Notes: a model not told the origin generated them from the letters alone. A DNA stretch of 64,000 bases from Candidatus Fraserbacteria bacterium (GCA_037440025.1 JBBIUX010000006.1:11296-75295), one strand, 5' to 3'. Shown: positions 1 to 64,000, numbered from the stretch's first letter. Translations and numbers: made by a program.

Positions 1-1199
1 ACGGGACAAGCTGGGCTGACGTGGATATCGAGCAATTCAAAGAACTCGCCGAGGCCGAACTCTTTACAGAGATCAAACGAACTCTCTCCCGGCTCTATCG
101 AGTACCGTCTGAGCGCGTCTTCGATGTCTACTACAACGAGAGTTGGCTCTATGAGAGTCGAGAGTCTAGGAGTCCGGAGTCTCAAGCTCTAGACTCTGAG
201 GGCTTGGTCTCTGTGACCAGCAAGACGCTCTTGCAATGGTTGCGCGAGCTGGGCTTGGCGTATGAAAAAGACGGCGCGATCTGGCTCAAGGTGACGGCAC
301 TAGGACGCCCGCAAGACAGGGTGCTGGTACGCAGTCAAACCGGCGAGCCGACCTACAGACTTCCCGACATGGCCTATCACGCGAACAAACTCCTGCGCGG
401 CTTCGATGTGATTGTGGACATCTTCGGGGCAGACCATCAAGAGACCTCTCAGGACGTCGTAGCGGCGGTGCGGGCGCTCTATGACCAGGGCAAGCTCCCC
501 CCAGAATGCACCCCCGACAAAATTCGTGTGCTCATCCATCAGTGGGTCAATCTCTTGCGTGGGGGCCAGCCAGTGAAAATGTCCAAGCGCATGGCCACCT
601 TCGTGACCATAGACGAGCTGATTGACGAGATCAAGCAAACGGTTGAACTGGATGAAAAGTCAGAAAAGTCAGACGAATTGAGAGAGGACTTTGCCGTCAA
701 CGTCGTGCGCTATTTTATTCTGATGCGCAGCCCCGACTCCCACGTCAATTTTGATCTGGACTTGGCTAAGAAACAGTCTAAAGACAACCCGGTCTATTAT
801 GTGATGTACGCGTACACACGGATTGGGAGCATCCTGGAGAAGTCTGGAGTCCAGAGTCTGGAGTCTGGGAAGTCAGAAGACTCTAGACTCCCAGACTCCT
901 CAGACTCCAGACTCCAACTCGACTTGCTGTGCGAGCCGGCCGAGTTGAAGCTGATCAAGAAGCTCGACGAATTTGAGCAGGCCGTTCGCGAGGCGACGGA
1001 GCATCTTGCCCCGCACTTTTTGGCAGTGTACGTGCACGAGCTGGCCGGGATCTTTCACGACTTTTACGAGAAGCATCGCGTGATAGACGAAACACATCCC
1101 GAACTGATGCGAGCACGGCTGGCGTTGGTGCGCGCTGTGCAGATCGTCTTGGGGCGCGCGTTCGACCTGTTGGGATTACAAGCGCCGGTGAGAATGTAA
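1..1199 (+). CDS. argS: Arginyl-tRNA synthetase, C-terminal ~390 aa (5' end lies outside window)
   Basis: Reading frame open to position 1; class-I aaRS 'VKMSKR' motif and DALR-type anticodon-binding C-terminus; two in-frame low-complexity inserts (ESRESRSPES..., SGVQSLESGKSEDSRLPDSSDSRL). Confidence 0.8.
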   Translation, partial: GTSWADVDIEQFKELAEAELFTEIKRTLSRLYRVPSERVFDVYYNESWLYESRESRSPESQALDSEGLVSVTSKTLLQWLRELGLAYEKDGAIWLKVTALGRPQDRVLVRSQTGEPTYRLPDMAYHANKLLRGFDVIVDIFGADHQETSQDVVAAVRALYDQGKLPPECTPDKIRVLIHQWVNLLRGGQPVKMSKRMATFVTIDELIDEIKQTVELDEKSEKSDELREDFAVNVVRYFILMRSPDSHVNFDLDLAKKQSKDNPVYYVMYAYTRIGSILEKSGVQSLESGKSEDSRLPDSSDSRLQLDLLCEPAELKLIKKLDEFEQAVREATEHLAPHFLAVYVHELAGIFHDFYEKHRVIDETHPELMRARLALVRAVQIVLGRAFDLLGLQAPVRM

Positions 1200-2116
1200 T
1201 GAGCTGGTTGCAGCGTCTCAAAGATGGATTGCAAAAGACCAAAGAGCAGTTGGTCGGTCGGCTGGCCCAGGTGCTCCAGCCGGGGCGGCGCATTGACGAA
1301 GCGTTGCTGAGCGAGCTTGAAGAAGTTTTGATCACGGCGGACGTCGGTGTCGAAGCGACATTGGAGATCGTGCAGGCGCTCAAAGACCGCGCCGCCGCGC
1401 GCGGCCTGCAAGACTCCTCTGCAGTGCTGGGGGTGCTCAAAGAGATTCTGAAAGAGCGCCTGCGGCCTGCAGAGGGGACGTTGAGCTTGCGCGCTGACGG
1501 CCGGCCCACGGTCTTCTTCATTGTGGGGGTGAACGGGTCGGGCAAGACGACGACGATCGCCAAGTTGGCGCAACATCTCAGAGAAGACCTGGGCAAGAGA
1601 AAAATTATCTTTGCCGCGGGGGACACGTTCCGGGCGGCGGCGATTGAGCAGTTGGGCATCTGGGCCGAGCGTACGGGGGCGCAGCTCGTGAAGCATCAAG
1701 CAGGCGCGGACCCCTCGGCGGTCGCGTTCGATGCCGTGGAGCGTGCTCTGGCCGAGAAGGCCGACGCGCTCTTCATTGACACGGCAGGGCGCTTGCAGAC
1801 CAAACACAATTTGATGGAAGAGCTCAAAAAAATAAACAGAGTCGTCGAGAAGCGTTTGGGGCGGGGAATTGATGAGCGCTTGTTGGTCTTAGACGGCACG
1901 ACCGGCCAGAACGCCATCTCGCAGGCGAAGCTCTTTCACCAAGCCGTCAACGTGACGGGGATCGTCGTCACCAAATTAGATGGGACGGCCAAGGGCGGCG
2001 CGGTCATCCAAATCGCGGGCGAATTACAGTTGCCCATCAAGCTCATCGGGGTGGGCGAGCGGGCCGACGATTTGAGAGAATTCCAAGCAGACGAGTTCGT
2101 CGAGGCGCTGTTGTAG
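1199..2116 (+). CDS. ftsY: Signal recognition particle receptor FtsY
   Basis: SRP-GTPase motifs (GVNGSGKTTTIAKLA, DTAGR, TKLDG); start overlaps argS stop (TAATG). Confidence 0.9.
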   Translation: MSWLQRLKDGLQKTKEQLVGRLAQVLQPGRRIDEALLSELEEVLITADVGVEATLEIVQALKDRAAARGLQDSSAVLGVLKEILKERLRPAEGTLSLRADGRPTVFFIVGVNGSGKTTTIAKLAQHLREDLGKRKIIFAAGDTFRAAAIEQLGIWAERTGAQLVKHQAGADPSAVAFDAVERALAEKADALFIDTAGRLQTKHNLMEELKKINRVVEKRLGRGIDERLLVLDGTTGQNAISQAKLFHQAVNVTGIVVTKLDGTAKGGAVIQIAGELQLPIKLIGVGERADDLREFQADEFVEALL

Positions 2117-2146
2117 ACATTGGCGAGCTTGGTCGTGTGATGTATA

Positions 2147-2413
2147 ATGCGATGTATGATCCGCAAGCAAGTCTATTTAGAGCACCAGCAAGAGAAGTAC
2201 TTGAAGCAGCTCTCCAAGAGACTTGGGCAGAGTGAGGCCGAACTTATCCGGCAGGCCATTGACCAAGCGTTAGCAGCCGATGCGACACTGCTGGCGACGG
2301 ATCTGGAGGCGTGGGAGCAGGAGAAGGCCTTTATTCGCAGTCTCATGGCTCGGAAACCTCTGCGTCGCAGCAGCCGACGCTGGGCACGGGAAGAGTTATA
2401 CGAGGAAAAGTGA
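2147..2413 (+). CDS. Small ribbon-helix-helix (CopG/antitoxin-like) protein, orphan
   Basis: 88-aa ORF 'IRKQVYLEHQQEKYLKQLSKRLGQSEAELIRQAIDQ' resembles RHH antitoxins; no toxin partner adjacent. Confidence 0.3.
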   Translation: MRCMIRKQVYLEHQQEKYLKQLSKRLGQSEAELIRQAIDQALAADATLLATDLEAWEQEKAFIRSLMARKPLRRSSRRWAREELYEEK

Positions 2414-2492
2414 ATGGCAGCCAAGCCGTTTTTTCTTCTCGAGAGGGGGTGCACTTCGTCAATCCCTTTGCTCCAGGAGTCGAGCTCCCACT

Positions 2493-4037
2493 ATGAAAGT
2501 CCTCACTGGTACACAGATGGCCGAGCTGGATCGCCAAGCTATCGAAATCGTGGGCCTTCCCAGCTTGGTGCTGATGGAGAACGCCGGGCGAGCCGTACTG
2601 GCAGAGCTTGCTACGCGCTTCCCTGATCTGGCAGAGAAAAAGAGCGTCATCATCGTTGGGCCGGGCAACAACGGAGGGGACGGGCTCGTCGTCGCCCGAG
2701 GGCTGCTCGATCTGGGTGCCCGGATTGAAGTGCACGTCCTGTGCAACCCTAAGTACTTCTCCCCAGAGACGCGCCATCAGGACGGTATGCTGCGCAAGCT
2801 GGGGTTCAAACTTGAATACCACACCAAGCCAAAGCACACCAGAGAGATCTATCGGGCTCTGAAAGGAGCCGACATCGTGATAGATGCGCTCTTTGGCACG
2901 GGCTTTCGCGGACCGGCGCGCAACCTGCCCGCTTACGCCATCGAGCTGATCAATCTCAGTACGGCGTTCGTTTGTGCCGTTGACATTCCCTCCGGAGTAG
3001 AAGCCGACACAGGCTACGTCACAGGGCCGGCCGTTCAAGCCGATCTGACGGTGACGCTGGCCTTGCCCAAGCTGGGACTCTTGCTCTACCCCGGACGCCA
3101 GTACGTCGGCGAGCTGGTCGTGAAGCCCATCGGTTACCCCCAGACACTGCTAGAACAGTATGCCAGCAAGATGACGTTGGTCGAGCCGGCATGGGTGCGA
3201 GGACGATTGCCCCGGCGCGAGCCGTATAGCCACAAGGGGAACTACGGCAAGGTGTTGGTTATTGCAGGCTCGCGGGGCTACACCGGAGCAGCGGCCTTAA
3301 CGGCCGAAGCGGCCCTGCGTGCTGGCGCGGGGCTTGTCTATCTGGCGGTGCCGGAGAGCTTGCTGCCCGCGATGGAAGCCAAACTGACTGAAGTAATAAA
3401 ACTGGGCTTGCCTGAAGAAGACGGATCGTTGGCACTGGCAGCGCTCGAGAGCATTTTAGCAATCTCTCAGGACAAAGACGTGCTGGTCGTTGGGCCGGGG
3501 CTGGGCCAGCACCCGCAGACGGTGAAGCTGGTATGCCAGCTTGTCGCCCAAGCCAACAAGCCGTTAGTTTTAGATGCCGACGGGCTCAATGCGCTCGCCG
3601 GCCATCTGGACGTTGTGGCGCAGCGTCAGGCCCCGACGGTGCTCACGCCCCATCCCGGCGAGCTGGCTCGGCTCATCGCTCAGAGCGTCGAAGAGATCGA
3701 GGCCGACCGGGTCGGCGTAGCCCGTGAGACAGCGCGACAGTGTACCAGCGTGCTGGTGCTCAAGGGCGTGCCCACGGTCACGGCGACGCCCGACGGGGAG
3801 ATTTTTATAAACTCGACGGGCAATTCGGGGCTGGCCAGCGGCGGCAGCGGCGACGTGCTGACGGGATGTCTTGCCGGCTTGCTGGCTCAAGGGCTTGACG
3901 GTATAACGGCGAGCGTCTGCGCGGTCTACCTGCATGGCTTGGCGGCGGACCATCTCAAACCGACCCTGGGCGAGCGCGGCATGATCGCTGGGGATGTGCT
4001 CAGGGAACTGCCGTATACGCTGCGTGAGTTCGAGTGA
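2493..4037 (+). CDS. nnr: Bifunctional NAD(P)H-hydrate epimerase / ADP-dependent dehydratase (YjeF N- and C-terminal domains)
   Basis: MKVLTGTQMAELDRQAIE..GPGNNGGDGLVVAR (YjeF-N) and GSGDVLTGCLAGLLAQG (carbohydrate-kinase-like C domain). The ORF track N-terminal extension from 2280 is implausible; ATG at 2493. Confidence 0.85.
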   Translation: MKVLTGTQMAELDRQAIEIVGLPSLVLMENAGRAVLAELATRFPDLAEKKSVIIVGPGNNGGDGLVVARGLLDLGARIEVHVLCNPKYFSPETRHQDGMLRKLGFKLEYHTKPKHTREIYRALKGADIVIDALFGTGFRGPARNLPAYAIELINLSTAFVCAVDIPSGVEADTGYVTGPAVQADLTVTLALPKLGLLLYPGRQYVGELVVKPIGYPQTLLEQYASKMTLVEPAWVRGRLPRREPYSHKGNYGKVLVIAGSRGYTGAAALTAEAALRAGAGLVYLAVPESLLPAMEAKLTEVIKLGLPEEDGSLALAALESILAISQDKDVLVVGPGLGQHPQTVKLVCQLVAQANKPLVLDADGLNALAGHLDVVAQRQAPTVLTPHPGELARLIAQSVEEIEADRVGVARETARQCTSVLVLKGVPTVTATPDGEIFINSTGNSGLASGGSGDVLTGCLAGLLAQGLDGITASVCAVYLHGLAADHLKPTLGERGMIAGDVLRELPYTLREFE

Positions 4038-4801
4038 GCGCTATGCTCATTGATAGCCACGCTCACTTAGACAGTCCCCGGTTTGACGCGGACCGCGAGC
4101 ACGTCGTCCGACGGGCGCTCGAAGCCGGCGTCAGGGTTATCTCTATCGCGACCGATCTACGTTCCGGCCACAAGGGCTTAGAGATCGCGCGCAAGTATGA
4201 ACTGCACTGCACAGCAGGGCTCCACCCGCATGAAGCGGACCAGTTCGCTGGGCCGGAGACGCTCGACCAGCTCCGCAAGCTGCTGGCTGAGCCGGAAGTC
4301 GTCGCCGTCGGCGAGATCGGCTTAGATTATTTCAAAGAGTACGCGCCGCGGGAGACTCAGCAAAAAGCGTTGCGGGCGCAGCTGGCGTTGGCGCTCGAAC
4401 TGAATAAACCCGTGGTTGTTCACCTGCGTGATGCGGCTGAAGACTTACTGAAAATTCTGAAGGAGCACTCTGGGGTGCGCGGGGTCGTGCACAGTTTTAC
4501 GGGAGATTGGGCACTTGCACAGAAGCTGCTCGATTTGGACTTGTATCTCTCGGTCAACGGGATCGTGACGTTTGAGAAGTCTCAGACCTTGCGCGAAGCT
4601 GTCGCAAAGATTCCGTTAGAGAGATTATTGGTCGAGACGGACTGCCCGTATTTAGCGCCGGTGCCGGTGCGCGGCCGGCGCAACGAGCCAAGTTTTGTGC
4701 GCTACGTCGCCCAGACGGTAGCCCAGATAAAAAAGCGCTCGCTCGACGACATCGCACGGGCGACGACGCGGAACACCCAGGAGGTCTTTGGGCTCTCATG
4801 A
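4034..4801 (+). CDS. tatD: TatD-family metal-dependent hydrolase/DNase
   Basis: LIDSHAHLD...GEIGLDY...VHSF signature; 4-nt overlap with nnr. Confidence 0.85.
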   Translation: MSAMLIDSHAHLDSPRFDADREHVVRRALEAGVRVISIATDLRSGHKGLEIARKYELHCTAGLHPHEADQFAGPETLDQLRKLLAEPEVVAVGEIGLDYFKEYAPRETQQKALRAQLALALELNKPVVVHLRDAAEDLLKILKEHSGVRGVVHSFTGDWALAQKLLDLDLYLSVNGIVTFEKSQTLREAVAKIPLERLLVETDCPYLAPVPVRGRRNEPSFVRYVAQTVAQIKKRSLDDIARATTRNTQEVFGLS

Positions 4802-5661
4802 GCAAATTGGTGCTAGGCTGTCATCTCTCCATCTCCGGCGGGCTTGACCAAGCCATCGCCCGCGCTGAGACCTTACAAATCAACGCGCTGCAGATCTTCT
4901 CGCACAACGCCCGCAGCTGGAAGATGGGCGCGCTCAAGCCCGAAGACGCCCAAAAGTTTATAGAACGCCGTCGGCAGAGCAGGATCGAGTACGCGGTCAT
5001 CCATACGATTTATCTGATTAATTTGGCCTCGCCCGACCCAAGAATTTTTGGGCTGTCTGTGCAAGCCCTACGGGACGAAGTAAAACGAGCCGGCGAGCTG
5101 AATATCCCCCACGTCAATACGCACATCGGGGCGCACATGGGCCAAGGAGTAGATGCCGGTTTGGAGCGCATCGTCCAAGCGATAGATCAAGTGCTGGCCA
5201 GTCCCGCAGCCCAGCACGCCCCAGGCGTAAAAATTCTTCTGGAAAATTCAGCCGGCGAGGGGACCGAGCTGGGAACTCAGCTCGCTGAGCTGGGGGTTGT
5301 GCTCAACAATATAAAGGACAAGAGCCGAGTCGGGGTCTGCGTGGATACGTGTCACGCGTTCTGCGCCGGCTACGATCTGACGACGCCCGACGGGCTGGAG
5401 AAGACGCTCACAGAACTAGAGCGCACGGTCGGGCTGGAGCGCCTCGAGCTGGTTCACTTGAACGATTCAAAATTTCCCTTGGGGTCGCAGCGTGACCGTC
5501 ACGAGCACATCGGGCAGGGATATATCGGGAGCGAAGGCTTTCGCTTGCTGGTCAATCACAAGGCGTTGCGCGAGAAGCCGTTTATCTTGGAGACGCCCAA
5601 GGACGACGACTCCTCTGATCCGACGAACTTGGCGCGGGTGCGGGCGTTGCGGTATGATTAG
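4798..5661 (+). CDS. nfo: Endonuclease IV (AP endonuclease family 2)
   Basis: LGCHLSISGG..., HxxY/TIM-barrel AP-endonuclease motifs, ~287 aa. Confidence 0.85.
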   Translation: MSKLVLGCHLSISGGLDQAIARAETLQINALQIFSHNARSWKMGALKPEDAQKFIERRRQSRIEYAVIHTIYLINLASPDPRIFGLSVQALRDEVKRAGELNIPHVNTHIGAHMGQGVDAGLERIVQAIDQVLASPAAQHAPGVKILLENSAGEGTELGTQLAELGVVLNNIKDKSRVGVCVDTCHAFCAGYDLTTPDGLEKTLTELERTVGLERLELVHLNDSKFPLGSQRDRHEHIGQGYIGSEGFRLLVNHKALREKPFILETPKDDDSSDPTNLARVRALRYD

Positions 5662-5740
5662 GGACCTAACCCCAACCCCTTCCCTAAAGGGAAGGGGCAA
5701 ACTCCCCTCCCGCTTTAGGGGAGGGGCCTGGGGGAGAGGT
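5661..5740. repeat. REP-like double-hairpin repeat, family A (CTAACCCC-CCCTTCCCTAAAGGGAAGGGG..CCCCTCCCNCTTTAGGGGAGGGG..GGGGAGAGGT)
   Basis: Two adjacent perfect palindromes plus a GGGGAGAGGT tail that supplies the SD for tal; copies at 6412, 8258 (reverse) and 55889. Confidence 0.8.
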
Positions 5741-5748
5741 AAACGATC

Positions 5749-6393
5749 ATGAAATTCTTTCTCGACACCGCCAACGTCAAAGAGATTGCGCAAGCCCACG
5801 AAATGGGGGTCCTAGACGGCGTCACGACCAACCCAACGCTGTTGGCCAAAGAGGGCCGCGACCCTGTTCACGTCGTCAAAGAGATCTGCAAGATCGTCGA
5901 GGGCCCAGTCAACGCCGAAGTGATCAGCACGGACTGTGAGGGGATGCTCAAAGAGGCGCGCCGGTGGGCCGAGCTGAGCGAGAAGATCGTGGTCAAAATT
6001 CCCATGACCCGCGAGGGCATGAAAGCCGTGCGCATACTCTCAGAAGAAGATATTCCCACGAACGTGACGCTGATCTTCTCGCCCAGTCAAGCGCTCATCG
6101 CTGCAAAAGCCGGTGCCTATTACGTCAGCCCGTTTGTCGGGCGTCTTGACGACAGAAGCGAGGACGGGATGCAGCTCGCCTCGCAGATCATTCAGATTTT
6201 TGATAACTACGGCTTCGAGACGGAGGTCTTAGTAGCGAGTGTGCGGCACCCGATACACGTGGTCGAAGCTGCTCTGATGGGCGCGGACATTGCGACCATG
6301 CCCTATGCTGTGTTTGAGAAGCTGTTCGATCACCCGCTGACAGATATGGGGCTGCAACAATTTTTGGCGGACTGGGAGAAGCTGCAGCGATGA
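5749..6393 (+). CDS. tal: Transaldolase / fructose-6-phosphate aldolase family (short TalC/FSA type)
   Basis: [13 protein letters not shown]...GVTTNPTL... , 214 aa. Confidence 0.85.
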
Positions 6394-6845
6394 GCGTGAA
6401 GCCCCCATACTGGGACCTAACCCCCGCCCCCTTCCCTGAAGGGAAGGGGAGTTCCCCTCCCTCTTTAGGGGAGGGGGTAGGGGAGAGGTCAGACCTAGAT
6501 CAAGAGCGTCACCACTACGTCCAGGCGCTGGCGCGCGTCGTGGAGGCCCTGCCCAAAGTGTTCGCTCAGATACCAGAGGTCGAGCGCGTCTGGCTCTTTG
6601 GCTCGTATCTGCGCGGGCGACGCGATCTCTGCACCGATCTCGATCTGATAGTGGTGATGCACTCCAAGCACGATGTAGTGACGCGCACGGCTCACCTCTA
6701 TCACCGCTTGGCAGCGTTGCTTCCGTTGGAGGTGGACATAGATCTGGTGGCGTACACGCCGGAGGAGTTCGCCCGTGAGCGCGAGAGCGGATTTTTGAAA
6801 TGGGCCTTAGCCCAAGGGCAGATGCTCTATGAGAGAGCCGACTGA
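6390..6845 (+). CDS. Minimal nucleotidyltransferase (MNT-type antitoxin-like); true start probably downstream of the repeat
   Basis: [21 protein letters not shown] = GS..D.D nucleotidyltransferase motif; the first ~30 codons are a translated REP repeat. Confidence 0.55.
6412..6490. repeat. REP-like double-hairpin repeat, family A copy
   Basis: Same architecture as 5661-5740; overlaps annotated N-terminus of next ORF. Confidence 0.8.
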
Positions 6846-7278
6846 AGAGGGCCGGCGCTGGCTGGAGCAGGCCGAAGAAGATCTGAAATGGACGCGCCAT
6901 CTTGTGCGCGAGGGGGCGCATCACATCGCGTGCTTTCTCGCCCAGCAAGTCGCAGAGAAAGCCCTCAAGGCGTTTCTGTACGCTCAGGGGCGAGAAATCG
7001 TCTTGGGGCATTCTATCGAGCGGCTGTGTCAAGAGGCAGCCCAGTATTGGGAGGCGTTTGCACGGCACGCCCAGCGCTGGGCCATCTTAGACGGCTACTA
7101 TGTGCCGACGCGTTACCCCAACAGCCTGCCAGGGAGCATCCCTGCAAAAGTCTACACCCGCGAAGCCGCAGAAGAAGCAGCGCGGCTGGCGGAAGAAGTC
7201 GTCAGGGTCGTGCGCGAGCAGCTGAAGGGCAAGGGGAGAGGTCAGAACTATGAGCACTCAGACAGTTCGGTTCCTTGA
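6829..7278 (+). CDS. HEPN domain protein (toxin-like partner of MNT)
   Basis: 149 aa, helical; 17-nt overlap with upstream nucleotidyltransferase ORF, the classic MNT/HEPN operon layout. Confidence 0.55.
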
Positions 7279-8215
7279 GACGCGCACCGCCTTCGGCGAG
7301 GCGCTCCTAGAGCTCGCAGCGAAAGATAGTGATATCGTCGCGCTGACAGCAGACCTGCCCGGCTCGACACGCTTGAGTTGGTTCAAAGAGAAGTTCCCTG
7401 AGAGATTTTTTGACTTCGGCGTCGCCGAAGCCAATATGATGAGCGCCGCCGCGGGGCTGGCCCTCTCGGGCAAAAAGCCCTTCGTCTCAACGTTTGCGAT
7501 CTTCGTCGAAAAGGCATTTGAGCAAATTCGCCAGACCATCGCGTATAACAAGCTGCCCGTCAAAATCGTCGCGACACACGGGGGAATCACGGTTGGTGAG
7601 GACGGCGCCTCCCACCAGACCGTCGAAGACATTGCAATTATGAGGGCATTGCCCAACATGACCGTGATCGTCCCGGCGGACTATTACGAGACCAAGAAAG
7701 TTATTTATGCTGTCTATAATCATCCGGGGCCGGTCTATGTGCGCTTGGCCCGCGCGGCCTTCCCCGTCGTCTTCGATGAGTCTGTGACGTTTGACATAGG
7801 TCAAGCGAAGCTTGTGCGCCCCGGCACGGACGTCACTATCTTTGCGTGCGGGCTGATGCTCTTCTATAGTCTTCAGGCTGCGGAGCTTCTTGCCCAAGAG
7901 AAGATCTCAGCCCAGGTCGTCAACGTTGCTACTGTGAAGCCGTTGGACGCGCGTGTGGTTGACTACGCGCGGGCGACGGGCTGCGCCGTCAGCGTCGAGG
8001 AGCACTCGGTGATCGGGGGACTGGGCGGGGCGCTGGCAGAAATTTTATCAGAGCAGGCCATCCCCTTGGTGCGCGTCGGGGTTCAAGACCGATTTGGGCA
8101 GTCGGGCAAGCCTGAACAGTTACTGGCGCACTACGGGCTGACGGCGGAAAGGATTGCTGAAGCGGCGCGAACGGTTAAGAAACCTCTCCCCCGGCCCCTC
8201 CCCGAAGCGTTTTGA
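7250..8215 (+). CDS. Transketolase C-terminal (pyrimidine-binding + C-terminal domain) subunit of a split transketolase
   Basis: [28 protein letters not shown]... typical Tkt pyr/C domains; no N-terminal subunit gene adjacent. Confidence 0.75.
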
Positions 8216-8329
8216 TGCCACCGCTTTCTGAAGAAGATGCTGCATCAAAACGCTTCGCCCTGAAGGGGGAGGGAAGTTCCCCCTTCCTCTTTAGGGAAGG
8301 GGGCATAGGGGGTTAGGTCGGGAACTTGC
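8190..8329. repeat. Composite repeat: inverted repeat GAAGCGTTTTGATGC/GCATCAAAACGCTTC followed by a family A double hairpin (reverse orientation)
   Basis: 15-nt arms at ~8205 and ~8241 straddle the tkt stop; family A copy 8258-8329. Confidence 0.7.
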
Positions 8330-8547
8330 GCACCATCGTCGCTGACATCTGTCGGCTTAGCGTGATCGCGGTCACGGCGCCGCCCGTGAATATGATGGGC
8401 GCAACAGTGCGCGGCGCACAGAGATCATAGTACGCTGGGGACGGTTGTCCTTGGGATAGACATAGAGAAAGGGTAGACTCAGGCCAAAGAAGAAGAATGG
8501 AAAGAGGGCGCGACGGGTGACTACAGTGAGCAGAGCGAGAGCCCTGC

Positions 8548-8576
8548 TTGACATCGAGGCCCGATTATGCTAGGAT
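8548..8576 (+). promoter_or_regulatory. Putative sigma70-type promoter TTGACA-17-TAGGAT
   Basis: Consensus -35 with 17-nt spacer; a short 25-codon ORF (8610-8687) with GGGAGG SD follows. Confidence 0.45.
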
Positions 8577-8701
8577 ACTACCAAGTTTTTTGTAGAGGGA
8601 GGAAACGACGTGGAGAAGAACCGAGCTCGATGGGGCTCGGGCGGGAACAGGGGCGATCTTCCAACCTCGCTCCACGGTCATTCTTGAAGAGAGCGTTCGA
8701 T

Positions 8702-8731
8702 TTGACAAGAGGGGGGAGCGGGTGTTAGAAT
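8702..8731 (+). promoter_or_regulatory. Putative strong promoter TTGACA-17-(TGt)TAGAAT with extended -10, upstream of a ~215-nt leader
   Basis: TTGACA at 8702-8707, TGtTAGAAT at 8723-8731; GTG start of the large gene at 8951 with AGGAGG SD. Confidence 0.5.
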
Positions 8732-8950
8732 GTCGGCAAATTCACGCCTTGGGAGTGTATCTGGTGCTTTCACACAGAGAGACAGGACCAAGGGCGAGCG
8801 TTTTCGTGAGCGTATGCAGTATCTTCATCGGGAGGTGGTCGCAACTACGAAAGCACGGATCGTTTTGGTAGACGCTCGCATCGGCGCGGGCGTTGTTTGT
8901 TCTGAGCATGTTGGCCATATTTTAGACCCCAAATAGAAGGAGGTATACAA

Positions 8951-11900
8951 GTGAAGAAGAGCAGAGTACAGTTGGCGAGCCTGATCGCCGTGATCGCTTT
9001 TATTGTGGGCATCACGGCCATGGCTCCAGCAGCGCTGGCCAGTAAAGGCCAGGTTCTTCTCACGGATATTAACGGAACGCCCAAGCAATATTGGCGCGTG
9101 GGCGAGACACTCTTTATCACGGTGATCGACCCCGATGAGAACCGTGATTCAGATGAGGTCGAGTTCCTGAAGGGCAGTTTGACGACCCAGTTGGGGGACG
9201 AGGTCCCCGTGGTGCAGCTCTGTGCCGGACCGTGCCCGGAGTTCCCAGATTTGAAGGCCGGTGGGGCCATTGGGGACTTTGTGAGCAGTAGGGAAGGCGA
9301 AGACAAGTTGGTCTTGCAAGAGACCGGAGTCAATACCGGGGTCTTCCGTAGCCAAACCGGTATTCTCATCACCAAAGCGACGGTTGGCCAGCCGGTCACC
9401 TTAGGGGACCAGCTCCTGCAAGTCTTCGATACCGATACGCTCTTTGTGCGCTATCAAGACCCGACCAACCCCAACGATATCGGCATCAATCTGGGCAAGA
9501 TTTATACCGGCACCGCGCCGGGCACCCGAGCACGTGCTATCATCTCTATTACTGATGCTGGTGGGAACCCGGTCAGTCTGACGGACATCGGTCGCACGAT
9601 CTTCGTCACGGTCACTGACGCGGACGAGAACACCAGCCCCACCACCATCGAGACGGTCAAGGCCACGCTCTTCAACGCCCGCACCAAGCAGGCGATGGAG
9701 CTGACCCTGGTCGAGACCGGCCCTGACACGGGCGTCTTCAGAAATGTTGACGGCGTCATCTTAGTGGACTTCAAGAACAAGGGGCGGACGCTGGGCGCCA
9801 GTGAGCTTGATGCGCTCGATAAAGACACCATTCTTGCGTTCTATCAAGCGCCCGCCGGCGTCGTTCCGGTAATAACTCCGCCGACCGGGACACGCACCGA
9901 CGTCGGCGAGAGCGCGCTCATCCGATGTGAGCGCGTCGTCCCGGTGAAATTGGCCCCCGGTGCCGAGAGCGAGATCACCGTGCGCTGCACGGCCAAGCAA
10001 CAGCTGACCGCCATCATCATCAGCGATCGGCCCGATCCGGCCTTCACTGTCACCGGCGACACCCGCGGCGGCACGATCAGCCCGCTCGCCCCGGGACAGA
10101 AGTTCGAGCTCAAATACCGAGTGCGCGCCGGAGCCGCGCCGGGAACCTTCGCCATCACAGGCTCGGCGACCCCGGCAACAGCCGCAGGCGCCGATCCAGC
10201 CAATACCGTGACCTGGACCTCGAACATCGAAGTCGCAGCTTCCGGTGCGGCGAGCGCCTTTGGCTTCGCAGCCCTGAAGGTCACCACGGTAGATTCGAGC
10301 CTGGTGACCGTCACGCGCGACGTGCCCGATACCGTCGCAGCCAATAAGGAGTTCACCGTCAAGGTGAAAGTGACGGCGAAACAAGCGCTTCGCGCTCTGC
10401 TCGTCAACGACAACGTTGATGGCTGCACGCTCGTCGGGGGAACGGTCTCCCGCGCCGGAACTATTACCCCGCTCGAGCCGGGACAGTCGTTTGAGCATAG
10501 CTATAAGCTGACCTGCCCCGAGGGCACCATCACGATCACGGGCACGGTCACCCCGGTGACCGTAGCGGGCGCACAAGCCCCCGTTACTATTAGCTCGACC
10601 TTTACCGTCGGCGCGGTCCCCGTGGCGATGCTCGGCATGGGCGATATCAATGACCCCCATGACTTCGCGGTCGCCCAAGTGAAGGTCGCCCATCGCAACC
10701 CGGCGCGCATCTCGTTCATCGGCCCCACCGGGCAAGAGATCAGCGAGTTGCGCATCGGCGATGACGTCTTCGTCCAGGTCGAGGACCGCGACCAGAACGC
10801 CGACTCCGACAGGGTCGAGCGCGTCGTCGTCATGATCTTCGACATCAACGGCGGCCAGGAGCTGGAAGTCCTGACCGAGACGGGCGTCAACACCAGCGTC
10901 TTCCGCAACACCGGCCCGTTGAAGATCGTTCCCAAGGCTGTGGCTTCCTGCCCCGTCCCCGATGACCTGACGGTCTTCGGCCAGGGCCCGGAGGTCGTCT
11001 TCACGCCCACCGTGGACGCACAGAACGACGGGCAACTGGCAGTCGCCCGCGACGACGTCATCTACGCGACCTACTTCGACGACGATGTCGCAATGATCGA
11101 GAGCATTGACGAGATCAAGCGCGCTCTCGATGCCTTCGACGTCATCGCCATTACGGCTACGATCAAGCCTTCGGCCTTCGATCAGTTTGATAAGAAGATT
11201 CGATTCGTCAACGACGCCGGTCGGCCCATTGAAGAGTACAAGGTGGGCATGGACGTCTTCGTGCAGTTAGAGGACCCCATCTCCAACTTCCGCTCCGATC
11301 TGGTGGAGCAAATCCCGGTGATCGTGCTCGACCGCCACACGGGAGATCGTGAGTGCGTCACCCTGCAGGAGACCGGCCCCAACACGGGTCTGTTTATGAA
11401 CCAGCAGGGGTTGCCACTGCGCCGCGGCCTGCCCAGCGACATCAAGCTGGGCGACGGCATCCTGCAGATGCAGGATCGCGACAACATCGAAGCGCACTTC
11501 CAGGCCGCCGATAACCCCCAAGACTACGCGGCCACGTCCATCGGGATCATCCCGCTCTTTGAGCCGCCGACACCAGTGGCCAGGCCCACGGTCAAGTTCG
11601 ACCCGGCTTCCATCGAGATCGGCAAGCCCGTCTTCATCGAAGTAACGGACGCTGGTCGCAGTGGGACGCTCACGGATGCCGTGACGCTGACGCAGCTGCG
11701 CGGCGGCACGGTCGTCAAGACCTGGAAGGTCACCGTGAATCAGACGGCCCAGGCGGGCGTCTTCCGCAGCGAGTCTATCAGCACGGGTGAGCCCGGCAGC
11801 GGCGCCACCGTTGAAGCCCAAGACGGCGACACTCTCAGAGCCGAGTACGCCGGCGCCGATCCGGCCACGGCCACGCTCTTTATCGCCAAATTCGAAGTGC

Positions 11901-12154
11901 AGGCCTTCACCGTCTCGCCCAACCCCGCGACCACCCGGGCGACCTTCCGGGTTGAGGGCACCGGCATCGAGCGGACCGCCGTGAGCGTCTACGATCTGTC
12001 GGGGAAGCTCGTCTTCACCGGCAGCAGGGCCGGCGCGTCGCTGGAGTGGACCGTCTCTGACGTGGGCAACGGCGTCTACCTCTTCGTGATCACGGCGTCG
12101 GGCAAGGGACAGACCAAGGCGAGCAAGGTCATAAAGCTCGTGGTCTTGCGCTAG
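8951..12154 (+). CDS. Large secreted adhesin-like protein: signal peptide, 5-6 cadherin-like Ca-binding repeats (..D.D.N...ETG.NTGVFR..), two DUF11-like Ig repeats, T9SS type-A C-terminal sorting domain
   Basis: Repeats VIDPDENRDSD / VTDADENTSP / VEDRDQNADSD / LEDPISNFRSD each ending ETGxNTGVFR; C-terminus SPNPATTRATFRV...VSVYDLSGKLV...GVYLFVITASGKGQTKASKVIKL matches the Por_Secre_tail pattern. Confidence 0.7.
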   Translation: MKKSRVQLASLIAVIAFIVGITAMAPAALASKGQVLLTDINGTPKQYWRVGETLFITVIDPDENRDSDEVEFLKGSLTTQLGDEVPVVQLCAGPCPEFPDLKAGGAIGDFVSSREGEDKLVLQETGVNTGVFRSQTGILITKATVGQPVTLGDQLLQVFDTDTLFVRYQDPTNPNDIGINLGKIYTGTAPGTRARAIISITDAGGNPVSLTDIGRTIFVTVTDADENTSPTTIETVKATLFNARTKQAMELTLVETGPDTGVFRNVDGVILVDFKNKGRTLGASELDALDKDTILAFYQAPAGVVPVITPPTGTRTDVGESALIRCERVVPVKLAPGAESEITVRCTAKQQLTAIIISDRPDPAFTVTGDTRGGTISPLAPGQKFELKYRVRAGAAPGTFAITGSATPATAAGADPANTVTWTSNIEVAASGAASAFGFAALKVTTVDSSLVTVTRDVPDTVAANKEFTVKVKVTAKQALRALLVNDNVDGCTLVGGTVSRAGTITPLEPGQSFEHSYKLTCPEGTITITGTVTPVTVAGAQAPVTISSTFTVGAVPVAMLGMGDINDPHDFAVAQVKVAHRNPARISFIGPTGQEISELRIGDDVFVQVEDRDQNADSDRVERVVVMIFDINGGQELEVLTETGVNTSVFRNTGPLKIVPKAVASCPVPDDLTVFGQGPEVVFTPTVDAQNDGQLAVARDDVIYATYFDDDVAMIESIDEIKRALDAFDVIAITATIKPSAFDQFDKKIRFVNDAGRPIEEYKVGMDVFVQLEDPISNFRSDLVEQIPVIVLDRHTGDRECVTLQETGPNTGLFMNQQGLPLRRGLPSDIKLGDGILQMQDRDNIEAHFQAADNPQDYAATSIGIIPLFEPPTPVARPTVKFDPASIEIGKPVFIEVTDAGRSGTLTDAVTLTQLRGGTVVKTWKVTVNQTAQAGVFRSESISTGEPGSGATVEAQDGDTLRAEYAGADPATATLFIAKFEVQAFTVSPNPATTRATFRVEGTGIERTAVSVYDLSGKLVFTGSRAGASLEWTVSDVGNGVYLFVITASGKGQTKASKVIKLVVLR

Positions 12155-12167
12155 CGAACCCACAAAT

Positions 12168-12197
12168 GTAGGGGCACGGCGGCGCCGTGCCCCTACG
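12168..12197 (+). terminator. Perfect 14-bp-stem palindrome GTAGGGGCACGGCG/CGCCGTGCCCCTAC after the adhesin gene (no U-tract)
   Basis: Exact inverted repeat seen directly; 13 nt after the stop codon. Confidence 0.5.
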
Positions 12198-12248
12198 GTA
12201 CACCAATGGTGCAAGCAATACGCAATGTATAAGGAGGTTAAGGAAACG

Positions 12249-13199
12249 ATGAACCGAAGTTTGATTCTGGCGTTGGCGCTCGTCCTTCTGACCGGCCTGA
12301 CGGCTGTGGCCCAAGAGGGCGTGGGAGCCAACCCAGTCTTCAAGAACGGCGTAGACGCGCGCGCGCTCGCCATGGGCGGAGCCTTCGTCGGCGTCGCCGA
12401 CAGCTACTCTGCGTGTTATTGGAACGCCGCGGGCGTCGCTAAAGCCGCTGCCGATCAGTCCATTAAAGTCGGCGGCATGAACACGAACCTGTTTGGAGCC
12501 GGCATCAACTACAATCACGCCGGGGCCACCTTTACGCTCTTTGGGATGCCCTGGGGCTTGAGCGTCTCGTTGGTGTCCATCACCGACATCCCGCTCGGCG
12601 ACGGCAGCATGGGCAGCAACACCGAGCTGCTCGGCACGTTCTGCGGAGCCTTCCCGCTCCCGCTGAACGGGATGAACGTCTCCGTGGGCGGGGCCGGTAA
12701 ATACTACAGCCACACGCTCTTAGATGAGTCGGCCACGGGCATCGGCTTCGATGGCGGCCTGCTGATTGACGGGCTGATTCCGGGCCTGACCATCGGCGCG
12801 GCGGCCTATGACGTGGGCGGCACGAAGATGAATTGGACCACCGGCTCAGTCGGGGTAGTGGACCAGCTCTTCCGTGTCGGCTTTGGCTTTGCCGTCTCGC
12901 CGGACTTTGTGCTGGCGGCGGGCGTGGACCTGTATGCCGGCGGGGAGATGGCGATCCGTGCCGGTGCGGAGTTCAAGGGGATTGGCCCCTTGGCGGTGCG
13001 TGCCGGTGCAGTCCGTCCGGCGGACAGCGAGCAGTTCGCGCTCACCGTTGGCGCCGGGCTGATGCTAGGCACCCTGGGCGTGGACTTTGCGTGGCTGCAG
13101 AACAACATGATCGTCGGCGAGGGCGCCAGCGACACGATCGTGCTCTCGGCTTCGTTCAGCTTCGGCGGCGCTGAAGAGATGGCGCCTCCGTCGCAGTAA
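12249..13199 (+). CDS. Outer-membrane beta-barrel protein, FadL/PorV/PorP-like; likely T9SS-associated
   Basis: Signal peptide, then ARALAMGGAFVGVADSYSACYWNAAGVA (FadL-family N-terminal motif); alternating beta-strand pattern; sits between two CTD cargo genes. ATG at 12249 with AAGGAGG SD. Confidence 0.5.
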   Translation: MNRSLILALALVLLTGLTAVAQEGVGANPVFKNGVDARALAMGGAFVGVADSYSACYWNAAGVAKAAADQSIKVGGMNTNLFGAGINYNHAGATFTLFGMPWGLSVSLVSITDIPLGDGSMGSNTELLGTFCGAFPLPLNGMNVSVGGAGKYYSHTLLDESATGIGFDGGLLIDGLIPGLTIGAAAYDVGGTKMNWTTGSVGVVDQLFRVGFGFAVSPDFVLAAGVDLYAGGEMAIRAGAEFKGIGPLAVRAGAVRPADSEQFALTVGAGLMLGTLGVDFAWLQNNMIVGEGASDTIVLSASFSFGGAEEMAPPSQ

Positions 13200-13281
13200 G
13201 GGGTACGAGACCATGTTCCGAACGGCTATCTTCACATCATCGGATAAGCAACTCGACAACAAAGAGAGAAGGAGGTACGAA

Positions 13282-16200
13282 TTGAAGTTGAGCAAGGCTC
13301 CGAACTTGCGGACGGTTATTATCGCCGTATTGGCTTTTATACTGATCGGAACTGCGGCAGATGCCTTCGGCCGCGAGCTGCGCGTCACCACTGCGGCTGA
13401 CCTCGTTAGCTGTGCGGCGGGTGTAGCGTTGGCAGCCGGCCCTGATGCAGGCCAGGTCTCGGCTCCAGGAGATACCTGTGTGGTTCTCCCGGGAACTTAT
13501 ATAGTAGCTGCCAACATTCTTGTTACTCTACAGAACCTTACCATTCGTTCAGCTATCGGTGCCAATGCGACCATCGTCAACTTAGCTACATTTGCAGTGC
13601 GCATCCAGCGAGATGGTGTGACCATCGGCGGACCAAAGATCGATCAAGGTCTGACCTTCCTGAATGGCAACTTTGCCGGCGCTATCCAGATCGGGACGGG
13701 TGCGCCCGTCGGCCAGGCGGATGAGAATATCACCATTCAGCACAACATCATCCGGAACAATGCCGGACCGGGCATCACAACGGTAGTCCCGACCTCGGTG
13801 GAGCTGTTCAAGTTCTTCCTGAACACGATCCGAGACAATCTCGGACCGGGCATCGTCTTCTTGAACGCCGGGTCGGTGGGCCGTCGTGGCCAGGACCGCA
13901 ACGTGGTCATCGAGCAGAACTACTTCGAGAACAACTTCGGTCCGAATATTATCTTCGGCAACGGCGGCAGCGTCGAACAGACAGCCATCCTGAACAACAC
14001 GATCAACCGAGCGTTCCTCGGCAGCGGCATCCAGTTCAGCAATACCGGCGAGGTGCGCGATTCGCTGATCGTGAAGAACCTTGTTCAGTTCAATACCTTC
14101 TTCGGGATGCTGTTCGTCAACACCGGCCGCGTGGATAACGTCCTGATCAAGGACAACACCGGCCCGACGCTCGATCAAGGGATCACCCGCAACATGGCCG
14201 GCGGCATTTACTTCATACTGCCCGTCACCGAGTTGCGTGACGTCACCATCGAGGGCAACAACATCAACTCGAACCAGAACTTCGCGGTTCCCTTCATCCT
14301 GGGCAACGGTATCTTCACGTTCGTCCCTGGAGACATCGAGGGGCTGGCCCTCACGGGGAACAACATTCGCCAGAACTGCAGCAACGGCGTCCTGAAGCTG
14401 CTCGGTGGCGACTTGGTGCGCTCAAGCTTCGACTCCAATAAGGTGTTCAACAACGGGTTTGGCATCGTCGCCGGCTGTCCCGTCTTCGGACCGAGCGCCG
14501 GCTTCATTGCCATCAACACGAATAATAACATCCAGGACAACAAGTTCTCCGGCAACGAGTTCCGCGAGAACAGTCTGACGGGTGCAACGCTGTTCACCAC
14601 GACCGGTGACATCAGCCGCCTGAGCTGGACCAACGATAAGTTCATCAAGAACACGGTCCGCGGCCTGTCGCTCTTCGTAGCGGCGACCGGCGACATCGCC
14701 GATCTCAGCACCAGCGGCATCGAGGTGTTAGAGAACCAGGCTGGTCCGGGCACGGGCGCAGACATCCGCACCTTGACCGGTGACATGGAGTCGTTCAACG
14801 TTGATAACAGCAAGTTCAACAACAACGGTGGCTTCGGCCTGCGCATCATCTCGCTTGGTGCGCCGCCGGCCCGCGGGGATATTGACTCAATCAAGATCAG
14901 CAACTCGCAGTTCAACTTCAACGGCACGCGCGCCCCGGTCGGTTTGGGAAGCGGCGTCCTGTTGGCTGCAGAGTCCATCCGCACCGTTGACGTGAGCAAG
15001 TCCGTGGGCACGAACAACAACGATCACGGCTTCAGCGCCGCATCCAGCCGCGATCTGGCGCTGTTCACGTTCACTGACGATGAGTTCTCCAACAACGACC
15101 GGAATGTCGATACTATCGGCAACGGCATTGACATCAGTGTCAACGAAGCGGCGAGCGAGATCACCGTGACTGGCAGCAAAGTCAACAGCAATAACAGCGG
15201 TATCAAGATCACGGCGCAAGATCGAATCGGGCGCAACTATGTGATCGAGAACAACCCAGAGATCAACAGTAACCGCGACGCGGGTATTGACTTATTCAGC
15301 GGGCGCGACCTGGATAGCGTGCGCATGGCCAACAACAGCTTGGCGCGCAACGCCATCGGCGTCCGGCTCGATGCCCACGATCGCGGTAGCCGTATCGAAC
15401 TCAACAAGAACAGAATCCTAGGGAACGACGGCGTGGGCGTCGGCGTGTTGCTCAATACCTCCGGCACGACCATCACTGAGAACAGCATCCGCAACAACGC
15501 CACGGGTATCGAAGCGCGCAAGGTGCGTGACAATAAGATCACCAAGAACAACATCGCGCGCAACGAGAACTTCGGCGTGGATGCCAACGCGCTCTCGCCG
15601 GGCGAGTCCATTGATGCCAAGGAGAACTGGTGGGGTGAGCCTTCTGGTCCAAAGCACGCCACCAACCCCGGCGGCATCGGCGACCGCGTCACCGACAAAG
15701 TGACGTTCGTGCCGTTCCTGACCGAGCCGGCCTTCCCCACGGAAGCCGTCTTCCAGATCGAGAACCTTGAACCGCTGACCTTTGATGTCACCGTGGGTGA
15801 CAGCGTGACCTTCAGGTATAGGATCAAGAACAACGGCACCGAAGAGGACACGCAGACCGTGACGATCACGATCAAGGACGGCCTGGGCAACGTCGTCCTG
15901 CAGACGAGCAAGCAGGTCACGGTCAACCCCGCGGGCTTCAGAGAAGATCAGTTCAGCTTCATCTTCCAGACGCCCGGCGAGTACACGGTGACCGTGGAGA
16001 CGCCCGACGACAGCAAGAGAGCCCAGGGAACCGTCGCCGGTGGAGCCGCGTGCTTGCCGTTCGCCTTGGACACCAACAAGAACAAGGTGCTCGACGACGC
16101 GGAGATCATCACCGCGATAGACCTGTGGGTCAAGAACGGCGATGTCCCCGGCTGCAGCCCACCACTGAAGATCAGCGACACCCAGATCATCCAGCTGATC

Positions 16201-16911
16201 GACCTGTGGGTCAAGGGCAGCCAGCTGACCGTGCCGTTGGGCGGCAAGTTCACCCCGGCCTCGGTCGTCAACCCGACGACCGCCAAGGTCGCGACCCTGG
16301 CCGCGAGCGTCCGCACCGTCCGCCCCGGTGAGTCCTTCACCGTGACGGTGCAGCTCGACGCCAAGGACGGCATCAACGGGCTGCTGATCGCCCAGAGCCT
16401 GCCCACCGGTTGGAGCGTCACGCCCGCTCAGCTCAATGGCGCGTACTACAAAGCTTCTGAGAACAAGTGGCTCTGGCTCAACGCCAAGGGCACGGTCATG
16501 CTCAGCTATACCGTGACCGTTCCGGCCAGCGCCGGGCCCGGCGTCTACACCATTGCCGGGCGGGTGAAGGCCGCGGTGCCCAGCGTGGAAGCGGAGCTGC
16601 AGCCCCTGACCGTCGAAGTGCTCGGTGCGCCGGTCGCTCTGGCGGTGAAGTCCATCACGCTCAGCCAAGCGCCGGTGCGCAACTCTGGGGCGTACTTCGT
16701 GGTCGAGGGCGTGGGGATCGCGCAAACGACGGTCCACGTCTTCAACTTGAGCGGCAAGCTGGTCTTCAACCAGAGTGCTCAGGGCAACGTCGTGCCGTTC
16801 TCGGCAGCGAGCGAGTTGGCCAACGGCGTCTATCTATACATCGTGACGGTCAAGGGTGCGGACGGGCAGACCGTGACGAGCAAGATCCAGAAGCTCGTCG
16901 TGCTCCGATAA
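13282..16911 (+). CDS. Secreted right-handed parallel beta-helix (NosD/pectate-lyase-like) repeat protein with an internal EF-hand/dockerin-like module and T9SS type-A CTD
   Basis: Dozens of ~22-aa N/G-rich beta-helix rungs; NWWGEPSGP motif; DTNKNKVLDDAE EF-hand loop; C-terminus ...VHVFNLSGKLV...GVYLYIVTVKGADGQTVTSKIQKLVVLR. Probable TTG start at 13282 with AGGAGG SD (ORF track start 13213). Confidence 0.7.
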   Translation: MKLSKAPNLRTVIIAVLAFILIGTAADAFGRELRVTTAADLVSCAAGVALAAGPDAGQVSAPGDTCVVLPGTYIVAANILVTLQNLTIRSAIGANATIVNLATFAVRIQRDGVTIGGPKIDQGLTFLNGNFAGAIQIGTGAPVGQADENITIQHNIIRNNAGPGITTVVPTSVELFKFFLNTIRDNLGPGIVFLNAGSVGRRGQDRNVVIEQNYFENNFGPNIIFGNGGSVEQTAILNNTINRAFLGSGIQFSNTGEVRDSLIVKNLVQFNTFFGMLFVNTGRVDNVLIKDNTGPTLDQGITRNMAGGIYFILPVTELRDVTIEGNNINSNQNFAVPFILGNGIFTFVPGDIEGLALTGNNIRQNCSNGVLKLLGGDLVRSSFDSNKVFNNGFGIVAGCPVFGPSAGFIAINTNNNIQDNKFSGNEFRENSLTGATLFTTTGDISRLSWTNDKFIKNTVRGLSLFVAATGDIADLSTSGIEVLENQAGPGTGADIRTLTGDMESFNVDNSKFNNNGGFGLRIISLGAPPARGDIDSIKISNSQFNFNGTRAPVGLGSGVLLAAESIRTVDVSKSVGTNNNDHGFSAASSRDLALFTFTDDEFSNNDRNVDTIGNGIDISVNEAASEITVTGSKVNSNNSGIKITAQDRIGRNYVIENNPEINSNRDAGIDLFSGRDLDSVRMANNSLARNAIGVRLDAHDRGSRIELNKNRILGNDGVGVGVLLNTSGTTITENSIRNNATGIEARKVRDNKITKNNIARNENFGVDANALSPGESIDAKENWWGEPSGPKHATNPGGIGDRVTDKVTFVPFLTEPAFPTEAVFQIENLEPLTFDVTVGDSVTFRYRIKNNGTEEDTQTVTITIKDGLGNVVLQTSKQVTVNPAGFREDQFSFIFQTPGEYTVTVETPDDSKRAQGTVAGGAACLPFALDTNKNKVLDDAEIITAIDLWVKNGDVPGCSPPLKISDTQIIQLIDLWVKGSQLTVPLGGKFTPASVVNPTTAKVATLAASVRTVRPGESFTVTVQLDAKDGINGLLIAQSLPTGWSVTPAQLNGAYYKASENKWLWLNAKGTVMLSYTVTVPASAGPGVYTIAGRVKAAVPSVEAELQPLTVEVLGAPVALAVKSITLSQAPVRNSGAYFVVEGVGIAQTTVHVFNLSGKLVFNQSAQGNVVPFSAASELANGVYLYIVTVKGADGQTVTSKIQKLVVLR

Positions 16912-17008
16912 AGCGAGTGGATCTCCTCGGAGGGGCGAAGCAAGACGATGCTTTGCCCCTCCAGGGGAATTACACACTATGGAAATGGAACAGGAGGTTT
17001 AGCAAGAG

Positions 17009-17800
17009 ATGAAGTTCCTTAAGAATCCGCTTGGCTTGTTTGCTTTAGCGGCCTTAGCTGTCGCCGGGATCGCGTTCCTGGTGTGGGCTGCTGGGGCGAA
17101 CGTTAACTGCGTCGGCGGTGTGTGCTATAGCACCAACGGAAGAGCTACCAATGCTGGTGGCACGAATGACGCTAACGTGACTACTGGCGTCTTCACCGGA
17201 GAGAACGACACCGCCTCCATCGAGTGCCGCGTGGTCGGCGACGATGGCGGCGATAATACCTTCAGTGCTGGCGGAGGCAGCGATACCCTCTATTTGGGGC
17301 CTCGCAAGGATGATGGTACTCAAGCAGCTATCACTGTCGAAGGCGAAGACGGCGACGACGTGATCGTTGATGGATGCAGCAGCAATAATACATTGAACGG
17401 TGGCAACGGAAACGACGTCATCATCGAAGATGCCCAAGGTACACTCGACGGCGGCGATGGCAACGACCTGTTGGCCGGCGGCCAGGACAATGACACTCTC
17501 ACCGGCGGCAATGGGAACGATGTGCTCAATCCCGGACCTGGAGATGACACCATAAACTCTTCTTCTGCAGACGGCGACGACATCGTGATCATCCACGCTG
17601 GTGATACACCTGCAGGGGCGACTAGTGACGACTACACCTGTTACGGCCACGACACCATCCTGAAGTTCGGCTACGGAAGGGATGGGGTTGTCGTGCTAAC
17701 TGCAGGACAAAAGACAGAAGAGACTGATCCGCAGACGGGCGGGACGTATACTATCACGGCTGGTGCCAACAGCACCTGCACCATCATCTACGTGGAGTAA
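17009..17800 (+). CDS. Small secreted/anchored RTX-repeat (hemolysin-type Ca-binding GGxGxD) protein, paralogue 1
   Basis: N-terminal hydrophobic segment; GGNGNDVII / [27 protein letters not shown] nonapeptide repeats; conserved C-terminus ...CTIIYVE. Confidence 0.6.
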
Positions 17801-17880
17801 GGGCTGGCGAGAGGACCCTCGGTCACCCGAGGGTCCCTCAGCCAATTAGATATTATTAGGAAAAGGAGGCCAAGCGAGAG

Positions 17881-18786
17881 ATGAAGCTCTTCAAGCTTGT
17901 GCGCAATCATTTCGCTCTGTTCTTTCTAGCGGCCTTGGCGGTCTCCGGCGTGGCCTACCTGGTGTGGGCCGTCGGAGCCAACGTCAATTGTATCGCCGGC
18001 ACGTGCTCCAGCACCAACGGCAACCAAGATACCACTTCTCCCTATGACAGCACCACCGTCTTCACAGGGGAGAACGACACGGCATCTATTGAGGCAGTGG
18101 GGAGTGGAACCAGTTGTACTAACAATATATTCCAACTGGGTGGAGGCACTGATGTTGCCTACATCCTTGACCCCCAGACTGCTTCTAAGGAGCCCATCCA
18201 GGTCCAGGGTGAAAGTGGCGATGACGTGATCCTCGATGGCTCAACGGCGAACAACTGTCTCTTGGGCAATGACGGCAACGACTTCATCGCCGAGGATGCC
18301 GTGGGCATACTCGTCGGCGGCAATGGGAACGACCTGCTCGCTGGCGGCCGGGATAATGACGTTTTGGGAGATACTGATCTTAACGGTACTTGCGCCGCTA
18401 ACGAGAGTGATCCCAACAACGATGTCTTCACCGGTGGGCCAGGCAATGATACCTACTGCACCGCCGATAACGATGGCGATGACATCGTGATCATCCACGC
18501 TGGCGATGTGCCTGCTAACAACAACGAGGATTACACCTGCGAAGGGAACGACACGATCCTGTTGTTTGGGTTCAATTTGGATCTGGTGCAAACCAAGCTT
18601 CCCACGGAGACAACGGGAAACTTCTACAACCTGACGGCTGCTCCGGCTGGCTTAGCTGGGAACCAAGTAGCCGTGGGCGATCCGGTGAACAACCCGACAG
18701 GCTCCAATACAGGAGCACGGTATACCTTCACGGCTAACAATACTGGTGCTGCTACTGGCACCTGCAACATCATCGCGGTCGAGTAA
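17881..18786 (+). CDS. RTX-repeat protein, paralogue 2
   Basis: Same architecture and many identical segments ([28 protein letters not shown]-terminal CNIIAVE). Confidence 0.6.
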   Translation: MKLFKLVRNHFALFFLAALAVSGVAYLVWAVGANVNCIAGTCSSTNGNQDTTSPYDSTTVFTGENDTASIEAVGSGTSCTNNIFQLGGGTDVAYILDPQTASKEPIQVQGESGDDVILDGSTANNCLLGNDGNDFIAEDAVGILVGGNGNDLLAGGRDNDVLGDTDLNGTCAANESDPNNDVFTGGPGNDTYCTADNDGDDIVIIHAGDVPANNNEDYTCEGNDTILLFGFNLDLVQTKLPTETTGNFYNLTAAPAGLAGNQVAVGDPVNNPTGSNTGARYTFTANNTGAATGTCNIIAVE

Positions 18787-18851
18787 GGGCTGGCTATAAA
18801 GAGCGCAGTGGGGAAGCCCTCGGAGCGCACGCTTCGGGGGCTTTTGGTTTT

Positions 18852-18920
18852 GAATCACGGAAGGCACGGAATCGCCACGGAGAGCACAGAAGAATGGTTC
18901 TCTCTGTGCCCTCCGTGATG
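18852..18920. repeat. CACGGAAG-type long hairpin repeat (family C)
   Basis: GAATCACGGAAGGCACGGAATCGCCACGG...CTGTGCCCTCCGTGATG imperfect inverted repeat; same family at 23487, 24298, 25286, 25923, 31209, 31616, 32321, 33231. Confidence 0.75.
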
Positions 18921-18984
18921 CAGAGCTTGCACGGGAAAGGGGGAGTAGGTAGGATAGCAAAGTGATTCTCTGGAGGCATTATAT

Positions 18985-19404
18985 ATGAAATGGCGTCCGG
19001 TCTATCTTGTTGGTATCGGAATCGTCGTGATCGCAGTGATCGGCGGCGGGCTCTGGTGGTGGCAAACGAGTTCCAATACCCTTGCCCCTACCCCACGCTA
19101 TCGCCCTGCCGTGCAAACCCCCCTCAGGACCGATGACCCCAACATCCGCGCAACTCTCGTCGTCTTGCAGTTGGGCAGCAACGAGGGCTTGCTGCGCGTC
19201 GTGCGCCACTACCTGCAACAGAACCCCCAAGCCGACTTCTATCACTTCATCGCCCCAGAGGGGACTATGCTGGCCCTGCGCACGGCAACTTTCTCCGACC
19301 CGGCAAAGCTCCCCCAACGGTTGCGCCAGCGCCTCGCCGCATGGCCCAAGATAACGCGCGCGGGGCGAGAAGGACTATACACCATCTACCATCTGGAGAA
19401 GTAG
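18985..19404 (+). CDS. Hypothetical membrane-anchored protein
   Basis: N-terminal TM helix (VYLVGIGIVVIAVIGGGLWWW); preceded by TAGGATAGC -10-like motif. Confidence 0.4.
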   Translation: MKWRPVYLVGIGIVVIAVIGGGLWWWQTSSNTLAPTPRYRPAVQTPLRTDDPNIRATLVVLQLGSNEGLLRVVRHYLQQNPQADFYHFIAPEGTMLALRTATFSDPAKLPQRLRQRLAAWPKITRAGREGLYTIYHLEK

Positions 19405-19489
19405 CGAGTGAGCCGGACGCGCGTTTGACAACGACTCATCCTTTTTTCTAAACTTAACTTGTTCACACTAAGAAGAGGGAGGAAAGCCC

Positions 19490-21100
19490 ATGCGGCAGAA
19501 GAAACTCTGGCTCCTGGCAGGACTGCTCCTTGCATTCCAGGCTCTAGGTTCCGCAACTATTGAACAGGCGCTCGATCAGAACAAGAACGGCTTCTTGGAT
19601 GACTTAGAGATGCTCCAGGCACTCACTCTCTGGGTACGGCAAACCCCCGTGCCCGGAACAGAGGGCGTGATCATCAGCGATACCCAGATCTTGCAACTGC
19701 TTCAGATGTGGATCAAACAGACACCGATCCCAGGGGAACAGCCACCTCCTCCCCCGCCACCGCCTACAGCCGCCACAGCCTGCCCTGACGCCCCCGCCGG
19801 CGCGCGGGTCTTGACCGTACCCGCTCAGTTTCCCACGATCCAACAAGCCATTCAGAACGCCCGCGACGGCGATAAGGTTTTGGTCAAGCCGGGCACTTAC
19901 AGCGGAGGCATTGTGATCAATAAAGGGATCATCTTCGAAAGCCAGGAGGGCAAGAGCCTCACCAACATTGCCAGCACCGGCGACCAGAAGGGGATCGTCG
20001 TCCTACGGACCGTCGGCGCGGTGATCCGGGGCTTTGGCATCAGCGGGGGAAGATCCGGCATCAGTATCGAAGCCTCCAGTCGAGTCTGTGTCGAACAGAA
20101 TGAAATCTTCAGCAACGTTGGCTCTGGCATTGAGATCGCGGGCAAGCTGACCGAATTGGGCCGCGAAGCCCAGGACATCACCATCGTCAACAACGCCATT
20201 CGCAACAACGTGGGCTATGGCGTCATCGCGACGGAATTCCTGCGCGGGAAGATCCTCGGTAATCAGATCATGGACACGGCAGCTAACCCCGACGGAAGCG
20301 CTGGTTACGGGATCGCGGTCATCGGCGGGAGTCGCGTCGAAATCCGCAAGAATAAAATCTTCCGGTCGCGCTCCCATGGTCTCTTCACCAGCGAGATCAC
20401 CGATCTGCAAATCGCGGAGAACGAGATAAGAATCTCCCCGACAGCACCGGGGGCGACACCGGCAGCGGGGATGGTCGTCGGTCACGGCGCAATTGGAGCG
20501 TTGGTTACAAATAACGCTGTCAGTGAGAGCGAGATCGGCATTCTCATCGAGGAGGTGCGCAGTATCACGCTGCGCGATAATACTATCAGTCGGAGCCGGG
20601 TCGCGGGGGTGCGGGTCAATAGGTCGCTCTTGGTCCGCCTAGAGGGAGATCGCATCACGGAGACACAGCCTCCTCCCATGAGCCCTGAGCGCCCCGCCAT
20701 CGGCGTAGAAGCGCTCAACGACTCCACGGTAAGCTTGACGGGAGTGATCATCCAACGGAGCTTCAGCTATGGCTTGCTGGTGTTGAGCAGGGCGGAAGTC
20801 GAGGTCATGCAGAGCGTGATAGAGCAGACAGCCGGACGACCCGGAGTGTTGGGACGAGGAGTGGGCGTCCAGGGCGCGCTCCTAAAGATGAGAGATAGCA
20901 CCATCGCTCAAAACGCTGACGATGGAGTTGCCGTGCTGGCCAACGGACGGGCGGAACTTTCGGGCAATACAATCAGTGATCATAGCAATTTCGGCATCTT
21001 TGCTGATCCCACTGGCGCCGTACAGTGCCCTGTCGCAAATGTCTTTATCAATAATGAACAGAACCGCTCCGTCAATGTGCCGACAGCTTGCGAAAGCTGA
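19490..21100 (+). CDS. Secreted parallel beta-helix protein with N-terminal EF-hand/dockerin-like module and poly-Pro linker
   Basis: Signal peptide; DQNKNGFLDDLE EF-hand loop + LWV/ISDTQILQL helices; PPPPPPPP; NosD-like beta-helix rungs. Confidence 0.6.
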   Translation: MRQKKLWLLAGLLLAFQALGSATIEQALDQNKNGFLDDLEMLQALTLWVRQTPVPGTEGVIISDTQILQLLQMWIKQTPIPGEQPPPPPPPPTAATACPDAPAGARVLTVPAQFPTIQQAIQNARDGDKVLVKPGTYSGGIVINKGIIFESQEGKSLTNIASTGDQKGIVVLRTVGAVIRGFGISGGRSGISIEASSRVCVEQNEIFSNVGSGIEIAGKLTELGREAQDITIVNNAIRNNVGYGVIATEFLRGKILGNQIMDTAANPDGSAGYGIAVIGGSRVEIRKNKIFRSRSHGLFTSEITDLQIAENEIRISPTAPGATPAAGMVVGHGAIGALVTNNAVSESEIGILIEEVRSITLRDNTISRSRVAGVRVNRSLLVRLEGDRITETQPPPMSPERPAIGVEALNDSTVSLTGVIIQRSFSYGLLVLSRAEVEVMQSVIEQTAGRPGVLGRGVGVQGALLKMRDSTIAQNADDGVAVLANGRAELSGNTISDHSNFGIFADPTGAVQCPVANVFINNEQNRSVNVPTACES

Positions 21101-21138
21101 GAACAAGAGATAACTATACAAAGAGGGGGGCAGACTCT

Positions 21139-23355
21139 ATGCGAGTGATAATTGTTGTTGGGGTGTTGCTAGTGGTCGGAATAGTTGCTGAGGCACAGAC
21201 GCTACGAGTGACCGTGCCGGTGGATCTTGTCAATTGTGTATCGGGAGTGCCGCTGGTCGCGGGCCCGGACGCGGGGAGCGCTGTGGGTCCCGGCGGCGCT
21301 TGCGTTGTCGCTTCGGGCACTTACCCTGTAGCAGTTACCATTACCGTGCCCGGATTGATTCTGATTTCCACAAACGGCGCCATGGCCACGACGATCGCTG
21401 GCCCAGTCACTATAACTGCTGCGGCCAACGGTGTCACCCTTGGTCGAGCAGGCCAAGGATTTATGATCACCGGGGGCCTGACCGTAGGCGCTAATCAGAA
21501 CATTACTGTTGAGGACAGCATCTTCACAGGAAGTGGAGGGCCGGGAGTGTTGGTCGGTGCTCCAGGGGCTGTCCGTAATCTACGTTTTTTGAATCTTCAA
21601 GTACGCGCTAACGGAGGCGGGGGGATCATCTTCACGGGAGGATCTGTCGACGATCTGCTCATCACCGGGAGCGTGATCGAGACCAACGGAGGCCCGGGTA
21701 TAGGTTTCGCTATTGGCGGAAGCGTTCGCAGCTTCAACCTCTCTAGCAACCGCATCATTGGCAATGCGATCGGAGGGATCATCTTCGTTGGCCCCACCAA
21801 CGATGTTGAAGATAGCGAATTTTCTAATCTTATTGTACAAGGCAATGCCGGTCCGGGATTGGCTCTTGCTAACACCGGGCGCGTCATGGGGGTGGTGGTC
21901 TCTGGCAGTAACATCTCCAGTAACACCGGCGACAACGTCGTCTTTGGGAACGGCTTGACCTCAGATGTGGTGTTCGAGAACAACACTATAGAAAACGCCG
22001 CCGCCAACGGCGTAAACTTTTCCAATACTGGTGCGGTGGAAGACTTTGTCTTCCGGAACAACACCATCCAACGCAACGGCTTTAACGGCGTCTTGTTCTT
22101 CAACACCGGCAGGGTAGATAGCATTCAGATCCTTGACAACCGTCTGCGCAATAACGGTTTCCATAATCTTTTTATTAATCATCTGGGGCCTCGTGATTTC
22201 TCGGTCGGGCGGTTGACGATGGAGGGCGGCTTCGTCGACCAAGCGGGCGACAACGGCATCCGTATTGTGACTCTGACCACCGACATTGTCTTCATCACCT
22301 TGACCAATGTTCAAATCAGCAAGAACGGGGGGATAGGGGTCTGCTTACGCACAAACGGGGGAGCTATCGCTGACATCAAGTTTGAAGGAGCAGTTATCAA
22401 AGAAAACCAAGGGGGAGCAGGCTTAACTCCCTGTGATACAGCAGCTGCGCCGATCGGCTCTGGAGCGGAATTGATCACGCTGACGGGGAACATCGGTCCG
22501 GCAGAAGTTACTGGAAGCACCTTTGCCAATAATGGCGGCTTCGGCCTGCGCTTGCAATCGTTGGGGGCCGGTGGCGCGATGGGCGACGTGGGGCCGGTGG
22601 CTGTGCGAAACAGCGCATTCGATCAGAACGGCACGCGGGCCCCGGCGGGCTTGGGCTCTGGGTTCACCGCTCGAGGCCGAGGCGTCCGCGACATCTCCAT
22701 CAACCCCACCACAGCTAATAATAACAACGATCACGGCGTAGATATTCAAGCGACCAGTGATATTAGCAATGTCTCCATTACTGGAGGCGAGTTCTCCAAT
22801 AATGACCGCAACGTAGACACGATTGGCGCGGGGATCAACATCAGCGCCACGCAACGCCTGAGCGGTGTGAAAGTGACAGGAGCCAAGCTGATGTCGAATT
22901 CCCAGGGGGCGCGTGTTCAGGCCGACCGAGCTTCGGATAATCACATCAACCAGTGCGAGATCTCTGGCAATAGACAAGCTGGAGTTGAGGCCTCGATCAC
23001 GTCGGGAGACGATGTGGATGCAACGAACAACTACTGGGGCAGCCCTTCCGGCCCCAGCGGGACCAACGGCGCTGTGGGGCAGGTCACGGCCAGTCCGTTC
23101 TTGAGCGCCCCGCCGGGCGGTCCCACGCCGCCTACACCACCGACGCCACCCACACCGCCAACTCCACCGACCCCGCCGACGCCACCGGCGGGAGGCTTTG
23201 CCGCCTGCGCCGCAGGCGCAGATAACAGAATTGACGATCTAGAAATGCTGGGCATTCTCGATGCATGGATCAAGGGGCAGAGCTATCAAGCCTGCGGGGT
23301 GCCCACGGATTTGGACGTCTTGCAGGCGTTGGATCGCTGGGCGCGGGGAGTGTAG
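21139..23355 (+). CDS. Secreted parallel beta-helix protein, paralogue of the 13282 gene, with (PTPPT)n linker and C-terminal dockerin-like module
   Basis: Long stretches collinear with the 13282 product (NNNDHG..EFSNNDRNVDTIG.GI.IS, NYWGSPSGP); PTPPTPPTPPTPPTPPTPP; ATG at 21139 with GAGGGGGG SD. Confidence 0.7.
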   Translation: MRVIIVVGVLLVVGIVAEAQTLRVTVPVDLVNCVSGVPLVAGPDAGSAVGPGGACVVASGTYPVAVTITVPGLILISTNGAMATTIAGPVTITAAANGVTLGRAGQGFMITGGLTVGANQNITVEDSIFTGSGGPGVLVGAPGAVRNLRFLNLQVRANGGGGIIFTGGSVDDLLITGSVIETNGGPGIGFAIGGSVRSFNLSSNRIIGNAIGGIIFVGPTNDVEDSEFSNLIVQGNAGPGLALANTGRVMGVVVSGSNISSNTGDNVVFGNGLTSDVVFENNTIENAAANGVNFSNTGAVEDFVFRNNTIQRNGFNGVLFFNTGRVDSIQILDNRLRNNGFHNLFINHLGPRDFSVGRLTMEGGFVDQAGDNGIRIVTLTTDIVFITLTNVQISKNGGIGVCLRTNGGAIADIKFEGAVIKENQGGAGLTPCDTAAAPIGSGAELITLTGNIGPAEVTGSTFANNGGFGLRLQSLGAGGAMGDVGPVAVRNSAFDQNGTRAPAGLGSGFTARGRGVRDISINPTTANNNNDHGVDIQATSDISNVSITGGEFSNNDRNVDTIGAGINISATQRLSGVKVTGAKLMSNSQGARVQADRASDNHINQCEISGNRQAGVEASITSGDDVDATNNYWGSPSGPSGTNGAVGQVTASPFLSAPPGGPTPPTPPTPPTPPTPPTPPTPPAGGFAACAAGADNRIDDLEMLGILDAWIKGQSYQACGVPTDLDVLQALDRWARGV

Positions 23356-23483
23356 GCCCTCACCCCGCCCTGCGGGCACCCCGAGACGTTTTGGTGCAGC
23401 ATCTTTCCGAGAAAGCGGTCGCACCAAAACGTCTCGCCCTCTCCCGTAGTTGACCTACGGGAGAGGGGTTGGGGGTGAGGGCC
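23355..23483. repeat. Nested palindromic repeat, family B (GGCCCTCACCCC....GGGGGTGAGGGCC with inner GAGACGTTTTGGTGCAG/TCGCACCAAAACGTCTC)
   Basis: Outer and inner inverted repeats read directly; related copies at 33163, 62278 and in-frame in recG. Confidence 0.75.
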
Positions 23484-23486
23484 TCT

Positions 23487-23573
23487 GAATCACGGAAGGC
23501 GCGGAATCGCCACGGAGAGCACGGAAGATTTTTTCTGTGTCTTCCGTGGCCCGTTCGGTGTCCTCCGTGATTC
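23487..23573. repeat. Family C CACGGAAG hairpin repeat, copy with promoter tail
   Basis: ~135 bp near-identical to 31209-31338. Confidence 0.8.
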
Positions 23574-23578
23574 AAAGT

Positions 23579-23607
23579 TTGACCTGCAGAAGTGCCCAGG
23601 CTATACT
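23579..23607 (+). promoter_or_regulatory. Near-consensus sigma70 promoter TTGACC-17-TATACT embedded in the repeat tail
   Basis: TTGACC 23579-84, TATACT 23602-07, 17-nt spacer; ATG of next ORF at 23634. Confidence 0.6.
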
Positions 23608-23633
23608 GAAAGGGCTGAGGCGAGGTGTGAGCT

Positions 23634-23954
23634 ATGTCTGTCACGAAGTCGCAGCCAAAGCCCCAGGACGTAGAGAAATGGGGCGTCTATGCCAAGGCAA
23701 GTCGGCTCTTCGCGGAAAGGGTCAAAAACCTCCCCGGCGTCCGAGCCGTAGCAGCCAAATATTGCGGGGATTACGTGGATTTGTGGGTCTTCACCGACGA
23801 AGTCCACCAGAGCGAGTTGATCCACCCTGTGGGAGCGGCCCTCAAACAGCTCGGAGAGCAATTTCCTGAACTCCTCTTTGACTCGTTCGTAACACGTCAA
23901 GGGATCCCAGACGGCTTTGTAGCCTTCTTCCATGCCAACGCCCCAGGAGCATGA
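23634..23954 (+). CDS. Hypothetical protein, possibly nucleotidyltransferase-like
   Basis: 106 aa; GDYVDLWVF resembles a degenerate NT-fold motif; 23-nt overlap with next ORF. Confidence 0.3.
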   Translation: MSVTKSQPKPQDVEKWGVYAKASRLFAERVKNLPGVRAVAAKYCGDYVDLWVFTDEVHQSELIHPVGAALKQLGEQFPELLFDSFVTRQGIPDGFVAFFHANAPGA

Positions 23955-24285
23955 GGGGAAATCGCGCGCTATTGAGCGCCTCTTCTCCGTATTCAATGAC
24001 AATGAACCGGATCATTGGGATTGGCTGGCTATCGTAGCCTTCTACGCTGCGCTTCACTGGGTGGACGCTGCCCTGGCACACCAAGGGCTCCATCCGAGCA
24101 ACCATCGAGAGCGGAACCGGATGGCGCAAGGCTTGCCGATCTGGAACGAATATTACGAGCTCTACGCGGTAAGCCGGATTGCGCGCTACGAAGCAGGGCA
24201 TGTGTCCCAACAGATTGCCATACGCATGCGCGATCAGAATTTGCCCGCTGTACGTATCTGGGCTCAACAGACCAAGCAACCATAG
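23932..24285 (+). CDS. Hypothetical protein, possibly HEPN-like (R-x4-H in RYEAGH)
   Basis: 117 aa, helical, Rx4H motif; coupled to upstream ORF. Confidence 0.3.
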   Translation: MPTPQEHEGKSRAIERLFSVFNDNEPDHWDWLAIVAFYAALHWVDAALAHQGLHPSNHRERNRMAQGLPIWNEYYELYAVSRIARYEAGHVSQQIAIRMRDQNLPAVRIWAQQTKQP

Positions 24286-24297
24286 CGTTTGAAAGTA

Positions 24298-24393
24298 GAA
24301 TCACGGAAGGCGCGGAAATCGCCACGGGGGACACGGAAACGGCAGGTGTTTTCTGTGCCTTCCGTGGCTCTTTCTTCTGTGGGCTCCGTGGTT
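24298..24393. repeat. Family C hairpin repeat
   Basis: GAATCACGGAAGGCGCGGAAATCGCCACGG...GGCTCCGTGGTTC. Confidence 0.75.
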
Positions 24394-24486
24394 CAGAAGC
24401 GTTAGGGGATAGGTGAGGGGTGGCAAAGCGAACCTTCATCGGGTATAACTGAAATACCATGACCGCTATGCTTTTAGGAGAACTTA

Positions 24487-24759
24487 GTGCGCATTCGCAA
24501 GCTCCTGTGGAGCCAAGCTATCATCGAGAAATTGCACACAAAGCATCGAGTCTCGCCCAGCGAGGTCAAGGCCGTCTGTGCTGGCGCACATATAACATGG
24601 GCCGGACGACGTGGCACGTATTATCTGCTGGGACAGACCAAGAGCGGACGCTATCTCTTCGTCGTTGTGGCCCATAAAGGCTCCGGGGTGTTCAAAGTCA
24701 TCACTGCCCGAGATATGACCGAAGCCGAACGCCAACGCTTCTCGAGGAGGAGACCATGA
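24487..24759 (+). CDS. brnT: BrnT-family (DUF497) ribonuclease toxin
   Basis: 90 aa, GTG start; ...ETKH.V...EVE.VF...RYLTAFF/ RYLFVVVAHKG pattern of BrnT; overlaps antitoxin start. Confidence 0.65.
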   Translation: MRIRKLLWSQAIIEKLHTKHRVSPSEVKAVCAGAHITWAGRRGTYYLLGQTKSGRYLFVVVAHKGSGVFKVITARDMTEAERQRFSRRRP

Positions 24760-25103
24760 AACTCCCGAAATTTCGCTCCGAACAAGAAGAAGCAGCCTTC
24801 TGGGAGACCCACGACCTCAGCGATTATCTGGACGAGCTTGAGGAGATACAATTCGAGTGGGCTCCGGACGAAGACACCTGCCCCAGCTGCGGCGCGGCCA
24901 TGAAGCCTGAACAGTTCGAAGTCGAACTGCTGGAGGGGCTCTACCTGCGGAATCTGCGGCGATATCGCTGCCCGGTGTGCCAGACGGTCCAACTCACGCC
25001 GGAGTCGTTGGTGCACATCAACCAGACAGACAGCTTGATTAGGCGATTCGGATTAGCAGGGCTTCTGTTGCAAAAGGAGTTAGTAAGCGAGTTCAGAACC
25101 TAG
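24756..25103 (+). CDS. brnA: BrnA-like antitoxin with C-terminal zinc ribbon
   Basis: EEAAFWETHDLSDYLDE BrnA-type motif; CPSCG...CPVC. Confidence 0.6.
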   Translation: MKLPKFRSEQEEAAFWETHDLSDYLDELEEIQFEWAPDEDTCPSCGAAMKPEQFEVELLEGLYLRNLRRYRCPVCQTVQLTPESLVHINQTDSLIRRFGLAGLLLQKELVSEFRT

Positions 25104-25126
25104 CGCAAGCAAAAGCTGGCATCGAA

Positions 25127-25349
25127 GCGCCCCTGGGGGGAGACCCCCGGGGGCGGTGGTTTTTAACCTAACCCCCAAGCCCCCTTCCCAGCGAAGAGTC
25201 AAGAGTCTAGGAGTCGAGGGTCGAGAGACTCCAGACCCCCAGACTCTGGACCTTTCTGTAAGGGAGGGGCTAGGGGAGAGGTCTTGAACCACGGCAAGCA
25301 CGGAACCTGCCACGGGGAATACGGAAGACGGCGGGTCTTTTTCCGTGCC
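25127..25349. repeat. Composite intergenic repeat block: terminator-like GC hairpin+T-tract (family D), GAGTC/GACTC-rich repeat (family E), truncated family C hairpin
   Basis: GCGCCCCTGGGGGGAGACCCCCGGGGGCGGTGGTTTTTAACC; AGAGTCTAGGAGTCGAGGGTCGAGAGACTCCAGACCCCCAGACTCTGGACC; GAACCACGGCAAGCACGGAA... Confidence 0.75.
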
Positions 25350-25367
25350 TTAACGACACAGACGACT

Positions 25368-25478
25368 TTATAAATGCGGTGTCCGCCGCTCCGCCAGGTA
25401 GTCGCGGATCAGAGGAAGCACCGTAAATCCCAAAGCTGTTAGCCCAATGACCAGGAGAATAATGTACAGCGGTAACAT
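25368..25478 (-). CDS. Tiny single-TM peptide (36 aa, MLPLYIILLVIGLTALGFTVLPLIRDYLAERRTPHL), second gene of the small-membrane-peptide cassette
   Basis: Not in ORF track (<60 aa); ATG 2 nt after stop of upstream gene; paralogue of 31509-31616 product. Confidence 0.5.
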   Translation of the reverse strand: MLPLYIILLVIGLTALGFTVLPLIRDYLAERRTPHL

Positions 25479-25480
25479 AC

Positions 25481-25702
25481 TCACCCCCTCGCGATCTTCC
25501 TTAACCGTAAATAGCCGAAAATATAGATCAGCAACCAGATAATTGATCCCAGGACCGAGACCCCCAAGTGAAATCCTTCCGGGTTAAGAAACTGACCGAA
25601 GACCAGCGCGCCAATGGCAATATTCGCCACATCAAACAGCTTCTCGATAACAACGCGCTCTGCTTCGTGCTCTCCCGATAGAGGCTTTTCCTTTTTACTC
25701 AT
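25481..25702 (-). CDS. Small two-TM membrane protein (73 aa), paralogue of 31339-31509 product
   Basis: LFDVANIAIGALVFGQF...LGSIIWLLIYIFGY aligns with LMDVANYAAGALLIGQI...LGGAIWLCFYAIEE. Confidence 0.55.
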   Translation of the reverse strand: MSKKEKPLSGEHEAERVVIEKLFDVANIAIGALVFGQFLNPEGFHLGVSVLGSIIWLLIYIFGYLRLRKIARG

Positions 25703-25789
25703 GCTATTAGCAGTATAGAAGCCCCGTCCGGTTTTGTCAATGGTGGGAGCGCAGGGCGAGTGTTTTCCCCCTCACCCCTTGCTCCCCTC

Positions 25790-26013
25790 TCCCTTCGCGG
25801 TGGTTTTTGACCTAACCCCCCAGCCACCTTCCCAGCGAAGAGTCTAGGAGTCGAGGGTCGAGAGACTCCAGACCCCCAGACTCTGGACCTTTCTGTAAGG
25901 GAGGGGCTAGGGGAGAGGTCTGCATCACGGAAGGCGCGGAATCGCCACGGGGGACACGGAAACGGCAGGTGTTTTCAGTGCCTTCCGTGGCTCTTTCTGT
26001 GGGCTCCGTGGTT
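25790..26013. repeat. Composite repeat block: partial family D, family E (GAGTC-rich), family C hairpin
   Basis: Near-duplicate of the 25127-25349 block in the opposite arrangement around the small membrane gene. Confidence 0.75.
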
Positions 26014-26105
26014 CGAGCTTGCACCGCAAAGCCCCAGGAGGGAGGGAGAGGGGACAGCTTGAACGAAACCGCCGCATAGGGTAGGATGGCTAATCGGAGA
26101 GCACG

Positions 26106-26342
26106 ATGAGCACTGCCATAATGTCGAAACAAACAGAGAAAGCCAAGCAGTTCTATCGCCGGTTGGAGCCCCGCTTGCTCCCTGAGCATCGTGGGCAGAT
26201 CGTAGCCATCGAAATCGAGTCCGGGACTTATTTCCTCGGGGATGACGAGCTGGAGGTCGCCCGCCGTGCCCAAGCCCAATTCCCTGACAAACTCTTTTAT
26301 TTCTTCCGCGTCGGGGAACGCGCCGTCCACAAACTGCGCTAA
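26106..26342 (+). CDS. Small DUF5678-like protein (partner of retropepsin-like protease)
   Basis: 78 aa; stop immediately precedes start of protease gene (TAATG). Confidence 0.4.
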   Translation: MSTAIMSKQTEKAKQFYRRLEPRLLPEHRGQIVAIEIESGTYFLGDDELEVARRAQAQFPDKLFYFFRVGERAVHKLR

Positions 26343-26713
26343 TGCTTCGCGGACGGGTCAATGAGTACGGCGAGCCGCTGGTGGTGATCACCTTGGACTT
26401 GGGCCATAAACGCCAACGGCAGACTGCCATCATTGATACTGGTTTTAACGGTTACCTGAGCGTGCCCAAGCCCGTGATTCAGCAATCTGATTGGCAGTGG
26501 CTTGGCTTTGAGGACTATGAGCTGGCCTCCGGAGCCGTTGTCCGAGAGCAAGTCTACCGGGGAAGAATCATCTTCGATCAGAAACGACTGGAGGTCTACG
26601 TGGTGGCCACTGATTCCGCAGATATTTTGATCGGCACACGATTATTGCAAAGCAAGCGGCTGTTGATCGACTTTAGCAGCGACGCAGTTCACATCAAGGA
26701 CAGTCGCGACTAA
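26342..26713 (+). CDS. Retropepsin-like (clan AA) aspartic peptidase
   Basis: AIIDTGFNGYLSVP = DTG active-site motif in a ~120-aa single-lobe protease. Confidence 0.6.
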   Translation: MLRGRVNEYGEPLVVITLDLGHKRQRQTAIIDTGFNGYLSVPKPVIQQSDWQWLGFEDYELASGAVVREQVYRGRIIFDQKRLEVYVVATDSADILIGTRLLQSKRLLIDFSSDAVHIKDSRD

Positions 26714-26727
26714 GAAGGACAGCCTCG

Positions 26728-26830
26728 AGCGCCCCTGGGGGAGCGATCCCCGGGGGCGGTGGTTTTTGACCTAACCCCCGACTACTACAAAGGTGGGGAG
26801 GGGCTAGGGGAGAGGTCTCGCCGCGTGCAA
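26728..26830. repeat. Family D terminator-like hairpin + GGGGCTAGGGGAGAGGTC tail
   Basis: GAGCGCCCCTGGGGGAGCGATCCCCGGGGGCGGTGGTTTTTGACCTAACCCCC... Confidence 0.7.
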
Positions 26831-26881
26831 ACGGCTTGCACGGCTGTGGCTGGCGGAGTAGGATAACAAGGGTGATCGCGC

Positions 26882-27445
26882 ATGGCCACCAAAGCCCAGA
26901 TCAAATTCACCTACGAAGACTACAAGAGCCTGCCTTACTCAGAGCGCGAGCGCTTTGAGCTCCTGGAAGGAGAGCTGATCCCTATGCCGCCGTCCCCAGG
27001 ATTCGCCCATCAATCGGTCTCGTTGGAGCTGGTTACCCGACTCCATCTCTTTGTGCAGGAGAGAACATTAGGGACGGTCCTTGAGGCCCCCTTTGACGTA
27101 GTGCTGGGAGAGCCCGGGGAAGAGCAGGTCGTGCAGCCGGACATTCTCTTCGTCTCCAAGGAGCGACGCCGTATCATCCAGGAAGACGAAATTCGCGGAG
27201 CGCCTGACCTCGTCGTCGAAATTCTCTCCCCTTCTACGAAAGAGAAGGATCGCACCTACAAGCGCCGTCTCTATGCCAAGTATGGCGTCCGGGAATACTG
27301 GATCGCCGATCCCGACAGTCAGACCATCGAGGTACTCACGCTGGGCAAGCGGGGCTATGAACGGGCCGGGCTCTATCACAAAAACGAGATATTGGAGTCG
27401 CCGCTCTTGTCGGGTCTGCGAATTCCCCTGAGCGAAGTCTTATAG
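26882..27445 (+). CDS. Uma2-family (DUF820) restriction-endonuclease-fold protein, paralogue 1
   Basis: MATKAQIKFTYEDYKSLPY...QPDILFVS...GAPDLVVEILSPST (PD-(D/E)xK-like core). Confidence 0.75.
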   Translation: MATKAQIKFTYEDYKSLPYSERERFELLEGELIPMPPSPGFAHQSVSLELVTRLHLFVQERTLGTVLEAPFDVVLGEPGEEQVVQPDILFVSKERRRIIQEDEIRGAPDLVVEILSPSTKEKDRTYKRRLYAKYGVREYWIADPDSQTIEVLTLGKRGYERAGLYHKNEILESPLLSGLRIPLSEVL

Positions 27446-27455
27446 GACGGAGTCT

Positions 27456-28952
27456 TTGCTCTTTCCAACACGAAGACGGGTTTTGCTATTCGCTGCCATA
27501 GCTCTGTTGGGAGCAGCTTTGGGATTTGGCGGTCTCTTAGAAAGCTGCCAGCCCCCCAATAAAGCGCCGTTAGCGCGCTTCAGCTTTAGCCCCAAAGAGC
27601 CCAAAATCGGGGAGACCGTCACGTTTGACGGCTCGGCTTCGCGAGATCCCGACGGCAAGATTGTCAGCTATCTGTGGGATTTTGGCGACGGAGCGACCGC
27701 TCAGAACGTGACGACAACGCATGCGTTTCAGGAAGACGGCGAGTACGATGTCATTCTGCAGGTAATGGATGACCGCGGCACGAGCTCTAATGTGGAGAAA
27801 ACAGTGCGCGTTGCTCCGCTCAACGAACTGCCTACAGCAAGCTTCACCGTCGCCCCCAGCGAGCCGAAGACAAACCAATCTGTCACTTTTGACGCTTCAG
27901 CATCGGTTGATCCAGACGGCACGATCACAGCTTATACGTGGGAGTTCGGCGATCAAACGACAGGGCAAAACAAGATCGCCACGCACGTCTATAAGACGGC
28001 GGGCACGTACACCGTGAAGCTCACGGTGACGGACAACAAGGGCGCGAAATCTTCGGCCACTAAAGGAATTACTGTTATAGAGGCTCCGCCCAACGAGCCG
28101 CCGTTTGCGAAACTTGACTTCACCCCCGCGACCGCGACGGTCAATGAGCCCGTGAACTTCGACGCTTCCGAATCGCGCGACGACGGCCAGATTGTCAAAT
28201 ATCAATGGGATTTTGGCGACGGTGCCAGCGGTGAGGGTCAGCAGGTCTCGCACACATATAAAACGGCTGGGACGTTTATCGTCAAGCTGACGGTGACAGA
28301 CGATCTCGGTGCAACTGGTTCGACCACGCGCAGCGTGATCGTTCGCGAGTCTGCTGTCATAGAGTCGTTCGCCGTGCCAGGGGAGGAGCCCAGCGGGCTC
28401 GCCTGGGACGGGGAGAACTTCTGGCTGGCTGATATAGACAGCGAGAAGATCTATAAGCTCGATAAAGCCGGGAAGATTCTAAGCTCGTTCGCTGCCCCAG
28501 GGAGCACGCCGACCGGGCTGGCCTGGGATGGGGAGAACTTGTGGGTTGCCGATAGCCTGGATGCACGGATTTATAAAGTCAATCCCCAGAATGGAAAAGT
28601 CACCGGCGCTTTTGATCTCCCCAACTCCGATCCCCAAGGGCTCGCCTGGGATGGCGAGAATCTCTGGGTGATGGACGCCGACACGGGGAAGCTCGAAAAG
28701 CTCGACTCCAACGGGGATGTGCTCGAATCGTTTGACTCCCCCGGCGACTCCCCGGCAGGCCTTACCTGGGACGGCAAAAATCTATGGATGAGTGACAGCG
28801 ATGCCGGGTTAATCAAAATTGACCCAGCGACGGGCAAACAGATCAGCACCGTCAAAGCCCCCGGTCCCGACCCGCGCGGCCTGGCTTGGGATGGGACGTA
28901 TCTGTGGGTCGTGGATGGTGAGGACCTCAAAGTCTATCGGGTGGCGCCATGA
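27456..28952 (+). CDS. Lipoprotein with three PKD domains and a beta-propeller of ~6 'GLAWDGENLWV' blades
   Basis: VTFDGSASRDPDGKIVSYLWDFGDG x3; periodic P.GLAWDG.NLWV.D x6; TTG start, LLESC lipobox-like. Confidence 0.6.
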   Translation: MLFPTRRRVLLFAAIALLGAALGFGGLLESCQPPNKAPLARFSFSPKEPKIGETVTFDGSASRDPDGKIVSYLWDFGDGATAQNVTTTHAFQEDGEYDVILQVMDDRGTSSNVEKTVRVAPLNELPTASFTVAPSEPKTNQSVTFDASASVDPDGTITAYTWEFGDQTTGQNKIATHVYKTAGTYTVKLTVTDNKGAKSSATKGITVIEAPPNEPPFAKLDFTPATATVNEPVNFDASESRDDGQIVKYQWDFGDGASGEGQQVSHTYKTAGTFIVKLTVTDDLGATGSTTRSVIVRESAVIESFAVPGEEPSGLAWDGENFWLADIDSEKIYKLDKAGKILSSFAAPGSTPTGLAWDGENLWVADSLDARIYKVNPQNGKVTGAFDLPNSDPQGLAWDGENLWVMDADTGKLEKLDSNGDVLESFDSPGDSPAGLTWDGKNLWMSDSDAGLIKIDPATGKQISTVKAPGPDPRGLAWDGTYLWVVDGEDLKVYRVAP

Positions 28953-31147
28953 AGTTTTTCAGTCTTTTGGGGATCGGGCTGTTGGCGCTTTCTGTCGGTG
29001 CTGGTGCCCAGACGGGACCGCCGCCAGCCAAATTTGCTTATGACCAACTCGAAAGCCGGCTCGTTGAAGTCGCCCAACGCACCGGAGACAGAACAGCTTG
29101 GGCGCTGCAACACGGGATTCGCTTGGAATCGGGTACCGTGAGCGTCATTCTTGAAAGCGATCAGGTCCGTGAGCAGTCTCTTACGGCGCTCGGCGCTCAG
29201 ATTGAGGCCCGATCTTCCCGTCTGGTGCGCGTGCGCGTGCCCGCTGAAAAGCTCTTTGAACTGGCAGAGAGTTTGCCCCAGAGCGCCTATGTGCGGCTCC
29301 CGCTGCGTCCCTGGGGTGCAACAATCGAAGGTCTCCAGGTGACCGGTGCGAGCGGGTTTCACGCCCAAGGTGTTCGTGGCCAGGGGGTGCGCGTGGCCGT
29401 GATAGATATCGGGTTTTCGGGGCTCTCCGCGGCCATCGCTGCGGGCCGGATTGCTCACGTCGTCTTTCACAAAGACTACACGGGGCTGGGGATGGAAGGT
29501 GGCGACGAACCCCATGGAACAGATGTGACAGAGATTCTCTCCGCCATGGCCCCGGAGGCCGAGTTCTTACTCTATCGAATCACAGATGAAGTTGATTTAG
29601 AGAACGCCGTGGAAGACGCGCTGCAGCGCGGTGTCGAGATTATCAATCACTCGGTCGGCTGGGTGAACACCGATTTTGGCGACGGGACGGGACTGATCGC
29701 ACAGATCGCGCAAAACGCCGTTCGTCGTGGGGCCGTCTGGGTCAACGCTGCCGGAAACGCCGCGCAACGGCATTGGGCAGGGCTATGGCAAGATTTTGAC
29801 AGAGATGGTTGGCTCAATGTCGAAGACGAACGCGAGCGGCTCGCGCTCGAAGTCGAGGCCGGCGACACTATAGAGATCTTTCTGACGTGGGACGAATGGC
29901 CTCGGGCGCGTACGGACTATGATCTCTATCTGTTCTACGATCTTAATGGCGATGGGCAGCTCGATGCCGAAATGGAGATAGTCGCCTCTTCGGTCAATCG
30001 CCAAAGCGGCAGACAGCCCCCAACAGAGAGCATCGAATATCTCGCTCCCCTGCCCGGGCACTATGCTATTGCCGTTGGAGGCCCACCGGAGGCAGCGGGG
30101 AGCGCATTGGAGATTTTCAGCTTTAATCACGACCTGACACCGGCGGTTGCCGCGGGGAGTCTGTTGGCTCCGGCGCAGGCTCCCGACGTGATCGCCGTGG
30201 GTGCTGTAGATTACCAAGAGTATACCCAGGGCACGATCGAGCCTTTTAGCTCCCAAGGGCCGACCAGTGATGGCCGAATGAAACCCGATCTGGCGGCCCC
30301 CGACGGCGTGCTGGTCTCTACAGGGCGCTTCTTTGGGACCTCGGCGTCAGCCCCATTTGTTGCTGGTGCCGCAGCGCTTCTGCTCTCTCTTGAGCCTAAC
30401 TTAAGCCCGGCTCAACTGCGCGTGCGCCTGCTCGCGCAGACTGCTGACGTTGGTCCTGTTGGGGCGGACAACGTTTTTGGCGCGGGCAAGCTGCTATTGC
30501 GCTTTAATACGCAACCGTCGGTTCCCGAACCTGCCGTTTCACAGCTTGATGTAGAGGCGAAGACCAGTGAATTGAAGTGCAAGGAGGGCAAGACAAAGAC
30601 CCTGAGATTCAAAGCGGAAAACACCAGCGATGATGACATTGAAATTGACGAAACCCTCATCGCTACGAATGCCTATTTCGAGCGTGATAGGGACAAGGCA
30701 GCCGGCAAGGTCGTGAAGGCAGACAAGAAGAAGACTCTGTCTGTCAAGGTGGAGTGTCTGCAGACAGAGACCCTCAGCAAGAGCGAATACGAGCAGTATG
30801 TGAGCTTCAGGACCGACGAAGGCGGAGGCCGGATTGCTTATGCTTATCCATCGGGCGTTGGCTCGGTGGTCGCTACGGCTTTGAGTGTCAATGGCGTGCG
30901 GCTCTCCAAGAGCAGAGCGATCTTCGACGTGCAGGGTGCCCCCTTGGCCCAGGTGCAGGTCTTCAGCCTGAGCGGCAAGATGGTCTACGATAGCGGCATG
31001 GTCGCGAGCAGCTCACTCTCCTGGAACCTGCTCAATGAGTCCGGGCAGCGCGTGCCCAATGGCGTCTATCTCTATGTCGTGACGATGCAGGCGCCCGATG
31101 GCCGGTTGGTCAAGAGCAAGATCCAGAAGCTAGTCGTGTTGAGATAG
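28949..31147 (+). CDS. Subtilisin-like S8 serine peptidase with T9SS type-A C-terminal sorting domain
   Basis: D (VAVIDIG), H (HGTDV), S (GTSASAPFVAGAAALL) catalytic motifs; C-terminus VQVFSLSGKMV...NGVYLYVVTMQAPDGRLVKSKIQKLVVLR. Confidence 0.8.
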   Translation: MKFFSLLGIGLLALSVGAGAQTGPPPAKFAYDQLESRLVEVAQRTGDRTAWALQHGIRLESGTVSVILESDQVREQSLTALGAQIEARSSRLVRVRVPAEKLFELAESLPQSAYVRLPLRPWGATIEGLQVTGASGFHAQGVRGQGVRVAVIDIGFSGLSAAIAAGRIAHVVFHKDYTGLGMEGGDEPHGTDVTEILSAMAPEAEFLLYRITDEVDLENAVEDALQRGVEIINHSVGWVNTDFGDGTGLIAQIAQNAVRRGAVWVNAAGNAAQRHWAGLWQDFDRDGWLNVEDERERLALEVEAGDTIEIFLTWDEWPRARTDYDLYLFYDLNGDGQLDAEMEIVASSVNRQSGRQPPTESIEYLAPLPGHYAIAVGGPPEAAGSALEIFSFNHDLTPAVAAGSLLAPAQAPDVIAVGAVDYQEYTQGTIEPFSSQGPTSDGRMKPDLAAPDGVLVSTGRFFGTSASAPFVAGAAALLLSLEPNLSPAQLRVRLLAQTADVGPVGADNVFGAGKLLLRFNTQPSVPEPAVSQLDVEAKTSELKCKEGKTKTLRFKAENTSDDDIEIDETLIATNAYFERDRDKAAGKVVKADKKKTLSVKVECLQTETLSKSEYEQYVSFRTDEGGGRIAYAYPSGVGSVVATALSVNGVRLSKSRAIFDVQGAPLAQVQVFSLSGKMVYDSGMVASSSLSWNLLNESGQRVPNGVYLYVVTMQAPDGRLVKSKIQKLVVLR

Positions 31148-31170
31148 TCGTATAAAAGAACGGAATCGGA

Positions 31171-31295
31171 GCGCCCTTGGGGGGAGACCCCCGGGGGCGT
31201 TGGTTTTTGAATCACGGAAGGCGCGGAATCGCACGGAAAGCACGGAAGGTTTTTTTCTGTGTCTTCTGTGGCCTGTTCGGTGTCCTCCGTGATTC
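31171..31295. repeat. Family D terminator-like hairpin + family C hairpin (second copy of the promoter-bearing unit)
   Basis: GCGCCCTTGGGGGGAGACCCCCGGGGGCGTTGGTTTTTGAATCACGGAAGG... Confidence 0.8.
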
Positions 31296-31300
31296 AAAGT

Positions 31301-31329
31301 TTGACCTGCAGAAGTGCCCAGGCTATACT
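31301..31329 (+). promoter_or_regulatory. TTGACC-17-TATACT promoter (identical to 23579-23607); near-leaderless start
   Basis: ATG at 31339 lies only 9 nt after the -10 hexamer. Confidence 0.6.
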
Positions 31330-31338
31330 GAAAGGGCA

Positions 31339-31509
31339 ATGAACCCGAAACAGCGAGAAGTCTTGGCAGAGAAACTGATGGACGTCGCCAACTATGCAGC
31401 CGGTGCATTGCTGATCGGCCAGATCATTAGCAAAGAGTTCATCATGGCTTGGACGCTCCTGGGCGGAGCGATTTGGTTATGCTTCTACGCGATTGAGGAG
31501 GTGCAGTAA
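31339..31509 (+). CDS. Small two-TM membrane protein (56 aa), cassette gene 1
   Basis: MNPKQREVLAEKLMDVANYAAGALLIGQIISKEFIMAWTLLGGAIWLCFYAIEEVQ; paralogue of the 25481-25702(-) product. Confidence 0.55.
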   Translation: MNPKQREVLAEKLMDVANYAAGALLIGQIISKEFIMAWTLLGGAIWLCFYAIEEVQ

Positions 31510-31616
31510 TGGATACAGTTTTGTTGCTGTTGCTCATCATCCTCGTGGGGGGACTAGCCTTCACGCTGCCCACGATCATTGGGGACTGGCGGCGGGCGCG
31601 CTCCGGGCATAAGTAG
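31509..31616 (+). CDS. Tiny single-TM peptide (35 aa), cassette gene 2
   Basis: MDTVLLLLLIILVGGLAFTLPTIIGDWRRARSGHK; start overlaps upstream stop (TAATG); paralogue of 25368-25478(-). Confidence 0.5.
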   Translation: MDTVLLLLLIILVGGLAFTLPTIIGDWRRARSGHK

Positions 31617-31701
31617 AATCACGGAAGGCGCGGAATCGCCACGGAGAGCACGGAAGTTTTTTCTGTGCCTTCCGTGGTTCTTTCTGTGGACTCCGTGATT
31701 C
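31616..31701. repeat. Family C hairpin repeat
   Basis: GAATCACGGAAGGCGCGGAATCGCCACGGAGAGCACGGAAG-TTTTTTCTGTGCCTTCCGTGG... Confidence 0.8.
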
Positions 31702-31707
31702 CAACGC

Positions 31708-31751
31708 TTGTACAGTGAGGGGGAATGGAGTACCATAACAAGGTGATCTCT
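31708..31751 (+). promoter_or_regulatory. Conserved Uma2 leader: TTGTAC-17-TACCAT promoter-like element + AAGGTGA SD
   Basis: Identical leader at 33303-33346; related TAGGATAAC-AAGGTGATC leaders at 26858 and 33918. Confidence 0.45.
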
Positions 31752-32312
31752 ATGGCCACCAAAGCCCAGATCAAGTTTACTTACGAAGATTACAAAAGCC
31801 TGCCCTACGTGGAGCGCGAGCGCTTTGAGCTCCTGGAAGGAGAGTTGATTATGGCCCCGTCGCCCAATACAGAGCATCAAGAAATTGCTCGTGAACTCTT
31901 CCGCCCTCTGGGGGAGCATATCCGTAGCCATAACCTAGGGAAGATCTATTTTGCTCCTTTAGATGTCGTGCTAGGGGAACCCGGCAACGAACAGGTCGTC
32001 CAACCTGATATTCTCTTTGTCTCTCAAGCCCGTCGCACGATTATCCGCGATGATGAGATCCGCGGAGCCCCAGACTTAGTCGTGGAGATCATCTCGCTCT
32101 CGACGGAAGAGAAGGACCGGGTTTTCAAGCGCCGCCTCTATGCCAAGTATGGCGTCCAGGAATACTGGATCACCGATCCCGACAGTCAGACCATCGAGGT
32201 ACTCACGCTGGGCAAGCGGGGCTACGAGCGGGCGGGACTGTATACGAAGAGCGAGACGCTGAAATCGCCGCTCTTGCCGGGCTTGCACATCCCCCTTGAT
32301 GAGATCTTCTAG
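31752..32312 (+). CDS. Uma2-family endonuclease-fold protein, paralogue 2
   Basis: Same N- and C-terminal sequences as paralogue 1 (~95% nt identity in 3' third), divergent middle. Confidence 0.75.
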   Translation: MATKAQIKFTYEDYKSLPYVERERFELLEGELIMAPSPNTEHQEIARELFRPLGEHIRSHNLGKIYFAPLDVVLGEPGNEQVVQPDILFVSQARRTIIRDDEIRGAPDLVVEIISLSTEEKDRVFKRRLYAKYGVQEYWITDPDSQTIEVLTLGKRGYERAGLYTKSETLKSPLLPGLHIPLDEIF

Positions 32313-32320
32313 AGGCCTTT

Positions 32321-32393
32321 GAATCACGGAAGGCACGGAATCGCACGGAGAGCACGGAAGAACGGCGGGTCTTTTCAGTGTCTTCCGTGGCTC
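32321..32393. repeat. Family C hairpin repeat
   Basis: GAATCACGGAAGGCACGGAATCGCACGGAGAGCACGGAAG...TCTTCCGTGGCTC. Confidence 0.75.
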
Positions 32394-32459
32394 CGCGAGA
32401 GTTCCGGGTTTTCAGGAGACGGCTTGAACGCAACCAAAGAGCGTGATAGGATAAGCTAG

Positions 32460-33088
<629 letters not shown>

Positions 33089-33110
33089 GAGAACCCAACC
33101 CAACGGAATA

Positions 33111-33295
33111 GGCCGCCCTTGGGGGGAGACCCCCGGGGGCGTTTGTTTTTGGGGGCCCTCACCCTGGCCCCTCACCCCTCTGGCTCCCCTCTCCCTCGGA
33201 GGGGAGAGGGGACGGGGGTGAGGGCCTGTGCATCACGGAACGCACGGAAGACTTTCTCTGTGCCTCCCGTGGCTTTTTCAGTGCGTTCTGTGATT
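33111..33295. repeat. Composite repeat block: family D hairpin, family B palindrome, family C hairpin
   Basis: GGCCGCCCTTGGGGGGAGACCCCCGGGGGCGTTTGTTTTTGGGGGCCCTCACCC...GGGGGTGAGGGCCTGTGCATCACGGAACGCACGGAAG... Confidence 0.75.
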
Positions 33296-33346
33296 CCAAC
33301 GCTTGTACAGTGAGGGGGAATGGAGTACCATAACAAGGTGATCTCT

Positions 33347-33940
33347 ATGGCCATCAAAGCCCAGATCAAATTCACCTACGAAGATTACAAGAGCCTGCCC
33401 GAATCTGAGACCGAGCGCTATGAGCTTGTAGAGGGGGAGTTGGTGATGGTTCCTTCACCAGATACAGAACATCAAGATATTGTCGGTAACCTCTTTCGGT
33501 TGCTCAGTGACCACGTCCATAAGCACCGGTTGGGCAAGGTCTACCTCGCTCCCCTGGACGTCGTGCTGGGGGAGCGAGATGAGGAGGAGGTTGTCCAACC
33601 GGATATTCTGTACGTCTCCTACCAGCGTCGGGGTATCATCGCCCGCGAGGAGATCCGTGGTGCTCCAGACCTGATCGTCGAGGTGCTCTCCCCCTCCACA
33701 GCTCAACGTGACCGCACCTTGAAAAAGAAGTTGTACGCACGTCACGGGGTGCAGGAGTATTGGATTGTCGACCCGAAAGCACAAACGCTCGAGGTCTATG
33801 AGTGGCGACCGAAGGGCTTCGAGCGTGTTGGGCTCTATGGTGCTGAGCAAACGCTTACTTCTCGTCTCTTGCCAACCTTACACATTCCCCTGAGAGAAAT
33901 TTTCAATGACCGAGACGGACAAGGTAGGATAACAAGGTGA
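33347..33940 (+). CDS. Uma2-family endonuclease-fold protein, paralogue 3 (3' end reads through the conserved leader of paralogue 4)
   Basis: MAIKAQIKFTYEDYKSLPE...; C-terminus ...DRDGQGRITR encoded by the GGTAGGATAACAAGGTGA leader. Confidence 0.7.
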   Translation: MAIKAQIKFTYEDYKSLPESETERYELVEGELVMVPSPDTEHQDIVGNLFRLLSDHVHKHRLGKVYLAPLDVVLGERDEEEVVQPDILYVSYQRRGIIAREEIRGAPDLIVEVLSPSTAQRDRTLKKKLYARHGVQEYWIVDPKAQTLEVYEWRPKGFERVGLYGAEQTLTSRLLPTLHIPLREIFNDRDGQGRITR

Positions 33941-33945
33941 TCTCT

Positions 33946-34509
33946 ATGGCCACCAAAGCCCAGATTAAATTTACTTACGAAGACTACAAGAGCCTGCCCT
34001 ACGTGGAGCGCCAACGCTTCGAGCTACTCGAAGGAGAATTGATCCCTATGACGCCATCACCCGGTGAGGCCCATCAGGCCACTTCCATAGCCCTGTCGTC
34101 CTTGCTGTACCGATTTGTTCGGGAGCATCAGGTGGGCCGCGTCTACGAAGCCCCATTTGATGTCGTCTTAGGAGAACCAGGAGAGGAGCAGGTCGTCCAG
34201 CCCGATATTCTCTTTGTCTCTCAAGTCCGTCGCACGATTATCCGCGATGATGAGATCCGCGGAGCCCCAGACTTAGTCGTGGAGATCCTCTCACCCTCGA
34301 CCGAAGAGAAGGACCGGGTTTTCAAGCGCCGCCTCTATGCTAAGTATGGGGTAACAGAGTATTGGATTGTGGACCCCGACGCTCGAACTATAGAGGTGCT
34401 GGCGCTGGGCAAGCGGGGCTACGAGCGGGCTAGGCTCTATAAAAAAAGTGAGACGCTGGAATCGCCGCTCTTGCCGGGGTTACACATCGCACTCAATGAA
34501 GTCTTTTGA
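33946..34509 (+). CDS. Uma2-family endonuclease-fold protein, paralogue 4
   Basis: MATKAQIKFTYEDYKSLPYVERQRFELLEGELIPM...; stop overlaps recG start region. Confidence 0.75.
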   Translation: MATKAQIKFTYEDYKSLPYVERQRFELLEGELIPMTPSPGEAHQATSIALSSLLYRFVREHQVGRVYEAPFDVVLGEPGEEQVVQPDILFVSQVRRTIIRDDEIRGAPDLVVEILSPSTEEKDRVFKRRLYAKYGVTEYWIVDPDARTIEVLALGKRGYERARLYKKSETLESPLLPGLHIALNEVF

Positions 34510-36874
34510 TTCTCGGCTCTCCCAACTGCGCAAAGTTTTGCAACTTGAGCAGCGCACCAGCTACCAAGACACCGCTGTCATCGGGGGCTTGGAGGGTTTC
34601 GTCGAGACGTGCGCACAAGAGCTGATGGCTACTCAGACTGAAGCCGTCGTTGCCATCGCACAGCGCTTGAAGAAACTCGTGCGCGGGTACACTATCAAAC
34701 TTCCAGAGGCCCGTCGCGCCGTTGTGCGCGAACTTGAAGATTGCTTGCGGGCTTTGGAGGCCCTCACCCCCAGCCCATCGTCATCCTCACCTCTAGCTCC
34801 TCTCCCCTCCGAGGGAGAAGGGAAAAGGCCAGGTGAGGGTCTACAAGCCTCAGTACGCTTCGCCAAGGGCGTCGGCCCCGAACGGGAGAAGTTACTCAAT
34901 AAGCTTGGCATTCAGACTATTGAAGACCTGTTGACGTACTTCCCGCGCCGCATCGAAGATCGCCGCGAGAGCAAAAAGATCATGCAGCTGCGACACAGCG
35001 ATAAGGTCACCGTCAAAGGGCGCGTGCGGGCCGTGGATGTCATCAGACCCAGAAAAAATCTAGAGATCATCAAAGCGGCCGTTCAGGATAATACGGGGAT
35101 TCTCTATGCCGTCTGGTTCAACCAGCCGTGGCTCAAAAATCAATTAGTGCAGGGCGAGCTGATCGCGCTCTACGGGGCTGTCGAGAGCACGCACGGCCAG
35201 ATGCAGATGAGCAACCCCGTCTGGGAGCCGGCTGGGAAAAATTTTCTCACGGGCCGGCTGGTGCCGGTTTATCCTGCGACGGAAAGGCTCACGCCCACGG
35301 TGCTCTATAGGTTAATTCAGAACAATCTCTCGCGCTCTCGCGATGCGCTCACCGAGGTACTGCCCGAGGACTTGCGGGCACGCCGGGGACTGCTGCCGCG
35401 CGCAGAAGCTTTTGAGAAGATGCACTTCCCCCAAACGGTTGACGAGTACCAACAAGCCCACGATACATTGGCGTTCGAAGAGCTCTTTCTCTTTCAATGG
35501 GGGGTTGCTGTAGAAAAGCAGAAGATCGGCGAGCGCCCTGGACGAAGCTTACACATCTCAAACGAAAGGCTGGACGAGTTTTTCGGAGTGCTGCCCTTCA
35601 AGCTGACGCGAGCGCAAGAGCGAGCGATTGCCGAGATCCGCGCCGATCTGGCGGCTCCCCAACCGATGAATCGGCTCTTGCAAGGGGACGTCGGCTCCGG
35701 CAAGACGGTTGTGGCGACGGCGGCATGCTTGATCGCTATGGAGTCGGACTACCAGGCGGCGCTCATGGCGCCGACAGAGATATTGGCGCAGCAGCACTTT
35801 CGTAACATTACAGAGTTGCTCGCGCGGCTGAGCAAGCCCCCAAGAGTCGTGCTGCTCATCGGGAGCCTGCCGGAGCGCGATAAGGCGTCTCTACGCCGGA
35901 CGATCCAGCAGGGCGACATTGACTTAGTGATCGGCACGCACGCGCTCATCCAAGATGAAGTGCGCTTTCAGCGCTTGGGACTGGCCGTGATTGACGAGCA
36001 ACACCGTTTCGGGGTCGTTCAGCGAGCCCAGCTCGAACAGAAGGGCGCAAATGTAGATATTTTAGTCATGAGCGCCACCCCCATCCCTCGAACGATTACT
36101 CTGACGCTTTACGGGCAATTTGAGGTCTCTCTTTTGGACGAACTGCCCTTTGAGAAGCAGATCCAGACATTCTGGATTTCCGAGGAGAAGCGCGACCAGG
36201 TCTATGATTTTGTCGTGCAAGAGCTGAAGACGGGCGCTCAGGCGTATATTGTCTTCCCCTTGATCGAAGAGTCTGAAGAGCTGGACTTGAAAGCCGCGAC
36301 GCAGGCGAAAGAAGAATTAGAACAGACGTTTTTGAAAGAGTTTCGTGTGGGGTTGCTGCACGGGCGCATGAGCGAGAGCGAGAAGCAAGCCGTCATGAAG
36401 CGGCTCGTCCATAAGGAGCTGGACGTTCTCGTGAGCACGACCATTATTGAAGTCGGAATCGATGTGCCCAGCGCGACTGTTATGATTATTGAGCACGCTG
36501 ATAGATTTGGGCTGTCGCAGCTCCATCAGTTGCGAGGGCGGATAGGGCGGGCCGGAGATAAGTCCTATTGTTTTGCCATCGCGACCCCGCGCAGCGAAGA
36601 GGGCCAACGACGGCTGCACGTCTTTCAGGGCACACTGGACGGCTTTCAGATCGCCGAAGAAGACTTAAAGATTCGCGGCCCAGGCGATATGCTCGGCGTG
36701 GCGCAGCACGGGCTCGACAGCACCTTCAAGGTTGCAGACCTGATAGCAGATATAGATTTGATGAAAGCCGCGCGCGAGGAAGCTTTTCAGTTGGTGCAAC
36801 AGAAGCCGGACGACGCTCTTACAGCCGAGTTTCGGCGTCGCTTCGGGGACAAGTTCGAGCTGGCAAGAGTATAA
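34496..36874 (+). CDS. recG: ATP-dependent DNA helicase RecG
   Basis: Wedge domain + SF2 helicase motifs (GDVGSGKT, DEQHRFGV, MSATPIPRT, QLRGRIGR); carries an in-frame family-B-like palindromic insert near the N-terminus. Confidence 0.9.
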   Translation: MKSFDSRLSQLRKVLQLEQRTSYQDTAVIGGLEGFVETCAQELMATQTEAVVAIAQRLKKLVRGYTIKLPEARRAVVRELEDCLRALEALTPSPSSSSPLAPLPSEGEGKRPGEGLQASVRFAKGVGPEREKLLNKLGIQTIEDLLTYFPRRIEDRRESKKIMQLRHSDKVTVKGRVRAVDVIRPRKNLEIIKAAVQDNTGILYAVWFNQPWLKNQLVQGELIALYGAVESTHGQMQMSNPVWEPAGKNFLTGRLVPVYPATERLTPTVLYRLIQNNLSRSRDALTEVLPEDLRARRGLLPRAEAFEKMHFPQTVDEYQQAHDTLAFEELFLFQWGVAVEKQKIGERPGRSLHISNERLDEFFGVLPFKLTRAQERAIAEIRADLAAPQPMNRLLQGDVGSGKTVVATAACLIAMESDYQAALMAPTEILAQQHFRNITELLARLSKPPRVVLLIGSLPERDKASLRRTIQQGDIDLVIGTHALIQDEVRFQRLGLAVIDEQHRFGVVQRAQLEQKGANVDILVMSATPIPRTITLTLYGQFEVSLLDELPFEKQIQTFWISEEKRDQVYDFVVQELKTGAQAYIVFPLIEESEELDLKAATQAKEELEQTFLKEFRVGLLHGRMSESEKQAVMKRLVHKELDVLVSTTIIEVGIDVPSATVMIIEHADRFGLSQLHQLRGRIGRAGDKSYCFAIATPRSEEGQRRLHVFQGTLDGFQIAEEDLKIRGPGDMLGVAQHGLDSTFKVADLIADIDLMKAAREEAFQLVQQKPDDALTAEFRRRFGDKFELARV

Positions 36875-36881
36875 TAGGGCT

Positions 36882-37184
36882 ATGATCACGCGTGACGACG
36901 TCCTGCACATCGCCAAGCTGGCTAGGCTCAAGCTCACCGAAGAAGAGGTCTCTCTCTTTCAAGAGCAGCTCGGCCGGATTCTCGATTATTTCAGGCAATT
37001 AGAGGAGCTCGACACGGAGAACGTCGCACCGATGAAGCATATCTTAGATGTGCGCAATGTCTTCCGGGCCGACGAGCCTCACCCATCCATGCCTGTGAGC
37101 GAGGCCCTCAAGAACGCCCCCAAGCGCCGCGACGATTACTTTGAAGTCCCCAAGGTCGTCGAGAAGTCTGAAGCCGGAGGCTGA
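36882..37184 (+). CDS. gatC: Asp/Glu-tRNA amidotransferase subunit C
   Basis: MITRDDVLHIAKLARLKLTEEE... typical GatC. Confidence 0.8.
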   Translation: MITRDDVLHIAKLARLKLTEEEVSLFQEQLGRILDYFRQLEELDTENVAPMKHILDVRNVFRADEPHPSMPVSEALKNAPKRRDDYFEVPKVVEKSEAGG

Positions 37185-37246
37185 AGCATCCGACTCAGAA
37201 GATGCAAGCCCAATAAATTGGGCTCGGAGCACACTTGAGTGTGCTT

Positions 37247-38926
37247 TCATCTGCTGAGACGGCGACTTGAGTCGCCGGACACCTGCAGCCGGCGCGAGGC
37301 GATATTATTGTCATAGCGATCAAGCTCAAGACGCAGGGCCGGATCGCGCAACAGGCGAACCGGGTCTTGCAGATGGCGCACGCGTGCCAGCAACGCTGCG
37401 TCAGGCGCCTCGACAGGGGGCACCCACGAGAGCGTCACCGTCGTGGCTCCCCCTGCCGGAATGGCTACAAAGTGGCGAAATGGCGGCTCGTTCAACGGGT
37501 CTGCGTCGTCGTCAACGGGCTGCCAGCCCTCCGGCCAGGCGGAGAGATCAAGCTGGGAGTTGTCCTTCCAATAGAGTTCGACGATCACATTAGAAATATC
37601 TGAAAACCCTCGGTTGTGCACGGTGAGGTGCACACGATTGACAGCGCCCGCCACGGCGTCTTCGTGATCGTTCTCTCCGAAGGGCTGCTCCGTGCCATTG
37701 AGAATGTCCAGAGGGGGGCCATCTACACGAATATCCGGGCTGAAGCCAATCTCTAGCGCGGGGACGCTGCCGTCGTCGGTGATAGTGTCCCGGACGATGA
37801 GTTCTGGGAGGGCTTGCTCTAACAGATAGAGCGCCGCCGGAAGGTTTTCTTCGAAAGTCGGCTGAATTTGCTCAGTGGGCAGAACGAACCCTGGCGTGCC
37901 CGTCGCCGGGCGCAGCTCCACTAAGATAGATAGCCCCGCGGTCTCACTGTAAACCCAATCGGTTGAGACGCCGCCGGCTGGGTAGGGGCAACCTAAACTG
38001 ATCTGACATGCCTGATATGTTTGCCCGTGAACGCCCTGCATGAGCTGGGCCATCGTCTCGACGATCCGGGTGTACTCACCGCCATCAGACGGGGGATTGA
38101 AGCGAGCGTCTTCGCTGAGGGGCACAGGGGGATCGAACGTGTAGGCCCACGGCGCGCCGACGATCTGGGAAAAACTGTGATAGTCAATAAACGCTTTGAA
38201 GCGGTGGCGCGGGTCGAGCACCAGATCACGGATTGATCTGATCTCCGGCTCGGAGAAGGGTTCTGGGCCGCGATAGGTAATGCTGCGGGGGTCACGGCTG
38301 CCGCCAGCACGGGAACCCCATTGGAAGCCCCAATTTCTGTTCAGATCAACGCCGAGGACGTCGTTGCCCAGGTCTCTTCGGTTTTTGCGCCACAGGCGAC
38401 AGAGCTGCTCTGGGGCTGTGGGGCACGGATCTGAGCGCGTGTACTCGTGGCCGTCAGGGTTGACCATCGGGACGACCCAAATCTCTAAGGTATTTATTAA
38501 TTTTTGCACGCGCTCGTCGGTCGCGTAGTTTTGGGCTAAGTATTGAGCGATCAAGAAGGGTACTTCGACGCCGATCCATTCGCGAGCGTGCTGGCCGCCA
38601 ATAAACAGCGTTTCGGGTTCGGTGGGGTCTTCAGTAGAAACGTCGTCGCTGAGTTTGACAGCCCAGATCTCGCGGCCTTGGTGGCTTTGGCCGAGCGAGA
38701 CGACTTGGACAATGTGGGGGTACTGCTCGGCCAGCGCGAAGAGATCGGCTTTCAGCGAGCGAAATTCCCACAGACCAAAGCCGGCAATATGTGAAACCCC
38801 CGTGAAGTCGTAGGCGTGATAGACCCACGACGGCTGGGGCTGCGTCTGGGCTGGCTGGATGCTCCCCACGATGAGAAAGATAACCAACAAAGACGCGCGT
38901 TGCATGGCAGTGCCTCCCTGCTTCAT
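37247..38926 (-). CDS. Secreted M14-family zinc carboxypeptidase
   Basis: Signal peptide; HAREWIG zinc-binding motif region; ~559 aa. Confidence 0.7.
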   Translation of the reverse strand: MKQGGTAMQRASLLVIFLIVGSIQPAQTQPQPSWVYHAYDFTGVSHIAGFGLWEFRSLKADLFALAEQYPHIVQVVSLGQSHQGREIWAVKLSDDVSTEDPTEPETLFIGGQHAREWIGVEVPFLIAQYLAQNYATDERVQKLINTLEIWVVPMVNPDGHEYTRSDPCPTAPEQLCRLWRKNRRDLGNDVLGVDLNRNWGFQWGSRAGGSRDPRSITYRGPEPFSEPEIRSIRDLVLDPRHRFKAFIDYHSFSQIVGAPWAYTFDPPVPLSEDARFNPPSDGGEYTRIVETMAQLMQGVHGQTYQACQISLGCPYPAGGVSTDWVYSETAGLSILVELRPATGTPGFVLPTEQIQPTFEENLPAALYLLEQALPELIVRDTITDDGSVPALEIGFSPDIRVDGPPLDILNGTEQPFGENDHEDAVAGAVNRVHLTVHNRGFSDISNVIVELYWKDNSQLDLSAWPEGWQPVDDDADPLNEPPFRHFVAIPAGGATTVTLSWVPPVEAPDAALLARVRHLQDPVRLLRDPALRLELDRYDNNIASRRLQVSGDSSRRLSR

Positions 38927-38945
38927 TCTTCTTCATTTTCATTGT

Positions 38946-39629
38946 TCATTGGCTCACGGTGACTTCCGTGCCGATGGGCTCCCCGCGCACAATTCGTTCG
39001 AGATTGCCCGCACGGAAGACGTCGAACACTCTTATAGGGATTTTGTTCTCCCGACAGATCGCTAAAGCCGTCAGGTCCATCACGTTCAGTCTCTTGGCTA
39101 TCGCTTCGTCCAGTGTGAGTTCTGTATAGAGCTTGGCTTTGGGATTTTTTTTAGGGTCGGCACTGTAGACGCCGGGGACGTCCGTTGCTTTCAGCAAGAC
39201 TTGAGCAGCGATTTCGCTTGCTCTGATCGCTGCGGCTGTATCTGTCGTCACGAAGGGGTTGCCCGTCCCACCGGCGAAGATCACGATCTTCTTCTCTGAC
39301 AGGGCTTGGCGAGCGCTGCGGGGATCGAGGGGCTCGGTGTAGGCTGTGACCACCGCCGACTGTAACAGCACCGGAGCGCCGTGGTTCTCTAGGCTCTGGC
39401 GCAGCGCTAGGCCGTTGAGCACCGTAGCTAACATGCCCATCTGATCGGCCACCACGCGATCTAGCTCTTTCAGTTCCGCGCCGCGCAGAAAGTTCCCGCC
39501 GCCGATGACCACGGCGATCTCCGTCCCTAACGTGCGAGTGCATCGTATTTGCTCGGAGATGATCTCGAGTGCTGCGGAGTCGAGCCCGCAACCCCGATCT
39601 CCTCCCAGAGCCTCTCCGGAGAGCTTCAA
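38946..39629 (-). CDS. pyrH: UMP kinase (start probably a non-ATG codon slightly upstream)
   Basis: KLSGEALGG...VVIGGGNFLRG...; upstream frame continues RRRILLKLSGEAL. Confidence 0.85.
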   Translation of the reverse strand: MKLSGEALGGDRGCGLDSAALEIISEQIRCTRTLGTEIAVVIGGGNFLRGAELKELDRVVADQMGMLATVLNGLALRQSLENHGAPVLLQSAVVTAYTEPLDPRSARQALSEKKIVIFAGGTGNPFVTTDTAAAIRASEIAAQVLLKATDVPGVYSADPKKNPKAKLYTELTLDEAIAKRLNVMDLTALAICRENKIPIRVFDVFRAGNLERIVRGEPIGTEVTVSQ

Positions 39630-39672
39630 GAGAATGCGGCGACGTGTGTGAACGTGCAGGCCGATAGAATGC

Positions 39673-40281
39673 TCACTTTCCTATTGCAAACCGAGCGAAT
39701 CTCTTCACGATGATCGTCTCGCCCACTTTGTTCGTCAGCTCGCCCAACATATCTTCGACCGTGGTCTTGCCCGTGGGGTCTTTAATGAAGGGCTGCTTCA
39801 GTAAACAGACTTGCTGATAGAAGTTTTTGATCTTCCCCTCGACGATCTTTTCGATCACATGAGCGGGCTTGCCCTCTTGCTGGGCTTGATGGCGATAGAG
39901 CTCTTTCTCTTGCGCGCTGACTGAAGCCGGTACGTCTTCGGGCTTGACGTACTGCGGGGGCGGATACGCCGCCGCAATGTGCATCGCCAAGTCTTTCAAA
40001 ACTTCACGGAACGCTTCACTGTTCGCAGCAAAGTCCGTCTGACAGTTCATCTCGACCAGGACCCCGACGCGCCCGTTATGGTGAATGTACGCTTCGACAC
40101 GTCCGTGCTTGGTCTCTCCAGCCCGCGAGGCGAAGAGTTCTTTGCCCTGCTCGCGCAGGATGAGCTTGGCTTTCTCTAAGTCTCCCTGGGCTTCTTCCAG
40201 GGCCTTCTTGCAGTCGAGAATGCCGATGCCTGTCTCCTCACGGAGCCTTTTCACTAACTCGTTCAACGGTGCCGTGCTCAT
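39673..40281 (-). CDS. tsf: Elongation factor Ts
   Basis: LVKRLREETGIGILDCKKAL (UBA-like N-terminus) and EF-Ts core. Confidence 0.9.
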   Translation of the reverse strand: MSTAPLNELVKRLREETGIGILDCKKALEEAQGDLEKAKLILREQGKELFASRAGETKHGRVEAYIHHNGRVGVLVEMNCQTDFAANSEAFREVLKDLAMHIAAAYPPPQYVKPEDVPASVSAQEKELYRHQAQQEGKPAHVIEKIVEGKIKNFYQQVCLLKQPFIKDPTGKTTVEDMLGELTNKVGETIIVKRFARFAIGK

Positions 40282-41081
40282 GCTGTTGCTCCCTCTTCTG
40301 GGTCTTCGACAACCGTTGGGGCTCCGTTGACCTGTACAGCAGCTGGAATGACTGCCGCGGCCTCCTCCGGCTTCTTGACGGGGGTCTTATCGGCGGAGCG
40401 ACCCTCGCGGCCCTCTAACACGGCATCGGCCATGCGGGCCGTGATCAGCTTGGTCGCTTTGATCGCGTCATCGTTGCCGGGGATGGGGAAATCAATGGGA
40501 TCGGGATCGCAGTTGGTGTCCACAATGGCCGCCACGGGAATCCCCAGCAGCTGCGCTTCGTGAATGGCGTTCTTCTCTAAGATGGTGTCCACCACAAAGA
40601 GAGCGCCGGGCAAATGGTCCATGTAGCGCAGGCCTTCGAGGGTGCGCTGCAGTTTCATCAGTTCGCGGCGCCAGTTCTGTGCCTCTTTGGGCGGCATGCC
40701 GTCGAAAACCCCGGCCTCTTCCATATCTTCTAAATCTTTCATTCGCTGAATGCGCTTCTGGATGATGCCAAAGTTGGTCAGAGTTCCACCGAGCCAGCGC
40801 TGGTTCACATACAGGGCGCCGCAGCGTTTGGCCTCTTCAGCAATGGTCTCTTGGACTTGGCGCTTCGTGCCCACAAAGAGCGCGTTCTTCCCGGAAGCGA
40901 CCGTATCGCGCACGAAGAGATAGGCTTCCTCAAAAAGACGAATGGTCTTTTCTAAATCTATGATATGAATGCCCTTGCGCTCGGTGAAGATATACTCACG
41001 CATCTTGGGGTTCCACTTGCGCACCCGATGCCCGAAATGCACCCCCGTTTCTAATAGCTCTTTGATCGTTAGAAGCTCCAC
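40278..41081 (-). CDS. rpsB: 30S ribosomal protein S2 (GTG start with AGGAGG SD; ORF track N-extension to 41204 unlikely)
   Basis: LLETGVHFGHRVRKWNPKM; acidic/Ala-Pro-rich C-terminal tail. Confidence 0.85.
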   Translation of the reverse strand: MELLTIKELLETGVHFGHRVRKWNPKMREYIFTERKGIHIIDLEKTIRLFEEAYLFVRDTVASGKNALFVGTKRQVQETIAEEAKRCGALYVNQRWLGGTLTNFGIIQKRIQRMKDLEDMEEAGVFDGMPPKEAQNWRRELMKLQRTLEGLRYMDHLPGALFVVDTILEKNAIHEAQLLGIPVAAIVDTNCDPDPIDFPIPGNDDAIKATKLITARMADAVLEGREGRSADKTPVKKPEEAAAVIPAAVQVNGAPTVVEDPEEGATA

Positions 41082-41288
41082 ATCGCTTCCTCCTTTCTCC
41101 AAAGTTCCGAGCGTCTTCTTCCAGCTGGTTTGCCACAGATATATGGACAGGAAGAGACGCGCTAACGGTCCCCCTAATGTAGCAAAACAGGCGTGAATCT
41201 GCAAGTTTGAGAGACCCTGGCCGGTGTGGCTCCGCCTTGATTGCTTCTCAGAGACTTTTACGGCTATAATCGTCTGGGTGAGTGCACT

Positions 41289-42695
41289 GTGCCAGAGACA
41301 TCAGAATTCTCAAGGGCGCTGCCGAAAAACCGTGAGGCCGAACAGGTCATTCTAGGGGCGTCCATGCTGGACCCCGAAGCGACGATTCCCCAGCTGCTTC
41401 AAACCCTTCAGCCTGATGATTTCTTTTGGAAAGCTCATCAGAGTATCTATCGGGGCATTCTGGAGCTCTTCGAGGGTGGCAAACCCGCCGATCTGATCAC
41501 CGTTGGAAATCGTCTTGATGAGCTCAATAGACTCGACGATATTGGTGGCCGGGCATACTTGAGTGAGCTGGTCGCCAAAGTGACCACCACGGCCAGCGTG
41601 CCCTATTACGCGGAGATCATCAAAAAGAAGGCGATCCTGCGTGCGCTCATCGAGGCCGGCCATGAAATTGCCGAGTTGGGGTTTAGCGAAGAGTCCGAAC
41701 TGGAGCCCCTGCTCGATGCCGCTGAAGAGAAAGTCTTTCAGATCTCACGCTTCCAGCTCAAACAGAATTTCTATCTCATTCGGGATTTTCTTCATGAGCA
41801 TCTGGAGCACCTAGAAAGGCTGCAGCGCGATCCCTCGCAGCATACAGTCACGGGGTTGCCCACAGGCTATCGTCGTTTTGACGAGATGACCGCGGGTCTA
41901 CAGCCTTCGGACTTGATCATTGTGGCGGCACGCCCCAGCGTCGGCAAGACGTCTCTGGCGCTCTCCATCGGACGCCAGATGGCGTTGCGCTTTGCCCGAT
42001 GTGTCGGTTTTTTCAGCTTAGAGATGACCAAAGAGCAAGTCTTAGAAAGACTGCTCTGCGCCGAGGCGCGCATTAATTTGCACCGTTTGCGCGGCGGGTA
42101 TCTGCAAACGGACTCGGAGTCATGGAGAAGGATCATCAGTGCAGCAAACAAGCTGCAGAACAGCAAAATTATTGTTGACGACACCCCCAGCATCTCCGTG
42201 TTGGAGCTGAAAGCCAAGGCGCGGCGCATGAAGGCCGAGCATGGGCTGGACGCGCTGTTTGTGGATTACTTGCAATTGGTCGAAGGAGGAGGGCGCAGCG
42301 ACGTGCGCGAGCAGGAGGTGGCGTACATTGCCCGGTCGCTCAAGGGGTTAGCCCGTGAACTGGATATTCCGGTGGTGGCGCTCTCGCAGCTCTCGCGGGC
42401 GCCGGAGCGTCATCAGCCCAGAAGACCCAGGCTGTCGGATCTCAGAGAATCAGGCGAGATCGAACAAACTGCTGATGTGGTGCTCTTTCTGTATCGTGAA
42501 GACCCTGGGGGCGAAGAGAGCTCTGAAGAGTCTGAAGGCCAAGACCATCCGACGGCCCCTTTGGTCCATGAGACCGAGATCATTATTGGGAAGCAGCGCA
42601 ACGGCCCGACAGGATCTTTTAAGCTGCTCTTCCATCGCGCGTACACAAGCTTTGAGGAGCATTACGTCGGGGAGGAGGTCGGGCCGACATTCTAG
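41289..42695 (+). CDS. dnaB: Replicative DNA helicase DnaB (no intein)
   Basis: AEQVILGASMLDPE N-terminal domain, Walker A RPSVGKTSLAL, RecA-like core; acidic low-complexity insert near the C-terminus. Confidence 0.85.
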   Translation: MPETSEFSRALPKNREAEQVILGASMLDPEATIPQLLQTLQPDDFFWKAHQSIYRGILELFEGGKPADLITVGNRLDELNRLDDIGGRAYLSELVAKVTTTASVPYYAEIIKKKAILRALIEAGHEIAELGFSEESELEPLLDAAEEKVFQISRFQLKQNFYLIRDFLHEHLEHLERLQRDPSQHTVTGLPTGYRRFDEMTAGLQPSDLIIVAARPSVGKTSLALSIGRQMALRFARCVGFFSLEMTKEQVLERLLCAEARINLHRLRGGYLQTDSESWRRIISAANKLQNSKIIVDDTPSISVLELKAKARRMKAEHGLDALFVDYLQLVEGGGRSDVREQEVAYIARSLKGLARELDIPVVALSQLSRAPERHQPRRPRLSDLRESGEIEQTADVVLFLYREDPGGEESSEESEGQDHPTAPLVHETEIIIGKQRNGPTGSFKLLFHRAYTSFEEHYVGEEVGPTF

Positions 42696-42763
42696 AGTGC
42701 CCTTGCTCTCTCCTCAGGAGATGCGCTATAATCTCGACAAATTCCCGTGGTCTGGAGGGTGCG

Positions 42764-43555
42764 ATGCAGTCTGAGGTCTTGCTCGAAGTGCGCGATTTGG
42801 TTAAAGACTTCGGTGGCCTGCGTGCCGTCAATCGCTGTTCTTTGTCTGTCAAACGTGGCACGATCACGGGGTTGATCGGCCCCAACGGCGCGGGCAAGAC
42901 GACGCTTTTTAATGTAATCACGGGGTTCCACAAACCTGATAGCGGCCAGGTCATCTTCCGCGGGGAAGAGATCACTGGGCTGCCTGCCTATCGCGTCTTT
43001 CGCAAGAAGCTCTGTCGCACCTTTCAGATTCCCCGCGAGTTCAAGCAGATGACCGTTTTGGAGAACTTAATGCTTGTCCCCGCCGGGCAGCGCGGGGAGA
43101 ATATTTTTTATCCGTGGTTTCTGCCGGGGATCGTGCGACGGCAAGAGCAGGAGGTTCGCGACCAAGCGCTCGCCGTGCTGGAATTTGTCAATTTGCTGCA
43201 TCTGAAGGACGAGTATGCGGGCAATCTGTCTGGAGGGCAGAAGAAATTGCTCGAGTTGGCCCGCACATTGATGGCTGACCCACAAATGGTGCTGCTCGAT
43301 GAACCCGGCGCGGGCGTCAATCCCACTTTGATGAAACAGCTCGTAGCGAATATTGAACGTCTGTGCTCTGAGCGCGGCGTAACGTTCTTGTTGATTGAGC
43401 ACGATATGGATTTTGTGATGAATTTGTGCAATCCGGTGATCGTCATGAGCAACGGGGAGAAATTGGCCGAGGGCACGCCTCAAGAGATCCAACGAGATGA
43501 GCGCGTCTTGGAAGCGTATCTGGGCAGCCAGTACCGCACCATAATGTCGGAGTGA
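42764..43555 (+). CDS. livG: Branched-chain amino-acid ABC transporter ATP-binding protein LivG
   Basis: Walker A GPNGAGKTT, LSGGQKK signature, LivG-type insertion. Confidence 0.85.
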   Translation: MQSEVLLEVRDLVKDFGGLRAVNRCSLSVKRGTITGLIGPNGAGKTTLFNVITGFHKPDSGQVIFRGEEITGLPAYRVFRKKLCRTFQIPREFKQMTVLENLMLVPAGQRGENIFYPWFLPGIVRRQEQEVRDQALAVLEFVNLLHLKDEYAGNLSGGQKKLLELARTLMADPQMVLLDEPGAGVNPTLMKQLVANIERLCSERGVTFLLIEHDMDFVMNLCNPVIVMSNGEKLAEGTPQEIQRDERVLEAYLGSQYRTIMSE

Positions 43556-44262
43556 GCATGGCACTGTTAGAAGCGCAGGGGCTCGTCTCCGGCTACGGCG
43601 GGATGGAAATTCTGCACGGGGTCTCTATCACCATCGAGCCAGGACAGATCGTCTCGATTATCGGCCCCAACGGTGCGGGCAAGAGCACGTTGCTGAAGAC
43701 GATCTTTGGGTTGCTATCAGTAAAATCTGGGAAAGTCGCGTTCAACGGTACGGATATCACGGGCTGGAGCCCTGACCGCATCGTCCGGCTGGGGATGTGC
43801 TTTGTGCCCCAGACGGAGAACGTCTTCCCCTCGCTGACGGTGCAAGAGAACTTTGAGATGGGTGCTTTCATTCGCGATGACGACTATCGCGCTCGCCTGG
43901 GAGAGATCTTTGAGTTGTTTCCCGACTTGAGGGCACGGCGCCATGTCAGAGTGGGGGCGCTCTCTGGAGGGCAGCGCCAGATGGTGGCGATGGGCCGAGC
44001 GCTGATGCTCGACCCAAAGCTCTTGCTCTTAGACGAGCCGAGCGCAGGGCTGGCTCCCAAGCTGGTCGAGCTGCTCTTTGAACGGGTGAGGGAGATCAAC
44101 AAGACAGGGGTGGCGATGGTCATGGTCGAGCAGAACGCCCGAGAAGCTTTGAAATTCTCGGATCATGGCTATGTGCTTGCTTCCGGCGAGAATCGCTTTG
44201 ACGACACCGGGCCGGCGCTCTTACAGAACGAAGAGATCGGGCGGTTGTATCTGGGAGGCTGA
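43552..44262 (+). CDS. livF: Branched-chain amino-acid ABC transporter ATP-binding protein LivF
   Basis: GPNGAGKST, LSGGQRQ; 4-nt overlap with livG. Confidence 0.85.
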   Translation: MSMALLEAQGLVSGYGGMEILHGVSITIEPGQIVSIIGPNGAGKSTLLKTIFGLLSVKSGKVAFNGTDITGWSPDRIVRLGMCFVPQTENVFPSLTVQENFEMGAFIRDDDYRARLGEIFELFPDLRARRHVRVGALSGGQRQMVAMGRALMLDPKLLLLDEPSAGLAPKLVELLFERVREINKTGVAMVMVEQNAREALKFSDHGYVLASGENRFDDTGPALLQNEEIGRLYLGG

Positions 44263-44289
44263 CGAGCAGATTATTGTCTTGATATACTT

Positions 44290-44496
44290 ATGGGTCGGAG
44301 TAAGAAGGTGCGCAGACGTATCGCTGGTTTGGAGCATCAAATTGCGCTTCATCGTGAGAAGATCGCTATAGAGCAAGCTCAATCTTCTCCGGATTGGCGA
44401 AACATCCGCAAGTGGGAAAAAGACATCGCGATCTTGCAGCGTGAGAGTGAACGACTCCGAGCTCGGCTGCCCGGCTGGCGCAAGAGAGGTGTATGA
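44290..44496 (+). CDS. Hypothetical small basic coiled-coil protein inserted in the liv operon
   Basis: 68 aa, Arg/Lys-rich; no recognisable family. Confidence 0.3.
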   Translation: MGRSKKVRRRIAGLEHQIALHREKIAIEQAQSSPDWRNIRKWEKDIAILQRESERLRARLPGWRKRGV

Positions 44497-44499
44497 AAG

Positions 44500-44751
44500 A
44501 TGCTTAAGGCTACAGAGACCATGACGGTCTTACGACCGACGACAGACTTATTAGAGTTAGCTTTAGAGGAGCTAGCTGAGGAGTGTGCCCACGTCTTGCA
44601 TCTCATGGCGCAACTGCGTCGTCTGCCTGAAGGAGACGAGCGCGATACTTTGGAAGGCGAGTTGTCGGCAGCCTTGGTCCATCTGCGAATGGAGTCCACT
44701 TTTGCCTTAAAAGAGTGGGACAAGCTCACCGACAGCTTGCCCGACGATTAA
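44500..44751 (+). CDS. Hypothetical small acidic helical protein inserted in the liv operon
   Basis: 83 aa; 3-nt spacing to previous ORF and 4 nt to livH. Confidence 0.3.
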   Translation: MLKATETMTVLRPTTDLLELALEELAEECAHVLHLMAQLRRLPEGDERDTLEGELSAALVHLRMESTFALKEWDKLTDSLPDD

Positions 44752-44755
44752 AGCT

Positions 44756-45664
44756 ATGCTCGAGCTGACTGTCTATGGGATCATCTACGGGAGCATTATC
44801 GCGCTGGGCGCGATTGGGCTCACTCTGATTTACGGGATTTTGCGGTTTGCCAACTTCGCCCACGGCGATTTGATGAGTGTGGGGGCATATCTCGCTTTTT
44901 TCTTGATTCATGTGCTCTTTCCCCTCTTGGGGGTGCCCCAAGAGCGCTTCGGGGGGACCAGCTTCGGCTGGCAGCTCTTGCTGGCTATGCCCATCGCCGT
45001 CGTCCTCACGGCGCTCTTGGCGATCGCGCTCGATCAGGTCTTTTACAGGACACTGCGCGCTCGGCGGGCGAGCCCAGTGATCTTAGCTATGGCTTCTTTG
45101 GGAACAGCCTTCATCGTGCGCAATCTCATCTATATTCTGTGGGGGCCGGATAAGATCAATTACTTTCCGGGGATCTCTCGACCGGCCTGGCAGCTCCCCT
45201 TTGACATTCGCATCCGGCCTGACGAGCTCATCATCGTCGTGCTGGCGCTGGGTTTAGTGGCGCTCGTCTATCTGTTTTTACAAAGGACAAAGTTGGGCAA
45301 AGCGATGCGTGCGACGGCAGACAATCCCGATCTGGCACGCGTCACGGGGATCAACACCGAACAAGTACGGTTGTGGACGTGGGGGATAGGAGCGGGTTTA
45401 GCGGCAGTCGCGGGGATTATGTACGGGGTGAACGCGCAACTCTTCCCGGAGATGGGCTGGGGTTTTCTGCTCCCGCTCTTTGCTGCTGCCGTGTTAGGGA
45501 CGGTGGGGAATCCCTACGGCGCTTTGATCGGGGGTCTGGTCATCGGGATTGTGCAGCGTCTTTCGACGGAGTGGCTCAATCCGGCCTATCAGCCCGCGGT
45601 CGCTTTTCTCGTCTTAATTGTAGTGCTTCTGGTGCGACCGCAGGGCATTTTTGGGGTAAAATAG
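44756..45664 (+). CDS. livH: Branched-chain amino-acid ABC transporter permease LivH
   Basis: 8-10 TM helices, LivH-type. Confidence 0.85.
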   Translation: MLELTVYGIIYGSIIALGAIGLTLIYGILRFANFAHGDLMSVGAYLAFFLIHVLFPLLGVPQERFGGTSFGWQLLLAMPIAVVLTALLAIALDQVFYRTLRARRASPVILAMASLGTAFIVRNLIYILWGPDKINYFPGISRPAWQLPFDIRIRPDELIIVVLALGLVALVYLFLQRTKLGKAMRATADNPDLARVTGINTEQVRLWTWGIGAGLAAVAGIMYGVNAQLFPEMGWGFLLPLFAAAVLGTVGNPYGALIGGLVIGIVQRLSTEWLNPAYQPAVAFLVLIVVLLVRPQGIFGVK

Positions 45665-45668
45665 CTTT

Positions 45669-46832
45669 ATGGAACTCACTCGCATCATAGCGTTAGTCAC
45701 TTTTGGGGGGCTGGGGGGATGGTTGTTCAGCTTCTTTGCGCGCTCGGCCCGATGGCGGTGGGGGCTGGCCGTCTTGGGAGCTCTTCTCTTTGGGGTCATT
45801 ATGGGGATGGCACCCAGAGAATGGGTAGCATATCTCATGGCGCCCGCTATTACGGCCTGTCTCTATGCGGTCTTGACGCTGGGGCTGAACGTTCAGTGGG
45901 GGTTGACAGGGCTTTTTAATATTGGGATCGCGGCGTTTTTTGCCGTGGGGGCGTTCACCTCGGCGCTCATCACGAAAGCGATGCCTACAGGGCTTGCTGC
46001 TGAATATACCAAGCAGCTCTTTGGGCTCAATCTCCCGTTTATCTTCGGTGTGTTGGGGGCAGCCGTTGTCTGCGGGGTGATCGCGCTGGTGATCGGCTTG
46101 CTCACCCTGCGCCTGCGTGAAGACTATCTCGCCATCTCGACTATTGGGATCTCTGAGTCTTTGCGAATCGTCTTTCAGAGCGAGCGCTGGCTGGCCAACG
46201 GGCCGCAGCCGCTGTCGGGCATCCCCAAGCCGCTCTTCTGTTTGGTTGAAGACCACCCGTGTGCCTGGCTGCCCGGTTTTCTGAAAGAGCTGCTTGCGCC
46301 CTTGGACTCGCGCGACTACGACGTGATCTTGCTTGTGCTTCTTGTGCTCTCTCTTGTGATAATCTTTCTGTTGCTCCAGCGGGTCACGTGGTCGCCGTGG
46401 GGCCGGGTCTCGCGAGCGATCCGTGAGGACGAAGCAGCGACGAGTGCGTTCGGCAAGAACGTCTTTGCGTTTAAGGTGCAAGCGTTCGTCTTGGGAGCTT
46501 GTGTGATGGGCATTGGCGGAGCTTTGTTTACGGCATCGGTGAGCACTATTGATTTTGGGCTCTTTCATCCGATGAGCTATACGTTCATGATCTGGGTGAT
46601 GCTGATGGCTGGGGGATCGGGCAATCACAAGGGCGCGGTCTTTGGGGCGTTTGCCATCTGGGCCATCTGGATGGGCACGACATTTCTCAGCGATGCTCTC
46701 GTGCCCTTTCAGTTCAAGACCCAGGTCTTCTACGTGCGCTATCTGTTGGTTGGGGTCTTGCTCTTAGCCATCTTGCTCTTTCGGCCGCAGGGGGTCTTAC
46801 CGGAGGAGAAGGGGAGCGTACAGAGCAAATAG
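45669..46832 (+). CDS. livM: Branched-chain amino-acid ABC transporter permease LivM
   Basis: Polytopic permease following livH. Confidence 0.85.
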   Translation: MELTRIIALVTFGGLGGWLFSFFARSARWRWGLAVLGALLFGVIMGMAPREWVAYLMAPAITACLYAVLTLGLNVQWGLTGLFNIGIAAFFAVGAFTSALITKAMPTGLAAEYTKQLFGLNLPFIFGVLGAAVVCGVIALVIGLLTLRLREDYLAISTIGISESLRIVFQSERWLANGPQPLSGIPKPLFCLVEDHPCAWLPGFLKELLAPLDSRDYDVILLVLLVLSLVIIFLLLQRVTWSPWGRVSRAIREDEAATSAFGKNVFAFKVQAFVLGACVMGIGGALFTASVSTIDFGLFHPMSYTFMIWVMLMAGGSGNHKGAVFGAFAIWAIWMGTTFLSDALVPFQFKTQVFYVRYLLVGVLLLAILLFRPQGVLPEEKGSVQSK

Positions 46833-46871
46833 AAAAACACAAGCGGGAGCCCCCAGGTCTTTCTCGTCAGA

Positions 46872-47159
46872 TCACTTTCTCTGCGGGATTTCCTTGAGCT
46901 TCTCGGCCAACCACAGATGGATGAGGGCGGTGGTGGGTACTCCTTGGCGTTGGGCCTCCGCACGGAGTTGGGCAATTAAGTTCTTAGCTATGGCGCAATA
47001 GACTTTACTAGAACGGATGTTCACGCGCACATCAACTTCCTTCATGAGGTCTTCGTAGTCGGCGGTGCTATGAGTGTCCCAGAACTCCCAGAGCCCTTCG
47101 AGGGAGCTGAAGCTCTCCGGCAAGGGATCGCGTGTACGACTTCGTTTAACTTTTAGCAT
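46872..47159 (-). CDS. brnA: BrnA-like antitoxin (second copy)
   Basis: EGLWEFWDTHSTADYEDLM motif; ATG at 47159 overlaps brnT stop by 14 nt (ORF track extends to 47195). Confidence 0.55.
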   Translation of the reverse strand: MLKVKRSRTRDPLPESFSSLEGLWEFWDTHSTADYEDLMKEVDVRVNIRSSKVYCAIAKNLIAQLRAEAQRQGVPTTALIHLWLAEKLKEIPQRK

Positions 47160-47430
47160 AGAGTTGTCGCTCCTTCCGGTCCATCTCGCGAGCACTGAGG
47201 ATCAGCGCCTTGCCTGTTCGCTTGTAGATGAAAAATGCCGTCAAGTAGCGTCCGGCCTCCATCCGCCCCAGTGCTCGATAGACGTGTTCACCACGGAAAC
47301 GTCCTCGAAGCATCTTCTTAACCTTAGGGCGATGGGCAAAGACTTCTTCGACCTCTTTTGGCGTGACATGGTGCTTCGTCTCAATCTTGGACACCACTTC
47401 TTCCAGCCATAGGAGTTCTGTGATCTCCAC
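47146..47430 (-). CDS. brnT: BrnT-family (DUF497) toxin (second copy)
   Basis: 94 aa; ...KIETKHHVTPKEVEEVF...GRYLTAFFIYK. Confidence 0.65.
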   Translation of the reverse strand: MEITELLWLEEVVSKIETKHHVTPKEVEEVFAHRPKVKKMLRGRFRGEHVYRALGRMEAGRYLTAFFIYKRTGKALILSAREMDRKERQLYAKS

Positions 47431-47638
47431 AATTGCCTATCCATAGCAGACAGCTGCTTCTTAATACTATCATCTCCGACGGGAAAACACAAGCGGGAGC
47501 CTGTAGGCCCCCGCTCGCCAACTCCGATCGGCGAATGAATTCGCCGTCTGAGCAAGATGGAAGCGTGCTGAAGCGCGCTCGTAGCCCGATTCATCGGGCT
47601 TCCATCTGCTGAGACGGATGCTTGAGCATCCGCCCTCC

Positions 47639-48946
47639 TCACTCAGGCGGGACCTCCTTGACCAGCGCGATCGTCTTGATGCCGCCTGCGGCAGCCTTGT
47701 TGTACTGCCAGATCTCGATGGGAGAGACTATGTCGCCGGCGGCGTCGAAGTCCACCGCGCTGCCCGCGCCCTCGTAATTGATCGTGTCCTGGTCTTTGAC
47801 CAGAGCGCGAAGGGCTTTCTCGAAATCCGCAACACCTATTGCAGTGCCAGGCGGGTTGCAACTGCGGCGCAGCCGGTCGCGCACGGCTGTCCCACTCGCG
47901 GCCACACCGTCTTTGAGAGCCTGAGCATAGGCCAATCCAAGCGCAGCTACCGCATCGTAGGTCGTATCAATATACGGAATCGGCGGGATAGCGCCGTAGA
48001 CCTTCTTGAATTCCTCCTCGAACTTCTTGGCGTTGGGATCCGCTGGATCGGCGGCTGCTACCGTTCCGTAGAAGCCCTCCAGCAGGTCTGCACCCAACGC
48101 TTTGATCATGTCAGCGGACTTGGTACCATCTACGAACAGGAAGCTGCGGTATCTCTGGACTTCGACCGATTCTTTCAGGTAGATCGCAGCATGGCCGGGA
48201 TAGCTGATCGCAATCAGCACGTCCGGCTTGCCGTCCAGAGCCCTGCGCAGCTCGGCCACATAGCTGGCCTGTGGGTCCTCCGGGTGCGGGACCGCCGCGA
48301 GCACCTTGCCGCCGCGCTTCTCGAACGATTTGGCAAAGCGATCGTTTAAGCCTTGGCCGTAAGCGTTGTTGACGTAGAGCGTAGAGGCCGTGTTGTATTT
48401 GACCGGCGCTTCTTTGATCTCGCCCCGCGCCAACATGGCCAGGACGACCCCTTGGAGCGCATCTGAAGCCGTCGTCCGGAAGAGATAGTCATCATCCGGT
48501 TCGACAGTCAACAAGGGCGAGGAGGATGCTGGCGAGAGCTGGGGAACTTTGTTGGGCTTGGAGACTTCGCGGGCGATGGCCAGCGAAGCGCTGCTGGCTA
48601 ACCCGCCGACCAGCCCGACGGCTCCGTCCACTTTGACGAGCTTATTGGCACGATCCACGACTTGAGCGAAGTTGGGGAAGCCGGGGTCTTCGTGGACAAG
48701 TTTCACAATGGGGCCGCCGAGGACTTCCTTAGCGGCTTCGTTGAGGTGCTTCGCGGCGAGATCAGCGCCCTTGCGCTCTGCCGGGCCGAACTCGGCCAAC
48801 GGGCCGGTAGAGTCCAAAAGCGTCCCGATGGTGACCACCGGCGGTTGGGCGAGAAGCACAGGGCCACGGAGGACACCACTGAGAGTCACTGTGCCGACAG
48901 CCAGACCAACTCCTTTTAAGAATGTGCGACGTTTGAGAACTTTCAT
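47639..48946 (-). CDS. LivK-type periplasmic substrate-binding protein (Tat signal RRTFLKG)
   Basis: Type-I periplasmic binding fold; twin-arginine signal. Confidence 0.8.
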   Translation of the reverse strand: MKVLKRRTFLKGVGLAVGTVTLSGVLRGPVLLAQPPVVTIGTLLDSTGPLAEFGPAERKGADLAAKHLNEAAKEVLGGPIVKLVHEDPGFPNFAQVVDRANKLVKVDGAVGLVGGLASSASLAIAREVSKPNKVPQLSPASSSPLLTVEPDDDYLFRTTASDALQGVVLAMLARGEIKEAPVKYNTASTLYVNNAYGQGLNDRFAKSFEKRGGKVLAAVPHPEDPQASYVAELRRALDGKPDVLIAISYPGHAAIYLKESVEVQRYRSFLFVDGTKSADMIKALGADLLEGFYGTVAAADPADPNAKKFEEEFKKVYGAIPPIPYIDTTYDAVAALGLAYAQALKDGVAASGTAVRDRLRRSCNPPGTAIGVADFEKALRALVKDQDTINYEGAGSAVDFDAAGDIVSPIEIWQYNKAAAGGIKTIALVKEVPPE

Positions 48947-49161
48947 AGCAAAAGAAACCCTCCTTTTTTGATAATGTTAAAGCCATCGAGCGCCACAAAA
49001 CAGCTACACCAGGAAATCCACATTTTTATTGTGCGTGAACCACCTCCTGAAGGGGCACGTTGCAACGTGCCCTTACTCCTTCATTTTGGCGCTCGACGGC
49101 CTCGCGTTAGGCGGATTATAGCGTTGAGGCCCTGGGGAAGTCAAGACCCCCTCTTTTTTGA

Positions 49162-50445
49162 TTACTCTGAGGGCATTTCCAGACGAACTGTCTGAATTGT
49201 GCCTCTTGTGTACCGCCAAATTTCAATGGGAGTGATCACGTCTCCGTGGGTATCAAAATTGACCGCGCCGGCGGCTCCTTCATAGTCTATCTCCTTGCCG
49301 TCTTTGAGCGCTTGAAGAGCTTGCTTGAGGCCCTCGACGCCCGCGCTTACGATTTCACCCGGAGGGTTGCTTACAAAACGCAGGGCATCACGGATAGCCA
49401 GACCTTCGGCCTTGGCAGCTTTCTGAATTGCCAAGGCCAGCAAGATCACCGCATCATACGTATTGGCCATAAAAGGCTGCGGCGGCAATTCGTTATACGC
49501 TCGCTGATATGCAGCGTTGAAAATCTCCAGCGAAGGAGTCTTTTCCGACCCCGGCGCGGTGCCGTACATCCCCTCGACGGCTTCAGCTCCGACGGCTTCA
49601 ATGATCTTCTCGGATTTCGTTCCGTCCACAAACAAAAACGTATTGATGTACCCGCCCTCCATCGCTTCTTTGAGATAAATCGTCGCATGTCCTGGGTAGC
49701 CGATGGCGACGAGTACATCGGTCTGAGCTTCGGTCAACTTGCGCAGCTCGGCCACGTAGCTAGGCTGGGTTTCCTCCGGGTGCGCGGCCTCGCTCACCAC
49801 GCGCCCGCCGTAGCGCTCGAACGACCTCTTGAACTCATCTGTAAGACCTTGTCCATAGGGGTTGTTCACGTACATTACGGCGGCGGCCGTGTATCCCAAC
49901 TCAAAAGCCAACTTTCCCAAAATCACACCCTGCAGGGCATCGGACGGACATGTTCGGAAGAGCAAATCTTTGCCTGCATCGTCCGGCAAATTCGTCAAGA
50001 GCGGCGAGGTCGAGGCCGGTGAGATCAGAATGACTCTGTTGGGGATCGTGACGGTCTGTGCCACGGGCACCGTGACCCCGCTGGCCAGTGCGCCGACGAT
50101 CGCCGGGACTTTATCAATCTCGATGAGTTTCTTCGCGCGGTCAATAGCTACGGAAGCCGCCGTCGCTGCGTCCTCGTGCACGAGCTCAAGCGTGCGTCCC
50201 CCCAACAGCCCACCGGCATCATTGATGTGCGTGGCTGCCAAGTCAGCCGAATTGCGCAACGGTGGCCCGAACTCAGCCAACGCGCCGGTATAGTCCAACA
50301 GCGTGCCGATCTTGATCGGCCCCGATGGCTGGGATGGCCCACAGCTTGCCAGCCCTATGAGCCAGCTCAGTCCTGCTATAGCTCCAATGCCCCGTAAGAA
50401 CTCACGTCGCGTGTGCTTCATAGCGTACCTCCTTGAGAGATTCAT
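49162..50445 (-). CDS. LivK-type substrate-binding lipoprotein (RREFLRG Tat motif + LASC lipobox), paralogue
   Basis: Collinear with the 47639 product. Confidence 0.8.
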   Translation of the reverse strand: MNLSRRYAMKHTRREFLRGIGAIAGLSWLIGLASCGPSQPSGPIKIGTLLDYTGALAEFGPPLRNSADLAATHINDAGGLLGGRTLELVHEDAATAASVAIDRAKKLIEIDKVPAIVGALASGVTVPVAQTVTIPNRVILISPASTSPLLTNLPDDAGKDLLFRTCPSDALQGVILGKLAFELGYTAAAVMYVNNPYGQGLTDEFKRSFERYGGRVVSEAAHPEETQPSYVAELRKLTEAQTDVLVAIGYPGHATIYLKEAMEGGYINTFLFVDGTKSEKIIEAVGAEAVEGMYGTAPGSEKTPSLEIFNAAYQRAYNELPPQPFMANTYDAVILLALAIQKAAKAEGLAIRDALRFVSNPPGEIVSAGVEGLKQALQALKDGKEIDYEGAAGAVNFDTHGDVITPIEIWRYTRGTIQTVRLEMPSE

Positions 50446-50515
50446 GCCAATCCTAGAGAGTCAGTGATTTGCTTGTCAAATCTGGGCTGTGCTATGCTAA
50501 TGGCAGGGTGAGTTT

Positions 50516-51082
50516 GTGAAAAAGACCAATGAGATAACAGAACTGATACGACGGCTGCTCACGCATATCGGAGAAGACCCCGACCGTGAGGACTTGCTTG
50601 AAACCCCGCGACGCTTCATCGAGATGATCGAGTCACTCACCGCGGGTTATCACCAAGATCCTCAAGAGCTTGTGGCTGGGGCGATCTTTCCCGTTAAGTA
50701 CGATCAGATGATCGTCGTCAAAGACATTCTGTTTTACAGTCTCTGCCAGCATCATATCCTGCCCTTCTTTGGCAAGGCCCACGTCGGCTATATCCCCAAT
50801 AGCAAGGTGATCGGCATGAGCAAGATCCCTCAGGTCGTTGAACATTTTTCGAAGAAATTGCAACTCCAAGAGTGCCTCAGCGAAGAGATCGCTGACTTCT
50901 TGATGGAGGCGCTCCGGCCCAAAGGGGTCGGCGTCGTCGTCGAGGGCTTTCACTTGTGCATGGCCATGCGCGAGCTGCAAAAAGACGCCTGGTTAGTAAC
51001 CAGCGCCGTGAAGGGTATTTTCAGAAGAGACCCACGCACACGCGGCGAGTTTTTGCAACTTATCGGCAAACGGGGTTTGTAA
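50516..51082 (+). CDS. folE: GTP cyclohydrolase I
   Basis: CQHHILPFFGKAHVGYIPN and downstream cysteine/His ligands. Confidence 0.85.
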   Translation: MKKTNEITELIRRLLTHIGEDPDREDLLETPRRFIEMIESLTAGYHQDPQELVAGAIFPVKYDQMIVVKDILFYSLCQHHILPFFGKAHVGYIPNSKVIGMSKIPQVVEHFSKKLQLQECLSEEIADFLMEALRPKGVGVVVEGFHLCMAMRELQKDAWLVTSAVKGIFRRDPRTRGEFLQLIGKRGL

Positions 51083-51409
51083 ATGGCTACAGAGCGCTCT
51101 CGACAAGTGCTGTTTGAGGTTCAAAGTGTCTTAGGGCGCACGATTCGCCTCACCCGTCGTTATTGGCTCAAGATTGTGCGGGATAAGCACCCAGTCATGC
51201 GCGGTAAGGAACAACACGTGCAAAAAGCTTTGGCTGAACCGGTAGAGGTGCGTCGCAGCAAGTCTGACCCTGCTGTCCATCTCTACTATCGTCGATATGG
51301 TCAGCGGTTTATCTGCGTGGTAGCGCGACATCAGAACGGCGACGGCTTTGTAATTACCACCTATATCAGCGATAATATCAAAGAAGGTGAGATCGTATGG
51401 AGAAGATAA
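51083..51409 (+). CDS. DUF4258 toxin-like protein
   Basis: 108 aa; classic partner of DUF2283; 13-nt overlap. Confidence 0.5.
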   Translation: MATERSRQVLFEVQSVLGRTIRLTRRYWLKIVRDKHPVMRGKEQHVQKALAEPVEVRRSKSDPAVHLYYRRYGQRFICVVARHQNGDGFVITTYISDNIKEGEIVWRR

Positions 51410-51618
51410 AAAAGATCAAGGTGATTTACGATCGGGAGGGGAACACGTTGAATGTTTGGTTTGCAGACCCTCACAAAGAATACACGTGTGAGGAGACCGG
51501 AGAAGAAGTCATATTGGTGAAGGATCGTACAGGGCGCGTGATCGGCTTCGAGAAGCTGAACTTCCTCTCGCAGCCGCTCTTGCACCCAGAACTCGACGTG
51601 GAAGCGGTTGTCAAATAG
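51397..51618 (+). CDS. DUF2283 antitoxin-like protein
   Basis: 73 aa; KVIYDREGNTLNVWF pattern. Confidence 0.5.
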   Translation: MEKIKKIKVIYDREGNTLNVWFADPHKEYTCEETGEEVILVKDRTGRVIGFEKLNFLSQPLLHPELDVEAVVK

Positions 51619-51623
51619 TGATG

Positions 51624-52292
51624 CTAGCGTGATTTTGGCGTATACGAGACCGTGAACTCGACTAAGACCCCGCTGAAATCTTTAGGGGGCCCGGAGATTT
51701 TTTCAGAAAAATGCTCCCAGGCCCCCGACCACGGAGACCAGATATACCCAAAAGAAGCCCGCAGCGTGATCACGTCCGTCAGCACAAACTCAATCCCGAC
51801 ACGGGGAACCACCGAGAGAAAGAGCCGCCTCAGCAGCGTGTCGTGCGCCGTTTGCAAGACGGACTCAAAGTCTTCTTCGGTGAGGGCGCGTTGGCCCAAG
51901 AGCAGTGTGGCTGTGCCCACACCAAGCCCCCCGCTCACAAAACCACGTAAGCTGGGCACGGCTTGCGAGAGCGGCCAGCGCCTGTCCACAAAAGCACTGA
52001 AATAAAAGAGCGAAAGACTCACTCGTCGTGGGCCGCGCTGCGCACCTACGGAACCTTCCGCTAGGGAAAGCCCTAAGGGAAGCCACTCGACCGCGTGCAC
52101 CCGCGTCCAGCTGCCCGTCAACGGCACGGGGGAGGAGAGTGCCGGGAAATCGTTCTTTCCTAGAAGCTCGTTGAGATCACTTACACTGAGATAGAATAGC
52201 CCGGAGACCAGCTCAAAAAGCGATGACGGTTCTTGTGCTAGGGCCATTCCTACACACAGAACTACCCCGGCTAGATAGACGAGTCTTTTCAT
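51624..52292 (-). CDS. Hypothetical exported protein (signal peptide, beta-rich)
   Basis: MKRLVYLAGVVLCVGMALAQEP signal; no family recognised. Confidence 0.4.
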   Translation of the reverse strand: MKRLVYLAGVVLCVGMALAQEPSSLFELVSGLFYLSVSDLNELLGKNDFPALSSPVPLTGSWTRVHAVEWLPLGLSLAEGSVGAQRGPRRVSLSLFYFSAFVDRRWPLSQAVPSLRGFVSGGLGVGTATLLLGQRALTEEDFESVLQTAHDTLLRRLFLSVVPRVGIEFVLTDVITLRASFGYIWSPWSGAWEHFSEKISGPPKDFSGVLVEFTVSYTPKSR

Positions 52293-52322
52293 AAAAAAGC
52301 CTCCTTATAAATTTTCACGCTG

Positions 52323-53258
52323 TCAATGTTCGTACCCCCGATCGGGCAAGAGAATACTTTCTGGTCCGATCTGCATCCTCACGCCCTCTGTTTGGGGTAC
52401 TACTTGGCCGATAACAGTAAACTCACAAACCTGCCGGGCGTCAAGGAGTAGCTCTGACGGGAGCGTGAAGAGCAGCTCGAAATCTTCCCCAAAGAAAAGC
52501 CCCATGGCGAGGAGCTCGTCTTGATCGCGGGCCAGCTCTTCGATCTCCAGAGCAAAGGGGATCGCCGTTGCGTCCAAGCGAAAGCCGACTCTACTCGCCT
52601 CGCCCAGCTGATAGAGCGAACGCGCTAGCCCATCTGAAATATCCATCATGCTGCTCGCCAAGGGCGCGAGCGCCTGCCCTTCGCTCAGTCGGGGTGTGAA
52701 CTGCAAGAGCTGGTTGGCTTGATCGTACTCTTTCTGTTCGAAAAACTGAAGCGCCGCGGCTGTTCGGCCTAAATCTCCTGTGACGCAGACGAGATGCTCT
52801 TCATGGGCACCTTGGCGCCGGACGGGCTTTTGTGCCTCCCCCAGCCCTGTCGTCACTATCGTTAGCTCGCTGTGACGGTCGGTATCACCACCAAGTAATT
52901 TTGTCTCGCACGCATCGCAGCACGCTAAGGCCCCGTCTAAGAGTTCTTCTAAAAATTTTTTATCAAACTCCGGTGCCCCCAGGGCGATCACGACACCGAG
53001 TGGCTTTCCGCCCATCGCGGCGATGTCACTGAGCGAGACGGCCACGGCTCGCCACCCGATCGTGTAAGGCGTCACCCCTTCAGGGAAGTCCGTCTGACGA
53101 TGGAGCATATCCGTCGTCAGCAGAAGATTGGTCTTTTTGAAGGGGATGACGGCACAATCGTCGCCGATGGGAAGCTTGCCGCTCAAGAGCCTGATGACAT
53201 CGCGCTCGCGCATAGTCTTAACTATAACAAAGCGCCTCGGAGCTCGCCACGGCGACAA
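52323..53258 (-). CDS. thiL: Thiamine-monophosphate kinase (AIR-synthase-related fold)
   Basis: LSGKLPIGDDCAV...GGDTD... ; start may be the internal ATG near 53213. Confidence 0.7.
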   Translation of the reverse strand: MSPWRAPRRFVIVKTMRERDVIRLLSGKLPIGDDCAVIPFKKTNLLLTTDMLHRQTDFPEGVTPYTIGWRAVAVSLSDIAAMGGKPLGVVIALGAPEFDKKFLEELLDGALACCDACETKLLGGDTDRHSELTIVTTGLGEAQKPVRRQGAHEEHLVCVTGDLGRTAAALQFFEQKEYDQANQLLQFTPRLSEGQALAPLASSMMDISDGLARSLYQLGEASRVGFRLDATAIPFALEIEELARDQDELLAMGLFFGEDFELLFTLPSELLLDARQVCEFTVIGQVVPQTEGVRMQIGPESILLPDRGYEH

Positions 53259-53339
53259 GCGATTTTTGACGACGGCTCTACCGACTTTTTATGGCCCGTT
53301 GAGCTACACTGCTAGTATCTCGAGACCAAAGGAGACGAT

Positions 53340-54005
53340 ACCTATGCGCAAGTTCATGGCGCTGATAGGCTTGACGGCTCTGTTGGGCTTGAGCACCGAT
53401 GCGGCTCTTGGGACAGGGGGAAACGTAGCTGAAAAGCCGGTTTATGTCGTGGTCATGACGCACGTCGAGGGCGACAGACCCGAACACGAAAGCAGCCCCA
53501 CTTGTGTGAGCGATCTGCGCTATCAGACGGACCCGCTGCCCCTGCCCGGCGTGCCGCCGCGAGGCACTTCGTTTGCCATAGACATCGCGGGCACCGAGCT
53601 GCTGCACGAGATCTTGCAGAAATACGCAGATTTAGATGGCAAGAGGCCGATGTCGGGCCGTATCTAGAATATTCGAGCCGAGTACAAGCTGTCGTAGATA
53701 TGTTCGGCCCGACAGATCTGACGGTGCTCTTTGAGGGAGCCAATCCCAGACTGATGGAGCAGGTCTTCGGCACGTCAGACCGAAACTCAGAGGTCTTAAA
53801 GCGAGCCGGCCCCGTCAACTGGGTCTCTGCGGATGATCCGCCGTTCTTGATTTTGCACGGCGAACGCGACCCGCTCGTCCCCGTCAGTCAGTCTCAAATT
53901 TTCTATGAGAAACTACAAGCGGCGGGCGTGTCGGCGACGCTCGTGATCGTGAAGAACGCCGGGCACAGCTTTGCCCCGATGGGCGGGCCGATCAGCCCAA
54001 AAGGA
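53340..54005 (+). pseudogene. Secreted alpha/beta-hydrolase (esterase/S9-like) remnant: N-terminal part and C-terminal part in different frames, nucleophile region missing
   Basis: Signal peptide ORF 53340-53667; C-terminal motifs (DPPFLILHGERDPLVP, NAGHSF) continue in another frame from ~53640; no GxSxG found. Confidence 0.4.
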
Positions 54006-54144
54006 GGGAATGTCATGCGCGGTTTGAAGTGGGTCGGCTTAGGCGCGGCCTTGGTCTTTTTGGCCTTGGCTGCGGGGAATTCAGGGCGGGTCGGCTTGGC
54101 GCAGAGTCAGCCGAACGTAGGCGGCCATCCGCCGCGAGATCCAA

Positions 54145-54480
54145 TTGGACGATTTCATCGTCATGCCCAACCATCTGCACGGCATCGTGATCATCACCGA
54201 CGGCAGGGGATTGCATTCCGTAGGGGCGCACGGCCGTGCGCCCCTACATCGTGCCCCCAGATCATTGGGATCATTCATCGCCGGTTTCAAATCGGCTACC
54301 ACCCAACGGATCAATCGCATCCGTGGCACGCCGGGAATGCCCCTATGGCAACGCAATTATTACGAGCACGTCATCCGCACCGAGGACGAGCTGAACCAGA
54401 TTCGCGCGTATATTGCCGAAAGTCCCTGGAAATGGGAATGGGACGAGAACCATCCGAGCCACCTGCTGGCTCCCCACTGA
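54145..54480 (+). pseudogene. REP-associated tyrosine transposase (RAYT / IS200-like TnpA) fragment lacking the N-terminal ~50 residues
   Basis: HuH motif VMPNHLHGIV and catalytic-Tyr region WQRNYYEHVIR present; frame closed by TAG two codons upstream of the AIRREIQLDDF segment. Confidence 0.55.
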
Positions 54481-54607
54481 GGCCAGACGAGCAAGCTGTC
54501 AGACGTCGGGGCAAAAGAGAAAACGATCCCGTGGCGCAGCGACCCCTCTGGCTTGCGGAGAACAGAACGTTAGCCTAAAATAGCCAGTAGAGGATGTGTA
54601 GAATTTC

Positions 54608-54880
54608 ATGCTCAACGGCGATGTGGGCCTTCTGGAGCGGATGCGCCGCACTCGCAGCGGTTGGGGCGAAGATGACTTGGACAAGCTCTACCGTAGCTTC
54701 GGCTTCCGTGAGATCACACGCCCCAGAGCTCCGCACCGCGTCTACGTCCACCCCGACCATCCCGATCTGCGGGCCACCGTCGCACGAAAGAAGTCTCTGC
54801 CCAAGGGATATGCAACGACCGCCGTGCGGATCATCGACAAGCTCTTGGAGAGGCAGAAAGCGAAAGGGGGCAATCCATGA
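54608..54880 (+). CDS. hicA: HicA-family mRNA interferase toxin
   Basis: ...HRVYVHPDHPDLRATVARKKSLPKGYATTAVRIIDKL fits the HicA (YcfA-like) pattern; 4-nt overlap with hicB. Confidence 0.55.
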   Translation: MLNGDVGLLERMRRTRSGWGEDDLDKLYRSFGFREITRPRAPHRVYVHPDHPDLRATVARKKSLPKGYATTAVRIIDKLLERQKAKGGNP

Positions 54881-55116
54881 AGAAGGATGTAGGCTACTAT
54901 GACCGCTTGCCGTGGAAGGTTGAGATCGAGCCTGAGCGCCAGGACGACGGCACGATCGTTTACATTGCCTCGCATCCAGAATTTGAGGGTGTGTTAGGCA
55001 GTGGGGCCACGCCTGAAGAAGCGCTGGCTGATCTACACCAAGCGCGTCGGGCCATGATCGAGGCTTTGCTGGCCGAGGGCTATCCCGTGCCCGAGCCGAC
55101 AGCCGTCGCAGTCTAG
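54877..55116 (+). CDS. hicB: HicB-family antitoxin (UPF0150)
   Basis: 79 aa; ...YIASHPEFEGVLGSGATPEEALADL... Confidence 0.55.
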   Translation: MKKDVGYYDRLPWKVEIEPERQDDGTIVYIASHPEFEGVLGSGATPEEALADLHQARRAMIEALLAEGYPVPEPTAVAV

Positions 55117-55312
55117 TATCTTCTTCATCGCGGGCTGCCGAGGACAGCTGATTCAATCTCTTCCCCTAGGCAGATCCTGGGACTGACCATCACAGGAGAG
55201 AAGAGTTTGCAGGCACCGATCTCTTGGTGCAGGGAGTGCAACCCCTTGACAGAGCGGCTTCAGAGCCATATAATTAGGAATCCTAACTATATCAGATCAA
55301 AGGAGGCTCGCT

Positions 55313-55888
55313 ATGAATATCGCTGGCTACACCTACGGGAGCGCCGCTCCCTCGCCCGTCCCGATGAAAGAGTTTGAGGAGCTCAAGCAAGCGGTGCTCT
55401 TCACCGCCGAAGACGCAAAGTACCTCAAGATGGCCGGCGAAGTCCTCAAAGACCAAATTGACGCCGTATTAGATCTCTGGTACGGCTTTGTGGGATCACA
55501 CCCGCATCTGGTCTATTACTTCGCCGGGCCTGATGGCAAGCCCGATGCAGATTATTTAGCTCAAGTGCGCAAGCGCTTTGGCCAATGGATATTAGATACC
55601 TGCACTCGCCCCTACGATCAGACGTGGCTGAACTATCAGCACGAGATCGGGCTGCGCCACCATCGCACCAAGAAGAATCAAACCGATAGAGTGCGCTCCG
55701 TGCCCCACGTCCCGCTGCGCTATCTCATCGCTTTTATCTACCCCATCACGGCGACGATCAAGCCCTTCTTGGCGAAGAAGGGGCACAGCCCCGACGAGGT
55801 TGATAAGATGCACCAAGCATGGTTCAAGTCGGTCACGCTGCAGGTCGCGCTGTGGAGCTCCCCCTATGCGAAAGACGGAGATTTTTAA
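55313..55888 (+). CDS. Protoglobin / globin-sensor-domain protein
   Basis: ~190 aa with protoglobin-like helices (LDLWYGFVGSHPHLVYYF...WLNYQHEIGLRHH). Confidence 0.45.
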   Translation: MNIAGYTYGSAAPSPVPMKEFEELKQAVLFTAEDAKYLKMAGEVLKDQIDAVLDLWYGFVGSHPHLVYYFAGPDGKPDADYLAQVRKRFGQWILDTCTRPYDQTWLNYQHEIGLRHHRTKKNQTDRVRSVPHVPLRYLIAFIYPITATIKPFLAKKGHSPDEVDKMHQAWFKSVTLQVALWSSPYAKDGDF

Positions 55889-56570
55889 CCTAACCCCCCG
55901 CCCCCCTTCCCTAAAGGGTAAGGTGGAGAACTCCCCTCCCACTTTAGGGGAGGGGCTGGGGGAGAGGTCTGGACCAGACTTAGACGAGAAGATCATTGGA
56001 GCGCTGGAGCGGCTCTCCCACGTGCTGCGCACGCTCCTGTGGGAGGAGGCCGTGGAGAGCCGTCTCAGCCCCATCCAGATTCAAACGCTCATCTATCTGA
56101 ATTCTCACACAGGAGATCTCTGCCGTGTGGGGCAGCTCGCCCAGGAGTTCGGGCTGACCCCCGCGACGATGAGTGACGCCGTCGCTTCGCTGGAAGCGAA
56201 GGGGCTGCTCACCCGCAAGCCGTGGCTGGAAGACCGACGCGCGCAGACGCTGCGCCTGACAGCTCAGGGGCGGCGTTCTGCCGAAAAGCTCTCGCGCTGG
56301 GCAGAAGCCCTGCAAGAGTCGCTCGCGCAGCTCTCCGAAACAGAGAAAGCAGAAAGTTTGAAGTTCTTGCTCAAGCTCATTGAGTCGCTCTATCGCGCTG
56401 GTATTATTACAGTCGCGAGGATCTGTCTGACATGCCGGTTCTTTCGTCCCAACGCCCATAGAGATTCCCAAGCGCCGCATCACTGTGCGTTGATGGACAA
56501 GCCCTTGGCCGAGTGCGATCTGAGAGTAGACTGTTTGGAACATGAACTGGCCTTATCGCCCGGCAACTAA
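55800..56570 (+). CDS. MarR-family transcriptional regulator with Cys-rich C-terminal extension (true start probably ~55980, after the repeat)
   Basis: Winged-helix region LNSHTGDLCRVGQLAQEFGLTPATMSDAVASLEAKGLLTRKP; C-terminal CLTC...C...C. Confidence 0.6.
   Translation: MIRCTKHGSSRSRCRSRCGAPPMRKTEIFNLTPRPPSLKGKVENSPPTLGEGLGERSGPDLDEKIIGALERLSHVLRTLLWEEAVESRLSPIQIQTLIYLNSHTGDLCRVGQLAQEFGLTPATMSDAVASLEAKGLLTRKPWLEDRRAQTLRLTAQGRRSAEKLSRWAEALQESLAQLSETEKAESLKFLLKLIESLYRAGIITVARICLTCRFFRPNAHRDSQAPHHCALMDKPLAECDLRVDCLEHELALSPGN
55889..55969. repeat. Family A REP-like double hairpin
   Basis: CTAACCCCCCGCCCCCCTTCCCTAAAGGGTAAGG...CCCCTCCCACTTTAGGGGAGGGGCTGGGGGAGAGGTC. Confidence 0.8.
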
Positions 56571-56631
56571 AGTTGCGGGCTGGGGTTGCGAAGCCCGCTG
56601 AAGCGGGCTTTGTAACTTCTAGCCTGTGGCT

Positions 56632-57180
56632 TCAGCCACCAGGCTTTTTCGCCAGCAGCCAGACCACGCCCACGCCCAGCAGCAGGTCCCCCATGCTGAA
56701 CGCATTGGCAAACGGCACCCAGCTGGGCAGCCAAAAGATATCCCCCAAAACATTGAGCTTCGTCTGCTCGCTCATTAATATGACGTTGCCTGAGACGCCG
56801 TCAGTTAGTAATTTTTCTACTGTTGCAATTCTCCCGGCAGCGCGTAGTGCGTCTATGGACGCCGGCATGTGCCCGCCGTTGGCCGTGATCACGATGAAGT
56901 TTGAAAGCATCCCCAGGGCCATCACCCATAATGCCCGCTCGCGGACATTCACTACAGCAAAGAGCAGCAAGAGCAGATACGACCCAATGTGAAAAAACTC
57001 CATCCCCCAGGTGAGGATAGGCTTGGCCCCCTGACCCAAGGGGAGAATGAGTATCTGAATGAGCACAGCGAGCAGCACCAACCAACTTGCTCGTAGCTTC
57101 AATTGCGCAAGATGTGCTACTCCCCGATGGCGCACCAACCCGATAAGAAGCCCTAGGAGAATCGCCCAGAGGAGGACCAT
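56632..57180 (-). CDS. Polytopic membrane protein (DUF5317-like)
   Basis: 5-6 hydrophobic helices; 28-nt overlap with upstream HD-GYP gene. Confidence 0.4.
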   Translation of the reverse strand: MVLLWAILLGLLIGLVRHRGVAHLAQLKLRASWLVLLAVLIQILILPLGQGAKPILTWGMEFFHIGSYLLLLLFAVVNVRERALWVMALGMLSNFIVITANGGHMPASIDALRAAGRIATVEKLLTDGVSGNVILMSEQTKLNVLGDIFWLPSWVPFANAFSMGDLLLGVGVVWLLAKKPGG

Positions 57181-58472
57181 AACGGCTCCTTCAGCTCATC
57201 GGAGATGACGCGCGCTAAGGCTTCGACGACTTGAGGGTCGAACTGGCGCCCGCTCAGGCCTTGAATCATGCGGACAGCTTCAGCTGGCTCGTAGTGACTG
57301 GGGCGTCCTTGGGATTCGCGGTAGACACGGTCGCTGGTGAGCGCGTGATAGACGTCCGCGACATGAATGATGCGCGCGCCGATGGGGATTTTTTCACCTT
57401 TGAGCCCGTCGGGGTAGCCGGTACCGTCCCAGCGTTCGTGTTCGTACTTGACGATCTGAGCGGCTTCGCTGTACATTTCAAGATTTTTCAAAAGATCGGC
57501 ACCGATGATGGTATGCTGTTTGACGAGCTTCCACTCGGACTCATCGAGGGGGCCCTGTTTGTTGAGAATTTTTTCGGGGATACCGATCTTGCCGATGTCG
57601 TGCACCAGAGCCGCAACGCGAATCGTCTCGATGTGGTCTTCGGGGAGTTCCATCTCGCGGGCGATCTTCTCGGCGAGGTCCGCGACCTCTTCGGAGTGTT
57701 CTGCCGTGTAGGGATCGCGCTCGTGCATCATGTGGACCATCATTTCGATAGTGTGGCGGGTTTCCCGGCGCAGTTTGGTGTAGCCGCGCAGCGTCAGGTG
57801 CACTCCCACCACTGGGATGAGCACAAGCAGGGCTTGCCAAGGCATTTGGGCATAGAGAACGGCTATTAAGATGGCGATAATGCCGAGGGCAAGGACTTGA
57901 AAGGGGAGGTTGCGCATTTTGAACGGCAAAAGCTTTGTAAACTTGATGCGTTGGGTCAAGGTGAGAATTCCAGAAACGAGAATCGTGTTTGTTGTTGTAT
58001 AGCCTAAGTAAGCAAGAACTGGCGGTACCATTTCAGCGAGGGAGGTGTACGGGGGCGGGTGACCTCCGAGCAGTTGGAAGATTCCGATAGCTACCCAACT
58101 GTTGAGTAGAAGCTGACCAGTATTAAACCCAATACGAGAAAAAAACGCAATTGAGCTTCCTGGCAAATAGTGCCATCGCAAAACGATTTCAGCAGGGAGT
58201 GTTCCTAATAAAATGCTCCAGATCATCACCGAAGGGCCAACGATAAACAGCGCGGCACAATAGATAACCTCACTAGTTGAAATCCTACGCTTTAGGGCAA
58301 CTTCAACTTCGAAGATATCAGCTAGGAAGGCAAGAATTGCAGCAATCAGCACTAGCGATATTTGTGTTGGATCACGCTGAAGCTGAGGCAGGTAGAGGCC
58401 AATGGGTATCAAGCTCAGCAAAACAACAGACCATACATACAACTTCGCTTGCCAGCTCATGCTGGCAAGCAT
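57153..58472 (-). CDS. 7TM-receptor-fused HD-GYP c-di-GMP phosphodiesterase
   Basis: N-terminal 7 TM helices; HDIGKIGIP...HERWDGTGYP HD-GYP motifs. Confidence 0.75.
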   Translation of the reverse strand: MLASMSWQAKLYVWSVVLLSLIPIGLYLPQLQRDPTQISLVLIAAILAFLADIFEVEVALKRRISTSEVIYCAALFIVGPSVMIWSILLGTLPAEIVLRWHYLPGSSIAFFSRIGFNTGQLLLNSWVAIGIFQLLGGHPPPYTSLAEMVPPVLAYLGYTTTNTILVSGILTLTQRIKFTKLLPFKMRNLPFQVLALGIIAILIAVLYAQMPWQALLVLIPVVGVHLTLRGYTKLRRETRHTIEMMVHMMHERDPYTAEHSEEVADLAEKIAREMELPEDHIETIRVAALVHDIGKIGIPEKILNKQGPLDESEWKLVKQHTIIGADLLKNLEMYSEAAQIVKYEHERWDGTGYPDGLKGEKIPIGARIIHVADVYHALTSDRVYRESQGRPSHYEPAEAVRMIQGLSGRQFDPQVVEALARVISDELKEPLWSSSGRFS

Positions 58473-59000
58473 TATAGGGAAACTAAAAGAGGGAGTCCAG
58501 TAGGGACTCCCTCAAGGAATTTCAAAATTTTGTTTTAGTTTACGCCCACTTCTCAGGAGCGCCGCTCATGAGCACGAAGGCGCCGAGGATCGCCAAGATG
58601 TAGAGCACTCGTGCCCCGATCTTCCTGCTGAACCAGCCAGTCACCCGCTCCGCCACCTGATCGTTGTATTCTCCCCACTTCATGATAGTTGCCTCCTTTG
58701 GTTAAAGTGATACTATTATTTTATACTAATTTCCGTTATTTGTCAAGGGTTTTGAGCAAAATCGCGTATGATTGTGCTTTTAGGAAGTGGATGTGTAGGT
58801 GGCTGCTTATGAAGTATATTGCTCGCTTTCACCCCGATACTCACTTGTTTGCCCTCCCACAGGAATATTATACACAAAGTTCGATTTTTTAGACATCGAA
58901 CTTAGGCCGTGTCACTGAAGCGATCGCCTGGTCTTACAAAGTCTCCTGGCGGCAACCTCCAGCCCGCGACTTCCCTGCGACTTCAGCCGCCGGGTGTTCG

Positions 59001-60392
59001 TCAGGGGCGAAACTCACGCTTAAAGCGCGTCTCGCCCGTCGTGTCAATGTACTCTAACGTCAGGCGGCCTGTCGTCCCAGAGAGCGTGATCTGCCCAAAA
59101 TTCCAATACTCGTTGCTCCCGTAGAGACGGGTGGGATTGAGCGTCTCGTCCAACGGCCCCATGTACGATGTCAGCGCGCTCAGCGGCCCCGACGTAAACT
59201 CATAGAAATCTATCGTTCGATCTCGGTTAGGATCGTACTGAACGACGTCCACGATGTGCTCATCCCCGGTGAGCCAGACGACGGTCTTGATGCCGTTCTC
59301 GATGATGAAGTTGGAGATCTCCGTGAGCTCGCGCTCGAAGCCCGTGGGGCTCTCGCCGTTAGCCCAGCCGTCGCAGGCCGCCGGACAATCCGAAGGAAAC
59401 GAAAGCTTCACCGTCGAGACGATGAACTTCCAGGTCGCGTCAGAGCTTTTGAGGCGCTCTTTCAGCCAAGCCAGTTGTTCTTTGTCGAGCATTGTCTTTT
59501 CAGGACCGTCGGGCAGCTTGTTATCACTGCGATACTGGCGCGTGTCTAAGATAAAGATTTCCACGTGCTTGCCCCAGCGGAACGAGCGATAGAGACGGTT
59601 CGGGTCTTGCGGATTTGGCGTGATGGGGAAGTACTCAAAGAGCACTTGGCGCCCGATAGCCAATCTCTTGGGGTCTACGGTCGTGCCCGCAAAATTGTTG
59701 ATGACTTCGTGATCGTCCCAGATGACATACAAGCTGCTGGTCACACGGGCTTTTTGATAGGGTTTATCGGCGAACTGGTACTTTTGCTTGGCGCGGTATT
59801 CTTCTAAAGCATTGGCGATGAAATCGCTGCCGGGGAGGTTGGGCGGGCTGGGGCAGCGCTCGTCGTTATACGCCGTATCGCCCAAGAAGAGAAAGAAGTC
59901 GGGCTGCGCGTCTGAAAGATGGTTGAAGATAAAATACTCCGGGCGGCGGCATTGGCCCTGCCCTCCTAAGTCGGCGCTCCAGGCGAATTTTACATCTGAA
60001 GCCGCGTTTGCTTCAGGAGCCGTGACGAACGTCCCGGTGACGGGCTCGCTCTGCTCGTTTCCTAACACTTGGCGAGCGCGATAGTAATAGCGTGTCCCCG
60101 GCTTGAGATTTTTCAAAAAGACTTTTCCGGTGAAATCTGTGCTCTCTGGAAGAGCAACCGGCTCGGCCCGCTGGGCATCGCTGAACTGCTCATCTGTAGC
60201 GTATTCGACAGCGAGCGCCGAGCCGGGAACCTCCAGCCCACGTGCCCAAATGATCGCGCTGTCTGTCGTGACGTCGCCGGAGGAGACCCCGTGCGTGATG
60301 GCCAGCTTCATTCCGGCTCCGACGCTGCTGGTGAATGCCAATATCCCTCCAATGAGCAACAAAACCCCACCCTTGAGAGCGGTTTTCATCAT
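59001..60392 (-). CDS. PhoD-like alkaline phosphatase / metallophosphoesterase, secreted
   Basis: Signal peptide; GDTAYNDE...IWDDHEVINNF PhoD-type metal-binding motifs. Confidence 0.65.
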   Translation of the reverse strand: MMKTALKGGVLLLIGGILAFTSSVGAGMKLAITHGVSSGDVTTDSAIIWARGLEVPGSALAVEYATDEQFSDAQRAEPVALPESTDFTGKVFLKNLKPGTRYYYRARQVLGNEQSEPVTGTFVTAPEANAASDVKFAWSADLGGQGQCRRPEYFIFNHLSDAQPDFFLFLGDTAYNDERCPSPPNLPGSDFIANALEEYRAKQKYQFADKPYQKARVTSSLYVIWDDHEVINNFAGTTVDPKRLAIGRQVLFEYFPITPNPQDPNRLYRSFRWGKHVEIFILDTRQYRSDNKLPDGPEKTMLDKEQLAWLKERLKSSDATWKFIVSTVKLSFPSDCPAACDGWANGESPTGFERELTEISNFIIENGIKTVVWLTGDEHIVDVVQYDPNRDRTIDFYEFTSGPLSALTSYMGPLDETLNPTRLYGSNEYWNFGQITLSGTTGRLTLEYIDTTGETRFKREFRP

Positions 60393-60457
60393 CGTCCTAC
60401 ACCTCCTATAAATTCTCCCGTCATTCTAGCAGCGAAGCGTCGGCCTGCCAAATGCGC

Positions 60458-61348
60458 TCACAGTTCGCTCCAGGCTTGTTCCAGAAGCTGGCGGTGCCTT
60501 GTCTCATTGAGCCCGTTGATCTCCGCATAGCGCGAGTCAAGAGCGATCTGTGCTATCTCTTTGAGCCTGTCTTTGCGGCGACGGAGCTTCTGCGCCGTCT
60601 GCACGAGCGAGCGATAGTACTCACGGCGCAACGCGAACTTCTCTCGATCATAGGGCATTTCGTGGCCGGGGATGAATTTTTCGGCCCTTAGGCGCTCGAC
60701 TTTCGAGAACAGCCCGGCGAGTTTTGTGATCTTGCCCTCAGGGTTCGGGTAGAGAGCGTCGCTGAGAAAGATTATTTTCTCTTTGGGCAGATGAACGATG
60801 ATAGAGTCTTTTGTGTGGCCCCCGCCAGCGTAAAGCAAGCGAAAGTGCACACTGCCGAGCTCAAGTTCCAGCTTCCCCGTAAAAGTGATCTGCGGCAGAA
60901 CCAGACGCAATCCCTCGAACTGCCCCAGATGGAGCGTCGGCACCATCTTCAGCACCCAACCCGACACCCAATCTATTATGTGCTCCGGTGCCCAGTCGTC
61001 GCGCATATTGGCAAGCATTTTCTGTTTGGTGAAGGCATGGGCGATCACCGGGGCTGCAAAGATTTGGTTCCCGAACGTATGGTCCCAATGGCGATGAGTG
61101 TTTATCACATACCGTATGGGCAGGTCGGTGAGATGCCGTAACGCCTCGAGCGCGCGGCGGGCGTGGTCGGGTGAGTTGCCCGCATCAAGCACGACGACGC
61201 CCTCGTCCGTTAGGACAAACCCAATCGTCGGTTCGACGTATTCCCATTGGGGCGGGACGATCCAGACGCGCTCGCTCACTTGGAAGAGTTTTCTCATCCG
61301 GGGCTCGGAAACTTCCTGCACTTCAGGCGAGCGCGGAGGCATAGTCAA
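60458..61348 (-). CDS. MBL-fold metallo-hydrolase
   Basis: INTHRHWDHTFGN = HxHxDH motif. Confidence 0.7.
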   Translation of the reverse strand: MTMPPRSPEVQEVSEPRMRKLFQVSERVWIVPPQWEYVEPTIGFVLTDEGVVVLDAGNSPDHARRALEALRHLTDLPIRYVINTHRHWDHTFGNQIFAAPVIAHAFTKQKMLANMRDDWAPEHIIDWVSGWVLKMVPTLHLGQFEGLRLVLPQITFTGKLELELGSVHFRLLYAGGGHTKDSIIVHLPKEKIIFLSDALYPNPEGKITKLAGLFSKVERLRAEKFIPGHEMPYDREKFALRREYYRSLVQTAQKLRRRKDRLKEIAQIALDSRYAEINGLNETRHRQLLEQAWSEL

Positions 61349-62259
61349 TTGTAGCGCATCAGCAACGCCAAGACAGCTTTCTGCGCGTGCAGTCTGTTCT
61401 CGGCTTCATCGAAGATTGCGCTCTGCGGCCCGTGCGCGACGTCGTGCGTGATCTCTTCTCCATAATGCGCCGGCAAACAGTGCATCACGATCGCGTCGGG
61501 CTTGGCCAGTCTCAGAAGCTCTCGGTTGATCTGAAAATTTTTGAACTTTTTCCGGCGCTCTTGGGCTTCTTGTTCTTGGCCCATGCTCGTCCAGACATCG
61601 GTGTACAGAACGTCAGCGTCCTTAGCCACTGCTGTCGGGTCATGCCCTAGCTCGACCTTCCCCAACCGACGCGCTTGCTCTGTAATCTCGCGATTCGGCT
61701 CGTGTCCCTGCGGGCAGGCAATGGAGATCGTCATCCCCAGCTTGGGCCCGGCTTCCAGCCACGAGTTACAGACGTTGTTCCCGTCGCCGATCCAGGCGAA
61801 CTTTAAGCCCTCAAGCTTTCTCTTCTTCTCGTGCACCGTCAAGAGATCGCCAAGAATTTGGCACGGGTGCAGCAGATCAGAAAGCCCATTGATGACGGGG
61901 ACGTCAGAGTATTTAGCCAACTCTTCGACGATCTGATGACCGAAGACCCGGGCCATGATCCCATCGCAGTAGCGCGACAACACTTTGGCGATGTCTTCGG
62001 TCGTCTCACGCTGACCTAGTTTGATATCATCTGGGCTTAAATAAATCGCGTGGCCGCCCAACTGGGTCATGCCGACTTCGAATGAGACGCGCGTGCGCAG
62101 ACTGGGTTTTTGAAAGATCATCGCGAGGGTCTTGCCCGCGAGCATCGTATGGGTGACCCCCACGCGCAACTCGCGCTTGAGCTGCAGCGCCGTCTCCAAT
62201 AGTGCCCACAGGTCTTCGGCGGAATAATTTTGGAAAGAGACCAAGTCTTTATGGCGCAT
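61345..62259 (-). CDS. argF: Ornithine carbamoyltransferase
   Basis: STRTRVSFE, DVWTSMGQE, HCLPA motifs. Confidence 0.85.
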   Translation of the reverse strand: MRHKDLVSFQNYSAEDLWALLETALQLKRELRVGVTHTMLAGKTLAMIFQKPSLRTRVSFEVGMTQLGGHAIYLSPDDIKLGQRETTEDIAKVLSRYCDGIMARVFGHQIVEELAKYSDVPVINGLSDLLHPCQILGDLLTVHEKKRKLEGLKFAWIGDGNNVCNSWLEAGPKLGMTISIACPQGHEPNREITEQARRLGKVELGHDPTAVAKDADVLYTDVWTSMGQEQEAQERRKKFKNFQINRELLRLAKPDAIVMHCLPAHYGEEITHDVAHGPQSAIFDEAENRLHAQKAVLALLMRYN

Positions 62260-62277
62260 AGTACTTCTCTCCTCCTA

Positions 62278-62346
62278 GGGCCCTCACCCGGCCCTTCGGG
62301 CCACCCTCTCCCGTCTGAACGGGAGAGGGGCTGGGGGTGAGGGCCT
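62278..62346. repeat. Family B nested palindrome (GGGCCCTCACCCGGCCC..CCCTCTCCCGTCTGAACGGGAGAGGGG..GGGGGTGAGGGCC)
   Basis: Inverted repeat read directly; between divergent argF and ilvE. Confidence 0.75.
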
Positions 62347-62444
62347 CCTCTGCAACGCTGGCATCATACTGAAATTTTTTAGCTGTGCCAAGTTGATTTT
62401 TCCCGGTGCTTTGTTTAGAGTGGAAGCCAAGAAGGAGGAGAGCG

Positions 62445-63326
62445 ATGAAGGTCTATCTCAACGGTCAGTTCGTCCCTGAGGAAGAAGCGAAAATAAGCGT
62501 CTTCGATCACGGGCTGCTCTACGGCGACGGCGTCTTTGAGGGTATTCGGGCGTATGATGGCTATGTCTTCAAGCTCGACCGACACATTGACCGGCTCTAC
62601 GACAGCGCCCGGGCGATCTCTCTCGAAATCCCGCTGACCAAAGAGCAGATGGCCCAAGCGATCATTGAAACGTTAAGAACTAATAGACTGCACAGTTCGT
62701 ACATTCGCCCGATCGTGACGCGCGGGCCCGGTGATTTAGGGGTAGACCCGCGCCGCTGCCACGGGAAGCCCTCGGTCATTATCATCGTCAAGGAATGGAA
62801 GTCGCTCTACGGCGAAGAGATCAGCAAGCGCGGCCTGCGCGCTATCGTCGCCAGTACCCGCGCTCGACCACCGGATACGCTGTCGCCCAGCATCAAGTCG
62901 CTCAACTATCTCAATAACATTATGGCCAAGATCGAGGCCAATCACGTCGGCGCGGACGAGGCGATCATGCTCGACAGCAACGGCTTTGTCGCCGAGGGCA
63001 CGGCTGATAACGTCTTCATCGTCAAAGACGGGAAGATCTTCGTGCCCCCAACAGTGACCAATCTGCCCGGCATCACCCGTGAGACGGTGATCGAGCTTGC
63101 CCAACAAGAGAAAATTCCCGTGCGCGAGGAGTTTTTTGGGATTTCGGCGCTCTACATGGCCGACGAGTGTTTTATCACGGGGACGGCTGCTGAGATCGCC
63201 CCAGTCGTCGAGATTGACGGACGAAAGATCGGAGTGGGCACGCCGGGACCGATCACGAGTACATTGCGCAAGAAATTTAAATCTATCACGGGCATCCCGG
63301 AAACAGGTACGTCCATCTACGAGTGA
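62445..63326 (+). CDS. ilvE: Branched-chain-amino-acid aminotransferase (class IV)
   Basis: [37 protein letters not shown]; ATG with AGGAGG SD (ORF track alt-start 62406). Confidence 0.85.
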
Positions 63327-63332
63327 GGCATA

Positions 63333-63613
63333 ATGAAAGTAAAACTGGGAGAAGCTGGCCAGATCAAGCTGCCGGGCAAAGTGCGCCAAGCGTTGCGCCT
63401 GAAAAGCGGCGATACCTTGGAGGTGCAAGTGATTGACGGGCACATTTTTCTGCACCCTTTGCGCGATCCTGAGCAAGCTTGGTTCTGGACCCCAGAGTGG
63501 CAAGCAAAAGAGCGCGAAGCTGATGAAGATTTTCAAGCCGGGCGTTACAAGAGCTTTGCCAAGGCCGAAGACTTGATTAAAGATCTGCAAGCGCGTCGTC
63601 GCTCACGCCGCTG

Positions 63614-63614
<1 letters not shown>
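63333..63614 (+). CDS. AbrB/MazE/SpoVT-type antitoxin
   Basis: MKVKLGEAGQIKLPGKVRQALRLKSGDTLEV swapped-hairpin pattern. Confidence 0.55.

Positions 63615-64000
<386 letters not shown>

Follow-up and report, generated by a model that had tools for sequence, protein, structure and literature searches.

The HsdS proteins of type I restriction-modification systems have target-recognition domains that vary and that are shuffled among conserved parts of the protein. In multigene families that undergo concerted evolution, gene conversion operates between paralogues, and a selected segment can be left unconverted. The locus studied here, a cluster of four Uma2 genes, resembles both. It shares with HsdS a conserved-variable-conserved layout and discrete variable types that appear to be re-associated by recombination in the conserved segments; however, the fold is unrelated, and what varies in Uma2 is a single helix face (~25 residues) within the catalytic domain instead of a whole domain. 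Among the genes that separate or adjoin the copies, neither a methyltransferase partner nor a recombinase was found, nor was an inverted-repeat shufflon. As in concerted evolution, the high-identity tracts are specific to lineages, the segments have incongruent histories, and a divergent core resists conversion; what differs is that in the Uma2 genes this unconverted core could be assigned to a defined structural element. Clustered paralogues commonly undergo conversion, and the locus is a clear and fairly ordinary case of concerted evolution.

Uma2/COG4636 (also DUF820 or TT1808; PF05685) is among the largest bacterial families without known function and makes up more than 2% of Gloeobacter genes (PMC551604). 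It has already been proposed that dispersed Uma2 copies promote homologous recombination (Feder & Bujnicki 2005, PMC551604), and species-specific Uma2 clusters were taken as independent proliferation in the same study. Our genes agree with that family in their PD-EXX-K residues, conserved His, fold and multi-copy occurrence with tandem copies, and in having no linked methyltransferase or mobile-element genes among the neighbours checked. In contrast, a type-conserved block on helix alpha1 with flanks homogenised by conversion is undescribed there, and the present subfamily comes from metagenome-assembled genomes (MAGs) labelled Bipolaricaulota/Acetothermia and their relatives, not from cyanobacteria. 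Uma2-Uma2 'cassettes' and a solo-toxin role were proposed by Makarova, Wolf & Koonin (2009, PMC2701414). Our locus is similar in its adjacent COG4636 genes with toxin-antitoxin-like spacing (the U3-U4 gap is 5 nt), but the partner of the U4-type gene is not constant between genomes. PDC-S03 of PADLOC is a candidate single-gene phage-defence system, and its models match all four of our proteins (E 2.6e-45 for U1, to 8.2e-49). In the literature library searched, neither Uma2 nor 9Y1L nor PDC-S03 was the subject of a functional study.

Four Uma2 genes upstream of recG

The window, by which we mean the whole 64-kb stretch of DNA that was analysed, contains four intact Uma2/COG4636 genes on the + strand.

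26882..27445, + strand: U1, 187 aa; alpha1 type GFAHQSVSLELVTRLHLF; Pfam PF05685 E 1.5e-40
31752..32312, + strand: U2, 186 aa; alpha1 type NTEHQEIARELFRPLGEH; Pfam E 6.5e-38
33347..33940, + strand: U3, 197 aa; alpha1 type DTEHQDIVGNLFRLLSDH; Pfam E 1.8e-40
33946..34509, + strand: U4, 187 aa; alpha1 type GEAHQATSIALSSLLYRF; Pfam E 8e-40

An earlier note on this DNA had placed four Uma2 paralogues with a near-invariant N-terminus at 26882, 31752, 33347 and 33946, and both observations were confirmed. PF05685 matched each protein (E about 1e-38 to 1e-40; 130-139 bits against a gathering score of 27 bits, with 171/172 profile positions covered in 4/4 proteins), and the N-terminus MATKAQIKFTYEDYKSLP is common to all, the sole change being T3I in U3, the most divergent copy. 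No fifth Uma2 copy was found within the 64-kb window. Residues H43, D87 (QPD), E113 (VEIL) and K127 do not vary among U1-U4 or across the 119 homologues aligned. These residues match the PD-EXX-K site described by Feder & Bujnicki (2005, PMC551604), who also place the invariant His43-Gln44 at or near the active site. An AF2 model of U1 (pLDDT 91) has the PD-EXX-K nuclease (restriction-endonuclease-like) fold, and a Foldseek search with it returned 6OKH (E 2.6e-20, TM 0.88/0.92) as well as 9Y1L, 3OT2 and 1WDJ; 9Y1L was also matched by sequence (E 2e-40). Since all four genes are intact and have kept their catalytic residues, they are not products of simple decay, as the earlier note had held. 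They are functional-looking paralogues with a nuclease fold.

The genes occupy a variable accessory stretch upstream of recG, whose likely start codon, at 34496, falls within the last 14 nt of U4. The copies are separated and flanked by genes for a PKD/NHL protein, an S8 peptidase, DUF433/DUF5615 and a clan-AA protease-like protein, and by recG itself. In this set we saw no gene for a recombinase, an invertase or a reverse transcriptase, and the genes checked included no linked methyltransferase or mobile-element genes.

A -10 box and the ribosome-binding site GGTGATC precede each of the four genes, with a clear -35 box in 3/4. The leader is the shared one that the earlier note had quoted, and reads TACCATAACAAGGTGATCTCTATG for U2 and U3, GTAGGATAACAAGGTGATCTCTATG for U4 and GTAGGATAACAAGGGTGATCGCGCATG for U1.

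26836..26881, + strand: predicted U1 promoter and leader (-35 TTGCAC, 17-nt spacer, -10 TAGGAT, Shine-Dalgarno GGTGATC)
31708..31751, + strand: predicted U2 promoter and leader (TTGTAC, 17 nt, TACCAT, GGTGATC)
33303..33346, + strand: predicted U3 promoter and leader, identical to those of U2
33925..33945, + strand: U4 -10 box (TAGGAT) and Shine-Dalgarno, within the U3 extension; weak -35 (TTCAAT)
33905..33940, + strand: U3 stop-loss extension, 11 codons plus TGA, running through the U4 -10 box and Shine-Dalgarno

These promoters are predictions from the consensus and were not called under the stricter rule of the scanner. A similar arrangement (TTGAC-like box, 17 nt, TAGnAT or TAtAAT, GGTGAT) stands upstream of homologues at ~15 loci in other genomes. 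We predict a recognisable sigma70-like promoter with a short leader for each of U1, U2 and U3.

At the normal stop position (aligned with the 3' end of U1), U3 has AAT instead of TAG. Its tail, ...NDRDGQGRITR and then the stop, is the translated leader of U4, as had been reported. In a U3 orthologue (B_U3t) the extension is only 3 residues long. The TGA of U3 (33938-33940) falls within the Shine-Dalgarno of U4, 5 nt ahead of its ATG. The two genes had been described as fused; they are, however, separate ORFs in different frames (frame 2 for U3, frame 1 for U4). The position of the U3 stop suggests coupled expression of the pair.

Identity tracts, middle blocks and genomic slots

Paralogue comparison revealed three short tracts of high identity, each specific to one pair.

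27259..27366, + strand: U1/U2 tract, U1 side, gene nt 378-485
32126..32233, + strand: U1/U2 tract, U2 side, where U2 is 65-73% identical to its own orthologue
31992..32152, + strand: U2/U4 tract, U2 side, 161 nt with 8 mismatches
34189..34349, + strand: U2/U4 tract, U4 side, where U4 falls to 63-78% against its syntenic orthologue
31695..31804, + strand: U2/U3 tract, U2 side, promoter, leader and first 53 coding nt
33290..33399, + strand: U2/U3 tract, U3 side, promoter, leader and first 53 coding nt

All three are 95% identical: the U2/U4 tract, the U1/U2 tract (108 nt, 5 mismatches) and the U2/U3 tract (-57 to +53, 111 nt, 5 mismatches), the last without differences from -57 to +7. In the identity profile, U2/U4 reach 93-98% at nt 241-375 and U1/U2 95-97% at nt 391-480, while at nt 106-210 all paralogue pairs are 35-55% identical. 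U1/U2 agree at up to 29 consecutive polymorphic sites and U2/U4 at up to 27; in 10,000 permutations p was <=1e-4 for either run, and the sharp mosaic breakpoints that the earlier note had anticipated were thus found. In the tracts, synonymous codon identity reaches 0.80-0.90 (0.90 for U1/U2 at aa 126-160) against a background of 0.35-0.45. Near-identity at synonymous sites indicates recombination and not constraint at the protein level. The C-terminal third had been said to be ~95% identical in all copies, which is true of U1/U2 only (nt 378-485); U4 is ~67-85% identical to U1/U2, and U3 ~47-67% to the other three.

Codons 1-33 were also considered as a conserved RNA or nucleotide-level element, given a synonymous identity of 0.67-0.74 in the window and 0.61 between genomes, and this candidate was rejected. 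An Rfam search on the region gave no match, and dS between 'orthologues' is 0.8-1.5 there, above that of the middle block. A shared and exchanged pool of 5' ends fits better.

Between the exchanged regions lies a middle block (codons ~34-72) that differs in each copy, as the earlier note had observed. Paralogues agree at 13-22 of 38-39 residues and at 35-55% of nucleotides.

26981..27097, + strand: U1 middle block, codons 34-72: loop, helix alpha1, strand beta1; 72-87% to same-type genes L001 and L002
31851..31964, + strand: U2 middle block; 87-90% to the L033 orthologue, 10 synonymous and 1 non-synonymous difference
33446..33559, + strand: U3 middle block; 93-97% to the L034 gene, 7 synonymous and 0 non-synonymous differences
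34045..34161, + strand: U4 middle block; 93-100% to the L033 orthologue

Here L-numbers denote Uma2 loci in other genomes, the closest relatives of the source genome being MAGs labelled Bipolaricaulota/Acetothermia. The U4 orthologue of L033 sits, like U4, before recG, and the two genes are 92-100% identical over ~nt 31-480 except at nt 241-360, where identity is 63-78%. Similarly, the identity of U2 to its own orthologue (same-type orthologues are present at L025 and L033) is 85-90% over the 5' half of the gene and falls to 65-73% over the 3' half. The U2/U4 tract is unlike either orthologue, which implies a third, unseen donor. The two resident paralogues of L033 are 98-100% identical at nt 421-540, which is an independent conversion. 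L002 and L003 differ in type; their identity is 53-57% within the block but 88-97% beyond it. These syntenic comparisons show flanks overwritten by lineage-specific conversion and a middle block that was never converted.

The earlier note had proposed that gene conversion diversifies the middle segment. Our results point the other way: conversion homogenises the flanks, and the block types are 87-100% identical between orthologues, with a within-type dN/dS of 0.00-0.17. Blocks fall into 40 clusters among 119 sequences (at least 40 in the subfamily), and types recur in other genomes; judging from these comparisons, each variant in the window is an old lineage. Block identity correlates weakly with C-terminal identity (r=0.28), and the best C-terminal match of U1 bears a U2-type block.

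Entropy is highest at aa 45-68 (1.97 bits) and has alpha-helical periodicity (peak 100 degrees, p=0.002). One stripe of the helix consists of the conserved I46/S47/L50/L54/F57/V58. In the AF2 model of U1, helix 41-60 has a pLDDT of 96-99, and the block as modelled is the non-core face of helix alpha1 plus the start of beta1, right after the invariant His-Gln. The earlier note had called this a specificity segment, a role that is still putative. The variable positions lie off the conserved core-packing stripe of the helix, are not buried and in U1-U4 are mostly polar.

Whole genes also differ between genomes at a given position. At L034, a coding sequence of the U3 type (89.7% nucleotide identity to U3) follows a U1-type promoter and precedes the PKD and S8 peptidase genes known from the window, with a decayed U1-type 3' remnant just 3' of it. 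At L033, the slot of the window's U3 holds a U2-type gene, and the U4 type has in front of it a U3-type gene in the window but a U2-type gene there. At L016, recG has no adjoining Uma2 gene, and DUF433/DUF5615 lie between it and the nearest Uma2 gene. We found no conserved cognate two-gene unit of the kind that defines type II toxin-antitoxin systems, the partner being different between genomes. A further likeness to the proposed Uma2-Uma2 cassettes is that toxin-antitoxin-like neighbours (DUF433/DUF5615) occur in the same stretch as U1-U4. The word 'swapped', which the earlier note used of the middle segment, is right between genomes, in the sense that whole coding sequences, middle block included, are replaced at fixed slots. 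Donor cassettes, silent or partial, do not occur in the window: when each block was compared by BLASTN with all 64 kb, only the four genes were returned.

Explanations for the pattern

Based on these observations, we consider concerted evolution with an unconverted core, combined with slot replacement and an inferred recognition role of the alpha1 face, to be the best explanation, and probably the right one. Gene conversion from one paralogue to another, in tracts of about 50-160 nt, would repeatedly overwrite the flanks, namely the promoter, leader and first ~100 nt, and the 3' two-thirds of the gene. The ~115-nt block at codons 34-72 would escape conversion throughout and be kept as discrete old types, each under strong purifying selection and common to orthologues elsewhere. 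Over a longer timescale, recombination anchored in the conserved 5' end would swap whole coding sequences at a fixed genomic slot, so that related genomes would have different types behind the same promoter. The alpha1 face might set the recognition of each paralogue, whether of a nucleic-acid target or of a protein partner, and the genome would retain a repertoire of specificities on one shared catalytic scaffold.

One point against this explanation is that the block may be spared merely as too divergent to recombine, without selection for diversity. It would then be the least constrained surface, diverged beyond the homology needed for recombination and with no specificity role, which we regard as unlikely. 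The region does have the highest entropy of the subfamily, the variable positions in U1-U4 are mostly polar, and avoidance of two same-type genes in one genome reached only p=0.09 in a test that is biased by MAG assembly collapse. However, conservation of the block within a type equals or exceeds that of its flanks (as in U3 and L034, with their purely synonymous differences), unlike an unconstrained surface, and the block starts from the invariant His-Gln, close to the active site. It is also possible, though we doubt it, that the alpha1 face is an oligomerisation or pairing surface that blocks mixed dimers or defines toxin/neutraliser-like pairs such as U3-U4. PDB relatives crystallise with 2-3 chains, different types were present in all genomes sampled, the U3 stop within the U4 Shine-Dalgarno suggests coupled expression, and Makarova et al. 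(2009, PMC2701414) reported 114 COG4636-COG4636 gene pairs and regarded Uma2 as probably a solo toxin. Nevertheless, the variable positions are mostly polar or charged and not hydrophobic, and the change of U4-type partner between the window and L033 argues against fixed cognate pairs.

The remaining alternatives appear far less probable. Termini that are alike through protein constraint, with a faster-evolving middle and no recombination, would accord with the conservation of the N-terminus and C-terminal motifs at the protein level across phyla, but this is very hard to reconcile with pair-specific tracts near-identical at synonymous sites, the permutation result, lineage-specific replacement in the orthologue comparisons and the incongruent relationships of block and C-terminus. 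The conserved-variable-conserved layout is reminiscent of programmed diversification, whether through recombination with silent cassettes, through an invertible shufflon or through a diversity-generating retroelement, yet this is most improbable: the four copies are complete, in direct orientation and each with its own -10 box and ribosome-binding site, the 64-kb window has no additional or partial block copy, the blocks are less than 55% identical with an indel, unlike template/variable repeat pairs, their types are stable between genomes, and the genes between the copies showed neither a recombinase nor a reverse transcriptase. A chimera of metagenome assembly, in which reads of related strains or paralogues were mis-joined inside repeats, has some grounds, since the DNA comes from a 75-kb NCBI contig, all closest relatives are MAGs, and one locus lies on three redundant contigs in a related assembly. 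Typical read pairs are longer than the tracts. We consider such a chimera highly unlikely, however, as two independent assemblies support the gene order by synteny, similar mosaics were seen independently in L033 and L002/L003, and every ORF is intact.

Implications for the Uma2 family

Returning to concerted evolution around an unconverted core, the variable alpha1 face beside the active-site His-Gln behaves like a conserved allele series, while the remainder of the gene is exchanged freely among paralogues. From sequence comparison, the locus probably points to the alpha1 helix as the part that sets specificity. Natural chimeras provide an experimental handle, the prediction being that phenotype tracks the helix. 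Whole-gene Uma2 trees mix these histories, and species-specific clades may therefore reflect gene conversion and not independent expansions. By analogy with HsdS, one could speculate further that Uma2 is a modular repertoire of nucleases or binding proteins, with the alpha1 face (at least 40 types in this subfamily alone) as determinant, re-assorted and replaced on one catalytic scaffold by conversion that is anchored in the conserved leader/5' end and the 3' part. This is a tentative and unlikely extension; if true, it would open a possible role in defence (PDC-S03) or self/non-self discrimination, and the reported 'species-specific proliferations' would partly be artefacts of concerted evolution.

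One further repeat at the locus was considered.

31616..31701, + strand: hairpin repeat CACGGAA/TTCCGTG, ~90 nt, directly upstream of the U2 -35 box

It was rejected as a Uma2-specific recombination site because unrelated genes also have it upstream; the hairpin belongs to a genome-wide intergenic repeat.

Integrity of the four Uma2 genes

Our analysis has confirmed that the window carries four Uma2 paralogues (U1-U4), as an earlier note on this DNA had claimed. Each was recovered in the ORF listing and by a Pfam match to Uma2 (PF05685), and tblastn detected no fifth copy within the 64 kb window.

U1, 26882-27445, + strand, Uma2 gene
U2, 31752-32312, + strand, Uma2 gene
U3, 33347-33940, + strand, Uma2 gene
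U4, 33946-34509, + strand, Uma2 gene

The proteins are 59-79% identical overall, and the near-invariant N-terminus described previously (MATKAQIKFTYEDYKSLP) differs only by T3I in U3. Residues H43, D87, E113 and K127 are kept in all four genes and in 119/119 aligned subfamily members; they match the active-site variant, a His plus PD-EXX-K, that Feder & Bujnicki (PMC551604) defined for COG4636. For U1, an AlphaFold model based on the 119-sequence subfamily alignment (pLDDT 91) superposes on the uncharacterised Uma2 structure 6OKH (TM 0.88/0.92) and on three others that are likewise uncharacterised (9Y1L, 3OT2 and 1WDJ). Because the active-site residues are kept and the model superposes on Uma2 structures, membership of U1-U4 in the family is secure. 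Judged by their sequences, none of the four appears decayed, and the argument against simple decay therefore holds, since all of them keep the four active-site residues.

A predicted σ70-like promoter precedes U1, U2 and U3, with a -35 box (TTGCAC or TTGTAC), a 17-nt spacer, a -10 box (TAGGAT or TACCAT) and a Shine-Dalgarno sequence (GGTGATC) 3-4 nt before the ATG. These predictions are consensus-based, and a stricter promoter scanner did not call the U1-U3 promoters. A matching layout was found before homologues in about 15 loci of other genomes, often nearer to consensus (TTGAC, 17 nt, TAGTATAAT). Because this layout recurs, the shared "leader" of the earlier note probably represents a -10 box together with a ribosome-binding site. 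Only these two elements are kept for U4, both embedded in the 3′ end of U3. The normal stop of U3 has been lost (its TAG position is now AAT), and read-through adds 11 codons up to a TGA within U4's Shine-Dalgarno sequence, 5 nt before the U4 ATG. U3 and U4 are thus abutting genes in different reading frames and not the fusion that had been proposed, and they may be translationally coupled. Downstream, recG probably starts with the ATG at 34496 and so shares 14 nt with the end of U4 (34496-34509); both this overlap and the adjacency of a U4-type gene to recG are conserved in L033, a homologous locus from GCA_900175145.1.

Mosaic structure and polarity of change

U1-U4 were compared by a codon-aware sliding window, and tracts shared between two paralogues were defined by nucleotide identity of ≥95%.

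Regional nucleotide identities and high-identity tracts (gene coordinates)
nt 1-60, all pairs, 83-93%
nt 106-210, all pairs, 35-55%
nt 241-375, U2/U4, 93-98%
nt 391-480, U1/U2, 95-97%
remainder of gene, most pairs, ~50-80%
tract, U2/U4, 161 nt with 8 mismatches
tract, U1/U2, 108 nt with 5 mismatches
tract, U2/U3, -57 to +53 around the start codon, 64 nt identical
tract, U1/U3, nt 1-53

The ~95% identity reported earlier for the C-terminal third was thus borne out for U1/U2 (nt 391-480) and not for the other pairs. The U1/U2 and U2/U4 runs were each significant at p≤1e-4 in a GENECONV-style permutation of polymorphic sites, in agreement with the claim that the paralogues are mosaics, and the mosaic is statistically solid. 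At positions with the same amino acid, codons were identical in 0.90 of cases for U1/U2 (aa 126-160) and 0.80 for U2/U4 (aa 73-125), against a background of 0.35-0.45. Because of this excess, the similarity of the tracts lies at the DNA level, unexplained by protein constraint.

We then considered the middle block (codons 34-72: loop, helix α1 and strand β1) among homologues from MAGs labelled Bipolaricaulota/Acetothermia or Fraserbacteria, plus a few others. Its variants are discrete types common to several genomes, with 40 types among 119 proteins (single-linkage clustering, aa 40-68). Identity in the block and identity at the C-terminus are only weakly correlated (r=0.28); for example, U1's best C-terminal match carries a U2-type block. 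Two loci of different type from two MAGs (L002 and L003) share 53-57% identity within the block, compared with 88-97% elsewhere.

Two syntenic relatives settle the polarity of change. L033, with the gene order U2-type, U4-type, recG, is 87-91% identical to the window at the nucleotide level, running through recG and beyond. U4 and its L033 orthologue are 92-100% identical from ~nt 31 to 480 except at nt 241-360, where identity falls to 63-78%; this stretch coincides exactly with the U2/U4 tract. For U2 and its orthologue, identity is 85-90% over the 5′ half and drops to 65-73% over the 3′ half. The two resident paralogues of L033 are 98-100% identical to each other at nt 421-540, which reflects a separate conversion within that lineage. 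The middle block, unlike the flanks on either side of it, is the best-conserved part of the gene between orthologues (87-100% identity). Strong purifying selection acts on it within types (dN/dS 0.00-0.17), with 10 synonymous and 1 non-synonymous changes between U2 and L033, and 7 and 0 between U3 and L034 (GCA_037440785.1). Since the block is conserved between orthologues and the flanks are replaced, gene conversion homogenises the flanks and leaves the block as an unconverted, selected core. What the earlier note observed largely holds. Its interpretation, cassette-like diversification of the middle segment by gene conversion, was half right: conversion itself is supported, but its site is the flanks, and the middle types are old and conserved and not generated here.

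Slot replacement and the variable helix

Whole ORFs have also been replaced at slots, the fixed genomic sites that hold an Uma2 gene. In L034, an intact U3-type gene (89.7% identical to U3, 69.5% to U1) lies upstream of the PKD gene and the S8 peptidase gene found after U1 in the window, and the promoter and leader before it are U1-type. Directly past its stop (6570-6700) lies what is left of the 3′ end of a U1-type gene, now decayed: it shares 90% identity with U1 nt 483-532, has lost 16 nt and carries in-frame stops. U3 occupies the slot before U4 in the window; in L033 a U2-type gene does. In locus L016, yet another Uma2 type and then DUF433/DUF5615 precede recG, with no Uma2 gene immediately upstream of it. 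The middle type at a slot is swapped between genomes, with the conserved 5′ end as anchor. Three contigs of the L034 MAG (L034, L035 and L036) share an identical Uma2 gene and then the PKD gene, and their upstream sequences differ, a sign of either structural variation among strains or redundant assembly at the slot.

In the 119-sequence alignment, entropy peaks at aa 45-68 (1.97 bits vs 0.8-1.5 elsewhere). In the U1 model, helix α1 spans residues 41-60 (pLDDT 96-99) and is followed by a strand at 64-68. Entropy along the helix shows α-helical periodicity (peak at 100 degrees, p=0.002): I46, S47, L50, L54, F57 and V58 line up in a conserved stripe, and variable positions 45, 48, 49, 51-53, 55, 56 and 59-62 make up the rest of the surface. 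Because these positions lie on the surface of the helix, and polar or charged residues predominate there in U1-U4, the block does not appear buried or non-functional, an outcome the earlier note had set against its own reading. Helix α1 is a plausible candidate for a specificity determinant, and its variable face may contact the N-terminal subdomain, a dimer partner or DNA.

Uma2/COG4636 is known to be massively expanded, with tandem copies and no linked methyltransferase or mobile-element genes, and its copies may serve as dispersed recombination substrates (PMC551604). COG4636 has also been described as a "likely solo toxin" forming paralogue cassettes, with 114 COG4636-COG4636 pairs listed (PMC2701414). 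In PADLOC the family is candidate defence gene PDC-S03, which U1-U4 match at E 1e-45 to 1e-49. Our literature search found neither a paper describing PDC-S03, nor a functional study of any Uma2 member, nor a description of the modular layout (type-conserved α1 block, converted flanks, ORF replacement at slots). In HsdS, target-recognition domains are shuffled; this would be the nearest functional analogy, as a resemblance and not as membership. U1-U4 are new members of a known family under a known evolutionary process, and their locus indicates what probably determines function in an abundant, unexplained protein family.

Repeats and neighbouring gene pairs

The stretch also contains a ~90-nt imperfect palindrome made up of CACGGAA/TTCCGTG units, and its RNA is predicted to fold into hairpins of -41 to -59 kcal/mol.

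Copies of the CACGGAA/TTCCGTG palindrome
18852-18945, +, full copy
23487-23580, +, full copy
25922-26014, +, full copy
31209-31295, +, full copy
31616-31701, +, full copy
32321-32414, +, full copy
~33215-33296, half copy

All 6 full copies (0 expected by chance) share the + orientation, and the 3′ arm stops a few nt short of the next gene's σ70-like -35 box, whether that gene encodes Uma2, a small membrane protein or a TA-like pair. The palindrome is present in related MAGs (L001, L009, L011, L012, L016, L033, L034 and L036) and has no Rfam match within the window. Two copies belong to a unit duplicated ~7.7 kb apart (23487-23640 and 31209-31509), which comprises the hairpin repeat, a promoter (TTGACC, 17 nt, TATACT) and the first part of a gene for a small membrane protein that matches DUF6722 weakly.

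A GC-rich hairpin plus T-run (CCCTTGGGGGGAGACCCCCGGGGGCG..TTTTT), an intrinsic-terminator-like dispersed repeat, follows four different genes (25120-25165, 26730-26770, 31170-31210 and 33114-33150). An 84-nt perfect direct repeat (25201-25284 and 25838-25921), flanked by a 92%-identical repeat (25153-25203 and 25797-25847), suggests that DNA around a small ORF on the - strand was recently duplicated locally. Interspersed with the Uma2 genes are two small two-gene units (32469-33088 and 26106-26713). One is DUF433 plus DUF5615, a TA-like pair with a 4-nt overlap; the other encodes a 78-aa protein and a clan-AA aspartic-protease-like protein scoring below the NCBIfam cut-off. Both adjoin Uma2 genes in other MAGs (L016 and L025). 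Finally, of two GGGGAGAGGGG/CCCCTCTCCCC-type palindromes (33169-33223 and 34785-34839), one is intergenic and the other lies in a Ser/Pro/Gly-rich linker within the recG coding sequence, where the reading frame may tolerate it as a repeat element.
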